A stretch of 64,000 nt of DNA from positions 1 through 64,000 of the forward strand of contig CBDCLE010000020.1 in the NCBI GenBank assembly GCA_965218585.1, in the 5' to 3' direction. Shown here in pieces: positions 1-64,000 of the stretch. Position 1 is the stretch's first letter. Every line of letters starts with the position of its first letter. The translations under genes were made by a program, and so were the position numbers. Source of the DNA: Terriglobia bacterium. Lineage in GTDB: Bacteria > Acidobacteriota > Terriglobia > 20CM-2-55-15. Under the pieces are notes generated by a model. It did no database searches. It saw only the letters and a program-made list of their open reading frames with translations, and was not told the origin of the DNA.

Positions 1-681
1 GAAGGAGGAACTACTCACGAAGTCGCCTGCGGAGATGGGTTTCGAGAACACCACGGCGCGGCTACTCCTCATTAGAACTGGAAGGGGGGATGGTGTCTGG
101 ATATTCCCCCCGGTCAATGGGCGTTTTAAGAACCCCGAATACGAGAGAAAAACACTCGATGTAATCGCCGAAATGAAGGGGGTCGACCTGCTTGACGCCC
201 TCTTTGAGATTCTCGTCGAGGAAAACGGGGAGATCCATGTCGCGAACAAGATAATGGAGGACCGGAACAGCCAGTTGATGTGGTCCAACGCTATGCCGAG
301 TACCGATGGTGGAAGCACAGCCAGGCCAGGTGAATCCGATCGACGGGTCCGCCCAAGCGGGTATAGCGGATTCAGTGACGCTCTGATCTGGGTCAGGGAA
401 GAGAGGCTGGTTCCAATTGAGGACATGGTGAGGAAAATGACATCGTTGGCGGCACACGCCCTCCGCTCCCGGACAGAGGTCTAATCAAGGAAGGCTTTCG
501 GGCGGATATCACCGTATTTGATCTCGACAACGTCACCAGTCTTTCCAACTACGAGAACGACGCGATGCCCGGATACCCCTTAGGGATACCCTATGTCATC
601 GTCAACGGCGTGCCGGTGATCGATAACAATCAATTGACAGAAGCTCTGCCAGGAGACGTGTTGAGACACTCCACTGGCTAA
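1..681 (+). pseudogene. N-acyl-D-amino-acid deacylase / amidohydrolase, C-terminal part (5' end outside window), with a 1-nt frameshift near 463-466
   Basis: ORF 35..484 has STDG and VREERLVPIEDMVRKMTSLAA. A second frame continues LPDRGLIKEGFRADITVFD...GIPYVIVNGVPVID...PGDVLRH to TAA at 679-681, the typical deacylase C-terminus. Could be a sequencing error. Confidence 0.75.
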
Positions 682-749
682 AAAGACTACAGAAAGTAGT
701 TAGCGACAATCAGGCAGGCACCTGCCTGGTAACCGCCTAACCGGATCGA

Positions 750-1992
750 TTAGCCTGGAGGCTGAACGTCTCCGACTGCTGGTTCGAGCCTGAAGATTTT
801 CGACAGGGAATCTCCTTCCAGGTTCTCGTTCGTCAGGTAGATGAGTCCGTCTGGTCCCTGGCGCACTTCCCGGATCCGGCCCAGCACGCCGCCGAGCAGT
901 GTCTCTACGCTCACCCCAGTCTGCCCTCCGTTTAGGGTAACTCGGCCGAGTTGCTCGCCAGCCAGCCCACCAACAAAAACGTTTCCTTTCCACCACGGGA
1001 ATCGATCGCCAGAGTAAATCATCAAACCCGAGATGCCGATCGAGGGAATCCAGGCGAAGCGGGGCGACTCCATCCCTTGCCGTTCGGTTTCGATGGTAAA
1101 GACTTCACCGGTGTAGTGAATGCCATAGGAAACCACGGGCCAACCATAGTTTCCACCGCAGACAATGAGGTTCAACTCATCACCCCCCCTGGGACCGTGT
1201 TCGTTCGACCAGACCTGGCCTGTTTCCGGATGCAGAGCAAGGCCCTGCATGTTTCGGTGCCCGTAGCTCCAGATTTCGGGGAGTGCGTCCCCACGGCCGA
1301 CGAAGGGGTTGTCAGCTGGAATCCCGCCGTCGTCGTGAAGCCGAACGATTGTGCCCATGTGGTTCGTCAGATCCTGTGCCGGATGGTTCGCCATCAGGTC
1401 GGGAGTGACCATTCGCTCTCCCACCGCGACGAAAAGGTAGCCGTTCTGGTCAAAGACCATCCGCCCGGAAAAGTGGTTGTTGTTGTCGCCCCAGGCGTTC
1501 GACTCGAAGATTTCCTCGACGTCCACAACCCTGTTTCCCTCTAGCCGGCCGCGAACAACAGTAGTTGTACCTTGGGAGCCGTCCTCGTTGGGCTTCCCGT
1601 AGGTCAGGTAAAGCAACCGGTTGGTGGCGAAGTCGGGATGGGGAACAACATCCATGAACCCTCCCTGGCCCGCCTGTTTATAAACACGCGGGCCAACCGG
1701 AAACCGGTTCCGGTTCGAGTTGCCCATCACGGACGATCCTCAGCCGGCCCGGCCGCTCGGTCACGAGCATCTCGCCACTCGGCAGCCAGGCGATGGACCA
1801 TGGGTTTTCCAGTCCCTCGGCGACGGTTATCAACTGAAAGCTGTGACGGGCCGACTCGTAGACGACAGGCAAGGGTGCGTCAGCGGTGTCGTTGACGGAT
1901 TGGGAAGATTGCCCCAGCGCCTGGGCAGACGCTATCAGCCCGAAGGCCAACACACCAGTCAGCGTACGAGGGGAAAGCGAATTCCACATCAT
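750..1992 (-). pseudogene. PQQ-dependent soluble aldose sugar dehydrogenase (YliI/GSDH family), split by a 1-nt frameshift near 1690-1695
   Basis: N-terminal ORF 1678..1992 has a signal peptide and [27 protein letters not shown]-terminal ORF 750..1730 has GQGGFMDV, HFSGR, SYGHRNMQGL, EHGPRGGDELN, GRIREVRQGPDG. Confidence 0.85.
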
Positions 1993-2206
1993 CTTGGACG
2001 AATCTCCATTGCTGAATACGTGTCAGCGGAGTCTATCACCACGGGCCTTGTGACTGGAAAAGCAAAAAAGGCGATTCGGCAACTGGCCGTTACGAATTCA
2101 TTCGCTTCCAGGATCGGTTAACTCGCCGTGGGTCGCACGCAGCCCGCTGCTAGGGGTGGGGAGGAATCACGGATGTGTAGTGCCGTAGTACGCGGTCGCT
2201 CTCAAC

Positions 2207-2225
2207 CTTGAAAATGATTCTCAAG
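2207..2225. promoter_or_regulatory. Palindromic Fur/PerR-box-like site between divergent genes
   Basis: CTTGAAAATGATTCTCAAG is a near-perfect 9-1-9 dyad resembling the TGANAATNATTNTCA Fur-family box. It overlaps a half copy of the dif-like repeat. Confidence 0.4.
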
Positions 2226-2425
2226 TCCTGACCGGATGCTGGGACCGCTACGGCGATAAGTTTTGATCCCTCTATCCGTCTCCTGTAACCTGTAAACAAT
2301 TTTCGAGGACAGGACTGAAACTAGGATGGCGGCCACAGGTCGCTGACCCAGTGAGGGACCTTCATGACTGTGAATGCGGTTTATGCGGGGGCGTCGGACA
2401 TCATTTGTGACCTAGGAGGTTTGAG

Positions 2426-4480
2426 GTGAAACGGACAAACGGTTTTTCTACTTACGGGTTTGGGCTCGTAGTACTGACGGTTTTTACCAGTTTCTTGTTA
2501 CTGGCCTCGGAGGCGAGTGCCCAGGATGAGCGGCTCTCACTCGAAAAGTACCTGGACATGGAGTCGGTGGCTAATCCTCAGATTTCCCCTGACGGTTCCC
2601 GGATCATCTACACGCGCCAGTGGGTGGACAACGTCAATGACCGCAATCAGTCCTCGCTCTGGATCATGAACAGCGATGGTAGCAGGAACCGGCACCTCCT
2701 GGAAGGAAGCGGTGCGCGGTGGTCTCCAGACGGTACCCGAATCCTGTTTACCAGACAGGGCGAGCCGAGCGGTTCTCAGGTCTTCGTCCGGTGGATGGAC
2801 GATGAAGGAGCGGTCTCCCAGATCACGCACCTGGAGAACGGGCCTTCCAACCCACGCTGGTCTCCCGACGGGGAGTCGATCGCCTTTACGAGTCAGGTCG
2901 ACGAGCGTGGAGATTTTGTGAACGTTCGACTGCCGAGCCGTCCCGACGGTGCGACCTGGACGGGTCCGCCAAAGGTTGTGGAGCGCATGCGATACAAGCG
3001 AGACCGCCGGGGTTACATCGACACCGGTTGGACGCACATCTTCGTTGTGCCGGCAGAGGGGGGCACTTCGCGCCAGCTCACCGACGGCAATTGGAACCAC
3101 AACGGTATCGCGTGGAGCCAGGACGGTTCTCAAGTCTACTTCACTTCCTACCGCACCGAAGACTGGGACCGCCCCGAGAACGAAGGGCAATCGGAGATCT
3201 ACTCTGTGAACGTCGCGACTGAGGAGATTTCCCAGCTTACCGATCGGCGGGGTGCCGACGGCGGGCCGGTGCCCTCCCCCGACGGACAACTCATCGCCTA
3301 TAGAGCGGGGGATGATCACAAGGACATGTACCGTAACCAACGCATCTACGTAATGAACCCGGATGGATCGGGCTCACGCCTGATTTCGGGCGACTACGAC
3401 CGCCAGTCCGGTAATCTCCAGTGGGCTTCCGACAGCAGTGGGCTCTACTTCAGTGTTTCGCGCGAGGGTTACCGGAGCCTCCACTTCGTGTCGGTAGACG
3501 GCGGCGTCACTCAACTCACCGAGGGCGAACAGCTTCTCACGCTGTCGTCCTTCTCCGATAACGGCATGGCGGTCGGAACGATCTCGAGTGCGTACGAGCC
3601 GGGCGACATCTACAGCTTCTCCCTTTCGAACCCCGACGATGCCACGCGCCTCACCGAGGTAAACGCCGACGTGTTGCACAGGATCACGCTCGGTGAAGTC
3701 GAGGAAATCTGGTACGACTCCGATCCTTTCCAGGTCCAGGGTTGGCTTGTGAAGCCCCCGGATTTCGATCCGTCACGGGAGTATCCGCTGATGCTCGCTA
3801 TCCACGGTGGACCCGCTGCCATGTACAACGGAGGGTTCAACTTCGCGTTCCAGGAACACGCGGCGAACGACTATGTCGTCCTGTACACGAACCCACGGGG
3901 TAGCACGGGATACGGTTCGGAGTTCGCCAACGATATCCTGCACGATTACCCGGGTGTCGATATGCAGGATCTGATGAGGGGCGTCGACGAGGCAGTCGAT
4001 ACGGGCTACGTTGACGAGGACAATCTCTTCCTCTACGGGTGCTCAGGAGGGGGGATCCTCACGACTTACATCGTCGGCAACACGGACCGGTTCGCTGCGG
4101 CGTCGGCGCACTGCGCGATCGTGAACTGGATGTCCGCCATGGGTACCTCCGACATGGCTAGTCAAACACGCACGTTCGAACAGCCCTTCTGGGAAGATCC
4201 GACGGAGTGGATCGATCGTTCCTCGATCTTTTATGTAGGAAACGTCACGACCCCAACGATGCTCATGACGGGTGAGAATGACCTTCGCACCCCGATCGGT
4301 CAGGCCGAGGAGTTCTATCAGGCACTCCAGCACCTGGACGTACCTACGGTCATGGTCCGATTCAAGGATGAATGGCATGGCACGACTTCGCGTCCTTCCA
4401 ACTTCATGCGAACACAGCTGTACTTGAGAAAGTGGTTCGAAGAGTGGGGCAGCCATGAACCATTAGGAACCACTCCGTAA
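2426..4480 (+). CDS. S9 family (acylaminoacyl/dipeptidyl) peptidase, secreted
   Basis: Signal peptide, PD40/TolB-like repeats (SPDG), IHGGP, NPRGSTGYG, catalytic GCSGGG, DLRTP and WHG. RBS AGGAGG precedes the GTG start. Confidence 0.93.
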   Translation: MKRTNGFSTYGFGLVVLTVFTSFLLLASEASAQDERLSLEKYLDMESVANPQISPDGSRIIYTRQWVDNVNDRNQSSLWIMNSDGSRNRHLLEGSGARWSPDGTRILFTRQGEPSGSQVFVRWMDDEGAVSQITHLENGPSNPRWSPDGESIAFTSQVDERGDFVNVRLPSRPDGATWTGPPKVVERMRYKRDRRGYIDTGWTHIFVVPAEGGTSRQLTDGNWNHNGIAWSQDGSQVYFTSYRTEDWDRPENEGQSEIYSVNVATEEISQLTDRRGADGGPVPSPDGQLIAYRAGDDHKDMYRNQRIYVMNPDGSGSRLISGDYDRQSGNLQWASDSSGLYFSVSREGYRSLHFVSVDGGVTQLTEGEQLLTLSSFSDNGMAVGTISSAYEPGDIYSFSLSNPDDATRLTEVNADVLHRITLGEVEEIWYDSDPFQVQGWLVKPPDFDPSREYPLMLAIHGGPAAMYNGGFNFAFQEHAANDYVVLYTNPRGSTGYGSEFANDILHDYPGVDMQDLMRGVDEAVDTGYVDEDNLFLYGCSGGGILTTYIVGNTDRFAAASAHCAIVNWMSAMGTSDMASQTRTFEQPFWEDPTEWIDRSSIFYVGNVTTPTMLMTGENDLRTPIGQAEEFYQALQHLDVPTVMVRFKDEWHGTTSRPSNFMRTQLYLRKWFEEWGSHEPLGTTP

Positions 4481-4979
4481 CGACAGAGAGCGGATCGCTA
4501 GGAAACCGAGGGAGGTATGCCGGCAACCCGCCATGAGACTGGTGTCTTCTGCGTAGGAGCTGACTGACCATGAAGAGAGCCACGATCGCCGGGGGGGTGC
4601 TCGCCATCGTTCTGGTTCTCTTCGTCCTGTCCACCGGCCGCCGGGACCGCGAGCAGGACGTCGACCCCGGGGTGGCCACCGTGCCCGCAATCCCCCCCTC
4701 GACCGCGGCGGCGGCCCACCAGGGCTTTCTCTACGGCCGCATCACCACCGATGAGGGCGCCACCTACGAGGGGCGGCTGCGCTGGGGGGGCGACGAGGAG
4801 GCGTTCTGGGGCGACTACTTCAACGGCTTCAAGGACGAGAATCCCTGGGTTTCCCACGCGCCGCCCGAGCAGTGTTGATTTGCACCCAAAACTGATCCAC
4901 TTAAAGCGGGTATTTGCATCGAAATTTGACCCACGTGTATACCCATTCCTGCCGATTAACAGAGCAGGAGGGCAAAGGA

Positions 4980-6506
4980 GTGATAGACGTGGCGATATTG
5001 AGTGTGATCAGACGCTGGCATGTACGAGAGGGCGTATCGATTCGAGAGATCAGCAGGCGAACGAAGCTGTCGCGCAATACGATCCGGAAGCACTTGGCGA
5101 ACGGCGCTCTGGAGGCGGTCTATCCGAAGCGCAGGAGCCGGAGCAAAGTGGACGGCTACGCCGAGTTGCTGGCGTCGTGGCTGAAGCGGGAATCGGCCCG
5201 GGGTCGCAAGGAGCGGCGTAATCTCAAGCAGCTGCACGGCGAGTTGATGAAGCTTGGCTACACGGGGTCCTATGACCGTGTGGCGGCGTTTGCGCGGGTA
5301 TGGCGGCGCCAACAGCAAGAAGCCTCGAAGGTGAGCCGGGACACGTTCGTGCCGCTGGTGTTTGCGCCCGGCGAAGCGTTCCAGTTCGACTGGAGCGAGG
5401 ACTGGGTGGTCATCGGCGGTGAACGCACGAAGCTGATGGTGGCGCAGTTCAAACTCTGCCACAGCCGGGCGTTCATGCTGCGGGCTTATCCGCTACAGTC
5501 CCACGAGATGCTGTTCGACGCCCACAACTATTGTCTGGCGGCGTTGGGCGGTGTGCCCCGGCGGGGCATCTACGACAACATGAAGACAGCGGTGGACCGA
5601 GTGGGCCGAGGGAAGGCCCGGGTGGTCAACGCCCGGTTCAAGGCGATGGTGAGCCATTTCCTGTTCGAAGCGGAGTTCTGCACGCCTGGCGCCGGATGGG
5701 AGAAAGGCCAGATCGAGAAGAACGTCCGGGACGCGCGGCCCCGTCTGTTCCATGACGCGCCTGGGTTTGCTGGCTTCCGTGACGTGAACGTGTGGCTTGA
5801 GCGGCGATGCCGGGGTCTCTGGGACGAGATCCATCACCCGGAGCAGCCCCAGCGTACAGTCGCCGAGGTCTGGGCCGATGAGCACGCGCATCTGATGCGC
5901 ATGCCGACGCCGTTCGATGGCTTTGTCGAGCACACCAAGCGTGTTTCTCCGGCCTGCCTTATCGCCTTCGCGCGTAATCGCTACAGCGTGCCGGCCGCGT
6001 TTGCCAACCGGCCGGTCAGTGTCCGCGTCTACGCCGAACGCATCGTAATTGCCGCCGAAGGCCAGGTCATCGCTGAGCATCCGCGGGTGATCGCGCGCGG
6101 GCGCGACTGCCGGTCAGGGCGAACCGTCTACGACTGGCGCCACTACCTGAGCGTCCTCCAACGAAAACCGGGCGCGTTGAGGAACGGCGCTCCCTTCGCC
6201 GAGCTTCCCCAACCTTTCAAGCGCCTCCAGGCGGCGCGGCTCAAGCGACCTGGCGGGGACCGGGAGATGGTGGAGATCCTGGCGCTGGTGCTGCACCACG
6301 ATGAGCCGGCGGTGCTGCGTGCCGCCGAGATCGCACTCGCAGCCGGGGCCGCCTCCAAGCAACATGTGCTCAATATCTTGAGCCGGTTACTGGAAGCCTC
6401 GCCGCCCAGCCTCATCGATATACCCGATGCGTTGACACTGCTCAATGAACCGAAGGCCGATGTTCATCGCTACGACCGCTTGAGAGGAGATGGCCATGTC
6501 ATCTGA
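4980..6506 (+). CDS. istA: IS21 transposase IstA
   Basis: N-terminal HTH ([18 protein letters not shown]), [34 protein letters not shown] start at 4980 after GGAG. Confidence 0.95.
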
Positions 6507-7269
6507 ATCTCTGGTCAGCGCGCTGAGGTCGCTCAAACTCCATGGCATGGCGCAAGCGGTCGATGAACTCGCGCGGCAAGGCGCTCCGGCTTTCTCAAAC
6601 ATAGAGCCCATGCTCCACACCTTAACCGAGGCCGAGGTCGCCGAGCGCGAGGTCCGCTCCATCAACTACCAGATGAGGACCGCCCGCTTCCCAGCCTATC
6701 GCGACCTCTCCAACTTCGACTTCAATGAAAGCCCCGTTGATGAGGCACTGCTCAGCTCACTGTATCGATGTGACTTCGTCGCCGACGCTCACAACATCGT
6801 GATGATCGGCGGACCGGGCACCGGCAAGACCCATCTCGCCACGGCCATCGGCGTGCAGGCCATCACTCACCATCGCCTCAGAGTCCGGTTCTTCTCCACT
6901 ATCGAACTCGTCAACACGCTGGAACAGGAGAAAGCCAAGGGTAAGACTGGGCAGATCGCCAACCGGCTCCTGCAAGTCGATTTGGTCATTCTCGATGAAC
7001 TCGGCTATCTGCCGTTCTCGCAGGCCGGCGGCGCCTTGCTGTTCCACCTGCTGAGCAAACTCTACGAGCGCACCCGCAGGGTCCTCACCACCAACCTTGC
7101 CTTCGGTGAATGGCCCCGGGTCTTCAACGACACGAAGATGACCGCCGCGCTGCTCGACCGCCTCACCCACCATTGCCACATCGTCGAAACCGGCAATGAC
7201 AGTTACCGTTTTAGAAACAGTTCCACACACACAAAGGAGACTAAACCCCGGAAAAACCCCAACCCATGA
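6490..7269 (+). CDS. istB: IS21 helper ATPase IstB
   Basis: Walker [12 protein letters not shown], Walker [23 protein letters not shown]. Confidence 0.96.
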
Positions 7270-8378
7270 GCCATAATCCGGCTCTCTAACCCGGGTCAAT
7301 TTTCAATGCAAAACCCGGATCACTTTTCCGTGCAAATTAACACGAGCAGCTCAAGGAGCGCCGCTCGATCAAGATCTTCGGCGTCGAGATCGCCAGCCGG
7401 GAGCGCCAGATCGACCTCGGCCGGCCTTTCATGGGGCGCCTGGGCGACATCGCGCGCATCGAGGCGGGGGGGCGTGACATTCGGGTGACTCTCAAGAGCG
7501 GGACCGTGTTCAACCTCGACCGCTTCTCCGCCGACGACTTCGCTGACGGCCTGCGAGTGTGGGACCCCAGGCGCGGCGTTGTGGATTTCAACGAGCGGCA
7601 GATCGGCATCGTCGAGCTTCTCCCCACCGCCCGACTAGACGCCGCCCCCGACCGGCTGCACGGTATGGTGCGCACGCCCCAGGGCGACTTTACCGGATTC
7701 GTCCAGTGGAACCGGGAAGAGGGCGTCGGTACGGACGAACTCGACGGCCACACCGCCGACGGTGAGCTGCTCAACCTTCCTTTCGACACCATCCGCTCCA
7801 TCGCGCGCGACTCGAGCGACAGTTCCCTCGTGACGCTCCTCGACGGGGGCGACATCGTCCTCTCCGGCACCCGCGAAGCCGGCCAAGGCAACCGCGGGAT
7901 CTACGTCGACGACCGGCGCTACGGCCGGGTCCTGGTTTCCTGGGGCGCCTTCAAGCGCGTCGACTTCAGTCCCGGCGGCAGCGGCCCCGCCTTCGGCGAC
8001 TTCCCGCCGGGGAGCCCACTCACGGGCAGCGTTACCACCCGCACCGGCCGCCGCCTCGTCGGTCGGCTGGTCTACGACCTCGACGAGAGCGAGACCACCG
8101 AGACGCTCGACGCCCCATCTGAGGGCGTGGACTACACCATCCCCTTCGGCCTGATCGCCTCGATCGTGCTCCCCGGCGGCGAAGAGAGCGCCCAGCGTGC
8201 CGGGGTGATCCTCCATAGCGGCGAGGAGCTGGGGCTCGAGCCGACCGGCGACCTCAGCGAGGGGAATACCGGCATGCTGATCTTCGTCGACGGCAGCGAG
8301 CGCCCCGAGTACGTGCTTTGGACCGACGTCGAGCGGGTCGACTTCGACTACCCGCCGGCGATGTACCCCCCGCTCTAG

Positions 8379-8995
8379 TCGAGAACCCCCACTTCCACGC
8401 GCAAAACGTTTACGCCATAGTAATAAGCACGTTAGCGCGATTCGAGCAGGCATTGGGACGTCGCCTCCGGTGGGGGTTTCGCGGCCATCAGATCAAGGTC
8501 GTCCCACATGCGTTCGCCGATGCCAACGCCTATTATTTGCGCGATGACGAAGCCTTGATGTTCGGCTGCTTTCCAGGCAGCTGTGGCACCGCGTTCACCT
8601 GCCTGTCCCACGACATCGTCGCCCATGAGGCCGCTCACGCATTAATTGACGGACTGAGGCGCAACTAACCGCTGCCTTCATCCCCGCAGCAGGCCGCCTT
8701 CCACGAAGGTTTTGCTGATGTTGTGGCCTTGCTTTCAGTTTTCAAACAGCGTGAGGTCGTGGACGCTGTGCTCAAACCTGCGGATGAGTACCATAGTAGC
8801 GGTCTTGTCATCGATAAGAGCGCCTTGACCGTGGCTCGGCTCCGGAAAACCGCCCTAATCGAGCTGGCAGAGGAAATGGGGGAGGAGCTCTCTGGAGTGC
8901 GAGGCGACGCTACGTCTGTGATACCGACCTGGGTAGATTCTGTTCGGCAAGTTGCGTCGAAACTCACCAAACCAGGAGGGCGTCAGGTTCGTTAG
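8379..8995 (+). pseudogene. Internal fragment of an HExxH (M4/gluzincin-like) metallopeptidase with in-frame stop
   Basis: NAYY...SHDIVAHEAAHALIDGLR, then TAA at 8666-8668, then the same frame continues QAAFHEGFADVVALLS (third Zn ligand motif). No start codon; homology appears to end near 8910. Confidence 0.75.
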
Positions 8996-9032
8996 GGATC
9001 GCGTGGAAGAGATCAAATCTAAGATCTACCTA

Positions 9033-9445
9033 GGACGTGTTAACACTAATGAGCATGAATGTTTTATAATCAGGCATGGAGATCACACAGGAGCAGTATT
9101 GTCGCATCGAGCCGGAACTGCCGCGTCAGCGGGGCAACGTCAGTCTTTCGAACCTGACGGTCTTGAACGCCATTTTGTATGTGGCTGAGCAGGGCTGCAA
9201 GTGGCGCGGTCTGCCCAAGCGCTTTGGCAACTGGCACACCATCTACACCCGGATGAACCGCTGGTCCAAGAACGGGGTGCTCGACGCCGTCTTCGAAAAA
9301 CTCCAGCGCGAGCAACTGGTGCGCATCCGGGTGGAAGCCGTTTCGATGGACTCGACCATTGTGAAGGTGCATCCCGACGGCACGGGAGCGTTAAAAAAAA
9401 CGGTCCGCAAGCGATCGGCAAATCCCGCGGTGTGTTAACACGCCC
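9033..9445 (+). mobile_element. Internally deleted IS5-family (IS427-like) element with both ends
   Basis: IRs GGACGTGTTAACAC / GTGTTAACACGCCC, each flanked by TA. orfA 9076..9438 (GCKWRGLPKRFGNWHTIYTRMNRW, DST). The slippery TTAAAAAAAAC is followed by only NGPQAIGKSRG before the right IR. Confidence 0.88.
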
Positions 9446-9483
9446 TAAGGGGAACAGGGCCTAACTCTTTTCTACTCAACCAG

Positions 9484-9556
9484 TGGACCTGAGGGGGATC
9501 GAACCCCTGACCTCCTGACTGCCAGTCAGGCGCGCTCCCAGCTGCGCCACAGGCCC
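9484..9556 (-). tRNA. tRNA-Ala (GGC)
   Basis: GGGCCTGTGGCGCAGCTGGGAGCGCGCCTGACTGGCAGTCAGGAGGTCAGGGGTTCGATCCCCCTCAGGTCCA forms a cloverleaf with a G3:U70 pair and anticodon GGC. CCA is not encoded. Confidence 0.97.
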
Positions 9557-9647
9557 AGACATTTGGTTTCATCCTAAGCGAAAAGGGAAGGACGGGTCAA
9601 TTGAAGCCAGGGGTCCTCGAATCGCTGTCTTTACTCCATCCGAATCC

Positions 9648-11012
9648 GAGGTCATTACAAAAGGTGTGTAAAAGTCATCAGGCGGCGGCCTTCGATTTCA
9701 TCACGACTCTGATGCCGTCAGCGAATTGCTGACCATCATAGACCTCTTGTAAGAGTTCGGATCCTTTTAAGTGTCGCCAAGCCTTCTCAGCGACACGTAG
9801 TAGCTTCCAGATCATTGCCGTTGCATTCTCGACACGCTTGAATCGGCGAGCGGCGTTGGTGCGGAGGCGAACCATGTCGAAGGGCGATTCGACGATGTTG
9901 GTTGTTCTCAGATGCACCCAGTGTTGTTTCGGGAACTCATAGAAAGTAATCATCCGGTCCCAGTCCCGCAACAGCGTCTCACCCGCTTTGGGATAGTTCT
10001 TCTCATATCGGCGGACGAACTGATCCCGCTTTCGTTCGCAGGCCGCGCGGGAGTTCGCGAAGGCCATCCCATGAAGCAGCTGTCTGGCCGCGGGCTGCTC
10101 GGTCTTCGGCAGATGATCGACCACGTTGATCGACTTGTGGTTCCAGCAGCGTTGTTCCTGGCCCTGGGGCTGTTGCTCGGCCAGCGCGGACCAGATGCCC
10201 AGGTGACCGTCCGCGACAGTCAGCCGTCCCAGCTTCAGGCCCCGTCTCTGGAGATTGCGCAGAATGCGGCTCCAGGACTCCTTGCTTTCCCGCTGCCCGC
10301 TCTCACAGGCCAACACCACTTTGCGCCCGTCTGACAAGGCTCCGATGATCACCAGCAATGCCGCTCGCTCTTTCGCGATCCCCGCTTTCACGTACAAGCC
10401 GTCTGCCCACTGGTACACGACCTCGAGGCCGGACAGGTCCTGCTGGACCCACTCGTCATACTCCAACTGCCAGGTCGATTTCAGTCGTTGGATCGATGCT
10501 CGCGACAACGGAGCGCCAGCGCCAAGCAGTCCGCGCATGGCCTGCTCGAAGTCCCCTGTGGCCAGACCGTGGAGGTAGAGATCGGGAAGTAGCTCGCCCA
10601 GCTGTTTCGATTTCCGTCGAAAATACGGCAGGATCTGACTCTCGAACCGCTCGGCGGTGTTTCGAACCCGAGGTCGTCGAACCTCCATCGTACCGTTCAT
10701 CATTGCGAAGCGTCGCGGCTTCCCGTGACCGTTCCGGTATCCTCGTCGATTCGGACTCCGCTCCGACTTTTCCCGACCCAGAAATTGAGTGACTTCGTCC
10801 TCGAGCAGCTCCTGTAGCCAGACTTGGACCCGGGATCGCGCCCAGTCCTCCAAACCTTCATACGCGTTCGTTGACGCCACTGATGCCGGTATGTTCTTCT
10901 TCTTCATGGGTGGTGTACCTTTCTCCCGGTTGCTGCCGGGATTGCTTAGGGTTTCGGATTCACCGAAAGCGTACACCGCCTTCTCTTTTTACACACCGAT
11001 TGGAACGACCTC
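9648..11012 (-). mobile_element. IS256-family insertion sequence (1365 bp)
   Basis: IRs GAGGTCATTACAAAAGGTGTGTAAAA / TTTTACACACCGATTGGAACGACCTC. 8-bp target duplication CCGAATCC at 9640-9647 and 11013-11020. Confidence 0.95.
9678..10907 (-). CDS. IS256 (mutator-type) transposase
   Basis: YRNG, RRPRVR, WADGLY, ADGHLG, QRCWNHK, LRTTNIVES. Confidence 0.95.
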   Translation of the reverse strand: MKKKNIPASVASTNAYEGLEDWARSRVQVWLQELLEDEVTQFLGREKSERSPNRRGYRNGHGKPRRFAMMNGTMEVRRPRVRNTAERFESQILPYFRRKSKQLGELLPDLYLHGLATGDFEQAMRGLLGAGAPLSRASIQRLKSTWQLEYDEWVQQDLSGLEVVYQWADGLYVKAGIAKERAALLVIIGALSDGRKVVLACESGQRESKESWSRILRNLQRRGLKLGRLTVADGHLGIWSALAEQQPQGQEQRCWNHKSINVVDHLPKTEQPAARQLLHGMAFANSRAACERKRDQFVRRYEKNYPKAGETLLRDWDRMITFYEFPKQHWVHLRTTNIVESPFDMVRLRTNAARRFKRVENATAMIWKLLRVAEKAWRHLKGSELLQEVYDGQQFADGIRVVMKSKAAA

Positions 11013-11438
11013 CCGAATCCGTCCGCTCCGGCTTACGATGATGCGTTTTTGTTCGCCGACGGTATTGCTGACGATGATTGAGGCCATCGGGCCGACATTG
11101 CCGAGGGGATGGAACTCGGGGCGGTTGTTCGCGCTGACCAAATAACCGGAACGCATTTCCCGAAGACTTATCGGGACCCACACCGGTGTCTCACACTCGA
11201 TCCGATACTCCGTACCGGATGTGACACGGAGTCGGCAGTCTTCGTTACGCATGATGGCCAGAATGCGTGCGCGGTGTAGTTCAGAGCGGACTTCATAGGC
11301 AGCCGCTTCCAATCCGTAAGATTGCTGTGCACGGTTGATCGATGGGATGGCCATCATCGCAAGGATTCCGATGACGGCGACACCAAGGCACACTTCGAAA
11401 AGCGTGATGCCCGTTTGGCGGGCGGGGCTGGGAGGCAT
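10989..11438 (-). CDS. GspH/FimT-like pseudopilin (C-terminus altered by IS256)
   Basis: Prepilin cleavage/methylation motif G|ITLFE plus hydrophobic helix; ELHRARILAI; FHPLG; IIVSRSGRIR. Confidence 0.85.
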   Translation of the reverse strand: MPPSPARQTGITLFEVCLGVAVIGILAMMAIPSINRAQQSYGLEAAAYEVRSELHRARILAIMRNEDCRLRVTSGTEYRIECETPVWVPISLREMRSGYLVSANNRPEFHPLGNVGPMASIIVSNTVGEQKRIIVSRSGRIREVVPIGV

Positions 11439-11677
11439 GGGCCCTTCCTTTGAGGAAGGGAAAAGGCAGCTTTTATGTTACATCGAGGGACGATTTTTCG
11501 CTGGGTTAAATTTATGGCCCGTTTTGTCTGTCAAACGGTGTGGGTTTGTGCGCTCATACAGCGCACCTACAGTCGCACCTGGGGGATGGATTTGCTACAC
11601 TGGAGACCTCTTTTTTCCGGGCTTTGCGCCAGCGCTCGGAGCTCACTCCATGATCATCCGATCGCTTTCCCGTTACG

Positions 11678-14080
11678 GTGAGGTTTGTGTTGAGGAACTT
11701 CAAACATTCCTTCAAGGTTGTGACCGTCAGCCTGATGGCGGCTGCGGTGATCGTACTCTTGTCCTGGCAGGCATTTTTCAACCAGGTCAACGACATCGCT
11801 TACGATTTCACCCTTCGCCTGGCTGGACCCGTGGAACCTGCCAGTTCAGTCCAGATCGTCGCAATTGATGAAGAAAGCCTCGACCGCGTGGGCGGGTGGC
11901 CGTGGTCTCGCCAGAACCTGGCCGAACTGATTACGCAGGTTTCCTTCACAGAACCGAGTGCGATTGGCATTGATTTTCTTTTGGACGATCCTCGGGGTTC
12001 CGAATCTGACCAGGCGCTTGCCCACGCCATCGAGCAGGCGGGGAACATAGTCCTGGCCACACGGGTGGACGATACCGGCGGTCAGGCGCTCTGGCGCATG
12101 CCATTGGAGACGTTTGAATCGGGTTCCGCCGCGGTGGGGCACGTGCATGCGGATCCTGATCTGGATGGCGTCATCCGCCGTGTCGTCACGGCCAAGGAAG
12201 CGGAGGGAGACGTTGTTCGCGCACTCTCGGTCGAACTCCTGCGTTCAGCGGGTGAACTGCCCTCAGATTTCGAAGAGGAGATGGGTGGAAGCGTTCGAAT
12301 CGTACCGGAGTCCCTTTTGCTTCGCTTTGCGGGAGATCGCGGCACGTTTCCTCAGGTTCCGGCCTGGCAGGTCCTCGAAGGCCTGGTGGCACCGGCGACG
12401 TTCGCGGATCGGATCGTCCTGGTCGGAATCACGGCCGAGGGACTTGGTGATGACTGGATGACTCCGTTCTCGGCGGCTGGACGCCGCATGAGCGGCATCG
12501 AAATCCATGCGAACGCCCTGGATTCGATTTACGCTCAGCGGAGTGTCCGCCCCGTGTCGGGTGTGATTGTCTGGCTGGGTTTGGCCGTCCTGATCGGCAT
12601 GCTCTATTGGACAGATCAGCGCTTTGAAGGCAAGCGATTCTATCTGGCATCGGTCCTGACGATCCCCGCTTTGGTGGCTCTCTCCGGCGCGTTGATGGGG
12701 GCCTTCGACATCTGGTTGCCCTTTCCTACGTTTCTGGCAGCGACTGTGTTAGTCGTTCCAGGACTCGAAGTGCGCAAACTTGTTCGGGTCAATCGCGATC
12801 TGGACCAGAAGATTTCAACTCTGTCGGTATGGGCGGCCGAAAGTCCCGACTCGAAGAAAGAGAATGCGGGTCCGGAAGAGAAGGCGGGTCCGGATGAATG
12901 GCTGGATCAGCTGGCGGACCCTGAAGTTCGGAAACAGTGGGCCCGTGTGATCGACTCTTACGAGCAGAGTCGTTCCCAAAGACAGACACGCCGCAGGGGC
13001 CTTCTCACGGCACGCCGGCATAACGCGCCCTGGAAGCTTGATGCCGTCGATTTCTTCAACGAGGAGCTATATCGGTTCGTCAGCTTTAACAAGGCTGTCC
13101 TGGCGAGCATCGAGGACGTGATCCTTGTCAGCGATCCTGCCGGCCGGGTTGTGTACCAGAACCCGGCGGCCGAACGGATGAGTGGCTATCTGGCGGATGC
13201 GCCACCGGCGTGGGAGTATCTTTCAGGTTTGCTCGACGGCAAGCCGATGCTGGATGAGTTTGCCGGTGTATTTTCTTCCGAAGATCCCGGCCGTCTTGAA
13301 GGCCTATCCTCGCAGAACGGAGCGCGTTTTTACACGGTGACGCTTGCGCCGATAGCAGGTATTGGCGTCGTCGCCACTCTCCACGATGTGACTGCCCAGA
13401 GGGAACTCGATCAGGCCAAGAACGACATGGTGTCGTTGGTTTCGCATGAACTGCGCACACCGCTGACCTCGATCCGTGGTTACGGCGACATGTTGGCCAA
13501 ATACGGCCTTGTCGAAGAAAAGGGCGCGGAATTCTTGCAGTCGATGCTCAGCGAGAGCGACCGTCTCAGTGACCTGATCCAGTCCTTCCTGGATATAGCC
13601 TATATCGAGTCGGGTCGAAAGAAACTGGAGGTAACTGACTTCGAGGCGGGAAGTTTTCTGGGAGAGTTGATCGGGGGACATTCCCAGCTTGCCGAGCAGA
13701 AAGAGATCTCTCTCGAAACGGGTGAGGGAACCGGCACGGTCCACGGCGACCGGATGCTACTGTATCAGGCATTGTCCAACCTGGTATCGAACGCGATTAA
13801 GTATTCTCCCCGAGGGTCGCGTGTCCGAATAGACGCCAGGAATGGAAGCGGTCGCTTCTCGTTCCGGGTTGAAGACGCCGGTTACGGCATACCGCCTGAA
13901 GACGCGGACCGCGTCTTTGAGAAGTTTTACCGCCGGGGGGACGGGAAGACACGGGAAGAGACCGGTTTCGGGTTGGGCCTCCCGTTCGTCAGGGAAGTGG
14001 CCTCCCAGCATGGAGGCGACGTGACGCTTGAAAGCCGGCCCGGCGAGGGGTCGGTCTTCTCGCTGTGGATTCCGGCATAA
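11678..14080 (+). CDS. CHASE2-domain sensor histidine kinase (CHASE2-3TM-PAS-HisKA-HATPase)
   Basis: IVAIDEESL...WPWSR, DLDGVIRR, MSGIEIHA, three TM helices, SHELRTPL, NLVSNAIKY, GFGLGL. Confidence 0.93.
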   Translation: MRFVLRNFKHSFKVVTVSLMAAAVIVLLSWQAFFNQVNDIAYDFTLRLAGPVEPASSVQIVAIDEESLDRVGGWPWSRQNLAELITQVSFTEPSAIGIDFLLDDPRGSESDQALAHAIEQAGNIVLATRVDDTGGQALWRMPLETFESGSAAVGHVHADPDLDGVIRRVVTAKEAEGDVVRALSVELLRSAGELPSDFEEEMGGSVRIVPESLLLRFAGDRGTFPQVPAWQVLEGLVAPATFADRIVLVGITAEGLGDDWMTPFSAAGRRMSGIEIHANALDSIYAQRSVRPVSGVIVWLGLAVLIGMLYWTDQRFEGKRFYLASVLTIPALVALSGALMGAFDIWLPFPTFLAATVLVVPGLEVRKLVRVNRDLDQKISTLSVWAAESPDSKKENAGPEEKAGPDEWLDQLADPEVRKQWARVIDSYEQSRSQRQTRRRGLLTARRHNAPWKLDAVDFFNEELYRFVSFNKAVLASIEDVILVSDPAGRVVYQNPAAERMSGYLADAPPAWEYLSGLLDGKPMLDEFAGVFSSEDPGRLEGLSSQNGARFYTVTLAPIAGIGVVATLHDVTAQRELDQAKNDMVSLVSHELRTPLTSIRGYGDMLAKYGLVEEKGAEFLQSMLSESDRLSDLIQSFLDIAYIESGRKKLEVTDFEAGSFLGELIGGHSQLAEQKEISLETGEGTGTVHGDRMLLYQALSNLVSNAIKYSPRGSRVRIDARNGSGRFSFRVEDAGYGIPPEDADRVFEKFYRRGDGKTREETGFGLGLPFVREVASQHGGDVTLESRPGEGSVFSLWIPA

Positions 14081-14134
14081 GGCGGGTTCGGCGCCTAAGA
14101 TTACTGATAACATAAATGTATTATTAAGAGCAGT

Positions 14135-15499
14135 ATGCAGACTGAATCACAAGTAAAACCTAAGATTCTCGTTGTAGATGACGACCGCTCGATCTGCAAG
14201 ATGATCGGCTCACTCCTCGACATGGAGGGTTACGAGCATAAAGTCGTCGGCCGGGGAGAGGATGCCCTGGAGGTCCTGCGGGCCGAGCCGATCGATATTG
14301 TGATCAGCGACATCTACATGGGTGACGTTTCAGGCCTGGATGTGCTGGAGGCTGCGCGTGAAACCTCGCCCGACGCTGAAGTCGTCATCATGACGGCCCA
14401 CGGTTCGGTCGAGACCGCGGTTCGTGCGGTTCGGAGCGGTGCATTCGACTACATCAGCAAGCCGTTCGCCGTTGAAGACATCCTGGGTGTTATCCATCGC
14501 ATCGAAGAAAAAGAGAATCTGATTCGGACCTTGGGCACGGTGTCCGAAATGGGAGGGGATTTCCCCGATACCGGCATCATTGGGACGAGTCGGAAGATGG
14601 TGGCTATTTACAAGAAGCTGGCCCGTATAGCGGCAATCGATGCTCCCGTCCTGATTTACGGCGAGACAGGTGCGGGCAAGGAACTCATTGCCAACGCCAT
14701 TCACGGCAATAGCGACCGCGGAAGGGCACCCTTCGTCGTGATCAATTGCGGTGCGTTGACGGAAACCCTCCTGGAAAGTGAGCTGTTCGGGCACGAGCGG
14801 GGGGCGTTCACCGGCGCCGTGGGTTCCCGCAAGGGTTTGATTGAGAGTGCGGCGGGCGGCACCGTGTTCCTGGATGAGATTTCGGAAACGTCGCTGGCCT
14901 TCCAGGTCAAACTGTTGCGCGTTATCCAGGAACGCGAGATCCGGAGGGTCGGATCCAATCAAACCATAGGAGTCAACATTCGAACGCTGGCGGCGACGAA
15001 CCGCGATCTGCGGGACATGATGAGGGAGGGGCAGTTCCGGGAGGATCTTTTCCACCGTCTCAATGTGTTTACGGTCTCGATTCCACCACTGCGCGAGCGT
15101 TCCGAAGATATTCCCGTCCTTGCGTCGTACTACCTGAAGCAGTATTCCGAGCAATATGGGTCTTCGGCCAGTCTTTTGCCCGAAGCGGTGGAGCTCATGT
15201 GCCGCTACCAGTGGCCCGGGAACGTTCGGGAACTGAAGAACGTGATCGAGCGGGCATTGACGTTTTCCGACACCGGCATCATCGGACCGGGGGACCTGGA
15301 GCTGGGCGATTCCCAGGCTGAAACCGAGGAGGCCAATACGGGCTCGCTGCAGGCCATGGAGCGCGAACATATTGTGCGAATTCTCAAGGAAACCGGTGGA
15401 AACAAGAAGAAGGCGGCTGCAATTCTTGGGATTGAGCGCCGAACCCTTTACAACAAGGCGAAGCGCTTAAACATTGATTTGAGAGGGACACCGGAGTAA
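14135..15499 (+). CDS. Sigma-54-dependent NtrC/AtoC-family response regulator
   Basis: REC domain, GETGAGKE, GAFTGA, WPGNVREL, Fis-type HTH. Confidence 0.96.
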   Translation: MQTESQVKPKILVVDDDRSICKMIGSLLDMEGYEHKVVGRGEDALEVLRAEPIDIVISDIYMGDVSGLDVLEAARETSPDAEVVIMTAHGSVETAVRAVRSGAFDYISKPFAVEDILGVIHRIEEKENLIRTLGTVSEMGGDFPDTGIIGTSRKMVAIYKKLARIAAIDAPVLIYGETGAGKELIANAIHGNSDRGRAPFVVINCGALTETLLESELFGHERGAFTGAVGSRKGLIESAAGGTVFLDEISETSLAFQVKLLRVIQEREIRRVGSNQTIGVNIRTLAATNRDLRDMMREGQFREDLFHRLNVFTVSIPPLRERSEDIPVLASYYLKQYSEQYGSSASLLPEAVELMCRYQWPGNVRELKNVIERALTFSDTGIIGPGDLELGDSQAETEEANTGSLQAMEREHIVRILKETGGNKKKAAAILGIERRTLYNKAKRLNIDLRGTPE

Positions 15500-15566
15500 C
15501 ATCCGCTGGGTGGGGGTCGTGCGCCTGGAAATGGAGGTGTACTGCCTTTTATCCACATAGAGATAC

Positions 15567-16187
15567 GTGAAAGATATGGCAATGGAAAGATGGATTCTGG
15601 TAGGGACGCTCAGCTTCGTGCTGAACCTGGGGCTGGTCGCCCCGGGCCTGGCCCAAGCCGGGGAGATAGGGGCCGACCCTGCGTCGCCCGGGATTCGTCT
15701 TCTGAATGTTGCCGATCAACTCAATGACGACGTCCAGGCGGACCCCGGTTTAGCGGCGCTTTACGCCTCGATGCTGGGAGCCGAATACGGAACGTCTCAG
15801 AGTGAAATCGTTTGGGCCCTCGATCAGGATATTTCCTGGGGACAGATTGCGATGATGTCCTACGTGCAGGCGACGACAGGCCGTTCCTTTGAGAAATTGG
15901 TCTGGGCCGGCGCACACACTGATGTAACGGAATACGCGACCCAGGTCGAGATGAGTCACGACAAGATGACTCAATCCCTGGAGCGGTTTGCTTCGCGCGC
16001 GATCGAGGAGCGTAACTCACGGATCTTCGATCGATTGCGGTCAACCCGTCGCGTCGATACTCTACCGGACCTTGGAGCAGGTTTCGGTTTGTTCCAGGAG
16101 GCGCTTGATCTGCGTGAACTGGGACCGCCGGGGCCTATCAAAGTACATACTGGATCTGGTTTTGCAAAGGGTGGTACGGAGAACTAA
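15567..16187 (+). CDS. Secreted hypothetical protein
   Basis: Signal peptide (APGLAQA). Stop overlaps the start of the FecR gene (TAATG). Confidence 0.75.
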   Translation: MKDMAMERWILVGTLSFVLNLGLVAPGLAQAGEIGADPASPGIRLLNVADQLNDDVQADPGLAALYASMLGAEYGTSQSEIVWALDQDISWGQIAMMSYVQATTGRSFEKLVWAGAHTDVTEYATQVEMSHDKMTQSLERFASRAIEERNSRIFDRLRSTRRVDTLPDLGAGFGLFQEALDLRELGPPGPIKVHTGSGFAKGGTEN

Positions 16188-16951
16188 TGAAGAAAAGCAT
16201 GCTGTTGGTTGTGTTGCTGCTGGTACCGACGCTGACTATGGCGCAGGGGGTCAAGGTGACCTCCATGTATCCGCCGGCAGAAGTGCGTTCGGCCTCCGGA
16301 GCCGAGTTCGTCACGATCGATTCGGGCCTGCCTACGTTGGACATCGGCGACGAGATCCGAACGGGTCCGGGCGGGTCGATGACCCTGGAATTACCGGATG
16401 GCTCCTATGTGGTTGTCTCGGAGAACACGACGTTGAAGATAGAGAAGTTCTGGGGTTCCGAGGTCCGGAACCTGATGAACGTTGTAGTGGGCAAGGTCCG
16501 CTTTTTCATCCAGCGGTGGGGAGGAAGACCCAATCCTTATCGGGTGAATACACCGACCGCCCTGATTGCCGTTCGCGGAACGACATTTGAGGTCAGCGTT
16601 GATGGTTCGACCGCGACTGAGGTGTACTGTTTTGATGGCCGAGTGACGGTGGAGACAGCGGGACTGTCCGACCGCGAGGTCATTCTCGATGCCGGCCGAA
16701 AGACTCTGGTCCGAGCCGGGCAGTATCCGTTGACGCCAGTTGAAATAGACCGAGACTTCGGGGCAACGCGCGTGTTGGAGGTCGTCAGGAAGAATGAAGA
16801 AGTTCGACCGGAAATGCGTTCTGTGCCTGGAGTCAACGGGGTTCTGGTCGACAACGACCGGAGGAACGTGGGGCCGCTCTCGAATCCAGATTTGAATCGC
16901 GCCGTCACGACACCGGAAATACGGCGGGGTAAACTCAGCTTTCCGCGCTAG
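16187..16951 (+). CDS. FecR-domain secreted protein
   Basis: GDEIRTG, LELPDGS, VNTPTALIAVRGTTFEV, DGRVTV. Confidence 0.88.
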   Translation: MKKSMLLVVLLLVPTLTMAQGVKVTSMYPPAEVRSASGAEFVTIDSGLPTLDIGDEIRTGPGGSMTLELPDGSYVVVSENTTLKIEKFWGSEVRNLMNVVVGKVRFFIQRWGGRPNPYRVNTPTALIAVRGTTFEVSVDGSTATEVYCFDGRVTVETAGLSDREVILDAGRKTLVRAGQYPLTPVEIDRDFGATRVLEVVRKNEEVRPEMRSVPGVNGVLVDNDRRNVGPLSNPDLNRAVTTPEIRRGKLSFPR

Positions 16952-16982
16952 ACGACGACCACATCAGTGAGAATCGTATTTG

Positions 16983-17008
16983 AAAGGGCGCCGTTCGGGC
17001 GCCCTTTT
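16983..17008 (+). terminator. Intrinsic (possibly bidirectional) terminator
   Basis: AAAGGGCGCC-GTTCG-GGCGCCCTTTT. Confidence 0.8.
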
Positions 17009-17013
17009 CCATT

Positions 17014-17919
17014 GTGTCTGTTCATTTCACCCCATCCCAGAGTCCTCGAATCGGGAACCTTGTCCCAGGTCTGAAGCACCACCTGGACCGCTTTCTCGAC
17101 GATTTTCCAAAGCAGTATCACGTAGACCGGGACCCGGTTCAGTTCGTCCGCAGATACGATGATCCGGCGGATCGGGAGATCGCTGGTTTCATAGCCTCGG
17201 CCTTTGCGTACGGCAACGTCAAGGCTGTTCTCGCCACAGTTTCCCGGATCTTTTCGGCAATGGGCACGCGGCCGTCCGAGTTCGTGTCGGATTTCGATCC
17301 GCGTCGAGACGGACACGTGTTCGATGGGTTTGGGCATCGTTGGAACAACCAGAACGATCTTTCGGTTCTTCTATGGATTCTCAGGCGCCTTCTTGAAGAG
17401 CATGGATCGCTCGAAGCAGCCTTTACAGAGGGCCTGTCCGATGGCGAGCCAACCGTTCGACGAATCCTGGATAGTTTTTCGTCAAAGGCCCTGGACTCCG
17501 GCTACGAGCGGTTCTACTCGAAGCGAGACTTGGCCGAGCGCCGTGGCGCGAGGTATTTCTTTCCGAAACCATCGGGGGGAAGTGCGTGCAAAAGGCTCAA
17601 TCTCTTCCTGCGCTGGATGGTTCGTTCTGACGATGGCGTCGATTGTGGGGTCTGGACCCGGGTTGTTCCAAACCAACTCGTCATACCAGTGGATACCCAC
17701 ATCGCCCGGATCTCAGGATACATTGGTCTCTCAACGATTCGGAGCCCGGGATGGAGAATGGCCGAGCAAATCACCGACAGCCTCCGGCGCCTGGACCGAA
17801 CTGACCCGCTTCGCTACGAATTTGCCCTGTGCCACCTTGGAATCGCAGGGGATTGCCCGAGGAAAAGAGACCGGCTCAAGTGCGTTCGATGCCCGATCGA
17901 ACCGGTCTGTCGTCTCTGA
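17014..17919 (+). CDS. TIGR02757/DUF2400 family protein (HhH-GPD-like)
   Basis: DPVQF, FAYGN, SACKRLNLFLRWMVR, PVDTH, DPLRYEFAL, C-terminal Cys cluster. Confidence 0.88.
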   Translation: MSVHFTPSQSPRIGNLVPGLKHHLDRFLDDFPKQYHVDRDPVQFVRRYDDPADREIAGFIASAFAYGNVKAVLATVSRIFSAMGTRPSEFVSDFDPRRDGHVFDGFGHRWNNQNDLSVLLWILRRLLEEHGSLEAAFTEGLSDGEPTVRRILDSFSSKALDSGYERFYSKRDLAERRGARYFFPKPSGGSACKRLNLFLRWMVRSDDGVDCGVWTRVVPNQLVIPVDTHIARISGYIGLSTIRSPGWRMAEQITDSLRRLDRTDPLRYEFALCHLGIAGDCPRKRDRLKCVRCPIEPVCRL

Positions 17920-18099
17920 AACATGCGTAGGGAGGTGTCTTGGAATCCTCTTTTCGAGCGGAAAATTGACCGGAATGCGTTCATCTGAAAAAAGTCCTGA
18001 GACCTAGGCATTTTTCTCTTGCAATAAAGACGTCTAGAGATAAGAATCCTAACGTCACGCAACGAATCTGCCAAACGACCCAAGGAAGGGAGACGTTTT

Positions 18100-19506
18100 A
18101 TGGCCCAGGAAGGTGCCACCCTAGCAGTTGATACGTCCAGCCTAGTCAGCAGCCTTTTCGCTTTACTTCCAGTACCTGTAGCCGTCATCGACGCGCACGG
18201 CGATATTGTTCTGGCGAACTCGACGTTCAACGATTTCTTTCCGAATACCACCAGCGTTAACCAGATTGCCCACCACGCGGTTCCCCTCAACGGATCGGTC
18301 TTCGATTTCGAGAAGGTTCCGCTCTCGGACCAGGGGTTGTTCATCTTCATCGGTCGAGATACGACTAATGAGGAACAATTGCGCCAGCAGCTCGTCCAGA
18401 TGGAAAAGATGAGAGCCATTGGCCGTTTGGTTTCCGGTGTGGCTCACGAGCTGAACAATCCGCTCGTAGGCATCGTTGGGTATGCTCAACTGTTGTCTCG
18501 CGCCGAACTGGATCCGTCGACGAGCCGGATGGTCGACGTTCTCCGAAATCAGGCGGAACGGGCTGGCCGTATTGTCCAGAACTTCCTGAATCTTGCGACC
18601 AAGACCCAACCGGAAAAGAAAAGCTTCGAGTTGAACAGAATCGTCGAAAACGTTCTCGCTCTTCGAGAATATGATCACAAGGTTCACGATATCGTTGCGA
18701 TTCCTGAATTGGAAGATGAGTTGCCGCGCGTGTCTGGGGATCCCGGGCAAATCGAGCAGGTGATCCTCAACCTTGTCGTCAATGCCGAAGATGCCTTTGC
18801 AGCGATCCAGGGACGGACAGGTGAGATTCAGATTCGTACAACCGTCCTCAACAACCGGGTGCGACTGGAAGTCACCGACAACGGAGGCGGTATTCGAACT
18901 CAGGATATGGATCGAATCTTCGATCCATTCTTTACGACGAAGGCAAACGTCAAGAGCAACGGCGGAACCGGCCTCGGTCTGAATATCTGTGCCGAGATCG
19001 TGAAGGACCACGGAGGTGAACTTTACGCCTGGAGCACCCATGGGACCGGATCTACCTTCACCATGGAACTCCCGGTCCAGACTCACATCGATGATTTCGA
19101 GCCGACGACGAGCGAACCCAGCACCGGCGAAGCGCTTCGTGGCAAGTCCATCATGGTGATCGATGATGAGGTGACGATCACAGACCTGATCGAAGATTAT
19201 CTCGAAAGGTTTGGTGCCGAAGTCGAGTTCTTTAATTCAGGCACAGAGGCGTTTGAACGCCTGTGTTCATCGAGCTCATACGATGCGGTTGTGTGCGACC
19301 AGAGGATGCCTGGCGTAAATGGGCAGAGCCTGTATCGAATGGTCGAATCGGTCAACCCTGATCTTGCGAGCCGTTTTATTTTCGTCACAGGAGATGTGTT
19401 GAACGACCGAACGCGCCGGTTCTTTGAACAGACCGGTACCGCTTATCTCAGAAAACCGTTCCGGTTGGAAGATCTGTTAACGGCCGTTGAAAAGGTGGTG
19501 TACTAG
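18100..19506 (+). CDS. Cytoplasmic hybrid histidine kinase (PAS-HisKA-HATPase-REC)
   Basis: SGVAHELNNPL, NLVVNA, FDPFFTTK, GTGLGL, C-terminal receiver (IDDE, DQRMP, KPF). Confidence 0.93.
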   Translation: MAQEGATLAVDTSSLVSSLFALLPVPVAVIDAHGDIVLANSTFNDFFPNTTSVNQIAHHAVPLNGSVFDFEKVPLSDQGLFIFIGRDTTNEEQLRQQLVQMEKMRAIGRLVSGVAHELNNPLVGIVGYAQLLSRAELDPSTSRMVDVLRNQAERAGRIVQNFLNLATKTQPEKKSFELNRIVENVLALREYDHKVHDIVAIPELEDELPRVSGDPGQIEQVILNLVVNAEDAFAAIQGRTGEIQIRTTVLNNRVRLEVTDNGGGIRTQDMDRIFDPFFTTKANVKSNGGTGLGLNICAEIVKDHGGELYAWSTHGTGSTFTMELPVQTHIDDFEPTTSEPSTGEALRGKSIMVIDDEVTITDLIEDYLERFGAEVEFFNSGTEAFERLCSSSSYDAVVCDQRMPGVNGQSLYRMVESVNPDLASRFIFVTGDVLNDRTRRFFEQTGTAYLRKPFRLEDLLTAVEKVVY

Positions 19507-19524
19507 CAGACCGCCGTTCGCTTC

Positions 19525-20421
19525 TTATTCCTTTACTACGCTATTTCTTAGCGTTCCAATTCCTTCCACATCGATTTCGACGACATCGCCTGGTTTGAGG
19601 AATACGGGAGGCGTACGTCCCACGCCGACACCACTGGGTGTGCCCGTTGAAATCACGTCGCTAGGTTCCAGTGTCATTACACGAGAGATGTAAGACACCA
19701 GCTCGGGGACCTTGAATATCAAATTCCGTGTGTTTGAATCCTGCATCGTCTCTCCGTTCAGACGCAGCCGGATGTCGAGCCCATCGCCATCGCCAAGTAC
19801 GCTTACCGGCACCATGCATGGCCCCATTGGGGCAAACGTGTCGAAAGACTTTCCCCGAATCCACTGACTGTCAGATCTTTGAAGATCTCTTGCGGATACG
19901 TCGTTGACGATCGTATAGCCTGCGACGTAGTCGAGGGCTTTGCCGGCAGGAATGTGCCGTCCCCGCCGGCCGATGATCACGCCCAGTTCCGCCTCGTAGT
20001 CGATCTTGTCGCTCATTGCCGGGATCGCTATTTCATCGTCAAAGCCGGTAACCGTGTTCGGATACATGGCAAAGAGGAGCGGTTGTTCGGGAACAGGTCT
20101 GCCCACCTCCTTGGCATGATCGTGGTAGTTGAGGCCGATACCAATGACCTTCTGGGGAGCGAAGACGGGCTGTCGTGGGCGAAAGCCTCCTCGGGGAATG
20201 GTAAATTCGTCCATGGATGTGACGTCTAAGGCGCCGAGTCGTTTTTCCAGATCCTGGAGACCGTTGTTCCGACGAAGGACGTCTTCGAGCAAAGCTGCGG
20301 TCTCAATATCGACCTGTCCCCCTCTGTGCGCCGCCGGCAGGTCCAGACATGCGTTGTTGTCGAGCATCAGTCCCAGGTGGACATCTTTGCTTCCCGACGG
20401 CGAAAAATTCATGAATTTCAC
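19525..20421 (-). CDS. Fumarylacetoacetate hydrolase family protein
   Basis: GLNYHDH, DYEAEL, NDVSARD, KSFDTF, TGTPSGVG. Confidence 0.93.
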   Translation of the reverse strand: MKFMNFSPSGSKDVHLGLMLDNNACLDLPAAHRGGQVDIETAALLEDVLRRNNGLQDLEKRLGALDVTSMDEFTIPRGGFRPRQPVFAPQKVIGIGLNYHDHAKEVGRPVPEQPLLFAMYPNTVTGFDDEIAIPAMSDKIDYEAELGVIIGRRGRHIPAGKALDYVAGYTIVNDVSARDLQRSDSQWIRGKSFDTFAPMGPCMVPVSVLGDGDGLDIRLRLNGETMQDSNTRNLIFKVPELVSYISRVMTLEPSDVISTGTPSGVGVGRTPPVFLKPGDVVEIDVEGIGTLRNSVVKE

Positions 20422-20516
20422 TTGTTCCTCCTGTAGAATCCCTCAAAATAGCAGAATAGTATGGGGTCCGCTCGCGTCCCAACTGCGATCGCTATGATTT
20501 GATTGACTCCGCTGGC

Positions 20517-22043
20517 ATGAAAACCACCTCGCATCAGCCCAACGCCGAACCTCACTTCGAGCCTTTCTTCGAAAACCGCAGATCGTTTCTCCTGCTGCGG
20601 TGGCTCATCATAATTCTGGCTTCATATCTCACGTTGTTCAGCAACCTCAGGAGCCAGAATTTTATCGGCATTTTCCTTCTTGTTGTTGTCTTTTCGCTTT
20701 CCAACGTCGCCCTGAGCTTTCTTCCACAGAGGTCTTTTACGGCGATTCGGTCAAGCCGCCTGGTGACCGTGGCCGATGCGATTTTCATTTGCGGTTTTTT
20801 ATACCTTCTCCGCGTTTCGGGTCCGCCGATTCATTTCCCGCTGATGGGAATTCTCCTATTGGCGATCATCTGGCGTGACCTGAGGGTTGTTCTCTTTTCG
20901 TTGTTGGTCGTCAGTCTTCTCTTTGGTGCGTTTTCGTACTTCGATTTCCTTGGGTTCACGACATCGGTGATTCTCGAACAATTTCTTGCGATGGCGCTGT
21001 TTTTCGTGGTGGCTATCTTTTACGTGTTTCTGGTTGCCCGGTTCGATCGTGATGCCTTGACATCAACGACGATGCTGGAGGAAACCAAGAGTTCCGAAGT
21101 GATGGTCGAAATAGCTCGTACGTTATCCACGTCGATGAATGCGAACGACATCTACAACGAGATCGTTGACAGGCTCATGGACGCCGTCGATGGAACTGCC
21201 TGCTCGATCCTGCGTGTTGAAGGTGAACGGGCCGTTATCCTGGCCAGTTCGAGAGATTCTGAAGGTGCTGAAAATGCGGTTTCCGTAGACAGCATTCCGG
21301 CACTCAGAGAGGCGCATACGGAAAACCGTGTGGTCCATTCGGAAGGGGAAGACAGCAGCGAAGCCAACACCATAGCGATTCCGATAACGATCCGGGGTGA
21401 GGTCGAGGCCGTGATTTGCCTTGAGGACGGTCGGTACGGTGAAGAGCCTTCCAGCACAAGAATTCATTTTCTTGAGGTTGTCGCCAGCACCGCGGGGAAT
21501 GCGTTACGGAATGTCCAGATGTTCGAGGAAATGAAGCACCTGGCCCGGACGGACTTTCTCACCGGGTTGCCGAATCATCGATTTTTTCAATCCACGCTCT
21601 CGCGCGAAGTGAGCCGGACGCAGCGGCACAACCATACGTTGTCACTTCTCATAATCGACCTGGATTTTCTGAAAACGGTGAACGACAGGTTCGGACACCC
21701 GGCCGGCGATACTGTCATACGAAATGTTGCCGAAACAATCCAGGGGACGTGTCGCGACATCGATTTTGCAGCCCGTTACGGAGGCGAGGAGTTTGTGGTC
21801 ATTCTCCCGGAAACCGATCTTGGCGGAGCGATTCAAGTGGCTGAACGTATCCGACAAAGTATTGAAGCTACCGATGTCGGCGTCGTCGGACGTGTAACAG
21901 CGTCCGTCGGTGTGGCGAATCATCCGGTTAATGCGACCTCCAAGGAAGATCTTATTCGCGTCGCCGACCAGGCGTTATACGTTGCCAAGAACGGCGGCCG
22001 GAACCAAGTGGCTCATTTCAAGTATCAATTGACCACCATGTGA
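20517..22043 (+). CDS. Membrane-bound diguanylate cyclase (TM-GAF-GGDEF)
   Basis: Multiple TM helices, GAF-like segment, DFLTGLPN, RYGGEEF with RxxD I-site (RDID). Confidence 0.92.
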   Translation: MKTTSHQPNAEPHFEPFFENRRSFLLLRWLIIILASYLTLFSNLRSQNFIGIFLLVVVFSLSNVALSFLPQRSFTAIRSSRLVTVADAIFICGFLYLLRVSGPPIHFPLMGILLLAIIWRDLRVVLFSLLVVSLLFGAFSYFDFLGFTTSVILEQFLAMALFFVVAIFYVFLVARFDRDALTSTTMLEETKSSEVMVEIARTLSTSMNANDIYNEIVDRLMDAVDGTACSILRVEGERAVILASSRDSEGAENAVSVDSIPALREAHTENRVVHSEGEDSSEANTIAIPITIRGEVEAVICLEDGRYGEEPSSTRIHFLEVVASTAGNALRNVQMFEEMKHLARTDFLTGLPNHRFFQSTLSREVSRTQRHNHTLSLLIIDLDFLKTVNDRFGHPAGDTVIRNVAETIQGTCRDIDFAARYGGEEFVVILPETDLGGAIQVAERIRQSIEATDVGVVGRVTASVGVANHPVNATSKEDLIRVADQALYVAKNGGRNQVAHFKYQLTTM

Positions 22044-22186
22044 CATGTAGTAGTCGTTCTTGCCAGTGCGGTCCATGACCGCAGCGCGAATTCATCGATT
22101 TTCCAGAATCCAGCCGTTAAGTTAAGCTGTTTTGAGCAGTCGGGCCGCCTGACGCAGACTGTTTCGGATGGCTGGTGCGGAATATC

Positions 22187-22939
22187 ATGTCGAATTTCAT
22201 CGAGTTTGTTGATGTTCATAAGGCCTTCGAAGACAACGTCGTGCTGGACGGTGTGTCGTTCGGCGTTCGAAAGGGGGCAACGTTTGCGATTCTTGGGCCG
22301 AGCGGTGTGGGAAAGACCGTCCTGCTGACTCACGTGGTGGGATTCCTCTCTCCCGACGCTGGGAACGTTCTGGTCGACGGTCAGGACGTTACTCTCATGA
22401 CCGAACGACAGTTGGCCACGGTGAGGAAGAAGGTCCAGCTGGTTTTCCAATCCGGTGCTTTGTTCGACTCGCTTACCGTTTGGGAGAACGTGGCTTTCCC
22501 TCTCCAGGACATCGGTCTTGGTGACGAAGAGATCGAAGATCGTGTTGCAGAGAAGCTGAACCTCGTCGAGGTTGAGGATCTGGCCGAACTGATGCCTTCT
22601 GAGCTAAGCACGGGAATGAAGCGCGCTGTGGCCATAGCGCGTGCGCTTGCAGCCGAGCCCGAAGCGATTCTGTACGATGAGCCGACGACGATGGTCGATC
22701 CACTTCTATCGCAGACCATTAACGATTTGATTTCCAAGATGCAAGAAAAACTCGGACTCACGCAGATGGTCGTCACCCACGACATTGCAAATTGTGCCGA
22801 GAAAGTAGCCGATCATGTCGCCCTGCTTCACGAGGGGCGCTTTGTCTTTATCGGGACGATTCCTGAACTCTATCAGAGCGACCATCCCGTCGTCAGGGAG
22901 TTCGTTGAAGAAGACCGTTTTCGTTTTGAGAATCGATGA
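22187..22939 (+). CDS. ABC transporter ATP-binding protein, MlaF/Mkl type
   Basis: GPSGVGKT, FQSGALFDSLTVWENV, LSTGMKR, YDEPT, VTHD. Confidence 0.88.
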   Translation: MSNFIEFVDVHKAFEDNVVLDGVSFGVRKGATFAILGPSGVGKTVLLTHVVGFLSPDAGNVLVDGQDVTLMTERQLATVRKKVQLVFQSGALFDSLTVWENVAFPLQDIGLGDEEIEDRVAEKLNLVEVEDLAELMPSELSTGMKRAVAIARALAAEPEAILYDEPTTMVDPLLSQTINDLISKMQEKLGLTQMVVTHDIANCAEKVADHVALLHEGRFVFIGTIPELYQSDHPVVREFVEEDRFRFENR

Positions 22940-23619
22940 TTGAGGGAGCAAAACCTCTGATCATTCTGGATTTGGACGGGACATTGGTGGATTCCAAGGC
23001 GGACCTGTGTAAATCCGTCAATTACGTCCGCAGTGAGTTCGGGCTCAGTGCGATTAGTGAAACCTCGATCACAGGTCTGATCGGTAATGGAGCAATGGCG
23101 CTGATCCGCCGAGCTCTTGGGGACACGGTGTCTGAGGTTGAGGTCGAGCGGGGACTGAGGATGTTTCTAGACTATTACCGCGACCACATGTTGGACGAGT
23201 CCCGTCTCTACCCCGGAGTGCGCGAGACGCTGGAGATCCTCTCCGGTGCTAAATTGGCGGTTCTCACGAACAAGCCGTACAGGTTCAGCTGTCTGATGCT
23301 CGAAAGGTTGGGCATCTATGACCGGTTCGAAGCCGTGTACGGCGGGAACAGCTTCGAGCAGAAGAAACCGGACCCGGTCGGCATATTTCAGATACTTTCA
23401 GACACAGATGGTGAAAGGGATTCAACTTGGATGGTCGGAGATTCGTCTGTTGACGTCAGGACTGGAAGAAATGCGGGTGTCAGAACCTGTGGCGTTACTT
23501 ACGGCTATGCACCTGAGAGCTTTCAAGCGGACCCTCCTGACCACTCAATCGATACGTTTTCGGAACTTCCGGGTTTGGTCAGGGGAAATTCGGGGACGGA
23601 GATCGGATTTATCGAGTGA
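22936..23619 (+). CDS. gph: HAD hydrolase, phosphoglycolate phosphatase-like
   Basis: DLDGTLVDS, LTNKP, KKPDP, MVGDS, TYGY. Confidence 0.8.
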   Translation: MIEGAKPLIILDLDGTLVDSKADLCKSVNYVRSEFGLSAISETSITGLIGNGAMALIRRALGDTVSEVEVERGLRMFLDYYRDHMLDESRLYPGVRETLEILSGAKLAVLTNKPYRFSCLMLERLGIYDRFEAVYGGNSFEQKKPDPVGIFQILSDTDGERDSTWMVGDSSVDVRTGRNAGVRTCGVTYGYAPESFQADPPDHSIDTFSELPGLVRGNSGTEIGFIE

Positions 23620-23672
23620 CACATCAACCGGATGCCCAGCCGGAGAACTTGGTCGGCGTCCCTGAATCTCAT

Positions 23673-25640
23673 TTACATTCTGCTCGGGACAGTCACACCC
23701 AGCAGGTCGAGAGACTTGGTGAGGCTTTTCCGGACAAAGTCCACGACGAAAAGGTAGAACAGCTGCCGGTCCTCGTCTTTTTCAGCTAATACCCGGTACT
23801 TGTGATAGAAGAGGCTGAATTTCTGAGCCAGGGTGAACGCGAATTTGGCCAGCGTGGCAGGCTCCATGCTGGCCCTAACCTGGGCAGCAATCTCATCCAA
23901 CCGGGATGCGGTGTAGACCAGTTCCCACAGGTCGTCGGATTCATCGAGGAATGACCCAAGCCTGTCATCGCTGAGTAATCGGTCAAACTGGTTTGCTGAA
24001 AAGTCGGGATGATCGGCTTCCATTCTGCGAAAGATATTGTTTGCCCGAACAGTTGCGTACTGAACATAGGGTCCCGTTTCCCCGTCGAAATTTAACGCTT
24101 CGTCAAAGTCAAAGGCGATTACGGCGTTGCGTGTGAAGCGAAGTAGAAAATAACGCAGAGCACCGACAGCTATCTGATGAGCGATGTCGGCCTGCTCGGG
24201 TTTGGTTAAGCCGGGATTTCGCTTACGGACCTCCCCGAGAGCCTTGTCTTCAAGGATGTCCAGGAGGTCGTCCGCCTTTACACCCTGGCCTTTCCTGCCT
24301 GACACCTCCACATGGGGCCTTGCTCGATCTTCATCCGAGAGCTCAATACCAAGCTGGGTCGCGCACGCGGGAGTCAGAGCGACCATTTCATAGGAAAAAT
24401 GGATCGACCGGTCCGATTCTTCCGTGTAACCGAGTGCACGCACTCCTTCACGCACTACCCTTTGGGGGTATGACTGGCGAACGTCAATGACGTTGTAGAC
24501 CTTCTGGCCCCGCCCAAAGGCGGGGTGTTCAACGTCAAGCGTGTCTTGATCAGAGGTGGTCACCCAGATCGGTTGCCCGTCAGGGTGGTGATCGAAGATC
24601 GCATATTTGAAGTCGCGATCCAGTAGGCCCAGCTTCCACAATTGGTAAGCGATGTCTTTTCCGACATAGGTTACTGTTTCGTTCGACCGAACAATGATCT
24701 TGTCTTCGGTGCCGGAATCGGTTTCCAGCCGCATGACCCAACATCCTTGGTTCTTGCCGGTTTCTTCAAAGAAGATGGCCTCTCTCTCCTTGAGCATGGA
24801 GAAAGCCTCATCCCAGAACTTCAAGTGAAGGATGTCGCTCTCACGTGGAAGGACGTCGTAGTGGACGTTGATCCTTTCCATGGTCCGAAGATGACAACGG
24901 ACGATTGTCATGGCAACGTTCTCGGCCATGAGGGCTGTCTCGCTCGTGCCGTCCTCGATTTCCCGTAATATCTCGGTTCTCTTTGCGTAATCGGGATCTT
25001 CGTTTTCGTAAAAGGACGAGGCCTTCGCGTACAGATCCCAGCAGTAGTAGTCGAACTTCTGTCCCGGATCCGCGATCAAGGCCCGAACCTCTTCGACCGA
25101 ACGATTTTCGATGAAGCGGAAGCCGACGATTACATCTGCCACCTGAACCCCCGTGTTGTCGATGTAGTTCTGAACTTCGACTGGGTTGCCCGAAAAGCGC
25201 AGAGTACGTACGAAGGCATCCCCGATCGCAGCATTGCGGAGGTGTCCAATGTGGGCGGCCTTGTTGGGGTTGATGTTGGTGTGTTCGACAATGAGTTTTC
25301 CCTCCGAAGCGGGAAACCCTTCGAACGTATCGGTCTGAACTTCATTCATGGATCCAGCCAGAACCGTCCCCCGCTCCAGGTAGAAGTTGATATAACCCGG
25401 TCCGGCGATCTCCATCTTTCGGACACCCTCGATCTCCAGCAAATCAACGATCTCCTCAGCCACCGAACGCGGCGATTTACCGAGCGTCTTGGCGAGCCTC
25501 AGACAGAGAGGGGTTGCCAGCTCTCCAAACTCCACTTTGGGAGTCTGATTCAGGACGATCTCGGGAGGGTCGATCTGCCATCGCTTCCTGAGTTTCGATT
25601 GGAGCGCGCTGCGGATACGGGAGTGTAGGGCCAGTTGCAT
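23673..25640 (-). CDS. argS: Arginine--tRNA ligase
   Basis: PGYINF, NPNKAAHIGHLRN (HIGH), SGRKG, GETGPYVQYA. Confidence 0.95.
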   Translation of the reverse strand: MQLALHSRIRSALQSKLRKRWQIDPPEIVLNQTPKVEFGELATPLCLRLAKTLGKSPRSVAEEIVDLLEIEGVRKMEIAGPGYINFYLERGTVLAGSMNEVQTDTFEGFPASEGKLIVEHTNINPNKAAHIGHLRNAAIGDAFVRTLRFSGNPVEVQNYIDNTGVQVADVIVGFRFIENRSVEEVRALIADPGQKFDYYCWDLYAKASSFYENEDPDYAKRTEILREIEDGTSETALMAENVAMTIVRCHLRTMERINVHYDVLPRESDILHLKFWDEAFSMLKEREAIFFEETGKNQGCWVMRLETDSGTEDKIIVRSNETVTYVGKDIAYQLWKLGLLDRDFKYAIFDHHPDGQPIWVTTSDQDTLDVEHPAFGRGQKVYNVIDVRQSYPQRVVREGVRALGYTEESDRSIHFSYEMVALTPACATQLGIELSDEDRARPHVEVSGRKGQGVKADDLLDILEDKALGEVRKRNPGLTKPEQADIAHQIAVGALRYFLLRFTRNAVIAFDFDEALNFDGETGPYVQYATVRANNIFRRMEADHPDFSANQFDRLLSDDRLGSFLDESDDLWELVYTASRLDEIAAQVRASMEPATLAKFAFTLAQKFSLFYHKYRVLAEKDEDRQLFYLFVVDFVRKSLTKSLDLLGVTVPSRM

Positions 25641-25839
25641 AATCGATCATCATAGCAGCAGGTTGGAGTTTGAGGGGATGGGGGCTTTGTTCTGTGTAGG
25701 AGAGGGAAGTTACTTGCACGGTCCGATGAAGATTCCGCTCCCTCGTTCAGACGGCCGTCGTGGCCGAACGAGGGGCGGAGCTCGCGATCATCGTGATCGC
25801 AAGCCCTCTTGCTCAAACTGGAACGTTACGCTAAGGAAG

Positions 25840-25874
25840 AAAAGGCCCCGCACGGTTCCTCCGTGCGGGGGGCC
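25840..25874 (-). terminator. Intrinsic terminator-like hairpin on the minus strand
   Basis: Minus strand GGCCCCCCGCACGG-AGGAA-CCGTGCGGGGCC-TTTTC. Confidence 0.6.
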
Positions 25875-26053
25875 AACGAGGCTTGCCGAGGCGGCAGGCG
25901 TATAAAGATTCTGAACGGAGAGGCAGTTGGACGCGTCATTGACGAGAGGTGTTAGGAGGATCACCACATGCCCCTCAATTGCCTGCCCGCTTCACGATCG
26001 AGTACCATGGTGGTTTCGCTTCTTACCGGGAAATCAAACAGGGAATTGGCAAC

Positions 26054-27334
26054 GTGAAGACACTTTACTTCGACTGTTTTTCAGGAATCAGCGGAGACAT
26101 GACCATCGGCGCCCTCCTGGATCTGGGAGTGGACTTTGGTTACCTGAAGACTGAGCTGGGAAAGTTGCCGCTTCTCGATGAATCGGGGTTTGATACCGAG
26201 GTCGATTTGAGGTCGTCCCAGGTGATCCGGGCAAATATCAGCGCGGTTAAATTCGACGTAGTCGGAGAGGGCCTTGAAGAAGGCCATTCCCACTCTCACG
26301 GACACGGCCACGACCACGAACATGGTGACCAGGGCCATACGGACGTTCATTTCCACCGGAAGGCCTCCGAGATCGTCGACATGGTCAAGAGAAGCTCTCT
26401 TAGCCCGAAAGTTAGTGAGCAAGCAGTGTCCATATTTGAAAAATTAGCGATCTCAGAGGGGCGGGTGCACGACCTGCCACCGGAAGACGTGGAATTCCAT
26501 GAAGTCGGGGCGATCGATTCTATTGTGGATGTCGTGGGCACTGCAATCGGTCTGGATGCGCTCGAGGTGGGCCGTTGCTTGTGTTCGTCGATCAACATCG
26601 GCGGGGGCTTTATCCACTGTCAGCATGGGGTCTATCCGGTTCCGGCTCCTGCGACTGCGAATTTGTTGATCCATGCGCCGGTCTACTCGAAGCACGTCGA
26701 CGTCGAGTTGGTCACCCCGACCGGAGCGGCAATTCTGGCCGCAACCGTCGATCGGTTCGGTCCTATGGAAAGATTCGAGATCAAGGGAATCGGTTACGGA
26801 GCGGGCAGCAAGAGTCTGGGCGATTTCCCGAACTGCCTTAGGTTGTTTCTCGGTGACGAGGTTTCCGGAGGTCGAGCCGCTGCCGAAGAGGAGATCGTCG
26901 TAATCGAGGCCAATATCGACGACATGAGCGCCGAGGAACTCGCCTATGCCGGAGAAAAGCTTTTGTCGATGGGTGCCCTGGACGTGATCACAATGCCCGT
27001 ATTCATGAAGAAAGGACGGCCAGGGCACTTACTGCAGGTGCTTGCGATTCCGGAACACCAGGAGGTCCTTTCCCGGTTGATTTTCGAGGAGACAACAACA
27101 ATCGGAATTCGGAGTCGTCCAATGTCTCGGCTGGTCCTGGACCGGGAGATCCTGACAGTGGAGACCCCGCATGGGAAGATCGCTGTCAAGGTAGCACGCT
27201 TCGAGGGGCGTGTCGTCAACGTCAGTCCTGAATACGAAGATTGTGCGCGTCTGGCACGTGAAACCGGATTACCGTTTCATCAGATACGCGATGATGCGGT
27301 AAAAAGTTACGATGCGATACCAAACAACAGGTGA
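26054..27334 (+). CDS. larC: Nickel pincer cofactor biosynthesis protein LarC
   Basis: YFDCFSGISGDM, His-rich insert, FHEVGAIDSIVD, PVPAPAT, TPTGAA, NIDD, MKKGRP, PEYEDC. GTG start at 26054. Confidence 0.93.
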   Translation: MKTLYFDCFSGISGDMTIGALLDLGVDFGYLKTELGKLPLLDESGFDTEVDLRSSQVIRANISAVKFDVVGEGLEEGHSHSHGHGHDHEHGDQGHTDVHFHRKASEIVDMVKRSSLSPKVSEQAVSIFEKLAISEGRVHDLPPEDVEFHEVGAIDSIVDVVGTAIGLDALEVGRCLCSSINIGGGFIHCQHGVYPVPAPATANLLIHAPVYSKHVDVELVTPTGAAILAATVDRFGPMERFEIKGIGYGAGSKSLGDFPNCLRLFLGDEVSGGRAAAEEEIVVIEANIDDMSAEELAYAGEKLLSMGALDVITMPVFMKKGRPGHLLQVLAIPEHQEVLSRLIFEETTTIGIRSRPMSRLVLDREILTVETPHGKIAVKVARFEGRVVNVSPEYEDCARLARETGLPFHQIRDDAVKSYDAIPNNR

Positions 27335-29304
27335 ACCAAACCACAATGTCTGATTCTTTTTACCTCACAACCCCACTCTATTACGTCAACGCCGAGCCCC
27401 ATCTGGGCGGCACCTATACGACGATCGTATGTGACGCGATTGCGCGTTACAGGCGGATGATGGGGTTTGATGTGAGGTTCCTCACGGGAACTGACGAGCA
27501 TGGGCAAAAGATCGAACGGTCTGCCAGGGAGCAGGGAATCGAGCCGAAGGAACTGGCCGACCGTATTCAGGCCCAGTACCGGGATCTGTGGGAGAGTATC
27601 GGAATCAGCCATGACCTTTCGATCAGGACGACCGATCCACGCCATCCCGGTGCGGTCGGAGAAATCTACCGGCGCGCCAAGGCTAATGGTTTTGTTTACA
27701 AAGGGGAGTACGCCGGTTGGTATTGCGTTTCGTGCGAGGCCTACGCGCCGGACACCGACCCGAAGAAGCCGGCAGCGTGTCCGGATTGCGGACGCGAGAC
27801 TGAATGGTTCTCGGAAGAAAGCTATTTCTTCAAACTGTCTGAGTTCGAGGACCGTTTGCTCGATCACTACGCAGAGAATCCACACTTCGTTCATCCCGAG
27901 ACCCGGAAGAACGAAGTGGTCTCTTTCGTACAAGGTGGTCTGAGGGATCTGTCGATCAGCCGTGCAACACTGAAATGGGGTGTGCCTCTGCCGGATGATC
28001 CCGAACACGTGTTCTATGTCTGGTTCGATGCACTGATCGGCTACATGACGGGAATCGGTTATCAATCTGACGAAGCAATGTATTCGAAGTACTGGTCGGC
28101 AGATCTCCATGTCGTCGGGAAGGACATCCTGAGGTTTCATGCCGTTTACTGGCCCGCGTTTCTGATGGCGGCAGACCTGCCGCTGCCCAGGACGATTCTG
28201 ACTCATGGTTGGTGGCTGTTCAAGGACGAGAAAATGTCCAAGTCACGTGGAAACGTGCTCGATCCGGTTCTCTTGCGCGATGTCTTCGGAATCGAGGTGC
28301 TGCGGTATTTCCTGTTGCGCGAAATGGTATTTGGTCAGGACTGCAATTTGAGTTTCGATGCCATCATCCAGCGCGCGAATAGCGACCTCGCAAACGACCT
28401 CGGGAATCTGCTCAGTCGGACTGTTGCCATGATCCGGAAGTACCGCAAGGGCGTTGTTCCTACATCGGGCAGCGCACGAGGAGATGCCGATGTCGAGGAC
28501 GTCGCAGCCCGCGTTTTGGTCGAGTACAAGAAGCACTTCGACAGCTACGAGTTTTCACGTGCTGTCGAGAAGGTATGGGAGCTGATCTCCCGGGTGAACA
28601 AGTACATCGTAGAAAACGAACCCTGGGCGATCGCCAAGGACGATGACAAGGCCTCACAGCTTGACGGTGTGTTGTTTCATTGCGCCGAGGCGTTGCGACT
28701 GTCAGCGGTCATGTTGGCTCCGGTGATGCCGGAGTCGTCCCAGACGATCTGGGAACAACTTGGACTTGACGGGACGGTGGCCGACGCGTCCCTCGATGAA
28801 CTCGCCTGGTCCGATATCCTGTCTGGGATCAAGTTGAGGGGTGGTGATGCTCTGTTCCCGCGTGTCGAGGCTAAGGCCGTATACGCGAAACTCGAAGCCG
28901 GTCTCGATGCTCAAGCTGCGTCTGCGACTGCCGGCGCGGGCGACGAGAGCGATGCGGGCGTGCCTCCTCTGGCGCCCGAGATCACGATTGACGATTTCGT
29001 AAAACTCGATCTCAGGGTAGCAACGGTTCTCGAGGCCGAAAGGATCAAAGGCGCTGACAAACTCCTGCGGTTGGTCGTCGATGTTGGCTTCGAAACCCGT
29101 CAGGTGCTGGCCGGGATTGCCCAGTACTATGAACCCGCCGATCTTGTCGGTCGCAAGATAGTTGTCGTGGCAAACCTGAAACCCCGAAAGATGCGCGGAC
29201 TGGAATCGAAAGGGATGATCGTGGCGGCATCGGTTGGCCCGGAAGACACTCCGGCCCTTGTGGGCTTTGCCGACGAAGTCATAAATGGTTCCAGGTTGAG
29301 GTAG
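27331..29304 (+). CDS. metG: Methionine--tRNA ligase
   Basis: YYVNAEPHLG, TGTDEHGQK, Zn knuckle, KMSKS, C-terminal tRNA-binding domain. Confidence 0.97.
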   Translation: MNQTTMSDSFYLTTPLYYVNAEPHLGGTYTTIVCDAIARYRRMMGFDVRFLTGTDEHGQKIERSAREQGIEPKELADRIQAQYRDLWESIGISHDLSIRTTDPRHPGAVGEIYRRAKANGFVYKGEYAGWYCVSCEAYAPDTDPKKPAACPDCGRETEWFSEESYFFKLSEFEDRLLDHYAENPHFVHPETRKNEVVSFVQGGLRDLSISRATLKWGVPLPDDPEHVFYVWFDALIGYMTGIGYQSDEAMYSKYWSADLHVVGKDILRFHAVYWPAFLMAADLPLPRTILTHGWWLFKDEKMSKSRGNVLDPVLLRDVFGIEVLRYFLLREMVFGQDCNLSFDAIIQRANSDLANDLGNLLSRTVAMIRKYRKGVVPTSGSARGDADVEDVAARVLVEYKKHFDSYEFSRAVEKVWELISRVNKYIVENEPWAIAKDDDKASQLDGVLFHCAEALRLSAVMLAPVMPESSQTIWEQLGLDGTVADASLDELAWSDILSGIKLRGGDALFPRVEAKAVYAKLEAGLDAQAASATAGAGDESDAGVPPLAPEITIDDFVKLDLRVATVLEAERIKGADKLLRLVVDVGFETRQVLAGIAQYYEPADLVGRKIVVVANLKPRKMRGLESKGMIVAASVGPEDTPALVGFADEVINGSRLR

Positions 29305-29312
29305 CAGGTCCG

Positions 29313-30080
29313 ATGCTGGTCGACTCTCACGCTCACCTGGACGATGCCCGGTTCGATGACGACAGGGACGCTGTCCTTGGCCGGGCTCGAGAAGCCGGAG
29401 TCGGTACGATCCTGACAATTGGAAACGGTGACGGGCCCGACGACATGGGCTGCGGCCTCCGTTTTGCGGAAACCTACGATCGAGTTTACACCAGTGTCGG
29501 CATTCATCCTCACGATGCGGTTCGCACACGGGCGGAGCACTTCGAGTTGATGAAGGAGCTGGTCGATAATCCGAAGGTCGTCGCGATTGGAGAAACAGGG
29601 CTCGACTATTATTACGACAACTCGCCGAGAGACATCCAGCGCAAGGTGTTCCGTAAGCAACTCGTAGTAGCCCGGGAAGTGGATCGTCCTGTCATCGTCC
29701 ACACGCGCGATGCCGACGAGGACACCATTCAGATTCTGGAGAACGAGAAGCCCCGGCGAGGCGTAATCCACTGCTTCACAGGCGGCGAAACGCTTGCCAA
29801 GTGTGCCCTGGATCTAGGATTCATGATTTCTTTTTCCGGAATCGTTACTTTCAATCGATCTGCTGGCATTCAGGCAATCGCGGCCAGTGTGCCCGAAGAC
29901 AGAATTCTTGTGGAGACAGATTGTCCCTACCTGGCACCGGTACCCCATCGTGGGCGTCGTAATGAGCCTTCGTTTGTGCGGGACACTGCTCTGAAGCTGG
30001 CCGAGCTGAGGGGCGTTACAATTGAAGAAATAGAAACCCAGACATCCCGAAACTTCCACGAATTGTTTGATTTGTTATGA
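29313..30080 (+). CDS. tatD: TatD family deoxyribonuclease
   Basis: DSHAHL, GIHPH, GETGLDY, HTRDA, HCF, ETDCPYL. Confidence 0.93.
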   Translation: MLVDSHAHLDDARFDDDRDAVLGRAREAGVGTILTIGNGDGPDDMGCGLRFAETYDRVYTSVGIHPHDAVRTRAEHFELMKELVDNPKVVAIGETGLDYYYDNSPRDIQRKVFRKQLVVAREVDRPVIVHTRDADEDTIQILENEKPRRGVIHCFTGGETLAKCALDLGFMISFSGIVTFNRSAGIQAIAASVPEDRILVETDCPYLAPVPHRGRRNEPSFVRDTALKLAELRGVTIEEIETQTSRNFHELFDLL

Positions 30081-30156
30081 GGCGCCGATCTGGCGTCAGG
30101 AAAGATAAGAGTCTGGCGGCTCGTGCCGCGCGGACATGTCGTACAATGCATCTTCT

Positions 30157-31143
30157 GTGAAGACCACTCTCACACAGCAGGAAATTTACAGCCTCGTCGT
30201 TGATGACCTGGTGCGGGTCGAGGAGGAGCTTGAAGAATATTCCGAATCCTCGATAGGCCCGATCTCCGAGATCGGCCGCTACCTGATCGAAGCCGGTGGG
30301 AAACGTGTACGACCTGCGCTCTTGGTTCTGACTGCGCGCATGTTGGGGGAGGTGTCGCCGTCGGTTATCCGTCTGGCGGCCGTAGTGGAGCTCATTCACA
30401 ATGCAACGTTGCTTCACGATGATGTGATCGACCAATCGGACACGCGGCGTGGCCGGCCCTCGGCGAACACTCACTGGGGTAATCCGATGACCGTGTTGGT
30501 GGGCGATTGGCTGTACATGCAGTCTTTCGCTGCTGCGCTCAGAGAAAAGAGTTTTGATGTCCTGACGACACTGATCGGCATCACGCAGAAAATGGTTGAA
30601 GGTGAACTGTTGCAGCTGACGCTTCTGGGTCGTACCGACGTTGGGTCTCAGGAGTTGTTGGATATCGCGGAGCGCAAGACTGCACATCTGTTCTCAGGAT
30701 GCATGCGATTATCCGGCATTCTTGCATCCGAATCCTCTGCTTCAGTGGAAAAGCTGACCCGGATCGGTCTGGATCTGGGGATGTCGTTTCAACTCGTTGA
30801 TGATCTGCTGGATCTGACCTCGACCAAGGAAGCCATGGGCAAACCGGTTGCCAGTGATCTCAAAGAAGGCAAAGTCACCTTGCCCCTATGTTACGCGATA
30901 GAGGACAAGGTGGTCGGAGCCTCAGCCAAGATTCAGAAAGTACTCGATGAAGGTGAATTTCGTTCTGTAGCTGTGGCCGACATCCTGGGCCTGGTAGATG
31001 AGGCCGATGGTGTCAATCGGACGCGGACCCTTGCAGCGGAATACGCATCGCGTGCCACCAGGGTACTGGAATCTTTCCCTCCGTCCGTTTATCGCGATGC
31101 CATCGTCAGCATTCCCGAATTTATTCTGAATCGACAGTCCTGA
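30157..31143 (+). CDS. ispB: Polyprenyl (octaprenyl/heptaprenyl) diphosphate synthase
   Basis: GGKRVRP, LHDDVID, RRG, FQLVDDLLD. Start GTG 30157 (or ATG 30136). Confidence 0.88.
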   Translation: MKTTLTQQEIYSLVVDDLVRVEEELEEYSESSIGPISEIGRYLIEAGGKRVRPALLVLTARMLGEVSPSVIRLAAVVELIHNATLLHDDVIDQSDTRRGRPSANTHWGNPMTVLVGDWLYMQSFAAALREKSFDVLTTLIGITQKMVEGELLQLTLLGRTDVGSQELLDIAERKTAHLFSGCMRLSGILASESSASVEKLTRIGLDLGMSFQLVDDLLDLTSTKEAMGKPVASDLKEGKVTLPLCYAIEDKVVGASAKIQKVLDEGEFRSVAVADILGLVDEADGVNRTRTLAAEYASRATRVLESFPPSVYRDAIVSIPEFILNRQS

Positions 31144-31204
31144 GGTCCTTTAGGTGCGCTCTTGATCGCATAAAGAAGGACGTGCCCTCAGGTGTAGTTG
31201 CGCT

Positions 31205-31690
31205 TCATCGTTCCGAGTTAGCCGTCAGTGAAGCAATGACTGCAGTCAGGACAAAGAAGACGGCTCCCTTTTCTTCGGGTTTTAAGTCCAGGCCATCGGT
31301 CGCCGCATGGTGAACTTCCGAAATGACGTAGCTGATGAGGTGGGGCTCATCACCCAGATCCGATAACGTAGACGATGGAAGTTCGGTGGCCTGTGATTCG
31401 CTCATCCTCTGGACCCAATGTTCGCTTTCATGGCAGGCGTGGGCAATCTCCTCGCTCGTGACTTCGTCCAGAGATCCAGCTCTGTCGACCATCAGAGCTT
31501 CGTAAACCACGTAGCTCAGGTAGAGGGCCAGTTCGCCGACAGACTGACGACTGGTTGATGTCAGTTCCATCACAAAATCACAGAGAGCGGGCTGTTTCTT
31601 GAAGAAGCTCTCGAATTTCTTTTCCAGGATTTCGTCAGAGCACTCCACGGCCCTGGTGCGGATGGTGGCGATAGTCTCTCTCGTTACCAT
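31205..31690 (-). CDS. Hypothetical protein
   Basis: 161-aa ORF with normal composition, co-oriented with upstream genes. Confidence 0.65.
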   Translation of the reverse strand: MVTRETIATIRTRAVECSDEILEKKFESFFKKQPALCDFVMELTSTSRQSVGELALYLSYVVYEALMVDRAGSLDEVTSEEIAHACHESEHWVQRMSESQATELPSSTLSDLGDEPHLISYVISEVHHAATDGLDLKPEEKGAVFFVLTAVIASLTANSER

Positions 31691-31755
31691 GACAGTATTT
31701 GTCGGATAGGACCGGATGGCGGGGGAAAGGGCGGAGAATCGGATGTCGAATCAGC

Positions 31756-32289
31756 TCACGGCCGTCCCCAGCCAGCAGGAGCTCCAGATCGGCGAAGTTC
31801 CTGCTGGAGATCAGAAATAGCCTGGTTTGCCGCCGCAATACGAGCTTCGGCCTCCACGATTTCTTCTTCCTTGGCCTGTATTTCAGGAAGAAGCAGGCCT
31901 TCCCGGTTGAAGAGGCCGCTTTCGGTCAGGAGACGCTGATTCAGCTCAACGAGTTCCTGCTGGTTCAGCTGCAACCTCTCCCCGGCGCGTATCACTTCAG
32001 CTCGTGCCTCGCTGAACAGCTGACGCCACTGCTGTTCCCCGCGCACTTCGGTGCTTTCTTCGTTCTCTGCACCAGCCTGGGCCGGCGTCGCATCAGCCGC
32101 GGTGTCAGGTCGGGTTCCGACGATCGAAATAGAACCCCCTGTGGCCAGAGTCTCGTTCGTGAACACTCTTCCGCTGATGACTTCCCGCCGCCTCTCTCTT
32201 TCGCTTCGGGCTACATCTGGTAATGACTGGGCGCCGACCTCGGTCGAGAACAGTCCTAGGACCAGCAAAGCGATAAAGCGAATCCTCAT
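31756..32289 (-). CDS. Secreted coiled-coil hypothetical protein
   Basis: Signal peptide, QSLPDVAR..R, VFTNE, coiled coil, GAPAGW end. Start overlaps the PBP1A stop. Confidence 0.8.
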   Translation of the reverse strand: MRIRFIALLVLGLFSTEVGAQSLPDVARSERERRREVISGRVFTNETLATGGSISIVGTRPDTAADATPAQAGAENEESTEVRGEQQWRQLFSEARAEVIRAGERLQLNQQELVELNQRLLTESGLFNREGLLLPEIQAKEEEIVEAEARIAAANQAISDLQQELRRSGAPAGWGRP

Positions 32290-34487
32290 GGCAATCTCCT
32301 ATCGGTAAGTCGGGTGCTCTCGACAACGTTGGGCGATTCCATTCCGCCCGGCAACAGACTGGTGGCGGGCGCCGCGCCGAAGACTTCCACGGGTGTGTCT
32401 TCATAGACTTGCTCCATGAAGGAGAGCCAAACGGGAAGGGCGGCCCGGCTGCCGGTTTCCCCGTTGCCGAGAGTGATTTTTTCGTCAAATCCAACCCAGA
32501 CGCCTGCCGTCAGAGACGGCGTAAACCCCATGAACCACGCATCGGTGAAATCGTTCGTCGTTCCCGTCTTTCCACCGACAGGCCGACCAAGCACCCGAGC
32601 GCGAACTCCGGTTCCGCTTTCAACGACTTCCCGCAACAGGTCAACCATTTCTCGGGCCAGGTCGGACGAGATCACGTCATGAGGTTGGGGGAAATTCTCT
32701 TCGAGAATGTCCCCGTCGTAGTCGGTGACACGATTGATCAGGCGCGGTTCTACCCGGACACCACCGTTCGGAAACGCCGAATACGCCGATGTGAGTTCGA
32801 TCAGGGTCATATCAGTCGCGCCCAGGGCAATAGGTAGGTAGGGCTCGATGACTCGGCGAATGCCGAATCGGGCGACCATCGGAATCAAAGTGTCGAAACC
32901 AATCTCGCTCAAGACGCGAACAGCAGGTACGTTTCGCGACTCTGCCAGTGCCCGTCGCAATGAAATCGGACCCACGTATTGCTCATCGTAGTTCGTTGGC
33001 ATGTAGCCGTCGAAATCCACGGGTTCGTCTACGATCATGGATTCGGGGCGCATGCCGTAATCAAGCGCGGCGGTGTAGAGCAGCGGTTTGAATAACGATC
33101 CGGTCTGGCGAAGCGCCTGGTTCGCTCGGTTGAACTTGCTTTGTTCGAAATCGTATCCACCGACCATCGCCTTCACTTCGCCAGTACGTTGGTCGATCGC
33201 CAAAAGCGATCCCTGGACCTCCGGTGTCTGTTCAAGTGTGAGCGTGATCGTCTTTTCCCCGGGATCGATCGACTGGACAAGAAACTCGGCGACGTCTCCG
33301 CGAGAGAGGATTTCTCCGGGCGATCGACGTCCGGTCCAAGCGATAGCGGACCCACCGATGTCGGTCTGGTATTCACCGACCCGCACCGTGGCAGTCCGGG
33401 AGCCAGCTTCAAGGACAATTCCGGGAACGATGTCTCCGTTCTGAAGTGGTTGCTTCCATTCCTCGAGGGAATGAGATGCGAGATCTTCCAGGCCGTTTTC
33501 GATCAGGTTCGTTCGGGCACCTCTCCAGCCATGGCGCTTGTCGTAGTCCCGGAGTCCCTGTTGCAGGCTGTCCTGGGCGGCGCGTTGCATCCTGGAGTTC
33601 AGCGTCGAATAGACACGGAGTCCTCCCTCATGGACTGCATACGTTCCATAGGTCTCTTCCAGATACTGACGGAGTTCCTCGACGAAGTAGGGAGCGAGTT
33701 CGTCATGATTCTGGGGCGCGTTCAGGCGGATCGGGCGTTGCTTGGCCTGCTCACCGTCCTCCACCGGAATCTTTCCTTCGGCGACCATCCTGTCGATTAC
33801 ATAATTGCGCCGCATCAGAGAGCGTTCGGGGTTGGAGACGGGCGAATACAGTCCCGGGGCACGAGGCAAGGCGGCTAACGTGGCCGCTTCCTCAAGTGTC
33901 AGTTCCTGAATGTTCTTTCCGAAATAGAACTCGGCCGCAGCCGCAAACCCGTACATGCCGTGGCCCAGATATATCTGATTGCTATACAGCGTGAGAATCT
34001 CTTCTTTCGTATAGCGTCTCTCTATCTGGATGGAAAGAAGAGCTTCCTGAAGTTTCAGAGCCCATTGTCGTTGGGGCGAAAGGAAAAGGTTCTCAGCAAG
34101 TTGCTGCGTGATCGTGCTGCCGCCTTCGACGACCCGCCCTGCCAGGACGTTCTTGAGAGCTGCGCGCGATATGCCGTAAAAGTCGAGTCCCCAATGCTGG
34201 AAGAAATTCTGGTCTTCCACCGACACGAGAGCGTCAGTCAGTACCAGAGGTATCTGTGCGGGTTCGATGATGATCCGGCGTTCGAGTGCGAAGGAGCCGA
34301 TGACCTGCCCGTCGTCGCCATACACTTCGGTCACGACGTTCGGGCGGTAGTCCTCGAGAGATTCGACCTGTGGCAGTTCGCTGTTGTAAACGAAAAGGAC
34401 ACCACCTGTTGCGCCCAGAGTGATCGAAACCACAAGGAGTACGGCAAACAGGACCGATCCGAAATATCGCCGAAACGCGACTTTCAT
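32286..34487 (-). CDS. mrcA: Penicillin-binding protein 1A
   Basis: Transglycosylase EDQNFFQHWG and GGSTITQQL; transpeptidase SLFK, SRN, KTGT. Confidence 0.93.
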   Translation of the reverse strand: MKVAFRRYFGSVLFAVLLVVSITLGATGGVLFVYNSELPQVESLEDYRPNVVTEVYGDDGQVIGSFALERRIIIEPAQIPLVLTDALVSVEDQNFFQHWGLDFYGISRAALKNVLAGRVVEGGSTITQQLAENLFLSPQRQWALKLQEALLSIQIERRYTKEEILTLYSNQIYLGHGMYGFAAAAEFYFGKNIQELTLEEAATLAALPRAPGLYSPVSNPERSLMRRNYVIDRMVAEGKIPVEDGEQAKQRPIRLNAPQNHDELAPYFVEELRQYLEETYGTYAVHEGGLRVYSTLNSRMQRAAQDSLQQGLRDYDKRHGWRGARTNLIENGLEDLASHSLEEWKQPLQNGDIVPGIVLEAGSRTATVRVGEYQTDIGGSAIAWTGRRSPGEILSRGDVAEFLVQSIDPGEKTITLTLEQTPEVQGSLLAIDQRTGEVKAMVGGYDFEQSKFNRANQALRQTGSLFKPLLYTAALDYGMRPESMIVDEPVDFDGYMPTNYDEQYVGPISLRRALAESRNVPAVRVLSEIGFDTLIPMVARFGIRRVIEPYLPIALGATDMTLIELTSAYSAFPNGGVRVEPRLINRVTDYDGDILEENFPQPHDVISSDLAREMVDLLREVVESGTGVRARVLGRPVGGKTGTTNDFTDAWFMGFTPSLTAGVWVGFDEKITLGNGETGSRAALPVWLSFMEQVYEDTPVEVFGAAPATSLLPGGMESPNVVESTRLTDRRLP

Positions 34488-34527
34488 TACGAATGATTAT
34501 ATCAGTGGGGAGTTCCCAGGACCCGTC

Positions 34528-36330
34528 TTATTGAGAGCCGACCTTGAGGACGGCCAGAAAGGCCTCCTGGGGGATGTCTACCTTGCCGACCCGTTTCATC
34601 CGCCGTTTGCCTTCCTTCTGCTTTTCTATCAGCTTACGTTTCCGCGTGATATCGCCTCCGTAACATTTGGCGACCACGTTCTTTCGCATGGCCGGTATCG
34701 ACTCACGGGCGATGACCCGGCTCCCGATCGCTGCCTGGATTGCTACTTCAAACATCTGGCGCGGTATGAGTTCCTTCATTTTTTCCACCAGGGCTTTGCC
34801 GCGCGGATAAGCAAAGTCCCGATGAACGATCCACGAAAGGGCATCCACCTGTTCTCCACCGACCAGAATATCGAGCTTGACGAGATCCGAAACGCGGTAT
34901 CCAGATAGTTGATAGTCAAGGGAGGCATAACCCCTGGAAATCGATTTCAGACGATCGTAGAAGTCTAATACGATTTCGTTCAACGGCAATTCATAGGTGA
35001 GCAGGACGCGCGAGGCCGAAACATACTCAAAGCCCTTCTGAGTTCCTCGGCGTTCCTCCAGCAATTTGAGGATCAGTCCCAGATACTCGTCGCCTGTCAT
35101 TACCAGAGCTGTGATGATCGGTTCCTCGATCGCTTCGATGTCTGCGGGGTCCGGGAAGCGACTGGGATTGTCGATCTCAACCATCGCCCCGTCTCTGATG
35201 AGAATCCTGTAGCGAACCCCGGGAGCAGTCGTGATGAGCGAGAGTTCAAACTCACGCTCCAACCGTTCCTGAATAATTTCCATGTGGAGCATGCCCAGAA
35301 AACCGCAGCGGAAGCCGAAACCCAGGGCCGTCGACGTTTCAGGCTCGTAGAAAAAGGATGAATCGTTGAGCCGGAGCTTTTCCAGCGCGTCTCGCAGCCC
35401 CTCGTACTGATTCGGCTCGATGGGGTACAGACCTGCAAATACCAGAGGTTTGATTTCCTGAAAGCCTGGAAACGGCGTTTCCGTCGGGCGTTGCTCCCCG
35501 GTGATCGTGTCCCCGATCTGCGTGTCGGACACGGTCTTGATGTTGGCGATGATGTAGCCGACTTCGCCGGCCTCGAGGCAATCTGTCGGCTGCATGTGTG
35601 GCGACCGGATCCCTATCTCCTCGGCCTGGTAGACACTGCCGTTGGACATCAGGCGGATGCGCATGCCCTTCTCGATCTTTCCATCGATCATCCGAACCAG
35701 CACGATGACGCCGCAGTACATGTCGAACCAGGAATCAAAGATCAACGCCTTCAGTGGCGCGTCCGGGTCGCCTTCCGGTGCCGGGACCTGTTTTACGATA
35801 GCCTCAAGCACTTCGTCGACCCCATCGCCATGCTTCGCGCTTATCTGCAGCGCATCTCCCTGATCGAAACCGATTACAGACTGCATTTGTTCCTGGACGC
35901 GTTCGATTTCGGCACCGGGCAGATCGATCTTGTTCAGGATCGGAACGATTTCGAGCTGATTGTCCAGGGCAAGGTAGGTGTTGGTCAGGGTCTGCGCCTC
36001 AACGCCCTGTGAAGCATCCACCACCAGCAATGCTCCCTCGCTTGCTGCGAGGCTTCGTGAGACTTCGTAGCTGAAATCTACGTGACCTGGTGTATCGATG
36101 AGGTTCAGAACGTACGCGTTTCCGTCCCGTGCGGTGTAGTTCAACCGCACAGTGGCCGCTTTGATAGTAATTCCGCGCTCTCGTTCCAGATCCATCGCAT
36201 CGAGGACCTGCTGAGACATCTCTCGTTCTGTCAACGCGCCTGTCATTTCCAGGAGGCGGTCGGCCAGCGTGGATTTGCCGTGATCGATGTGGGCGATGAT
36301 GGAAAAGTTCCGGATATGGTCCAACTGCAT
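34528..36330 (-). CDS. lepA: Elongation factor 4 (LepA)
   Basis: [41 protein letters not shown]. Confidence 0.99.
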
Positions 36331-36496
36331 AAAAATTGATTGTAGCTTAAACAGATGAGTGGTGCTCAGGGGGCAGCGACCTGAAAAAAGGCACCTGCCC
36401 GGCTCCGATTATCTCATTGCTCTAAGGCCCGCTGTGTCCCTAAATGGGCTTGCGATCAGGCGAGCGAAATCTTCCCTCGGGGTTAGTGAGCGTGAT

Positions 36497-37396
36497 TCAG
36501 GATGGCTTCAAAGCAAAAAGGGCCGCGCCAATAATCCCCGCGTTGTTACCAAGCTTAGAACCGACAATGCGGCAGTTCGAAAAGGTTTGAGGATAGGTTC
36601 GGCGCTGGGCCTCCTTTCGCGCTGGCTTGAGTAAGAGCTCGCCCACTCGGGAGAGGCCTCCTCCGATCACGATCATCTCCAGGTTCAGCAGGTTGATCAG
36701 AGTTGCACAGGCGATGCCCAGATACCGTCCCGCTTCGGCAATGACAGCCAATGAAGTGGAATCTCCCTCGCGGGCGGCCTTGTGTATGGCTGTTGCCGTT
36801 AATGATTCCTCCGATTTCGTCTTTTCCCGTGCCAGATTCACCAGACCGGTGGCGGAGGCCACCGTTTCCAGGCACCCGCGTCCACCGCAGGGGCAGGGCA
36901 GTCCGTCAGGCTCGACGACGATGTGGCCGGCCTCAGCCGCGTAACCCAGAAGACCCGTATAGGGACGCCCGTTCAGTATCAATCCGGAACCGACGCCTGT
37001 CCCCAGCGTCAGGCATGCCAGATCGGAAGTACCGATTCCGGCACCGACCAGGAATTCGCCCCAGGCACTCATGTCGGCGTCGTTTCGGCCCACGACGGGC
37101 AGTTCGATCCGTTCCGAGAACTCGCCCTCGAGGTTTACACCGTTCAGGCACGTCAGATTGGGTGAAAATTCGATGACACCGGTATCTTTGGAACGCAGTC
37201 CGGGAATACCCAGTCCTATCGCCTCGGGACTATACCCGCGACCGAGGTCTTCGACCAGAGAGGTAAGTGTCAGGACCAACGCCTCGGAGCTTTCTGCTAC
37301 GGTCGGTCGAACGCGAGTGTCGAGGACGGTACCGTCCTGATCCACGAGACCTGCTTTGATCGTCGTTCCACCGATATCGATGCCGATCGCCTGCAT
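36497..37396 (-). CDS. ROK family kinase (glucokinase-like)
   Basis: GIDIGGT, NDA, LGTGVG, EAGH, CPCGGRGCLE. Confidence 0.92.
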   Translation of the reverse strand: MQAIGIDIGGTTIKAGLVDQDGTVLDTRVRPTVAESSEALVLTLTSLVEDLGRGYSPEAIGLGIPGLRSKDTGVIEFSPNLTCLNGVNLEGEFSERIELPVVGRNDADMSAWGEFLVGAGIGTSDLACLTLGTGVGSGLILNGRPYTGLLGYAAEAGHIVVEPDGLPCPCGGRGCLETVASATGLVNLAREKTKSEESLTATAIHKAAREGDSTSLAVIAEAGRYLGIACATLINLLNLEMIVIGGGLSRVGELLLKPARKEAQRRTYPQTFSNCRIVGSKLGNNAGIIGAALFALKPS

Positions 37397-37429
37397 AGTA
37401 TTCCTATGGTACGGGAAATCGTCCTTGGT

Positions 37430-37552
37430 CAGAAATTGGGGTCAGAGCCCCTATTCCCGGATTTTCGTCTGAATCCAGCGCTGGTCTAAATAGGAAATAG
37501 GGGCTCTGACCCCAATTTCTGTCGTACCATCCCTTAGTCGTACCATCCCTTA
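37430..37552. repeat. 26-bp perfect inverted repeat (REP/MITE-like) followed by a 16-bp tandem duplication
   Basis: CAGAAATTGGGGTCAGAGCCCCTATT (37430-37455) and its exact reverse complement (37496-37521). GTCGTACCATCCCTTA twice (37521-37552). Confidence 0.9.
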
Positions 37553-37567
37553 GAGGAGGGGAGACAA

Positions 37568-38014
37568 ATGGGCATCAAGCAGATAGGTGCAGAGGAGGCG
37601 CGGCAGGCCATGGAAGCCTCGGGCGACGTCGTGTATGTGGATGTTCGAACACCCCAGGAATTCGAACAGGGACATCCACCGAGAGCTATCAACATACCGG
37701 TCGTATTCCCCAATCCCCAATTGGGCCAGATGGAACCGAATCCAGACTTCATAAAAGTCGTGGAATCGCATGTAGGAAAGGACAAGTCTGTGATCGTCGG
37801 TTGCAAGATGGGCGGGCGGTCTCAAATGGCTGCCGAGTTGATGGATGGTGCCGGCTACGGGGACGTATCGAACATGCAGGGCGGTTTCGGCGGTGCGCGA
37901 GACCGCATGAGCGGAGAAATCGTCGTGCCGGGCTGGACCCAGCTGGAGTTCCCCGTAGAGATGGAGGTAAACGCTCGGAATGGCTACGAGGAATTGAAGA
38001 AGAGCGCTTTCTGA
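37568..38014 (+). CDS. Rhodanese-like domain protein
   Basis: YVDVRTPQEFEQGH, CKMGGRS, MQGG. RBS GAGGAGG. Confidence 0.9.
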   Translation: MGIKQIGAEEARQAMEASGDVVYVDVRTPQEFEQGHPPRAINIPVVFPNPQLGQMEPNPDFIKVVESHVGKDKSVIVGCKMGGRSQMAAELMDGAGYGDVSNMQGGFGGARDRMSGEIVVPGWTQLEFPVEMEVNARNGYEELKKSAF

Positions 38015-38024
38015 AGCGTTTCCG

Positions 38025-39230
38025 CTAGAGTAATATTCCTGCGATGGATGCCGTCATGAACGTCGCCAGCGTCCCGCCCAAGAGCGATCGCAAGCCCAGC
38101 CGGGCGAGGTCATGACGACGATCCGGGGCAATTCCTCCGATTCCTCCGATCATGATGCCGATCGAGCCGAGGTTCGCGAAACCGGCTAGCGCGTAAGTGA
38201 CGATCGTGACGGACCGCGGGTTCAGCGCGCCGGGTGTTTCCATGATCTGGGTCAAATTGCTGTAGGCGACGAATTCGTTCAGTATGACCTTCTGTCCCAG
38301 AAGACTGCCGACGGTGACAACATCCGCCCACGGGACGCCCAGCGTGAAGGCGACAGGCGCAAACAGGATGCCCAGGATCTGTTCCAGCGTGATTCCGACA
38401 AGTCCCAGGATTCCGTTGGCCAGCGCAATGAGTGCCACGAAGGCGATCAGCATGGCGCCGACATTGAGGGCCAGACGCAGCCCATCGGAAGTCCCGCGTG
38501 CGATGGCGTCGATAAAGTTGACGTCCTCCTGGTCCATTTCTACCTCGATCCGGCCGCGAGTCTCGGGCGTCTCGGTCTCCGGGTTCAGCATCTTTGCGAT
38601 AACCAGCCCGGCCGGGGCGGCCATGACACTTGCGGTCAACAGATGCCCCGCATCCACACCCATCTGTACGTACCCGGCCATCACGCTTCCCGCGATGGTG
38701 GCCATGCCTCCGGTCATCAGAGCCATCATTTCCGATTGAGTCATCCTGGAGACGAAAGGTTTGACCACAAGAGGGGCTTCGGTCATTCCCATGAAAACGT
38801 TCGCCGCAGCCGCCAGCGATTCGGCTCCACTTGTGCGCATCGTTTTTTTCATGATCTTCGCGAACACCAGAACGACGCGTTGCATGATGCCGACGTGGTA
38901 GAGCAGTGAAAACAGCGCAGCTGTGAATACGATGATCGGCAGAACCTGGAACGCGATCACGACTCCGAATGAATCCGTGTCTGAAGCCAGGGGGCCGAAA
39001 ACAAAAGCGGCACCCGCATTGGCGAATTCAAGCATGGTGGTTACCCCGCGACTGATGAAGTCGAAAACAGCCAGTCCGGGACTTGTCTTGAGGATGAAGA
39101 GAGCGAAGGCCAGTTGCAGGCCCAGCCCCCAGCCGACGATCCGATAATCGATAGCCCGCCTGTTGTTGGAGAGTCCGTACGCGACGGAGAGCATGAGGAG
39201 CAGCCCGCCGACACTGATGATGTTTGTCAT
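38025..39230 (-). CDS. nupC: Concentrative nucleoside transporter (NupC/CNT family)
   Basis: FQVLPII, GAES, GMTEAP, GMATIAGS, NEFVAY, GFANLGSIG. Likely start ATG 39230. Confidence 0.9.
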   Translation of the reverse strand: MTNIISVGGLLLMLSVAYGLSNNRRAIDYRIVGWGLGLQLAFALFILKTSPGLAVFDFISRGVTTMLEFANAGAAFVFGPLASDTDSFGVVIAFQVLPIIVFTAALFSLLYHVGIMQRVVLVFAKIMKKTMRTSGAESLAAAANVFMGMTEAPLVVKPFVSRMTQSEMMALMTGGMATIAGSVMAGYVQMGVDAGHLLTASVMAAPAGLVIAKMLNPETETPETRGRIEVEMDQEDVNFIDAIARGTSDGLRLALNVGAMLIAFVALIALANGILGLVGITLEQILGILFAPVAFTLGVPWADVVTVGSLLGQKVILNEFVAYSNLTQIMETPGALNPRSVTIVTYALAGFANLGSIGIMIGGIGGIAPDRRHDLARLGLRSLLGGTLATFMTASIAGILL

Positions 39231-39315
39231 GTGTTCCTCTCTTGGGATGTTTGTCTCGATGAAGCGCCACTCGAGCTCTATCGGTGAAATTTCCCGGGCA
39301 GTATAATCGAAAGCT

Positions 39316-39846
39316 ATGGAAGTCAGTGTCGGTGGGGTCCTGTTGCGTGTGGTGGAAGGCGACATAACCCAGATGGCGACCGATGCGATAGTGAACGCAG
39401 CCAATAATCATTTCTGGATGGGCGGAGGCGTCGCAGGAGCGATCAAGAGGGCCGGTGGCGGTAATATTGAAACCGAAGCAATGAGTCGAGGTCCCGTGCC
39501 GGTCGGGGAGTCTGTGGTGACAAGGGCAGGGAGCCTGCCTGCCCGATACGTTATCCATGCAGCTGTCATGGGGCAGGACCTTCAAACGAATACGAAGTCG
39601 ATTCGTGATGCCACCCGGAGTACTCTCGAACGCGCCGAAGAGCTTGGAATCGAGAGCGTGGCTCTGCCGGCATTCGGGACAGGAGTCGGTGGATTTCCAG
39701 CAACCGAATCGGCCGGTGCCATGCTAGGTGCTGCGCTCGAATTTGTTCAGCAGGACGAACTTGCACTAAAGTTGATCGTTTTCGTGCTGTTCTCCAACGA
39801 TCTTGCAGAAATTTTTGGAGCGACCCTTGCCAGCGCCCTCAGATAG
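39316..39846 (+). CDS. Macro domain protein (ADP-ribose processing)
   Basis: GDIT, DAIVNAAN, GGGVAGAI, VIHA, GTGVGG. Confidence 0.93.
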   Translation: MEVSVGGVLLRVVEGDITQMATDAIVNAANNHFWMGGGVAGAIKRAGGGNIETEAMSRGPVPVGESVVTRAGSLPARYVIHAAVMGQDLQTNTKSIRDATRSTLERAEELGIESVALPAFGTGVGGFPATESAGAMLGAALEFVQQDELALKLIVFVLFSNDLAEIFGATLASALR

Positions 39847-39858
39847 GAGAACCTAACC

Positions 39859-40215
39859 ATGTTTTGTCCGACCTGTGGATCTGAATACCTAGAGGGAATC
39901 ACCGAATGCGGAGACTGTGGTGTCGCACTTGTCGCCGAACTGCCTAAATTCGAAGACAACGATGAGCCCTTGAAGATGATCCGGATCACTGGACCGACCG
40001 AGGCGCCGATGATTGAAGAACTGCTCGAACACAATGGGATCGACTCGATTCTGCAAGGTGAGGCGTCGGCAGCCACAATTCCAGCCACTGGCCAACTCAA
40101 CGCAGTGCGTATCTGGGTGCCCGCCTCCAATGCGGAAAGGGCCTACGAAATAGTCGAGGCATTTTTTGACGATGAGAGCGAGAAACTTGAAGAGAATGAG
40201 GGTCCGGTTGAATAG
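39859..40215 (+). CDS. Zinc-ribbon / DUF2007 domain protein
   Basis: MFCPTCGSEY...CGDCGVALV, LEHNGI, IWVP. Confidence 0.82.
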   Translation: MFCPTCGSEYLEGITECGDCGVALVAELPKFEDNDEPLKMIRITGPTEAPMIEELLEHNGIDSILQGEASAATIPATGQLNAVRIWVPASNAERAYEIVEAFFDDESEKLEENEGPVE

Positions 40216-40256
40216 TGGGTATTGTCCGAGACCCGCGTAGTGTAGGAATATAAGGC

Positions 40257-40388
40257 ATGGATAATTTTACGCTCGCCGTAGTTATAGGTATCGTAGTCGT
40301 TCTTTGCGTTCTGTTGGGCCTCGTAATAGTGGACAAGGGTGCGCCCGATCCCGACCAGATTCCTAAGTCCCGAGGAAGAAAGTCGTAA
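40257..40388 (+). CDS. Small single-pass membrane protein (43 aa), absent from the ORF track
   Basis: MDNFTLAVVIGIVVVLCVLLGLVIVDKGAPDPDQIPKSRGRKS: a 21-aa hydrophobic helix with a basic tail, filling the gap between co-oriented genes. Confidence 0.65.
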   Translation: MDNFTLAVVIGIVVVLCVLLGLVIVDKGAPDPDQIPKSRGRKS

Positions 40389-40458
40389 GTCTGGCCGTTG
40401 TTTCGGCGTTGCCAAAGATCAATTCCACAGATTCCTCGTCATCGATATCAGTTCCGAT

Positions 40459-41340
40459 ATGTCCGAATTGTTCGGGGAACCTCGAGACACGACCGGTATC
40501 TGGCGCGTGGGTACCGCTGGTTGGAGCTATCCACCCGGCAGTGGGTCCGGGACCTGGACGGGTGTCTTCTATCCGCTCAAGAAGACTGACGAACTGAAGT
40601 TCTATTCCCGCTACTTCAACACTGTTGAAGTCAACTCCACTTTCTACAGGCCCTGCTCGAGGGAAGTTGCCCGGGGTTGGGTTCGCCGCACGCCGGATGA
40701 GTTCGAGTTCACGGTTAAGGTCTGGCGCGAGTTTACTCATACGCGTGGATCATGGTCTCGAAGCGAAATCGATCTGTTCAGGGAAGGGCTGGAGCCTTTG
40801 GCCGAGAGTGGCAAGCTGGGGTGTATTCTGTTTCAGTTTCCCGCTTCGTTCCACCGGTCGGAGGAAAATCTGGCCTATCTGGAACGGGTACTTTCCCTGT
40901 TCAGCAAGTTCCCATCGGTCGTCGAGTTGCGCCACCGATCCTGGAATGATTCGTCGGATCTGATCACAACCATGGGCGCGACGCCGGCTTTTATCGATGA
41001 ACCCAAGTTTGCTACTTCCATACGGCAGATCCTTCGGCCCTCCGGAGTGATGCTCTATGTTCGGCTTCACGGGCGCCGCAAGGACACGTGGTGGACCCAT
41101 GAGAACCGGGAGGAGCGTTACGACTACCTCTACAGTGGCGAGGAAATCGATCGTTACGCGGGAGTGCTCAAGCAGTTGTCCCAAGACAGGCCTATCGAAA
41201 AGGCTTACCTGATATTCAACAACCATCCGGGTGCGAAGGCCGTAGCGAACGCCGTTACGCTGCGCAGCAAGCTCGAAATCCCGAACCCGACGCCGCTTCC
41301 CGCGCCTTTGCTCGAACGCTTTCCGGAGCTGGGCGCATAA
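40459..41340 (+). CDS. DUF72 family protein
   Basis: VGTAGWSY, VEVNSTFY, QFPASF, ELRHRSW, YVRLHGR, YDYLYS, FNN. Confidence 0.92.
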   Translation: MSELFGEPRDTTGIWRVGTAGWSYPPGSGSGTWTGVFYPLKKTDELKFYSRYFNTVEVNSTFYRPCSREVARGWVRRTPDEFEFTVKVWREFTHTRGSWSRSEIDLFREGLEPLAESGKLGCILFQFPASFHRSEENLAYLERVLSLFSKFPSVVELRHRSWNDSSDLITTMGATPAFIDEPKFATSIRQILRPSGVMLYVRLHGRRKDTWWTHENREERYDYLYSGEEIDRYAGVLKQLSQDRPIEKAYLIFNNHPGAKAVANAVTLRSKLEIPNPTPLPAPLLERFPELGA

Positions 41341-41478
41341 ATTTAATTTATAGCGCGAATCGGCCCCACAGCTGGACTCGCGGAACTAAGAACCTCGAGA
41401 AGGTTGGTGAAATAAAGCGCTTTTTCTTGCACATTTAGCATGAAAAGGACAAGCTACCGGGAGGAGTACGCTAAGAAT

Positions 41479-42057
41479 ATGAGATTCGTTTCCCTGTGCT
41501 TGTTTCTGGCCGGCGTTCTTCTGATCCTGCCATCTGTGACCAATGCCCAGCAGTTGCCTGGCGGACGAAACACCGACTTGGAAATGCTGGAAAAGGGCTT
41601 CGATGTGCTGGGAACCAATGTGCCCAGCTTTCCCCCGGGCTTTTGGAGTACACCTGAAGGAAAGGCCAGGCTGGAACAGCTTCAGATGGAGCGTTTCAGG
41701 GAGAGCATCGAGGAGTTGGCCGAGCTGGGTGAAGAAGACTGGACCGCTCAATATGTTTCGACTTCGGATCGGTCGGTTCGCCGGGAATTTGAGGACAGGG
41801 TGGAGGATCTGGAGGAAGTCACCGACGGGTTGATCAAGTTCTTCGAATGGAGATTTGCTGCCGAGCCGATCGAAGTTGAAGAGCCTTCCCGGGAGGGTAT
41901 TCGAGAACGGGTGGTACAGATGACTCCGATGCTGGGACAGATCCTTGAGGCGATCGACACTCTTCAGGCCGGTGGCGGCATTCAGGTTCAGCAGTTCGTC
42001 ACAATGCGGGAGAACCTGGCCCATATCCACACACTCAGTCGAATCCTGCGCGACTGA
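41479..42057 (+). CDS. Secreted hypothetical protein
   Basis: Signal peptide (TNA|QQ), helical acidic mature region. Confidence 0.65.
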   Translation: MRFVSLCLFLAGVLLILPSVTNAQQLPGGRNTDLEMLEKGFDVLGTNVPSFPPGFWSTPEGKARLEQLQMERFRESIEELAELGEEDWTAQYVSTSDRSVRREFEDRVEDLEEVTDGLIKFFEWRFAAEPIEVEEPSREGIRERVVQMTPMLGQILEAIDTLQAGGGIQVQQFVTMRENLAHIHTLSRILRD

Positions 42058-42142
42058 ACCTGCTCGAAAGATCGCCCGAAATCTTCCTGTTTCCCCGACC
42101 GACACGACCGGCACGGTCCGGGGTGCTTCGATCAACTGGTTA

Positions 42143-42736
42143 ATGAACATGTGGACAAGCCGAATCGTCGCGTTGTTTTTCGTCCTGGGTACCTTACATG
42201 TGTCAGCAGAGGCGCAGGATCCCGTTCGTGTCCGGATCCGAACAGGGATGGGCAACGTCGACGTTGAACTGTACCCGGACAAGGCTCCCGGGACGGTGGA
42301 AAATTTTCTCAGATACGTGGATGGTGGTTTCTATCAAGGCGGGCGTTTTCACCGTACGGTCACGCTCGACAATCAACCGAACAACGACGTGCTGATCGAG
42401 GTCATTCAGGCTGGCATTAACCCGGAGCGGGACGGGGAAGGTTTCGACCCTATTCCGCTGGAGCGGACCAGTGTGACCGGGCTCCGGCACGAAGACGGCG
42501 TGATCTCGATGGCCCGGTTCGAGCCCGATTCAGCGCGGTCGGATTTCTTCATCTGTATCGAAGATCAGCCGTCGCTGGATTTCGGTGGGGCCCGCAACCC
42601 GGACGGGCAGGGATTTGCAGCGTTCGGGAAGGTCATCGACGGTATGGACGTTGTGCGCGCGATTCAGGGCGCGCCCGTCGAGGAGCAGCGTCTCACCCCA
42701 CCGGTGGGTATCCTTTCGATAGAGCGGCTCCGATAG
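42143..42736 (+). CDS. Cyclophilin-type peptidyl-prolyl isomerase, exported
   Basis: APGTVENFLRY, FHR, VIQAG, SMAR, DFFI, FAAFGKVIDGMDVV. Confidence 0.92.
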   Translation: MNMWTSRIVALFFVLGTLHVSAEAQDPVRVRIRTGMGNVDVELYPDKAPGTVENFLRYVDGGFYQGGRFHRTVTLDNQPNNDVLIEVIQAGINPERDGEGFDPIPLERTSVTGLRHEDGVISMARFEPDSARSDFFICIEDQPSLDFGGARNPDGQGFAAFGKVIDGMDVVRAIQGAPVEEQRLTPPVGILSIERLR

Positions 42737-42779
42737 CCGGAGAATAGCCGCGGAGCCCGGAGCGGGAGTCCGACACCCG

Positions 42780-43835
42780 TTAGAAGGACGCCAATGCGTT
42801 AAATGGGCTTGCCGTGCCTCCCCGGATCGGATTGATCTGAATGGCTGTCAGGAATTCCCATTGCCGCAATCGCGCAGCTGTCGCCGCAACTTCTTTCAGG
42901 TAGCCGTTATCGACGATGGGCAACCCCAGATTCACCTGTGTGAGTTGATGTATGGGGCGGTTGATGCCTTGAACACCGGATGGCTGAACATCGTTCACGG
43001 CGTCACCAATCAAAATCGCCACATCCCTTTCACGTAGCCAGGGCAGAACCGATGCGTGCAAGCCCGCTCCCCCCTGTCCGTATCGCCAGGGCCCTTCAGC
43101 TTCACGTTTCGCCCAGCGACCCGTGCGAACAAAGAGCGCATCGCCGCTGCCGATTTTAACGCCGGCAAATTCCTCCCAGGCTTCGAGGTCGGACACGTAA
43201 ATGGGCGTGCTCGGCTCCAACCAGTCGACGCCTCGCATCAGGGGCATATCCACCAGGACACCCCGGGTCACATAGGACGTGCCCATACGATCGATCGCCA
43301 GGTCTTCGCAACCCGTGGCCGTAAGATTCTGCGGATATCCGTTAAAGATCACGTATTCGCCATCTATTTCAGTTCGGTAATGGCAAAGCGCATCCAGATG
43401 AGAAAGCATACCGTCGTGAAGAGAGAACTGTATTTCATCCAGTGCAAAACTGGGTTCGCCGGTAACCGGATCGAGTCGACTCATCCAGTGTTCTGTGGGT
43501 CCGAAGGTCTGGCTATCCAGCGTTTTCTCCTCGGTCACAAAATGCTGCAGGGTTACGGTTTCACCTGCCCGCACTAACGAGGCAGCCTGCCGGGTCTTTT
43601 CCGGCGTGATCAGATTCAAAGTGCCGCGTTGATCGTCCGGTCCCCACCTTCCCCAGTTGGACAATTCCTGCTCCCAATTACTCAGGGTCTCAAGAGTAAC
43701 CAGAACAGACGGGTCCTGGGTCGACGGATGCATCTGAAATTCCTGCGCCGCCATCGCATCGAACAGGAACAACGCGAGCATCATGCAAACTGCTCTCATG
43801 GCGGTCTTTGGTTGTGCCTTAAAGATTTTAGTCAT
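42780..43835 (-). CDS. Cyclase family (kynurenine formamidase-like) metal hydrolase, exported
   Basis: NWGRWGPDDQRGTLN, HDGMLSHLDALCH, RGVLVD, GDALFVRTG, GGTASP. Confidence 0.88.
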   Translation of the reverse strand: MTKIFKAQPKTAMRAVCMMLALFLFDAMAAQEFQMHPSTQDPSVLVTLETLSNWEQELSNWGRWGPDDQRGTLNLITPEKTRQAASLVRAGETVTLQHFVTEEKTLDSQTFGPTEHWMSRLDPVTGEPSFALDEIQFSLHDGMLSHLDALCHYRTEIDGEYVIFNGYPQNLTATGCEDLAIDRMGTSYVTRGVLVDMPLMRGVDWLEPSTPIYVSDLEAWEEFAGVKIGSGDALFVRTGRWAKREAEGPWRYGQGGAGLHASVLPWLRERDVAILIGDAVNDVQPSGVQGINRPIHQLTQVNLGLPIVDNGYLKEVAATAARLRQWEFLTAIQINPIRGGTASPFNALASF

Positions 43836-43867
43836 GGGACCAGACTTCCACAGCCTTCCTCACCAAA

Positions 43868-45253
43868 TCATCTCTGTGGCACGACGCGAAACTCTTCGTT
43901 GGGAGGAGGGATCACAGCGATCTCCGTGGGGCGCTCTAGCTGGGGCACCCAGTCGTATGGAACGCGGTATGCACGGTAGACACGGTTGCTCCGGTTCGGA
44001 ACTGTGGTGAAATACGGATTGACGTACTCCCAGACGATCTCATTGTCGCTGGTCACCTCGAACATGCGTCCGATGGCTCCTTCATTGATCAGCGTGTTGC
44101 CATTCGGCAACCGCTGGGCCGAGCTGATGTACTGACTGAAGAACGTGACCCGTTCCTGGCCAGCGATGGAATACTCCCAGACCTTTTCGAACGTTACCGG
44201 GTTCACCTCGAGGACGCGTGAGCCCAAGCGTCGGACGGTTCCCCTTCCGGTCGGCGCCGACAGGTTCGGAGCGCCGTAGCCAGCCGCCCCGCCATTGTCA
44301 AAGACCAGCAGGTTGCCGGCGCCGGGGAGCCCGGTCGGGATGATGTGCGGTTGATGCTGGCCCACGACCTGGCCCAGCCGGGCCAGGGCCGGGTCATCCC
44401 GGTAGTCGGGTCCCATCTTCCAGACGACGTCGCCGTCACGGTCCACGATGGCGATGATGTTCGACTGGCGACTGCTCCACATAACATTCTCAGGATGGAA
44501 CCGCTCATCTCCCTCGTCGTACCAGTGGTTCGGGCCGACGTATGCCATGGCGTTGATGTGCATCCAGTCGGCGGTGCCTCGTGCTTCGCTCCAGCCGGGA
44601 TAGCGGTAGATCGTGTTGCGCGCCTCGCCGCTGAAACCGAACTCGTCGATATGGTCGCTGGCCAGCCACTCCCATGTGATGTCGCCATCCCAGGTGACCT
44701 CCAGAATGTAGTCGTCTTCGAGCGTCTTGTCGGTGATTTCCGGATTCAGGACGTCGCGATGCGCTAGAACGAGCGTCCGCCCCTGGTCTACCATTGGCTC
44801 TGCGTCGGGCGCGTAGTAGCCGACGGGGCTTCCCTCACGCTGCCAGTCGTGGTGCATCCGGACCATCCACCTGGGTTCTTCGCCTTCCTCTTCCACCAGT
44901 TCGGTGCGATCGAACTTCCAGACGATCTCGCCGTCCCAGTCCACCTGGATGAGTTCCAGCGCCTCCTGCCGCCCCCGCCGGGCGCTGGAGCCACCGACGA
45001 GATAACCGCCCGGCAGGACACGAACCGGCGCTGAAGTTACTTCCGTCCAGTGCTTCAGCACGTTGCCGTTCATGTCCATAAGCACAGTGCCGCCCTCTCT
45101 CTCCCCCTCCCCCCGAATTTCGAAGACGGTGTAGCCGCTCCAGGTCTTGTCCGGGTGGAACACGGTGGTGCCCGTCGGGAAAACGGACTGAAAAGTGAGC
45201 GATAGCGACGGCGTCAGAACGAGAGCAGCCGCCAGCATCATGAGTCTTTTCAT
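43868..45253 (-). CDS. Aryl-sulfate sulfotransferase (ASST)-like beta-propeller protein
   Basis: HHDWQR, DWMHIN, GQHQPH, VFDNG, SSAQRLPNGNTLI, VYRAYR. Signal peptide. Confidence 0.85.
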   Translation of the reverse strand: MKRLMMLAAALVLTPSLSLTFQSVFPTGTTVFHPDKTWSGYTVFEIRGEGEREGGTVLMDMNGNVLKHWTEVTSAPVRVLPGGYLVGGSSARRGRQEALELIQVDWDGEIVWKFDRTELVEEEGEEPRWMVRMHHDWQREGSPVGYYAPDAEPMVDQGRTLVLAHRDVLNPEITDKTLEDDYILEVTWDGDITWEWLASDHIDEFGFSGEARNTIYRYPGWSEARGTADWMHINAMAYVGPNHWYDEGDERFHPENVMWSSRQSNIIAIVDRDGDVVWKMGPDYRDDPALARLGQVVGQHQPHIIPTGLPGAGNLLVFDNGGAAGYGAPNLSAPTGRGTVRRLGSRVLEVNPVTFEKVWEYSIAGQERVTFFSQYISSAQRLPNGNTLINEGAIGRMFEVTSDNEIVWEYVNPYFTTVPNRSNRVYRAYRVPYDWVPQLERPTEIAVIPPPNEEFRVVPQR

Positions 45254-45427
45254 TTCATCTCTCCTCTTTTGCTGCTGCGATGCCAGACGAAGGGCGATGT
45301 AGTCAACCCAGGACTGCTCGACATGCCGGATTCCGTGCTTGGCAGTTGGATAATAAGACTACACGCGGGACTTGAGGTCAATCAAAACGGCAATAAATCA
45401 CCCGCGAATGAACCCGCTCCTTGCTAA

Positions 45428-46270
45428 TCAAAAAAACTGGGTCGATACCTCGTTCTCGATGCAGATGTATTCGATCATGTTTGTGTCGAGCATAACGCGC
45501 TGGTTCACCCGGACGGTGAACGGCTCCGTGTATGCCATGGGGTCTTCGATGGTGACATCGATTTCCAGATTTCCGTAGTTCACTCGACGGAACCGCTCAG
45601 TTATCTTCCCTGACGAGGTCAACGGGCTGCCGTTGTAATCGAGCCACACATCATCCCTAAAACCGATCGTTTCCACGACCAGCGTGTCTCCCTCCCATCT
45701 GCCCACCGAGTAACCAAACCACCACGGTAACGGGTCGTTGTCGGGCAAGGACCGACCATCTGTGAAGATCTGCCGAATACCCGAGTTGGCTTCATTCAGA
45801 ATGACGATCACATCCGGAGTCTGGATGATCTTCCTCGGAAAGATATGCGTGTGATACAGCATGTGGCCCATCGGCAGACAGTGAGCGTCGGGGTTGCCTT
45901 GCGCATCGTCCGCCATGCGCTGTTGTCCGATCTCTTCAGCCCATTCTGTATACGGAACCTCCATCTGGGCTCCGATCTCAAAGAAGTTCGCGACAGGAGG
46001 CGAACCTGGCGGTGGGCTCGGGCGTTCCCCAGCAGCACCCCGACCCAGTTGTCCCCCTACCGGAGCACGCTGGCCACCGACGTTCTCCCAAAGGCCCGTC
46101 AAATCCGGTCTGCCTTCGCTTGTCCTGGGTATTGGCCCTTCCAGATCCGGTTCTCCGTCAGGCATTCTGGGGACTCCGGACGTGGGAAAAGCCGCCCACT
46201 GCGCCGAGAGCGAACCCGAAACGAGAGTCAAGGCAGCGATCAGACCAGCCGTACGCAGCAACATTTTCAT
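45428..46270 (-). CDS. Secreted hypothetical protein
   Basis: Signal peptide, GRPDLTGLW, NPDAHCLPMG, GYSVGRWEGDTLVVET, EYICIEN. Confidence 0.8.
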   Translation of the reverse strand: MKMLLRTAGLIAALTLVSGSLSAQWAAFPTSGVPRMPDGEPDLEGPIPRTSEGRPDLTGLWENVGGQRAPVGGQLGRGAAGERPSPPPGSPPVANFFEIGAQMEVPYTEWAEEIGQQRMADDAQGNPDAHCLPMGHMLYHTHIFPRKIIQTPDVIVILNEANSGIRQIFTDGRSLPDNDPLPWWFGYSVGRWEGDTLVVETIGFRDDVWLDYNGSPLTSSGKITERFRRVNYGNLEIDVTIEDPMAYTEPFTVRVNQRVMLDTNMIEYICIENEVSTQFF

Positions 46271-46507
46271 CTTCAGCCTCCCGATTGGACGCGGTTGTAA
46301 CTATTGGAACAGTCTCCCGGATGACAGAGTCCGGAGTTTTTCCAAAAAGCAAGTCTATAGACCGAATGGGATTGGAAGCAATCAGAACGTCAGTGTTGCA
46401 AGGTGAGGCTGTTCACTGTTGGAATCCATTACAGTTTCTCTCCGATTATTGAAAAGGTAAGCTCCCTGGCGTAGGTTCCGGAAGACGCTAATCGAGCAGG
46501 AATAGTT

Positions 46508-46546
46508 CTCAACTTCCGAGAAGATGATTTCTCGGGACTTGACCTC
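46508..46546 (+). repeat. dif/Xer-like recombination site, copy A
   Basis: CTCA-ACTTCCGAGAA-GATGAT-TTCTCGGGACT-TGACCTC. 11-6-11 dyad core at 46512-46539. 35/39 identical to copy B. Confidence 0.8.
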
Positions 46547-46570
46547 TGTGGGAGGTAGGAGCGTTGGTTC

Positions 46571-46909
46571 CTAATTCTTGTTCCTGAACGGCAACGTAAA
46601 CTCGTCGTCCTGAATGTTGCACATCATTCTCGCGTGCACCTTGTACTCTCGCCACAGCTTGCCCGCTTCCTCGTCATCCGGCAAGAAACACCGACCCAGA
46701 TACATTCCATCTCTGGGCGTTGTTGAATACTTTACGTAATAGCAATCCGGACGGTCGGCAAGATCACCGAGAAGGCGGCTCAACAAGTCTTGGTCAGTCG
46801 CTGTAAAACAGAGCTTCTTTCGTGAGAACTCTTGTTCATCATTCCAGCCTGCACCTCGACGTCCCATGAAGACACCATTGTGAGTCACATGGAATGTATC
46901 TGAGTTCAA
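46571..46909 (-). CDS. Hypothetical protein (112 aa) carried between direct dif-like repeats
   Basis: Strong RBS AGGAGGTGA just upstream of TTG at 46909. ...KKLCF...CYYVKYS...DGMYLGRCF...QDD. Confidence 0.75.
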   Translation of the reverse strand: MNSDTFHVTHNGVFMGRRGAGWNDEQEFSRKKLCFTATDQDLLSRLLGDLADRPDCYYVKYSTTPRDGMYLGRCFLPDDEEAGKLWREYKVHARMMCNIQDDEFTLPFRNKN

Positions 46910-46945
46910 GAACTCACCTCCTGAATGGGCCTGTTCAACATTTAG

Positions 46946-46984
46946 CTCAACGTCCGACAAGATGATTTATCAGGACTTGACCTC
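46946..46984 (+). repeat. dif/Xer-like recombination site, copy B
   Basis: CTCA-ACGTCCGACAA-GATGAT-TTATCAGGACT-TGACCTC. Core at 46950-46977. Direct repeat of copy A at a 438-bp period. Confidence 0.8.
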
Positions 46985-46989
46985 GGAAA

Positions 46990-47132
46990 TCAGGGGACCG
47001 GCACCCGCATGGCATGCACCAAGGACATGCCGAGCACGTTGAGTAAAAATTGGCCGTCATCTTCATGTCTTCGGTCGTTAGCGCCAAATGGTGCACGCCA
47101 TGGGTCAGCGCCACGGGTTTTGTATATGCCAT
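46990..47132 (-). pseudogene. Truncated, frameshifted VOC/glyoxalase family gene
   Basis: MAYTKPVALTHGVHHLALTTEDMKMTANFY, then a shifted frame NVLGMSLVHAMRVP. Ends 5 bp from repeat B. Confidence 0.7.
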
Positions 47133-47228
47133 GGAAGCCTCCGTCAGGGAACGGGTACTGTGGACCGAAATGTAGTATTGGAGGCCGCCATGTTGCACAA
47201 TATGCCCCGAACCAAATTGGGAAAATCA

Positions 47229-48185
47229 ATGGCACCGTCCGAAACACGTATCGATGTACACCACCATGTGCTGCCTGAATTTTACAAGGACGCGCAGCGT
47301 GCCGCAGGTATTTCCGGCAGCGCATATCGCGGGTTTCCGGAATGGACACCGGAGAAATCGCTCGCGCTGATGAACGACCACCAGATCGCCTCCACCATTT
47401 TGTCGTTTACCGCGCCGGGCATCTATTTTGGCGACCCTGTCCAGACCTGCGATCTCGCGCGCCGGTGCAACGACTATCTGGCTGCCCTCGCGCAGGCCCA
47501 TCCCGGGCGTTTCGGGGGATTTGCGTTCCTTCCCTTACCGGATATCGATGCGTCCCTGGCGGAAATTGAACGGCTCGTGGACGATCTGAAACTCGACGGC
47601 ATTACGCTCCTGACCAGCGTCGATGAGCGCTATATCGGCCATCCGGATTTCGAGCCGGTCTATGAAGAGCTCAACCGGCGGCGGGTGGTAACCTTTATTC
47701 ACCCCTGTTATCCGCCGGGAACCGAGGCACGGGGCTGGAACATCCCGCGCATGATGATCGACTTCCCGTTCGAGACCACTCGCGTGGCCACCAATCTGAT
47801 CCTCAACGGAGTGATGGAACGACACCGGGACATCCCGTTTATCCTGTCACATGCGGGCGGCACGTTACCGTTCCTCGCCCATCGCATCGCCATCTTCGAC
47901 AAGAAAATATCGCTCCAGGACAACTACCCGGAAGGGGCACTCGCTTACATGAAACGGTTTTATTTCGACACAGCGCTGTCGGGCAACAAGGTACCGCTCG
48001 ATGCCTTGTCTGGGATTATAGATCCCTCGCACATTTTGTTTGGCAGCGATTACCCCTACGTGTCGGAAGATGTCGTCGCCATCGAGACCGACGGGTTGGA
48101 TAGCTACGTCGGCTATGATGAGACGACACACGCGATGATCAATCGCGGCAATGCCGAAAAACTGTTTCCGCGCTTCGCGGCTTAG
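47229..48185 (+). CDS. Amidohydrolase_2 family (ACMSD / aromatic decarboxylase-like)
   Basis: IDVHHH, FIHP, FETTR, LSHAGG, FYFDTA, LFGSDYP, GNA. Confidence 0.9.
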   Translation: MAPSETRIDVHHHVLPEFYKDAQRAAGISGSAYRGFPEWTPEKSLALMNDHQIASTILSFTAPGIYFGDPVQTCDLARRCNDYLAALAQAHPGRFGGFAFLPLPDIDASLAEIERLVDDLKLDGITLLTSVDERYIGHPDFEPVYEELNRRRVVTFIHPCYPPGTEARGWNIPRMMIDFPFETTRVATNLILNGVMERHRDIPFILSHAGGTLPFLAHRIAIFDKKISLQDNYPEGALAYMKRFYFDTALSGNKVPLDALSGIIDPSHILFGSDYPYVSEDVVAIETDGLDSYVGYDETTHAMINRGNAEKLFPRFAA

Positions 48186-48430
48186 GCCGATTGCACGATA
48201 GCCATTTCGGAAGCTTTACGAATTGCGGGGCGGTCCATCAGCCGTTTGCGCCAACGTAAAGGATTGCGACAGCCTCGATCGAGACCGGACCTGAAGTGTC
48301 GAACCTGCATTCGTCGCCTCGTTCGTTTCAGGTTCATCATCGATGACCGCTAAGGGGATACAGGCCCTGAGACCCCATCAAGGCGCTGGCACCCGTTCCT
48401 TCAGTTCTTCAAACCAGTTCAGGACAACGT

Positions 48431-48559
48431 TTATTTGGGGCGCGTTTTGAATCGGGAGGCAGCTTGGTTCAGGGAGTTGTGTAGTTCTTCCCAAGCTTTC
48501 TGCAGGCCTGGTTTCAGATCGTCCCAAGCTTCAGCAGTCGTTTCTTTCAATTCGCTCAA
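48431..48559 (-). pseudogene. C-terminal remnant of a small coiled-coil protein, cut by IS3
   Basis: Minus strand [42 protein letters not shown] begins exactly at the IS3 left end. Confidence 0.6.
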
Positions 48560-48613
48560 TGAACCGCCCCGGGTTTTCCGGAGACTCCATTTCTTGAGAG
48601 GATGGGAGTCATC

Positions 48614-49872
<1,259 letters not shown>

Positions 49873-49875
49873 TAG

Positions 49876-51612
49876 CCCGCATATTTCACCGATAGGACCA
49901 GAAAAGGCCGCCCTGTCTGGCATAAAGCGTTTTGAAATAAACGTTTAACAAGCCAAACGGAGACGGCCCTTATGAGAACAGAGTGTAACCAAACGACGTT
50001 CGAATTTCACGGACTTCTTCAACGAAAAGTGAAGGCGCGTTTTGACGGCGGAAAGATCACCTCCGACGCTGGGGTTCTGCTGTTGAGGGAAGTGGAAAAG
50101 CGAACGGGTCTGATCGCCGGACTGGCCGAGTGTTTCAGGGATTACCGGGACGCGAGGTTGATCGAACACACGGTGAGCGAGTTATTGGGGCAGCGCGTCT
50201 ACGGACTCTGTCTGGGCTACGAGGATCTGAACGATCATGACCAACTGCGGACCGATCCGATGCTGGCCGTGGCGGTGGATAAGGCCGATCCACTGGGGGA
50301 GAAGCGGCGGCAGGCCCGAGACCGGGGAAAAGCGTTGGCGGGCAAGTGTACGCTGAACCGGTTGGAACTGACCGGGGAGCAAGTCGATGGGAAGGAGCGG
50401 TACAAGAAGATTGCCATGGACCCGGACAAGATCGACCGCTGGATGGTGGATGCATTTGTGGCGGCTCACGGATCGGCGCCCGAGGAGATTGTTCTGGACC
50501 TGGATGCGACCGATGATCCGATCCATGGCCATCAGGAAGGACGGTTCTTTCACGGCTACTACGGCAACTACTGTTATCTGCCGCTCTACATCTTTTCGGG
50601 AGAGCATCTGCTATGCGCCCGGTTGCGGTGCTCCAATGTCGACGGTGCGGACGGCGCCGTCGAGGAATTGAACCGCATCATCGGCCAGATCCGGCAGAGC
50701 TGGCCGGAGGTGTCGATTATCATCCGGGCCGACTCGGGCTTTTGCCGGGATGAATTGCTGAGTTGGTGCGAGGCCCACCAGGTCGATTACGTGGTGGGTC
50801 TGGCCAAGAACGATCGGCTCAAGCGCGAGATCGCTGAATCGATGAGTCAGGCCGAAGCCGAGTTTAACGACACCGGGAAACCGGCGCGGGTGTTTAACGA
50901 TTTCCGGTATCGCACTCGGAAGAGCTGGACCTGCACCCGACGCGTCATCGGCAAGGCCGAGTTCCTGGAGAAAGGCGCCAATCCTCGATTCGTTGTGACC
51001 TCACTGTCGCCGGAACGCCTGGACGCCCGCGCCCTCTATGAAGACTTTTACTGTGCGCGGGGCGACATGGAAAATCGCATCAAGGAACAGCAGTTGGATC
51101 TATTCGCCGACCGGACCAGCGCGGCAACCATGCGCGCCAATCAACTCCGGCTCTATCTGTCCTCGGCCGCCTACATGCTCCTGCACGCGTTACGCCGTCT
51201 GGGACTGAAGAATACCGATCTGGCCCGCGCTCAGTGCCAGACGATCCGCTTGAAGCTCCTCAAGATCGGAGCTCAAGTCCGTCTGACGGTTCGCAACATC
51301 TGGATCTCCATGTCGGAAGCCTATCCCTACGCCGAGGTCTTTGCCCTCGTCCATCGAAACCTGCAGGCGCTTCCTCTGCGCTGCTGAGAACCGACCCGAT
51401 CCCCTGCGCCAAAATCGACTCGCTCTTTTCGGCTCCGCCGAGGTTTGTCTCAGTGCGTTTCGTCACCCTCTTCTGAACCCGAAAACGCAGCAACTCCCGC
51501 TTGTCGACACCGCCGAGTCACGCCACACATGCCCAATTCGAACCCAGATCCTCCCGAATCCGATTCTTACTGCCCAAATCCCCCTGATCGCCGGACTGGT
51601 GAAACATGCGGG
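49876..51612 (+). mobile_element. IS1380-family insertion sequence (1737 bp)
   Basis: IRs CCCGCATATTTCACC / GGTGAAACATGCGGG. CTAG duplicated at 49872-49875 and 51613-51616. Confidence 0.93.
49972..51387 (+). CDS. IS1380 transposase
   Basis: FDGGKITSDAG, GYEDLND, LDLDATDD, RADSGF, YCARGDMENRIKE. Confidence 0.95.
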   Translation: MRTECNQTTFEFHGLLQRKVKARFDGGKITSDAGVLLLREVEKRTGLIAGLAECFRDYRDARLIEHTVSELLGQRVYGLCLGYEDLNDHDQLRTDPMLAVAVDKADPLGEKRRQARDRGKALAGKCTLNRLELTGEQVDGKERYKKIAMDPDKIDRWMVDAFVAAHGSAPEEIVLDLDATDDPIHGHQEGRFFHGYYGNYCYLPLYIFSGEHLLCARLRCSNVDGADGAVEELNRIIGQIRQSWPEVSIIIRADSGFCRDELLSWCEAHQVDYVVGLAKNDRLKREIAESMSQAEAEFNDTGKPARVFNDFRYRTRKSWTCTRRVIGKAEFLEKGANPRFVVTSLSPERLDARALYEDFYCARGDMENRIKEQQLDLFADRTSAATMRANQLRLYLSSAAYMLLHALRRLGLKNTDLARAQCQTIRLKLLKIGAQVRLTVRNIWISMSEAYPYAEVFALVHRNLQALPLRC

Positions 51613-51616
51613 CTAG

Positions 51617-51773
51617 CCAGTCGGTCACTATCCTTGGCGAACTCTTCCGGAAGGGTCTTGATCGCGACGTCACGACCAAGTTTCGTGTCCTCGGCACGCC
51701 ACACTTCCCCCATACCTCCTTTACCCAAGAGCGAGAGGAACACTTAGTGGCCGAGTTTGGTGCCGGATTCCAT
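51617..51773 (-). pseudogene. N-terminal remnant of a Hanks-type Ser/Thr protein kinase
   Basis: [52 protein letters not shown], with an internal TAA and cut at the IS1380 CTAG. Confidence 0.88.
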
Positions 51774-51848
51774 GTTTAAAGTGTGTCGCTGAAATAACCG
51801 TGAAAAACTCGGTAAAGGACACTAAGGCAGGAAGTTAGGCGCTATTAA

Positions 51849-51891
51849 ATTCTCAGGTCCTCACAAACGACCTTGTCGGACGTTGAGAATC
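51849..51891 (-). repeat. dif/Xer-like recombination site, copy C (inverted relative to A and B)
   Basis: Minus strand ATTCTCA-ACGTCCGACAA-GGTCGT-TTGTGAGGACC-TGAGAAT. Core at 51856-51883. Left arm identical to copy B. Confidence 0.72.
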
Positions 51892-52442
51892 CGATCTCTA
51901 GAATAAAAAGTCCTAATCTTAGTTCTTGTATTTAATTTCAAGCACTTAGACGTGTACCGCCTATCCGGACATGTGGAATTTGCCCAAGGATCCCGAAGTC
52001 CGCGTCCATCCGGGAAACCTGAAATGTTCCGCAACAATTACCCGCGAAAAACGCCGTTTCGTTTACCGATATGTGCGACAGACGCTCGGGCCTTTTTGTT
52101 TGCTGCTCAACAGGTTCCCAGGACCCTCACGTTTCTCGCTCAACCTGCCCGGACAGTGTCCACAACATCCTCAGATTTGAAGTGCCCGCACGGCCGCGCG
52201 CGGGTTGATATAACACCCATATAACGGCACTTGTCAGAGCTGCCATAGTCGTCAGCCCCTGCTTATATCGCTTATCCGCACGCAAGATCAAACTCTAATA
52301 CGGCTTGATGGTCGTGTGGCCGTCCAGGTAGTCGAAGTAGATCGGCCGGCCGGTCGAGAGCAGGTAATGGAGGTTCCGGAGGTTCCGTTCGCGCCGCGCG
52401 GTACCCCTCCAGTTTGCGTACCGCTCGAAAGTCAGCGCCTGG

Positions 52443-53106
52443 CTTGGTTTCTTCGGCCCGCAGTCCGCTGTAGATACCGTCGGCCCAGACATAGACCCAG
52501 CGATCGGCATCCAATCGCTCCTCGCATCCCCGGCGGTACTGCTCGGCCCAGACCTGTTTCAACCGCGATACCGTGCTCGCCGACAGGCCCTGCGCCTGGG
52601 GTCCGACAAGAACTTTTAGAGCGTCACCCATCTCGCCGCTGGAGACGCCTTTCAAATACAACCACGGCACCGCTGCTTCCAGCGATTTCGTTTTCCGAAT
52701 GTAGGGAGGTACCAGGGCCGACCGGAACGTTACCGGGTCGCCAGTCTTCGCTCGGACTTTCGGGATCTGGACCGTTACCGGCCCCAAACCGGTCTGCAGT
52801 TCACGTTCAGGCAGATAACCGTTGCGCACCACCCCGGCGTTGCCCGTCTCGGTTCTCCGATCGCCGTGGTGGGATAGCAGTTCCGCCAATTCGGTTTCCA
52901 CCGCGCGTTGGATCAGTTGCTGAGCTCCAACTCGTAGTAGCTCTGTTATCGGATCCTCAATCGTCTCTCGACCCTCCGGTCCATTCACGTTACTCTTGCT
53001 CATAGTGGCGTATCTCCCTTGGTTGCTTTGAAGTCTGGTAAACAACAAATCAACCAGATACGCCGCTCTTCCTCAATCCCTTAAACACCAGATTCGGTTA
53101 TAACTC
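52443..53106 (-). mobile_element. Truncated IS256-family element (one end plus 5' part of the transposase, ATG 53003)
   Basis: VRNGYLPER, IPKVR, YLKGVS, WADGIY, then homology stops. Terminal GAGTTATAACCGAATCTGGTGTTT at 53106. Confidence 0.85.
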
Positions 53107-53454
53107 GATGGCGGCGCCTTCGCGCTTAAAGACGGCGTTGCCGAGATAGTGGTCCCCGTGGTCTTGCCCGTTGACGACCCATTTGATAGGGTCGGCCGTT
53201 TTCTTGCGGATCTCCGCCAGCAGCGCTTCGGCGGCGCGCCGATTTCCCTGGGAGTCGACGATGAGTACCCCTTCCTCGGTGATCAGCACGGTGGAGTTGG
53301 AAGCTCCACCCGTGTAGTAGAAGTAGAGGTCGGGGCCGACCGGTGTGAGCGAGAAGGCGCTCTGCGCCTTCATCGCAGACCACTCGCCGCTGACGGCGAT
53401 TCCCAGCAGCAGCGCCAGCAGGACCGTACGCATCATGGGCATGCGCAGTGTCAT
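53107..53454 (-). pseudogene. Metallo-beta-lactamase-fold protein, 3'-truncated by IS256
   Basis: Signal peptide, NSTVLITEEGVLIVD, VVNGQDHGDHYLGN, then runs into the IS end. Confidence 0.8.
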
Positions 53455-53626
53455 GGTGCTTTCCTTTCAGCCGGATTTAGTTTTTTCCCTTCCGGCTCGT
53501 GAGTATACATCCATCTGCCTCTGGCTGAGCCTTTCCAGCGTACGATTATCTCCGGAGGCCAGTTCGCAACTCCGGCAGAGACATTTAATGCATGTTGTTG
53601 CATCGACCGGACCGGTTGAGCCGGCA

Positions 53627-53649
53627 GACATTGTTGGACGTTGAGAATC
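53627..53649 (-). repeat. Partial copy D of the dif-like repeat
   Basis: GACATTGTTGGACGTTGAGAATC versus GACCTTGTCGGACGTTGAGAATC at copy C (21/23). The second arm is degenerate. Confidence 0.6.
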
Positions 53650-53953
53650 ATCCTGATCCACTGTTCGCATTCCAGTCGCCGGCGACGCATTGTCCTTTCG
53701 ACCTTCAAAATCTGAGTTTCCGATTTCAAATTTCGTTTTCCGGCTTTCGAAACCCGCTTCGGACTTTGCAAACTAACCGGGCAAGCTCCGTACTATGGCT
53801 TCCCAGATTCGGTTTCGCCAATAGATCTACGCTTTGTGCTGAGCAGACGTTTCCGACATGCCGGATCCTTCGCTCACCGTGTCGGTAAGTGACGATTGGC
53901 GAGTAAGGTCAGCTATCGGACGGAGGGCGTCTGAGATACCGCGCCTTGCGCTC

Positions 53954-54103
53954 TCAAGGCTGGGGATTCTCGTCGGTATCTTCGAGGCGATTCCGCAGTT
54001 CGTCAATACGCCGGTCGAGGTCTTTCTGCTTGAGCGACATGCGGACCGTGTACGCGAAGAAGATCACGAAGAAAGCCGAGTAAGCAGCGACGAGCCACGT
54101 CAT
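53954..54103 (-). CDS. ccmD: CcmD family heme exporter protein (49 aa), absent from the ORF track
   Basis: MTWLVAAYSAFFVIFFAYTVRMSLKQKDLDRRIDEL...; ATGA overlap with the ccmC stop. Confidence 0.85.
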   Translation of the reverse strand: MTWLVAAYSAFFVIFFAYTVRMSLKQKDLDRRIDELRNRLEDTDENPQP

Positions 54104-54774
54104 CGGGAGAGTACCACCTGTTCGAAGTATTCGACTTGCTGGCTGCTTCGTTCAACATCGAGGCGTCTGCGAAGTAGGTAGGTGTAAAGCAGCAAAAGGG
54201 ACAGAATCGCTCCGAAGAGAACCAGTTGCATGTCGGGATCGAGTCCGGAGCCTTCACCGCCGGCAAGGACGGGAGACGGATGTTGTGTCCGCCACCATCG
54301 GATTGCCATGTAATTGATTGGCACGTCGGCGGCTCCGAGGATGCCGAACGCTGCCTGCAGGGACGCTCGCTTCATCGGATCGGACACATATGCACCCAGC
54401 ATCAGGTACGACACAAAGATAAGCGCCAGTATTAACTGCAACGTCAACCGGGCGTCCCAGGTCCACCAGATGCCCCACACCGGCTTCGCCCAGAGCATCC
54501 CCATCGAGATGTTCGTTGCGATAAACAAGACGCCGATCTCAGCAGAGCAGTGGGCCAGGCGGTCCCACTTCAGCTTTTTGCTGTAGAGGAACATGATGCT
54601 CGAGAAGCCCACGACCATGAACGCAAAGTAGGAAATGACCCCTGCGGGCATATGGATGTAGAAAATGCGTTGAACCGTCCCCATGCTCGCTTCGGTGGGC
54701 GCGTATATGAACGCGCCATAGAACGTGGCCAGCATTCCGACGAGCGTCACGATTCCCAGCTTGCGGTCAGCCAT
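54100..54774 (-). CDS. ccmC: Heme exporter protein C
   Basis: RIFYIHMP, WAKPVWGIWWTWDARLT (WWD domain), WWRTQHP. Confidence 0.95.
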   Translation of the reverse strand: MADRKLGIVTLVGMLATFYGAFIYAPTEASMGTVQRIFYIHMPAGVISYFAFMVVGFSSIMFLYSKKLKWDRLAHCSAEIGVLFIATNISMGMLWAKPVWGIWWTWDARLTLQLILALIFVSYLMLGAYVSDPMKRASLQAAFGILGAADVPINYMAIRWWRTQHPSPVLAGGEGSGLDPDMQLVLFGAILSLLLLYTYLLRRRLDVERSSQQVEYFEQVVLSR

Positions 54775-54789
54775 AGTGGCTATCTCCTC

Positions 54790-55455
54790 TCATTCCTCTA
54801 CCACGTATTCGAACACAAGGTACGAAATTACGAAAAAGATGATATCAAAACCGATCACCAAGTTCACCCACGAGGAATACCCTCCGTCTTCGTCTCCGAG
54901 CGCGGCGCCGGTAGCAGCGACGGCGGCCAGGACGAGCGGGAGCGTCAGGGGGAGCTGGAGAACGGGAAGCATGACTTCGCTCATGCGGGTGTGCGAAGAG
55001 ATCATCGAAAGGATCGTGCCGACCGCGGCAAACCCAGCCGTACCGAAAATCATGATCAGAATGACCCACAGCAGGCGGGCATCCACCGGGAGATCATAGA
55101 AGATTACGAAGAATACGAAGATCACGACGTCGGAGAGCAACATGAACAGGAAATTGCTGACGACCTTTCCTGTGTACAGCGTTCCCCGGTCTACCGGGGC
55201 CAGCAGCAATCCCTGGAGGGAATCGTTGTCCAGGTCGATCGCGAGCGAGCGGTTGAGGCCGAGTATTCCAGCAAACGTCAGTGCAACCCAGAGCACACCC
55301 GGAGCGATGAGGACACGTTCGGTCCCGGCTGGCTCAAAAGCGAAATTGAAGATCACCATGACCAGGAGCCCGAACATCATCATGGAGACGACGGTTTCCT
55401 TCCGGCGCAATTCCAGTACGATGTCTTTGCGGATTAAGGCGATGAGCGCGTTCAC
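54790..55455 (-). CDS. ccmB: Heme exporter protein B
   Basis: KDIVLELR, GVLWV, LLLAP, GK, LPVLQLPL. Confidence 0.92.
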   Translation of the reverse strand: MNALIALIRKDIVLELRRKETVVSMMMFGLLVMVIFNFAFEPAGTERVLIAPGVLWVALTFAGILGLNRSLAIDLDNDSLQGLLLAPVDRGTLYTGKVVSNFLFMLLSDVVIFVFFVIFYDLPVDARLLWVILIMIFGTAGFAAVGTILSMISSHTRMSEVMLPVLQLPLTLPLVLAAVAATGAALGDEDGGYSSWVNLVIGFDIIFFVISYLVFEYVVEE

Positions 55456-56168
55456 TGCCGATCCTTCCGTCGAACGTACCGCTCGTAGGCTTCTCGGACA
55501 CCGGGGTCGGCGGCCTCTCCCGAATGCACGATCGTGCCCCGGTCGATGATGTGGACGTGGTTCGCACCGCGCAGACCCAGTTCGAGGTCATGCGTTGTCA
55601 GAAGTACGGTTCGTCCTTCGCCGACCGCTTCATCCAGCATCCGGTTCAGGATTTCGACCGCATTGGCGTCGAGCCCCGTGTAGGGTTCGTCGAGGAGAAG
55701 CACGCGGGGATTGTGCAACATGACCCGGGCAATGCCGGCGCGCTGCAGAAGGCCGCGGGAAAACGTGCGTACAGGGTCGTTCCGTCTCCTGCCGAGACCG
55801 ACTCTTTCGATCAATCCATCGATCTCGTCCTGTGTCTGGTCGAGTCCGTAGAGTTTAGAAAAAAAAGCCAGGTTTTCTCTCGGGGTCAGATCCCGGTAAA
55901 CGTAGGTGTTGTGTGAGAGAAGTCCGATCGAACGGCGTGCCTCCTCGGGTTCTTCTCCAATGTCGGCCCCGCAGATGGAAAGCGTTCCATTGCTCGGCTT
56001 CGCCAGCGTTGCGGCAATTTTCAGAAATGTGGTCTTGCCGGCGCCGTTTCTGCCAAACAAAGTCACGGACACGCCCTGGGGCACTTCGAGATCAACCTTG
56101 CGGAGGGCGGGGAAGTGGCCGTAGGTCTTCTGTATTCCTTTGGCCTCGACGGCGAGGGTGTCAGTCAT
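55452..56168 (-). CDS. ccmA: Heme ABC exporter ATP-binding protein
   Basis: GRNGAGKTT, FSRG, LLDEPYTGLD; position within the operon. Confidence 0.9.
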   Translation of the reverse strand: MTDTLAVEAKGIQKTYGHFPALRKVDLEVPQGVSVTLFGRNGAGKTTFLKIAATLAKPSNGTLSICGADIGEEPEEARRSIGLLSHNTYVYRDLTPRENLAFFSKLYGLDQTQDEIDGLIERVGLGRRRNDPVRTFSRGLLQRAGIARVMLHNPRVLLLDEPYTGLDANAVEILNRMLDEAVGEGRTVLLTTHDLELGLRGANHVHIIDRGTIVHSGEAADPGVREAYERYVRRKDRQ

Positions 56169-56220
56169 TAGCAATTGTGAGGAGTGGCTGATGGCGAGCT
56201 TGATTCTGGGAATCAAGCTT

Positions 56221-56592
56221 CTACGCGTGCTTCTTCTCCCGAGGCGAGGACTGAATTTTTCCGATCACGCGTGACAACTCTCCCCGCAGTTCTTTCATGC
56301 GCCTTTTGTGACGATCCTTACTGATGGTACCCGATTCCCGTGCCGTTTCGAGTTCCGTGATCTTGTCGAGGATAGTTTCGCGGTGCCTGACGAGATCCCG
56401 ACGGTCCTTTTTATGGGTGCGTTCCTTCATTATCTGAGCGGAGTAACTCGCAGCCCAGACCAGGAAAGCTGCGGTGATCAATATAATGAAAAGCGTGTGA
56501 GCAGCCATCGGGTTGGGAACCTGAATCGGAGCCTGAGCCCGGGCCGGTATGGCGAGTGCGAGGACGAGGGCGAACGTAACGAGACTCCACAT
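56221..56592 (-). CDS. Membrane hypothetical protein in the ccm operon
   Basis: Signal/TM segments plus a coiled coil (RETILDKITELE...GTISKD). Confidence 0.7.
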   Translation of the reverse strand: MWSLVTFALVLALAIPARAQAPIQVPNPMAAHTLFIILITAAFLVWAASYSAQIMKERTHKKDRRDLVRHRETILDKITELETARESGTISKDRHKRRMKELRGELSRVIGKIQSSPREKKHA

Positions 56593-56601
56593 CGATGGTC
56601 G

Positions 56602-57021
56602 TTAGTCCAGATTCCTGCCGCAGTCGGCGCAGAACTTGTTCTTAGGCGGATTCGGATGACCGCAGCCTGAGCAGACACGGGAATTGGCCACACGCTCTTT
56701 CCTTGAGCCCACTTCCCGGCGGATCAGGGCGTCGAGATCCTGAGATGACTCGATCCGATCTATGTGGCTCATGACTGCCGCCGCTTCGGCGGCCATCTCT
56801 TCTCGAATCTTCTGATAGTCTTCCTCGGAAAGCTTGCCGCACTTGTACTCGAAATCGAGATCCTGAATGTTGCCGAGTATCACGTCCTTTTTACGTTGGA
56901 GCAGGTCCCACTCAGTTTCTTCGAGTATCGAGGATTCGATCGAGTCGTCCCGGGCGAAGAGCGGCCAGCAGATGGCGGTGAGAACGCCGCCCGTCAGGAG
57001 TCCGGAGAATAAATAGATCAT
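56602..57021 (-). CDS. CcmI-like N-terminal anchor plus zinc-ribbon protein
   Basis: TM helix ending WPL, DLDFEYKCGKLSEEDY, C-terminal CSGCG...FCADCG. Confidence 0.75.
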   Translation of the reverse strand: MIYLFSGLLTGGVLTAICWPLFARDDSIESSILEETEWDLLQRKKDVILGNIQDLDFEYKCGKLSEEDYQKIREEMAAEAAAVMSHIDRIESSQDLDALIRREVGSRKERVANSRVCSGCGHPNPPKNKFCADCGRNLD

Positions 57022-57030
57022 GGAAACCGG

Positions 57031-57528
57031 CTAGTCTTCCGGTATGAAATCGGCGAGTTCGTCTTCGAGCCGCTGCTGGAATTCCTTTGCTCCATCTTCT
57101 CCAAACACCGGTACTGTCTTGGTAAAGCGACTTCGGAAACGTCTCGCGTAATACGCTACAAGTCCGAGGCCAAAGGCCAGGGCAGCGAACGGCATTAGCC
57201 ACGAGGCGATGTTGAATGCGCCCGCCGTCGGTGGGGCTGCGAGGATAATCAGGCCATACTTCTCAGCAAAACGTCCCAGGATCGATTCCTGGTCCAGGCC
57301 GTCCTCGATCATGCCGTCGACTTCTGCGCGCATCGGGATTCCATTCGGGCAGGCAACCATGCTGCACACGCCTAGACCCTGATTGCAACTGCAGTTGCAC
57401 ATCAGCTCGCCGTAAACTACTTCGGGCTCGACGGTGTCGGCTTCCAGCCGCGCACATCCCGCCGCTGTCAGCAGCACCAGGAAAAGCGGGAGGCTAAGCG
57501 TGTACTTTTTCAGTTTCACGGGTTTCAT
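57031..57528 (-). CDS. ccmH: Cytochrome c biogenesis protein CcmH-like
   Basis: LMCNCSC...C...C, MRAEV, KYG..ILAAPP, WLMP TM helix. Confidence 0.78.
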   Translation of the reverse strand: MKPVKLKKYTLSLPLFLVLLTAAGCARLEADTVEPEVVYGELMCNCSCNQGLGVCSMVACPNGIPMRAEVDGMIEDGLDQESILGRFAEKYGLIILAAPPTAGAFNIASWLMPFAALAFGLGLVAYYARRFRSRFTKTVPVFGEDGAKEFQQRLEDELADFIPED

Positions 57529-59533
57529 CACTTTCTTTCTCACGTGAGGTCTTTTCTCGCTTGGACGTTCCCGGCCCCTTGTTGGGAAGCAAGGCAATCA
57601 ATGTCCCCAGTCCTACGACAAACCCGCCAATCCACACCCAGGTCACCAGCGGGTTGCGATACACCTGCATGATGGCGAGATTTGCCTGGGAGACACCTGC
57701 GAAGACCAGATACAGGTCATCCTGCAGAGTGGCGCGTATAGAGACCTCATGGGTAGTTTGATCGATCGCCCGGTAGGAGCGGATCTCAGGGAACATAGTG
57801 GCGACCTGGACCCCGTTCTTGAAAAGGCTGACATGGGCCCGGGTGAGGTCGTAGTTTTCTGTCCGTTCCGATTCGAAGTTCTCGGGTCGAAGAGTGTAGG
57901 GGCCGAGCGTGATCGTGTCTCCGACGTCGACTTCTTCCTGAATCTCAACATTGAAGACCTGTCCCGTGAAGCCGACGAACATGAGAATGATGCCGAAGTG
58001 GACGACGTAGCCTCCATAGCGGCGCGTATTTCGAAGGGTCAGGTTGACCAGGGCTTCGATCGGGCCTTCCCCCGTGCTCGACTGGCGTGCCCGGGCTCCT
58101 TTGAAAAACTCCTGGAAGATCGTCATCGACACAAAAATCGCCAGCGTGAGCGATATCAGTGCGTACGCGCTGTCGACGCCAGAAGCGGCGAGGGCGATGC
58201 CGCCCGCCAGGGCAACGATTACCGGGTACAGGAACGCCCGCTTGAGGCTACTCGGCGAAGAGCGTCTCCAGGCCAGCAGCGGGCCGATACCGCTCAGGAA
58301 CAGGAGTCCCAGTCCGATGGGGATCATGATCGTGTTGAACCAGGGTGCGGCAACGGTGACCTTCACGCCCTGGATCCACTCTGAAAGCACGGGAAGCATC
58401 GTCCCGAACAGAACTGCGAAGCAGGCGGCAACGAAGAGAAGGTTGTTCAGCATGAAGCTGCTTTCGCGCGAGGCGAACGACTCCATCGTGTTCTCTGTCT
58501 TCAGGTAGCTCAAGCGGTCGAACAGGAGGTACATGGAGCCCGACACGGCGAGAATAATGTACGCCAGAAAGTAACCGCCGATCGGAGACTCGGCGAAGGC
58601 GTGTACCGAAGAAACGACGCCGCTGCGTGTGAGGAAGGTGCCGAATATAGCTGCGGTGTAGGTCAGGATCACCAGGACGATGTTCCACACCTTCATCATG
58701 CCTTTCTTTTCCTGGATCATCACCGAGTGAAGAAACGCCGTTCCCAGAAGCCAGGGCATCAAAGAGGAGTTCTCTACCGGGTCCCAAGCCCAGTAACCGC
58801 CCCAGCCCAGTTCCACGTAAGCCCAGGCTCCTCCCAACACGATTCCCGTACCCAGGAAGAACCATGAAACCATCGTCCATCGACGTGTCGTCCGGATCCA
58901 GGTGTCTCCCATCTGCCGACTCGCCATGGCAGCCATAGCGAATGCGAACGGGACGGAAAATCCAACGAACCCCAGGTACAACATGGGTGGGTGGATGACC
59001 ATCATGAAATACTGAAGCAGGGGATTGAGTCCCCGGCCATCCGCGGCCGTAAACGCCCGCATGGTTCCGTCACCCGCCACGGTGACAAACTCATTGAACG
59101 GGTTTGCGACAAACAAGTTCAGCGATGTGAAGAAAAGTGCCCCTCCCATCATTACGGCGACTACGTACGGCATCATGGCGGTGTGCCGCTTTCGGTTCTG
59201 GACGAAGACTATTGCCGAATAGAGGCTGAGCAACCAGCCCCAGAGCAGGAGCGATCCCTCCTGTCCGCCCCATATCGCTGAAATCTTATAGAAGAGAGGG
59301 AGGTCTCGATTTGAGTTGCCCTGGATGTAAGCGATGGAGAAATCGTTTATGAGAAACAGGTAACCAAGGGATAAGATCGCGACGGAAAGAGAGACGAATA
59401 CGCCGATGCCCGCGTTCCGGCCACTGGCGATGATGCGGTCGTTCTTAATGCGTATGCCGTACAACGACGCGGCAATCGCGTACACTGCGACCGTGAAGGC
59501 GAGCGCGAGGGCAAACTGCCCTAGTTGAGCCAT
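57494..59533 (-). CDS. ccmF: Heme lyase CcmF
   Basis: WGGQEGSLLLW, IHPP, WAYVELGWGGYWAWDPVEN, RSGVVSSVHAF. Confidence 0.97.
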   Translation of the reverse strand: MAQLGQFALALAFTVAVYAIAASLYGIRIKNDRIIASGRNAGIGVFVSLSVAILSLGYLFLINDFSIAYIQGNSNRDLPLFYKISAIWGGQEGSLLLWGWLLSLYSAIVFVQNRKRHTAMMPYVVAVMMGGALFFTSLNLFVANPFNEFVTVAGDGTMRAFTAADGRGLNPLLQYFMMVIHPPMLYLGFVGFSVPFAFAMAAMASRQMGDTWIRTTRRWTMVSWFFLGTGIVLGGAWAYVELGWGGYWAWDPVENSSLMPWLLGTAFLHSVMIQEKKGMMKVWNIVLVILTYTAAIFGTFLTRSGVVSSVHAFAESPIGGYFLAYIILAVSGSMYLLFDRLSYLKTENTMESFASRESSFMLNNLLFVAACFAVLFGTMLPVLSEWIQGVKVTVAAPWFNTIMIPIGLGLLFLSGIGPLLAWRRSSPSSLKRAFLYPVIVALAGGIALAASGVDSAYALISLTLAIFVSMTIFQEFFKGARARQSSTGEGPIEALVNLTLRNTRRYGGYVVHFGIILMFVGFTGQVFNVEIQEEVDVGDTITLGPYTLRPENFESERTENYDLTRAHVSLFKNGVQVATMFPEIRSYRAIDQTTHEVSIRATLQDDLYLVFAGVSQANLAIMQVYRNPLVTWVWIGGFVVGLGTLIALLPNKGPGTSKREKTSREKESDETRETEKVHA

Positions 59534-59545
59534 GAATCCGTTCCC

Positions 59546-60007
59546 CTAGAGTCCGCTTCCAACGATGGGAGCAGGGGGGTCTAACTGTGTGGTTTCCGGA
59601 AGGACAATGCCGGCCTCAAGCTCGCGTTCGTACTTGGACGCGCACTTGGCCTGCAACTTGGTAGCCGTGAAGAGACCATCTCCGTTGTATTCCCCATCAA
59701 CGACTGCTTCCGCGTAGTCTCTGAATGTGTCGGGAACGGGGTCGGTGCCAACGTAATGCACGGTCAGGAACTGGTCGCCTTCACTGATGACGAATTCGAC
59801 CTTATCGCCGCTGATCTCGATGGTTCCCGGGACAACCTCGCCGGCAACCTTTAGTCGATCTGCGTCGAGGGTGTCCGCCATGGCATAGAGTTCGGACACC
59901 GTCTGAAAGTATGCTCCGGTCTGCTGCAGAGCAGAATAGCCAATCCACGTCAAGGCCAGAACGATGATACTCGGTCCCAAGATAAACTTTAATTGCTTGC
60001 GCGACAT
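59546..60007 (-). CDS. ccmE: Heme chaperone CcmE (CxxxY variant)
   Basis: N-terminal TM helix, GEVVPGT, PDTF, AKCASKY. Confidence 0.92.
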   Translation of the reverse strand: MSRKQLKFILGPSIIVLALTWIGYSALQQTGAYFQTVSELYAMADTLDADRLKVAGEVVPGTIEISGDKVEFVISEGDQFLTVHYVGTDPVPDTFRDYAEAVVDGEYNGDGLFTATKLQAKCASKYERELEAGIVLPETTQLDPPAPIVGSGL

Positions 60008-60273
60008 AGGTTTGCCTCTCCTCTGGAATATGTTGGCATCCTATCAGCTTGCCTGTAACGGACTCTGTAACGGCTGCTACGATACATTCTACCGAAACTT
60101 GGCAGTGAAACTTAAGTTTTTTCGTTGTTTTGGGTGGGGGAACGTCAGCGGCAAGTGCAAAGAGGCCCCGCACTGTCTTCCGTGCGAGGCGAGCCGAGGC
60201 GTCAGCGTAACAGGGCTGAGGATCCCATCGGTACAACCGCTCTCGGTTTGTTCTCGGGACCAAAAAGAGGACA

Positions 60274-60696
60274 CTAACCCCCTTCCCGACTTCGAGTAGA
60301 CCTCCGGATGCTCAAAACGACAAAAAAGATCGCAGTGGATAGTCCGGCTGAAGTGAGGCAGTACCCGCAATAGGCTTCCAGCACAAACACCTGGATTCCT
60401 GTCAGGCCCACTGAAACCGTGAAGGCCGCGGCTGCGGGCCAGAAAATCAGGCGGAGCGCATCGCTTCCTCCGAAGACCTCAAAAACCGCTGCCGTGAAGA
60501 CCGCGAAGTAAAATGCCAGTCCGAACCACGAGAGCGGAATCCCCCCCAGTTCCGAATAGGCACTGTTGAGTACGTCTCCGCAACCCTCGGTGACGTAGCA
60601 GGGAATTGGTCCCGAATCGCGGGACAGGGAAAGGTAGAGCGTATCGACCATCCCTGCAAATGAAAGAGCGAGAACCCCTCCGCCACTGAAGTTCAT
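60274..60696 (-). CDS. Vitamin K epoxide reductase (VKOR) family protein
   Basis: Loop Cys pair PCYVTEGCGDVLNSAYS, GIPLS, CGYC. Confidence 0.9.
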   Translation of the reverse strand: MNFSGGGVLALSFAGMVDTLYLSLSRDSGPIPCYVTEGCGDVLNSAYSELGGIPLSWFGLAFYFAVFTAAVFEVFGGSDALRLIFWPAAAAFTVSVGLTGIQVFVLEAYCGYCLTSAGLSTAIFFVVLSIRRSTRSREGG

Positions 60697-61397
60697 TCTG
60701 TGTCTGGGATAGCCGAAGCGATCGCGTTTTCAAATTCTCCGAACGTTCGTGGCAGCGGAAGCATCTGGTCGTTGACAAAGAACGTTGGTGTGCCCGGTAA
60801 CTGCATCTGCTGGGCGCGTTCCAGGTCGGCCAGGACGCGTGCTTGGGGACCCCCGGACTGATACGCAGCTTCGAACCGCCCACGGTCTAACCCCAAGCGC
60901 TCCGCGTAGGTGATGAACTGCTGTTCGGGACTGGGATGGTTCGACCATTGAGTTTGAAGTTCAAACAGCAGGTCGTACATTTCCCAGAAAGCATCCTGTT
61001 CTGCAGCAGATTCTGCTGCGATGGCGGCAGGCAGGGCGTTGGGGTGGATCGCGATCAGGGGGAAGTGATGAAACTCGAGTTGCAGCTGGTCCGGGAACCG
61101 GGCCAGCAGTTCGTTGACTACAGGATGAAATACACCACACGTCGGGCACTGGAAATCACCAAACTCTACCAGCGTGACAACTGCGTCTTCAGGACCTTTA
61201 ACGCGAAGGCTGTTTGTTTGAGCCTCATCTGAAGTCTGCAGGTTTACCCCGGCGCCTGGGGTTTCCTCCGCTGCACCCTGAGAAAGGAACGCGGCTATAG
61301 CGACGGCCGCGAACACGCCAAGCACCAGAACGGCTATCGGTTTTGTTTTCGACCCTCTGGCGGTTCTCTTCGACGATGGGTTTGGATTCTTGGTCAT
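60693..61397 (-). CDS. DsbA-family thioredoxin (membrane-anchored)
   Basis: EFGDFQCPTC, HFPL, GTPTFFVN. Confidence 0.92.
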   Translation of the reverse strand: MTKNPNPSSKRTARGSKTKPIAVLVLGVFAAVAIAAFLSQGAAEETPGAGVNLQTSDEAQTNSLRVKGPEDAVVTLVEFGDFQCPTCGVFHPVVNELLARFPDQLQLEFHHFPLIAIHPNALPAAIAAESAAEQDAFWEMYDLLFELQTQWSNHPSPEQQFITYAERLGLDRGRFEAAYQSGGPQARVLADLERAQQMQLPGTPTFFVNDQMLPLPRTFGEFENAIASAIPDTE

Positions 61398-61670
61398 GGC
61401 CCCATACTAATACGCCGGGTGGCAACTGTCACGGGGGCTCTGGTGTGGTTCAGCTACATCGGGTCCGGTTCCGGTCCGGTTCCGATGTCGGACTCGGAAT
61501 ACCTTAGATCGAAGGTCTAGAGCTCCGCCCCTAGGGGCTTCGGCGATGGGAGTGAGCGAGAAACGTAGAAAAAAATACGAAGAAGTGTAGAAAGCACTTG
61601 AAATCCCTGCGTCACCCGACAACAATGCTTATGTCTCGTGTTCGAGACAATTTTCTTCTAGTGAGTACAA

Positions 61671-61835
61671 GGCTACTCCAGCCAGGGACGGTAGTCGCTG
61701 CATCGGGTTATCAGGAGGATTGAGACGGGACGGACCCCGAACGAAACGGATTTCGTAATCAGAGCCAGATGTAGACGGTGAAGGAGACTAGAGGAAAAGG
61801 CCTCACAACGTAGGACGCGTTGTGAGCCCTTTCTC
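61671..61835 (+). ncRNA. Candidate GGA-rich (Csr/Rsm-like) small RNA with terminator
   Basis: Nine GGA motifs, several in hairpin loops (GGG-ACGGA-CCC; ACGAAA-CGGA-TTTCGT). Terminal hairpin CTCACAACG/CGTTGTGAG followed by CCCTTTCT. Confidence 0.5.
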
Positions 61836-61929
61836 GTTGCAGGCCGCTTTGTTGAACCTGCAAGCTGCCCCTGGGACCTCGCCAACTCCTTGATAAATTG
61901 CTGGTTGTGCCCTGTGCTATAGTCGTGGC

Positions 61930-62316
61930 GTGCCCGAATACACAGAAGCACACGCCCAATCTGGCATCGACTCCCCGTTGCCGGCAATCGAGTGCTGGGC
62001 CAATCAGTATCCCGGCTACGAGATCGACATTTCGATACCCGAATTCACTTCGATCTGCCCTAAGACCAGCCTTCCCGATTTTGGGGTGCTCCACGTCCGC
62101 TATCGACCCGACGCCCTCTGCCTCGAGTTGAAGTCCCTCAAGAACTACTTCCTTGCCTATCGGAATCTTGGAATTTTCTATGAGAACGTCGTCAACCGCG
62201 TGTTGAGAGACTTGGTCGAGGCGTGCTCCCCGATCGAGATCGAGGTAGTTGGAGAATTCAATGCCCGGGGCGGCATGCGGGCAGTCGTGAAGGCGGACTG
62301 GAAGAAAGATAGCTGA
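61930..62316 (+). CDS. queF: 7-cyano-7-deazaguanine (preQ0) reductase, short type
   Basis: PEFTSICPKTSLPDF, ELKSLKNY, RN.GIFYE, FNARGG. Confidence 0.95.
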   Translation: MPEYTEAHAQSGIDSPLPAIECWANQYPGYEIDISIPEFTSICPKTSLPDFGVLHVRYRPDALCLELKSLKNYFLAYRNLGIFYENVVNRVLRDLVEACSPIEIEVVGEFNARGGMRAVVKADWKKDS

Positions 62317-62363
62317 AAGTTATGAGTTAATAATTACAGCAGAAGTTAGTAATTCCTTGACTC

Positions 62364-64000
62364 TTAACTGACGATCTCTCTCACGCGTTCCGATATCTTC
62401 TCTGCTCCGAGACCGAAGGCTTCGAGCAGTTCGTCCGGGCTGCCTGACCGCGGCACTCCCATGACAGCGATTTTGTGGACCCTGGCCTGGTCGCCTACAG
62501 CATCGAGAACCGCGTCGCCTATCCCTCCGTCCCAGTAGTGGTCTTCGACAACCACGATCTGTCCGGTTTCCTTTGCAGCCTTCGTGAGCGTCGCAGCGTC
62601 GATCGGTTTGACGGAGTATGCGTCGATGACGCGGATGTTCACGCCCTCGGACCCGAGGGTCTCGTGGACCTTGAGAGCTTCGTGGAGCGTCACGCCGGCC
62701 CCTACGATCGTTGCTCTGTCGCTCGCGGAACTACGAAGGACCTTGGAACCGCCGATCCGGAAGTCTTCGTCTGACGGGTAGAGCACGGAAGTCTTGGGCC
62801 GGGTCGTGCGGAGGTAGGAAATGCCTGTGTGGTCAGCCATCACTGTTACGAGGTGTTCGGTCGAGACAGCGTCGCTCGGGTACAGCACGACAGAATTCGG
62901 GATTGCACGAAACATCGCGATGTCTTCCAGACCCATCTGCGAGGGCCCGTCCTGTCCGATCGAGATTCCGCAGTGGGATCCCACGAAGCAGATATTGGCC
63001 TGAGAAATCCGGGCCATGCGGATCTGATCAAAGGCGCGTGTCAGGAAGGCGGCAAAAGTGGATACGAACGGGATCTTGCCACAGGAGGACATGCCGGCGG
63101 CTACACCCACCATGTTTTGTTCCGCGATGAACATTTCAAAGAAGTGATCGGCATGTTTGTCGATAAGTTTGCCGGAGAACGTCGAGTTCTTGGTGTCTCC
63201 ATCAAGGGCCACCACGCGCGGATCCTGATCGGCCAATTTCACCAGAGCGTCGCCGTATGCCTCTCGTGTTGCCGTCCGGCTTCCGAGTTCTCTGGAAACC
63301 TTTACGCTGTGGGAGGCGGGTCCCGCGGACGAAGCAGGAGATTTCCGTGGCGAGGCGGAGAATCCGTCCTCGGCAAAAGGTTGGGACAATTCTTCGAGCA
63401 CTGCGGCGAGCTTGTCCTTGGGAACCGGCTTGCCGTGCCAGTTGTCTTTGTCTTCAAGCAGTGAGACACCCTTACCTTTGAGAGTTTTCGCGACGATCGC
63501 CCGGGGCTTGCCCGCACCTTCGTTCCGGCACTTGCCGAAGGCATCCACAATCTGGTCATAATCATGGCCGTCGATCGAGACGGCATACCAACCAAAGGCC
63601 CTGAAGATATCGGCAAAGCGATCCGCATCGAATCCATACATGGTCCGCTGGCTCTGGCCCTGACCATTGACGTCGACAATGGCGAACAGATTGTCCACAT
63701 TGTAATGACCTGCTAGTGCCGCCGCCTCCCATACTGAACCTTCAGCGCATTCGCCGTCCCCCAGCAGAGTGAAGGTGTCGTATCCGGCGCCGTCGAGACG
63801 AGAAGCCAGGGCGATCCCGAGGGCCGCGGACAGACCTTGACCCAGTGATCCGGTCGCGATGTCGATCCAGGGCATTCGGGGCGTGGGATGACCCTCCAGA
63901 TCGCTATCGAATTTTCTTAGCATCATGGGCGCGTCCGGATCAATGATGCCGGCCTCCGCATAGGCGGCCCATAGCAGGGGAGCGGCATGACCCTTGGAGA
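62364..64000 (-). CDS. tkt: Transketolase (5' end outside window)
   Basis: Frame is open to the window edge (SKGHAAP). EGHP, TGSLGQG, GDGE..EGSVWEA, IAEQNMV, GQDGPSQM. Confidence 0.95.
   Translation of the reverse strand, partial: SKGHAAPLLWAAYAEAGIIDPDAPMMLRKFDSDLEGHPTPRMPWIDIATGSLGQGLSAALGIALASRLDGAGYDTFTLLGDGECAEGSVWEAAALAGHYNVDNLFAIVDVNGQGQSQRTMYGFDADRFADIFRAFGWYAVSIDGHDYDQIVDAFGKCRNEGAGKPRAIVAKTLKGKGVSLLEDKDNWHGKPVPKDKLAAVLEELSQPFAEDGFSASPRKSPASSAGPASHSVKVSRELGSRTATREAYGDALVKLADQDPRVVALDGDTKNSTFSGKLIDKHADHFFEMFIAEQNMVGVAAGMSSCGKIPFVSTFAAFLTRAFDQIRMARISQANICFVGSHCGISIGQDGPSQMGLEDIAMFRAIPNSVVLYPSDAVSTEHLVTVMADHTGISYLRTTRPKTSVLYPSDEDFRIGGSKVLRSSASDRATIVGAGVTLHEALKVHETLGSEGVNIRVIDAYSVKPIDAATLTKAAKETGQIVVVEDHYWDGGIGDAVLDAVGDQARVHKIAVMGVPRSGSPDELLEAFGLGAEKISERVREIVS

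Follow-up and report, generated by a model that had tools for sequence, protein, structure and literature searches.

Forty-four-nucleotide palindromes bordering single-gene modules in a Terriglobia genus: candidate attC-like junctions in CALIN-like clusters

The cassette gene and its surroundings

The window is a stretch of 64,000 nt of contig CBDCLE010000020.1 from a Terriglobia bacterium, and coordinates given without a contig prefix refer to it. The present genome (G000) was compared with those of four sister species (G001 to G004), which makes five genomes for the genus. A gene at 46571..46909 on the minus strand encodes a 112-aa protein of a conserved family. It begins with a TTG codon and has the ribosome-binding site AGGAGGTG 5 nt upstream. 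No Pfam family matches the protein. At E <= 0.001, 270 homologues are found; among the 120 listed, identity reaches 74% and length ranges from 96 to 171 aa. An alignment of 23 sequences has 31 invariant columns. The sole other copy of the gene in the genus is a fragment truncated by an IS3 element (C4:203879-204022 of G000).

The gene is bracketed by two palindromic sites. The initial annotation described these as two 39-bp copies with a 438-bp period, and this is accurate: the copies at 46508-46546 and 46946-46984 are identical at 35 of 39 positions (90%), with a start-to-start distance of 438. Copy A contains the dyad ACTTCCGAGAA-GATGAT-TTCTCGGGACT, with arms complementary at 9 of 11 positions, and copy B the dyad ACGTCCGACAA-GATGAT-TTATCAGGACT, with 6 of 11 (both hand counts); the 11-6-11 layout and shared spacer that had been noted are borne out. 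In the profile of the repeat family, site A is a junction palindrome at 46505..46546 on the plus strand (nhmmer 43.5 bits, E = 7.9e-11; repeat family D5) and site B its counterpart at 46946..46986 on the same strand (51.6 bits, E = 2.3e-13). Site A is located 24 nt 3' of the gene and reads, on the plus strand, conserved arm, GATGAT, variable arm. Site B is located 36 nt upstream of the start codon, which leaves little room for a promoter, as had also been remarked. No sigma-70-like promoter is found in 46200-47300, no T-run terminator or promoter signal is found at the window sites, and Rfam, which holds no such family, gives no match at the site at E <= 1.

The left 16-mer of the repeat, with up to three mismatches, has four matches in the window against 0.68 expected, a number reached in 0 of 100 shuffles. 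In the whole genome it has 124 matches, 25 of them exact, against 59 for a reversed control. The right-arm 15-mer alone is not significant in the window (three matches, 2.15 expected; 32 of 100 shuffles reach three).

The surroundings are rich in kinase gene remnants and insertion sequences. Fused to site B is the 3'-end remnant of a kinase-family gene (46987..47007, minus strand, ending RVPVP-stop), which is identified from matches in G001 and G003 and from a listing of site flanks; positions 46946-47007 match tens of places in these two genomes at 87-95% identity. A 61-aa open frame also runs into site B (46950..47132, minus strand). It has no Pfam family and no relative in G001 or G003, and a guess that it is a glyoxalase-type N-terminal fragment is unsupported. 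A C-terminal kinase tail remnant (...VVLNWFEELKERVPAP) is present at 48378..48527 on the minus strand, as seen in the list of open reading frames and a tail scan. An IS3-family element follows on the plus strand (48560..49871; inverted repeat I1; HTH_Tnp_1, rve and HTH_21 domains), with an ALIL frameshift pseudoknot at 48892-49008. It lies between kinase remnants and adjoins a DDE_Tnp_1_4 insertion sequence at 49872..51616, also on the plus strand (inverted repeat I7; PF13701, 525.6 bits). Both elements are outside the cassette. The second truncates an N-terminal kinase gene fragment at 51567..51743 on the minus strand, which has a weak Pkinase match (E = 0.0017, profile positions 5-41 of 263); the tail remnant may belong to the same or another kinase gene.

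Two further copies of the repeat are found in the window, both on the minus strand. The third copy (51848..51892; 50.0 bits; inverted repeat I2) has the centre subclass GGTCGTT, serves the truncated kinase fragment and lies upstream of a kinase gene leader, facing sites A and B. Over 150 nt, its flank shows 80-85% identity to the leaders of other kinase genes. The DNA left of site A (about 46349-46401) resembles kinase leaders over only some 17 nt by eye and has no BLAST match. The fourth copy (53628..53649) consists of the conserved arm only (E = 0.0046, profile positions 3-24) and is joined at the centre to another sequence that recurs (TGCCGGCTCAACCGG...); this junction is also present at C3:347512, in G001 and in G004.

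Four read runs carry the window stretch as contigs at about 2x depth, and these contigs break at the sites. Apparent read joints (46980 to 48388 and similar) stem from copies of the site plus kinase tail elsewhere in the genome, and an apparent 400-nt skip is anchored by just 27 nt on one side. Neither a 438-bp deletion nor a circle joint is found among the contigs of the four runs, which is evidence neither way.

A genus-specific family of palindromes

Sites A and B are members of a family of imperfect palindromes of about 44 nt (range 42-46 nt) that is specific to the genus; its copies are extragenic, high in copy number and often 3' of genes. The whole-genome scan proposed at the outset bears this out, with 93 copies at E < 0.01 in G000 on 19 of 26 contigs. 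These copies form 17 same-strand clusters of 2 to 10 sites plus 35 singletons. The pair A and B, at first taken for a single special cassette, is one of these clusters, and the two minus-strand copies share its window. A 20-mer of the conserved arm is counted 63 times in G000, 156 times in G001 and 103 times in G003, along with 8 in G002 and 3 in G004. Among 36 other relatives, 2 have a single occurrence, and control 20-mers have 0-1 occurrences. A metagenome scan with the site pattern returned 11 short contigs.

The centre is GATGATT in 197 of 259 sites. Neighbouring sites point in the same direction in 173 of 222 pairs, and genes have the expected orientation in 88 of 138 cases. Cargo is varied, with one gene per unit: amidohydrolases, a cupin, DUF3024, cytochrome c, an esterase, an ankyrin protein and others. 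Head-to-head doublets about 60 nt apart recur. The predicted fold has an outer stem of 8 bp, a middle stem of 4 bp, an inner stem of about 5 bp and a 6-nt loop, with single-base bulges in both arms. Folding of the single strand is only weakly stable (-4.6 to -9 kcal/mol; z -1.3 to -2.7), and the inner-stem covariation is weak too (column 19 of the site against column 30, p = 0.03).

Many of the sites are associated with a kinase gene family, whose full-length member has Pkinase and PD40 domains. A kinase-tail remnant lies within 90 nt of 108 of the 259 sites (42%); the other 151 have none. Of 26 tail matches in G000, just 1 closes an open frame longer than 1000 aa; the majority are remnants of 18-100 aa. 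Kinase tails in G002 and G004 mostly lack a full site. A subclass of sites is found upstream of kinase leaders, and inverted copies, their conserved arms pointing outward, lie on both sides of kinase units. Half-site chimeras joined at the site centre also occur. Two IS110-family elements insert at the centre, several of the centre junctions being such insertions, and an IS91-family element sits directly after the conserved arm.

The profile was also run over all of 39 loci in other phyla that carry homologues of the 112-aa protein. It finds no family site there (one 11-bit match is at chance level), and a crude scan of 9 of these loci reveals no consistent palindrome beside the gene.

Module exchange between species

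Core and syntenic DNA of the species is 72-82% identical (about 75%). Whole inter-site modules are 92-98% identical across species, have different neighbours, and lose homology inside the sites. G000 C12:18891-20164 matches C2 of G003 at 97.9% over 1274 of 1274 nt. The DUF3024 and PCMT modules of G000 are 92.6% and 92.4% identical to those of G001, where they are adjacent; in G000 they are on separate contigs. The idea of a mobile gene cassette is supported in concept for the family, whose sites bound modules that move between arrays and species with homology ending in the sites. For the window cassette itself, no second copy, empty site or circle is found in the genus genomes and reads searched.

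Six independent site pairs are 94-99% identical over at least 120 nt on the conserved-arm flank only. The first difference within the site falls at the first or second base after CTCAA in four pairs, at column 19 in one and at column 30 in one; five of the six pairs differ within columns 12-19. With a looser cut, column 4 agrees in 19 of 22 pairs (baseline 0.57) and column 12 in 16 of 28 (baseline 0.52). These comparisons indicate, indirectly, that co-inheritance with the conserved-arm flank ends at CTCAA|C, which is G|TTGAGA on the other strand; four of the six pairs suggest this and the other two are compatible with it. The G000 C12/G003 and DUF3024/PCMT alignments give further examples of this end point. 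On the variable-arm side, 38 pairs are available (33 based on the conserved kinase tail), with agreement at column 12 in 14 of 38 and at column 19 in 17 of 38. Recent pairs on this side number only two. The first shows no difference beyond column 4; the second has 10 differing site positions, 7 of which lie at column 5 or later.

When the end point is carried over from other family members, rather than from the window cassette itself, the cassette would be a 438-bp integron-type unit at 46513..46950 on the minus strand. Its limits would be the base that follows CTCAA in site A and, at the other end, the CTCAA of site B, and on the gene strand it would read 5'-TTGAGC..., the gene, then most of site A.

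The core of the conserved arm on the gene strand reads GTTGAGA, which agrees with GTTRRRY at 6 of 7 positions, and G precedes TT in 173 of 249 sites. The variable arm reads TCTCAAC, TCTCAAG or GGTCAAG, which agree at 5-6 of 7 positions with RYYYAAC, the outer consensus of attC.

Recombinases and candidate mechanisms

The genomes were searched for enzymes that could act on the sites. No intI is found in G000, an assembly 95% complete, where the best match scores 83.7 bits against the TIGR02249 cut-off of 265. G001, G002 and G003 each have an IntI above this cut-off (440-458 bits). Within 20 kb of these genes there are no family sites (0 matches at E <= 10), and repeat searches beside them and in four other genomes of the taxonomic family revealed no attC-like arrays, with a method that can miss attC. 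Site numbers do not track IntI: G002 has IntI and 8 sites, and G000 has no IntI found and 63. No recombinase gene lies beside the arrays of G000, which has 12 PF00589 matches (11 over the cut-off). Its XerC- and XerD-like genes lie at C10:73434-74219 and C3:185322-186149. In G001 and G003, a tyrosine recombinase gene adjoining sites was considered as the enzyme and proved to be the first gene of the IS91-family element; its copies do not track the sites, with about 20 in G002, which has 8 sites. RAYT-type genes were also considered. The PF01797 matches at C10:115768-116097 and C3:160482-160829 have no adjoining family copy, the nearest being 2.1 kb away, and Y1_Tnp numbers do not track the sites either (1-2 per genome, 12 matches in G002).

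We propose that the palindromes of about 44 nt act as recombination junctions between single-gene modules. Along the gene strand, a module would read TTGAGAAT..., leader, gene, variable arm, ATCATC and conserved arm ...GGAC(G), and neighbouring modules would be swapped at G|TTGAGA in the conserved arm. The reaction may be of integron type with single-strand hairpins as substrates, and the enzyme may be an IntI supplied in trans, of the kind that three sister species carry. The window cassette, apparently promoterless and 438 bp long in a two-site CALIN-like cluster, would have arrived by the same route. We give about an even chance to this reading, in which the sites are an attC-like junction family and the window cassette takes part in integron-type exchange. 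Several findings argue against the integron-type reading. The placement and numbers of IntI do so, as do the short site, its short inner stem with weak covariation and weak folds, and the modest excess of genes in the expected orientation (88 of 138). Under the model, columns 12-19 should be inherited together with the variable-arm flank, which the agreement of 14 and 17 in 38 pairs does not show. Inverted copies upstream of kinase genes and centre-joined half-site chimeras fall outside the explanation. The single occurrence of the window cassette, with neither empty site nor circle, weighs against applying it there.

Besides their outer core sites, attC sites have inner L boxes, an unpaired spacer, extrahelical bases and a variable terminal loop. 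They are usually 57-141 nt long, and to our knowledge none is as short as the family site. IS110/IS1111-type elements choose attC as a target. The present sites resemble those of integrons and CALINs as imperfect palindromes after single, mostly promoterless genes, in modules common to several species. The exchange point, placed by comparison, would fall at G|TT of a GTTRRRY-like core; integron integrases are described as cutting attC between the first and second base of GTTRRRY. They differ in being about 44 nt long and highly conserved in sequence with a very short, poorly paired inner stem, in being spread over at least 17 clusters instead of one array, with no integrase beside any array, and in that 42% carry the kinase 3'-end remnant and some units have their own leader. 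A complete integron is not seen, as G000 has no TIGR02249 match above 265 bits and the intI genes of G001-G003 have no family sites nearby. CALINs are clusters of attC sites that lack an integron integrase, defined in Cury et al. 2016 (PMC4889954) as two or more sites on the same strand, spaced by under 4 kb and without intI in the vicinity. The 17 clusters of G000, including sites A and B, agree with this, with no intI found and with attC likeness judged by sequence. In Acinetobacter, accessory-gene modules are reported to be bounded by Xer (pdif) sites and shuffled between replicons (PMC6449649, PMC7399989 and PMC13141974), and IS elements are reported to target pdif sites (PMC10132070). The present sites are similar as short, 11-6-11-looking borders of accessory modules targeted by IS elements, and differ in being unlike host dif, chromosomal and direct, with exchange outside the spacer. 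The principle, initially considered undescribed, has precedents in the Xer-bounded modules and in CALINs.

A different mechanism would need no dedicated recombinase: a dispersed REP-like palindrome that serves as an IS landing pad, with modules swapped by homologous recombination, for example after DNA uptake. REP, BIME and REPIN elements, which go with RAYT transposases, are short imperfect palindromes that number from tens to hundreds and frequently lie 3' of genes; they sometimes form inverted doublets and are IS110-type targets. The family has this copy number, placement and head-to-head doublets, the IS110- and IS91-family insertions, no recombinase gene beside its arrays, and markers at columns 12, 18-19 and 30 that are unlinked to either flank. 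We consider this unlikely, as evenly spread crossovers predict that most pairs share columns 12-19 and five of six pairs differ there (rough binomial p < 0.001, assuming independent pairs), RAYT genes neither lie between copies of the repeat nor track it in number, and long same-direction arrays that delimit exchangeable one-gene modules are atypical of REPs. A further alternative, tied to the kinase genes, is a transcript-end or regulatory element of Ser/Thr-kinase/PD40 paralogues, with the cassettes as decayed kinase units whose interiors were replaced and with no role in recombination. The tail remnants, the sites upstream of leaders, and the kinase tails of G002 and G004 without full sites are consistent with it. 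This is quite improbable given the majority of sites without a tail, the non-kinase modules that cross species with boundaries in the site, the lack of terminator, promoter or Rfam signals at the window sites, and the conservation of the arm at sequence level in three species whose core DNA is about 75% identical.

The initial annotation had identified the sites as dif-like, with the cassette inserted or excised by the host Xer or another tyrosine recombinase. In the Xer form of this model, host XerC/XerD would cut at the borders of GATGAT, as with the dif modules of Acinetobacter. The 11-6-11 geometry and constant 6-bp spacer, the GATGATT centre, the XerC- and XerD-like genes, some chimeras joined at the centre, and the reported precedent of Acinetobacter all point this way. 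Host dif itself is ATGTCGCATAA-TGAGTA-TTATGTCAAGT (C10:37495-37522), near-single-copy and conserved in four of the five genus genomes. By hand count, the conserved arm agrees with its XerC arm at 7 of 11 positions, though site B as a whole agrees at only 13 of 22 arm positions, 5-6 of 11 in the XerD arm and 1 of 6 in the spacer, which argues against dif identity. A spacer cut also requires the conserved arm to be co-inherited with its own flank, which fails in five of six pairs; the mapped point, in the outer box at CTCAA|C, lies outside GATGAT and is not at the Xer cut position. Moreover, dif modules alternate in orientation whereas these arrays are direct repeats, and several of the centre junctions are IS110-family insertions and not recombinant sites. 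A Xer mechanism is accordingly very unlikely. Less likely still is the idea that the copies are terminal inverted repeats of a MITE or of an insertion sequence, with the bracketed gene as passenger. It would account for the kinase units between inverted copies with outward conserved arms and for the copy at 51848-51892, whose orientation is opposite to that of site B. The repeat has no associated transposase, the transposases nearby belong to other elements with their own ends, and most neighbouring copies are direct.

The attC-like reading can be extended, as a doubtful possibility, to a lineage-wide cassette system of marine Acidobacteriota with miniature, conserved sites dispersed over dozens of small arrays and served in trans by an unlinked integrase or other recombinase. 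The sites would have been born as a 3' palindrome of Ser/Thr-kinase genes, and foreign genes would replace the kinase interior and inherit its tail and site. If this were true, the genus would hold a visible record of the birth of cassettes and their sites. The origin of cassettes and attC, and the continued activity of arrays without an integrase, are open questions on which the finding bears. The genus offers hundreds of very short, near-identical sites, interspecies exchange of modules that is datable from sequence identity, an exchange point that can be mapped by comparison and, in the kinase tail kept by 42% of sites, a possible parent structure. If a sister-species integrase or Xer acts on the 44-nt site, a minimal substrate would be defined, along with a simple test system. 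If no enzyme acts, the family would be a palindromic repeat whose homology organises the exchange of genes, which would be less novel and still useful for reading genomes.

The site family and its arrays

The cassette gene is bracketed by site A (46505..46546) and site B (46946..46986), two copies of an imperfect palindrome of ~44 nt. Their 39-nt copies are 35/39 identical, lie 438 bp apart, and each possess an 11-6-11 dyad around the spacer GATGAT, which confirms the paired repeats and positions described in the initial annotation. By hand count, the arms are complementary at 9/11 positions in copy A versus 6/11 in copy B. The left 16-mer of the repeat has 4 matches in the window (0.68 expected) and 124 in the Terriglobia bacterium genome (G000, in which the window is C20:1-64000), of which 25 are exact, versus 59 for the reversed control. 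The right 15-mer has 3 matches in the window (2.15 expected). The left half exceeds chance by far, which the right half on its own does not. With a profile made from 42 copies, 93 were identified in G000 (E<0.01) on 19/26 contigs; the repeat is real, but it is a family rather than a pair. The window has two more copies, both on the strand opposite to A/B: 51848-51892 and a half copy at 53628-53649.

In the direction of the neighbouring genes, the consensus is composed of a variable arm, ATCATC, and a conserved arm. The variable arm is ATTCTCAAs or GAGGTCAAG, then TCC/GCC, then TGAsAA, and the conserved arm on the gene strand is TTsTC GGAC G TTGAGAAT. The centre is GATGATT in 197/259 well-scoring copies from three genomes. 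With at most 2 mismatches, the conserved-arm 20-mer occurs 63 times in G000 and 156, 8, 103, and 3 times in the sister-species genomes G001, G002, G003, and G004. Outside the genus it occurs once each in 2/36 other relatives (controls 0-1), and the family is genus-specific.

In G000, 58/93 copies are found in 17 same-strand clusters (gaps of at most 4 kb), of which the biggest comprise 10 and 7 copies and one consists of sites A and B. In 798 kb from G001 and G003 there are 226 more copies, in long same-direction runs, and 173/222 adjacent site pairs from the three genomes are co-oriented. Between co-oriented copies, the longest ORF heads toward the variable arm in 88/138 cases (25/33 in G000 alone), a count blurred by IS insertions. 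The cargo is varied, with a single gene per unit. The arrays on contigs C4 and C2 carry amidohydrolases, cupin, DUF3024, cytochrome c, DUF6282, an outer-membrane barrel, cyclase, esterase, an ankyrin protein, PCMT, glyoxalase, a metallo-beta-lactamase fold, and a molybdopterin oxidoreductase.

Movement of modules and the window cassette

Core and syntenic DNA is 72-82% identical between species of the genus, and whole inter-site segments are well above this level. The module of an M90 peptidase with SEC-C (G000 C12:18891-20164) is 97.9% identical to its G003 counterpart over 1274/1274 nt and 91.8% identical to that of G001. The DUF3024 module (G000 C4 versus G001 C9) is 92.6% identical and the PCMT module (G000 C2 versus G001 C9) 92.4%; these two are neighbours in G001 and lie on separate contigs in G000. 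Other G001-G003 module pairs are 92-98% identical. In the module alignments, homology begins and ends inside the sites, and the DNA beyond is unrelated.

The window cassette holds a single ORF (46571-46909, minus strand) with a TTG start and AGGAGGTG 5 nt upstream. Its start codon is only 36 nt from site B, and no sigma-70-like promoter or terminator pattern was found on sites A/B, in agreement with the original description of a ribosome binding site close to the repeat and little room for a promoter. The 112-aa product has 270 homologues at E<=0.001, with identities of up to 74% among the 120 listed, and matches no Pfam family. Its best homologue is from a Vicinamibacterales MAG, which fits the Acidobacteriota assignment only loosely. 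An alignment of 23 sequences has 31 invariant columns, including C34, C56, C74, and C97. The ORF is a real gene. Its family is unnamed, well conserved, and patchy, occurring in Planctomycetota, Myxococcota, Bdellovibrionota, Hydrogenedentota, Rickettsiales, a Rhodoferax MAG, and a Vicinamibacterales MAG.

Homologues of the gene at 39 loci in other phyla (mostly Planctomycetota, Myxococcota, Bdellovibrionota, and Hydrogenedentota) have no such site next to them. Within the genus (five genomes), the module has no further copy except a fragment of a 79%-identical paralogue of the cassette gene, truncated by IS3 (C4:203879-204022). The module's flanks match no other site flanks, and public contigs (~2x depth) keep the same arrangement, with no deletion form seen. 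Any mobility of the window cassette is thus judged from how its family behaves. At that level, where modules move between species, sequence comparison supports the idea of a mobile gene cassette; for the window module itself, neither a second intact copy nor a deletion form was seen.

The exchange point and candidate recombinases

For a co-inheritance test, 259 sites were aligned to the profile, and pairs were taken in which only one flank is alike, with no BLAST similarity in the other. On the conserved-arm side there are 8 such pairs (94-99% over at least 120 nt), or 6 independent pairs after collapsing a segmental duplication. The first in-site difference falls one or two bases past CTCAA in 4/6, at profile column 19 in 1/6, and at column 30 in 1/6; 5/6 differ within columns 12-19. 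A looser cut of 28 non-independent pairs gives agreement of 19/22 at column 4 (baseline 0.57), 16/28 at column 12 (baseline 0.52), and 11/28 at column 19 (baseline 0.50). By these comparisons the conserved-arm flank is co-inherited with ...ATTCTCAA and no further, which on the gene strand corresponds to G|TTGAGA. A review places the strand exchange of integron integrases directly after the first base of GTTRRRY (PMC8876359), and the two points are alike. The conserved-arm pairs fit neither a cut at the GATGAT spacer, as expected for Xer, nor evenly spread homologous crossovers.

The variable-arm test is weak, as 33 of its 38 pairs (at least 90% in the flank) rest on a conserved kinase tail. 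Agreement is 35/37 through column 31, 17/38 at column 19, and 14/38 at column 12. Only two pairs are recent, one of them identical from column 5 to the end. Columns 12 (C173/G39/T35/A2), 19 (G143/C114/A1), and 30 (C113/A86/G56/T2) are hypervariable; in site A, columns 12, 18-19, and 30-31 correspond to 46519, 46525-46526, and 46537-46538. Columns 12 and 19 are linked (p=6e-5), but columns 19 and 30, which pair with each other, hardly are (p=0.03). The hypervariable columns have no linkage to either flank, even in 99.8%-identical modules, for example TTGTC versus TTAAC (G001 C2:265584 versus C6:45050). Quasi-palindrome template-switch correction is one possible cause.

The dif/Xer mechanism of the initial annotation is not supported by these comparisons, given the misfit of the exchange point to the spacer and the poor likeness of site B to dif. 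Scanning G000 with a generic dif pattern gave one perfect candidate, ATGTCGCATAA-TGAGTA-TTATGTCAAGT, outside the window at C10:37495-37522, which is likely the chromosomal dif. Site B matches it at 13/22 arm positions (7/11 and 6/11) and 1/6 spacer positions by hand count. Allowing at most 3 mismatches, the candidate occurs once each in G000, G001, and G002, twice in G003, and not in G004. The two G003 copies (loci L140 and L143) are separated by 11 kb, as would be the case if an element had integrated at dif.

G000 encodes XerC- and XerD-like genes and nine other tyrosine recombinases over cut-off, none of which lies beside any of its arrays. An integron integrase (IntI) was not found in this 95% complete assembly, where the best TIGR02249 match is 83.7 bits versus a cut-off of 265. 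IntI genes over cut-off are present in G001, G002, and G003, in 9/24 other genomes of the family, and in 10/41 genomes searched. The three genus loci are mutually non-syntenic, and the flanks of the G003 locus also occur in G000, where the gene itself is missing. In G001, G002, and G003, the 20 kb on either side of IntI contain no family site, and no repeat arrays were seen beside these genes. The only pointers to a link are therefore the core sequence and the exchange point, by which IntI may act on the sites.

Kinase gene ends, inserted elements, and classification

A kinase-family 3'-end remnant (proteins ending ...LNWFEELKERVPVP) is found at most 90 nt before 108/259 sites. This tail family has a single full-length member in G000, a protein kinase that also has PD40 repeats; 25/26 G000 tail matches end frames of at most 534 aa, the majority being remnants of 18-100 aa. 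At site B, ~20 nt of kinase tail is fused to an unrelated 61-aa frame. A subclass of sites with centre (A/G)TCGTT lies upstream of kinase leaders in the opposite orientation, and head-to-head doublets ~60 nt apart recur, each pairing the 3' site of one unit with the 5' site of the kinase unit after it. The window copy at 51848-51892 belongs to this subclass. Its kinase/PD40 gene (minus strand, within 48378-51892) was destroyed by two insertion sequences that replaced the interior, leaving the leader and ~58 codons (51567-51743) and the last ~50 codons (48378-48527). The two insertions are an IS3 element (48560-49871), which carries an ALIL frameshift pseudoknot (48892-49008), and, abutting it, a DDE_Tnp_1_4 element (49872-51616). 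At the least, the sites are tied to kinase gene ends, and in part they may descend from them.

Other elements land on the sites. Directly after the conserved arm, an IS91-family element with a tyrosine recombinase and a Y2/Zn-finger transposase starts in G001 and G003. Its Xer/IntI-like tyrosine recombinase gene precedes the transposase gene, as at locus L056, and it has multiplied in two sister genomes (~20 copies in G002 and 6 identical copies in G001). In G000 none was found except a ~40-nt end remnant beside a site at C24:160944. Two different IS110-family elements are inserted at site centres, one with an uninterrupted allele (G001 C11 versus C6). IS110/IS1111 elements are described as picking targets by guide RNA (PMC11187229, PMC11208160), so these insertions mark the site as a favoured landing pad and not what it is.

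Half sites, among them the fourth copy in the window, are also joined at their centre to a third recurrent sequence (…TCAACCGGTCGATGCAACAC…). This ~60-nt junction sequence (TGCCGGCTCAACCGGTCGATGCAACAC...) has internal CTGCCGG repeats and joins either arm in several genomes (loci L084 and L085 of G004, G000 C3:347512, and window 53560-53630). Possible identities are the leader of a further class of cassettes and an element end. Side by side in window 52272-53454 are two truncated genes, an IS256-type (Transposase_mut) fragment (profile positions 22-175 of 379) and a metallo-beta-lactamase-fold N-terminal fragment with a signal-like start (positions 2-67 of 196). The window also has a tRNA gene at 9484-9556 (minus strand; Rfam, 64.2 bits).

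The closest known kind of system is the integron cassette array without a local integrase, or CALIN. Unlike those of CALINs, the sites here are unusually short and sequence-conserved, and they are tied to kinase gene ends, from which they may partly derive.

Follow-up and report, generated by a model that had tools for sequence, protein, structure and literature searches.

The palindromes that punctuate the window (the whole analysed stretch of 64,000 nucleotides, on contig C20 of genome G000) form part of a family of around 90 short sites that mark exchangeable gene cassettes derived from a mobile kinase gene. A PWM scan of G000 yielded 86 sites in 28 loci on 18 contigs, none of them situated inside a called gene, and the reversed genome used as control yielded none. 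Copies A, B and the inverted copy C, which a sequence-only reading of the stretch had singled out, are genuine (full 40-bp dyads, PWM 59-61 bits, with no match of at least 10 bits in the reversed genome). As this reading had also proposed, the sites delimit exchangeable gene modules and in this function resemble dif modules; they probably act as joints in a gene-cassette system that is confined to a lineage and powered by a tyrosine recombinase.

The window itself contains one small array, with C as head, B and A as tails and D as a split second head, and is a small decayed example of the system, largely wrecked by insertion sequences (ISs). The variable zone does not begin at A, as had been assumed, but at around 40.3 kb. 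Sites A (46506..46545, + strand; PWM 59.9 bits, arms-only score 32.4 versus 2-2.6 for true dif) and B (46944..46983, + strand; 61.1 bits) are both of the tail class with the spacer GATGAT. A single-gene cassette is situated between them, consisting of an intact gene of around 110 aa (46571..46894, - strand; start codon uncertain) that belongs to an unnamed family with 269 homologues (best 75% identity), exhibits no Pfam domain match and no match in the ESM Atlas, and is carried among 35 family genomes by G000 alone. Concerning the adjoining VOC/glyoxalase-like fragment (46990..47132, - strand), which is frameshifted in its translations, its termination at B could be confirmed, whereas its identity is weak (Glyoxalase E=0.14); it stops at B because it is joined there to the final kinase codons RVPVP*. 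The stretch 46946-47007 finds matches at more than 10 other loci. The following amidohydrolase cargo gene (47226..48185, + strand; PF04909, E=4e-35) is intact with 319 aa and has a homologue of 81% DNA identity in G002, there without any surrounding site. Since both this gene and the one between A and B are intact, the zone is not a patchwork of fragments only, as had been described.

A kinase C-terminal remnant (..VLNWFEELKERVPAP*; 48377..48440, - strand) is accompanied by a decayed tail site whose half-site score is no longer significant; a fifth site at 48340-48376 was rejected for the same lack of a significant score. Upstream of this remnant, a short coiled-coil-like fragment interrupted by IS3 was read by eye. 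An IS3-family element (48560..49871, + strand; 17 near-full copies in the genome) is followed by an IS1380-family element (49872..51616, + strand; 33 near-full copies), which truncates a conserved leader and Ser/Thr kinase N-terminal remnant (51617..51849, - strand) of 53 codons with a premature stop, 85% identity to an intact kinase start and matches at many further head loci. Site C (51850..51889, - strand; 58.8 bits), assigned by the class rule to the head class with the spacer GGTCGT, is inverted with respect to A and B. Beyond it, an IS256-family fragment (52443..53106, - strand; PF00872, 15 copies) truncates a metallo-beta-lactamase-fold gene (53107..53454, - strand; PF00753, E=4e-6, residues 48-113). 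The earlier assignments of these three ISs, of the kinase remnant and of the metallo-beta-lactamase fragment stand, as does the partial fourth copy D (53627..53649, - strand), of which only the left half-site of the head class exists (26.8 bits; 13 such orphan left halves were counted in all, with a threshold of at least 20 bits that gives 0 per Mb in the reversed control). Site D is split in its spacer by the end of what is presumably an IS30-like element (53561..53626, - strand), which matches C3:347513-347595 at 91%; there, a site is interrupted by the complete element between TGTC and TCGT. Contigs from public runs reproduce the sequence of the window across A (X4, X5), to the right of B (X1, X5) and at D (X2, X5), in each case with 0-1 differences, such that its structure is not an assembly artefact; the best of these runs may be the source sample.

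Concerning their architecture, the sites are bulged dyads of 34-40 bp with a geometry of 11-6-11 and AA-N6-TT, the arms reaching 14-17 bp with an offset of one base. The inverted arms flank a conserved asymmetric spacer of one of two classes; arm positions vary symmetrically, whereas each spacer class is conserved. Within a genome the spacer is uniform, e.g., CCGGAT in four of five scored tail sites of G004. Most sites are found in G000 and G003. Scanning for the exact pattern returned two contigs from metagenomes, both with kinase context, and no match in viral sequences; the sole match beyond the family, in G320 with a score of 10, probably arose by chance. RNA data sets listed no holder. 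A second motif upstream of the kinases of genus g4 was rejected as another site type, as it is mainly kinase leader or promoter and exhibits no clear dyad.

The two classes differ in their relation to the kinase gene. Head sites (nnTCGT) lie upstream of a kinase start and of a putative promoter, the latter judged from its position, whereas tail sites (GATGAT) lie downstream of kinase C-terminal codons or of cargo genes and are stacked in direct arrays. Among 320 sites of three genomes, kinase C-terminal DNA adjoins 105 of 229 GATGAT sites versus none of 49 nnTCGT sites, whereas the leader or kinase start adjoins 30 of the 49 nnTCGT sites and none of the 229 GATGAT sites. The kinase stubs vary in length (24-78 bp at tails, 41-273 bp at heads), and an intact unit of head, 881-aa kinase and tail exists in G002. 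Neighbouring sites (n=239 pairs) are in 157 cases direct tail-tail repeats, in 40 a head facing a tail, in 28 a head and a tail back-to-back and in 14 otherwise arranged; direct gene-plus-site units behind a single head site are present. The kinase family is amplified in 34 of 35 family genomes, with up to 130 matches, including genomes without the site.

Exact site-to-site units, one of 1327 bp (99.3% identity) and one of 423 bp (95.5%), recur at different loci. Linkage (z>4) across the spacer was found in 1% of position pairs at 26-40 bp distance versus 45% within the right side; a genome-stratified repeat likewise exhibited no linkage across the spacer, and arm positions are poorly linked to their own flanks. 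Concerning the point of exchange, eight near-identical single-flank events, counted by eye from pairs of at least 98% among 12+9 pairs and all from G001, comprise five that fit a crossover in the spacer and three with a difference in the inner arm (at positions 8, 15 or 26-27), which a crossover strictly within the spacer would not predict. In all of 12 pairs, positions 1-3 go with the left flank, unlike positions 8 and 15. A joint resulting from excision of the unit between A and B was not seen among 15 joints listed of 112 in public-run contigs, which drop rare variants. IS91-like elements are inserted either in head spacers (G003, two of two) or 20-27 bp from sites (G001, all four loci read), and thus use the sites as targets.

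The sites had been tentatively interpreted as the chromosomal dif or terminus with serially captured modules. For the sites themselves this is refuted, and we give it practically no credence: they exist in 86 copies, whereas the canonical dif, conserved in 24 of 35 family genomes, exists just once, on C10, and has a distance of 33-57 kb to xerD in six genomes. In G001, G002 and G003, an equally variable stretch lies between the same flanking core genes without any such site, which also counts against the cassette reading. At the level of the contig, the skew of C20 is positive or flat, without the switch proposed near 46-54 kb, and KOPS counts left/right of 50 kb (5/3 on the + strand, 2/1 on the - strand) likewise did not bear out the proposed polarity. 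In favour of a terminal location, GC skew is a weak marker in G000, because it exhibits no clean switch at the C10 dif either, and ccmC lies 66-300 kb from dif in four of five relatives, so that the window may lie within a broad terminus region. A less direct role of dif, namely that the sites are substrates of the host XerC and XerD, like the pdif sites of Acinetobacter, and form a chromosomal dif-module system whose XerD arm has drifted, is improbable. The geometry and the AA-N6-TT motif agree with it, as do a left arm with 6-7 of 11 matches to the XerC arm of true dif, IS insertions adjoining sites, and both proteins being intact in G000 and present in the congeners and in G017 examined. 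Against this, A-C match the XerD arm at only 5-7 of 11 positions in either orientation, though real dif keeps this arm across the family; the arms model gives true dif 2-2.6 versus 30-37 for A-C; and direct repeats account for 157 of 239 neighbour pairs, whereas an alternation of C and D is required of pdif modules (PMC13141974).

Rather unlikely, too, is an origin without any dedicated recombinase, in which the dyads would be leftover protein-binding or regulatory sites of the amplified kinase family, cargo would move by homology exchange in the site-plus-stub repeats (40-300 bp) aided by ISs, and the recombinase of G001 described below would be a passenger. Exchange points outside the spacer, variable stub lengths, kinase amplification in genomes without the site and the fact that most site holders lack the enzyme are consistent with it; two classes of conserved spacers between symmetrically varying arms, the strict orientation of heads and tails, and arms resembling these next to recombinase homologues of unrelated genera argue against it. 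The attC sites of integrons are hairpins with a covarying stem and an invariant GTT core. An integron-like single-strand recombination, in which the site would be a bulged hairpin analogous to attC and cut near its outer end, appears very unlikely: the consensus does pair into a hairpin that has two bulges of one base each (A-C: z -1.0 to -3.0), and positions 1-3 do follow the left flank, but position statistics reveal no covariation between the paired variable positions 15/26 and 14/27 and a variable position 8. Moreover, IntI, also considered as the enzyme and rejected, is absent from G000 and G004, and the three intI genes of G001-G003 have no such site within around 5 kb.

For the preferred tyrosine recombinase, a plausible enzyme is offered by a small recombinase family, members of which occur next to similar sites in relatives. 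In the congener G001, a 316-aa recombinase (PF00589) lies between two head sites, its gene being divergent from one of them. A similar site is found around 100 bp upstream in 7 of 50 homologues: in the interval -160..-60, with the strand orientation of the G001 copy, 7 of 50 score at least 8 and 3 of 50 at least 13 (background 0.8% and 0.09%), this interval having been set from the G001 copy after some matches were known and the kin not being independent. The other 15 intervals around the homologues contain 0-2 matches of at least 8 and none of at least 13. Among 30 other homologues, 8 have a 32-mer in common between their two flanks (24 or more matches, always inverted; control maximum 23); in a second batch such a pair was found in just 2 of 22. 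The repeat of L137, one of those eight homologues, looks terminator-type. At L160, three sites possess arms nearly identical to those of G000 with differing spacers. The closest homologues (68-70%) mostly lack a site (none at L293 and L295, 10.2 at L294), the full 40-bp PWM found no match at 60 homologue loci, and the copy of G007 has no such site beside it. A homologue is absent from G000 (95% complete), G003 and G004, and G002 possesses only a broken copy.

Other enzymes were considered and rejected. The IS91-like elements, which carry a tyrosine recombinase of their own, are absent from G000, the sites serving as their targets. The remaining tyrosine recombinases of G000 are linked to tRNAs or islands, are broken, or have no close relatives among the loci compared, and a split Cre-like gene on C11 exists among 35 genomes only in G000 and G003, where the copies of the latter have no adjoining site. 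Serine recombinases gave eight matches in G000, with none beside an array among the matches listed.

Concerning the recombinase chemistry, the identity of the enzyme and the order of events, we infer the following course. The founder unit would have consisted of a head site, a promoter, a Ser/Thr kinase with WD40-like propeller and an inverted tail site. The two spacer classes would prevent recombination of head with tail, as suggested by the spacer-homology rule of tyrosine recombinases. New cassettes of one or few genes plus a tail site would be inserted at tail sites by tail-tail recombination, which would yield direct arrays downstream of one head, comparable to attC cassettes behind attI. 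Some cargo may first have been taken up by illegitimate recombination within the kinase gene, leaving kinase stubs at the sites. The enzyme most likely belongs to the Xer/Cre-like family of around 316 aa, acting in trans; with its merely sporadic presence, G000 would be an enzyme-less holder, as in CALINs. The array of the window is riddled with ISs that target the sites.

If this is true, 90-130 programmed joints per genome organise much of the accessory DNA in these bacteria, and, given the candidate enzyme, one gene and two 40-bp substrates would suffice to test the cassette system. With natural incompatible spacer classes and a site that changes with the recognition helix, such a recombinase family would furthermore be a source of orthogonal Cre-like tools. 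The cassette system might even constitute, as we suggest tentatively, a third bacterial gene-cassette platform beside integrons and dif modules, in which roaming 316-aa tyrosine recombinases act on clade-specific, lox-like sites of two classes; a kinase gene would have become a portable vector in two acidobacterial genera, with cargo caught inside the kinase, stacked, and swapped among dozens of chromosomal arrays and between species, and with strand exchange reaching beyond the 6-bp spacer. A literature search returned only papers on pdif, attC and recombinase annotation, and among these no such kinase-derived cassette system is described.

The site system works like integron or dif-module arrays and belongs to neither. 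In Cre/loxP, a single small tyrosine recombinase acts on a 13-8-13 dyad with asymmetric spacer, and heterospecific lox sites permit cassette exchange.

The present sites share with Cre/loxP a 13-8-13-like dyad, an asymmetric spacer, incompatible spacer classes bounding a unit and a small tyrosine recombinase, but they form natural arrays with hundreds of sites, their arms are offset, the exchange point seems not always to lie in the spacer, and the enzyme is not resident. With the dif modules of Acinetobacter (PMC13141974, PMC12907356, PMC9947245), they have in common that 11-6-11 dyads separate small gene modules, that further chromosomal copies exist beside one true dif (including chromosomal islands), and that there are spacer classes, enzyme-less modules and modules recurring in new contexts. 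Compared to these modules, however, the present sites possess no XerD arm and have arms extended to 14-17 bp with an offset of one base, their arrays consist mainly of direct tails following a single inverted head instead of alternating C and D, and they have a kinase gene as founder and a candidate enzyme other than XerC/D. Integrons and CALINs (cf. PMC8352920) likewise exhibit a head site with promoter followed by gene-plus-site units in one orientation, as well as arrays that persist without the enzyme, and the divergence of the G001 enzyme gene from a head site corresponds to their organization. In contrast to them, the sites described here are dyads of a fixed length of 34-40 bp, without covarying stem, variable loop, invariant GTT or linked IntI, and around 28 arrays exist per genome, with the cargo often situated within kinase stubs.

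The repeats of the window (46508 and 46946 in direct orientation, 90% identical over 39 nt; 51853 inverted; 23 nt at 53627) belong to a 40-bp dyad, which an iterated position weight matrix (PWM) gives as TTCTCA ACGTCCGASAA, a 6-bp spacer, TTWTCAGGACT and TGAGAA/TGACCT. Depending on the threshold, the matrix finds 83-89 matches in the source genome G000 (4.55 Mb, 26 contigs) and none in the reversed genome; at 14 bits, 18 contigs together carry 86 sites at 28 loci, 11 of which hold a single site and none more than 11, and no gene called by our own ORF search wholly contains any of the 86. Full-length sites in the window are A (46506-46545, plus strand), B (46944-46983, plus) and C (51850-51889, minus), such that the repeated dif-like sites of the sequence-only reading are present, whereas D (53627-53649, minus) is a left half-site followed by the end of an element which we take to be IS30-like. 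A full element of this type interrupts a site at its spacer centre on contig C3. Contigs from public runs match the window over A, over the stretch right of B, and over D. Of 401 genomes in the class, 10 match a degenerate pattern of the site: the five members of the own genus (44, 132, 86, 11, and 2 matches), four of five of the sister genus (1-4 matches each), and one genome elsewhere whose match is probably due to chance; the cassette system is confined to the two genera.

That the site-punctuated zone represents the chromosomal dif, with serially captured modules, did not hold. Scanning for sites with an XerD-like arm yielded one canonical dif in G000, at C10:37495-37522. If up to 3 mismatches are allowed, its sequence occurs in 24 of 35 family genomes (single-copy in 20 of those), and in six genomes it lies 33-57 kb away from xerD. 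Sites A to C agree with its XerD arm at only 5-7 of 11 bases, and the sites are not restricted to one region. On C20, the contig of the window, GC skew shows no switch at 46-54 kb; around the C10 dif a switch is likewise missing, and the convergence of KOPS there is only weak. The distance between ccmC and dif amounts to 66, 174, 241, and 299 kb in four relatives and to 1.27 Mb in a fifth. Nor are the flanking genes joined around a single site in relatives: between the core genes on either side of the locus (a zinc-ribbon gene at 39859-40215 and ccmC at 54100), G001, G002, and G003 carry 5.7-10.5 kb of differing accessory genes and no site, and no site was found in the 16 kb fetched from G004, which stopped short of the left flanking gene. 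The interval 40216-54099, between the zinc-ribbon/DUF2007 gene and ccmC, holds different accessory genes in each congener checked. Since this interval is variable and site-free in relatives and the sites are not dif, this place in the genome is a long-standing hot spot where a site-bearing unit landed. The sites of the window are thus real, the dif label is wrong, and the window is a small, decayed cassette array.

Read on the minus strand, this array begins with D, a split head site accompanied by an MBL gene that IS256 interrupts, followed by C, a head site with leader and 53 kinase codons, by IS1380 and then IS3, and by a short piece of cargo joined to the kinase C-terminus (48377-48440), the tail site of which has decayed. 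There follow an intact amidohydrolase gene on the opposite strand, a fragment resembling VOC and joined to RVPVP* before tail B, and, after tail B, an intact 110-aa gene (46571-46894) and tail A. The amidohydrolase homologue in G002 has no sites around it, as expected if the gene is captured cargo. The 110-aa gene belongs to an unnamed, widespread family (269 homologues) with no Pfam assignment among the 120 homologues listed and no ESM Atlas match; a second, broken copy lies at C4:203879. A homologue of the arylsulfotransferase-like gene at 43868-45253 is situated between two tails in G003. By eye, about 52080-52270 resembles the 3' end of the IS91/ISCR-like element of loci L034 and L038 and would be another IS remnant. 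An 80-aa cassette gene common to G001, G002, and G003 (L089, L207, L236) always precedes a tail site, its G001 and G003 copies sharing 96% DNA identity.

Among 320 sites (G000 whole plus fetched stretches of G001 and G003), 229 have the spacer GATGAT (tails) and 49 nnTCGT (heads). Kinase C-terminal DNA adjoins 105 of the 229 tails and none of the 49 heads, whereas the leader or kinase start adjoins 30 of the 49 heads and none of the 229 tails. Genes end at the tail site in 163 of 224 cases and begin after the head site in 28 of 35; neighbouring sites are arranged as direct tail-tail (157 pairs), head facing tail (40), back-to-back (28), or otherwise (14). An intact unit of head, 881-aa Pkinase/PD40 gene, and inverted tail exists in G002, and four of five tails scored in G004 have a different spacer, CCGGAT. 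Related genera carry this kinase family in very large, clustered numbers (L273-L285; G007, G047, G048, G013, G021; up to 130 matches per genome); a leader motif is conserved there, and two genomes have other palindromic repeats following the stop codon. Several G000 arrays start just downstream of tRNA genes (C9:66128-66554, C15:67669-67744, C24:146551-149035).

Concerning exchange between sites, of 192 shared segments (at least 350 bp, multi-copy segments removed), 57 terminate, at one or both ends, no more than 45 bp from the centre of a site, the remaining 135 including unmasked IS copies and pieces truncated by the edges of fetched stretches. Three pairs, representing two distinct units (1327 bp at 99.3%, 423 bp at 95.5%), run exactly from site to site. 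In a linkage analysis repeated with stratification by genome, linkage over the spacer is absent (1% of variable-position pairs with z>4 at 26-40 bp), whereas it affects 45-71% of pairs within the right side and, more weakly, 1-32% within the left. Pairs with both flanks in common have identical sites (6/6). In pairs sharing one flank at 98% or more, five of eight events are compatible with a crossover in the spacer; the other three differ in the inner arm, which counts against a plain Cre-type reaction.

Insertion sequences favour the sites: 4/59, 3/33, 1/9, and 1/15 copies of four elements have an end at most 60 bp from one (0.45% expected), although none of 17 IS3 copies does, and many of 27 orphan half-sites are broken within the spacer. 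IS30-like insertions at the spacer centre are found at C3:347536-348778, C13:7107-8376, and C14:31853, and IS91-like elements with a tyrosine recombinase insert either in the spacer of head sites, where a 5-bp repeat accompanies them, or at a distance of 20-27 bp from sites (L026 and L030 in G003; L023, L027, L031, and L039 in G001).

XerC and XerD are intact in G000. IntI was discounted as the enzyme, as were IS91-linked recombinases and the other integrases of G000. A 316-aa recombinase of G001 (PF00589, E=3e-27) scores under the XerC/XerD cut-offs, and has XerA/XerD as closest solved relatives; its gene has a head site on either side, the two sites being back to back, and runs divergently from one of them. 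Its homologues come from Acidobacteriota records. The full 40-bp PWM has no match in 60 homologue loci. Flank comparison of 30 homologues other than the G001 copy gave a 32-mer common to the two flanks at 24 or more matches in eight, always inverted (control maximum 23), and in 2 of 22 of a second set. Locus L160 has three sites that share one arm, exactly or nearly so, with the G000 sites and have the same offset. An arms-only model gives scores of at least 8 for 7 of 50 non-redundant homologues and of at least 13 for 3, at 60-160 bp upstream and on the strand corresponding to that in G001, against maxima of 2 and 0 in the other 15 windows and a background of 0.8% and 0.09% in 3245 G000 upstream windows. 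Against this, the site is missing from most of the closest homologues, no homologue exists in G000, G003, or G004, and the G001 branch is long, its tree position unsure. The chances that the family is the cognate enzyme are about even; we lean somewhat towards the overall model, a lineage-restricted cassette system of tyrosine-recombinase type with a founder unit of head, kinase, and inverted tail. A recombinase clade with the recognition helix SQNVVW has a different inverted flanking motif with more copies nearby (L122, L125, L126, L130, L133, L135, L139) and is probably a sister cassette system. A split Cre-like recombinase gene lies at C11:137817-138800, intact and 98% identical in G003.

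No account of this system was found in the open-access literature searched, and the accessible part of PMC3414803 holds nothing on the candidate family. As described, pdif sites consist of XerC arm, 6-bp spacer, and XerD arm, with C and D modules alternating and matching spacers recombining (PMC13141974; PMC9947245), and chromosomal dif-module islands are known (PMC12907356); the G000 sites differ in the XerD arm mismatch and in the lack of alternation. From integron attC, the recombination of which depends on a folded bottom strand (PMC8352920), they differ in lacking covariation and a linked IntI. The present analysis adds the location of the true dif, counts for heads, tails, and kinases, a test of crossovers together with the events that depart from it, and a candidate recombinase that can be tested.
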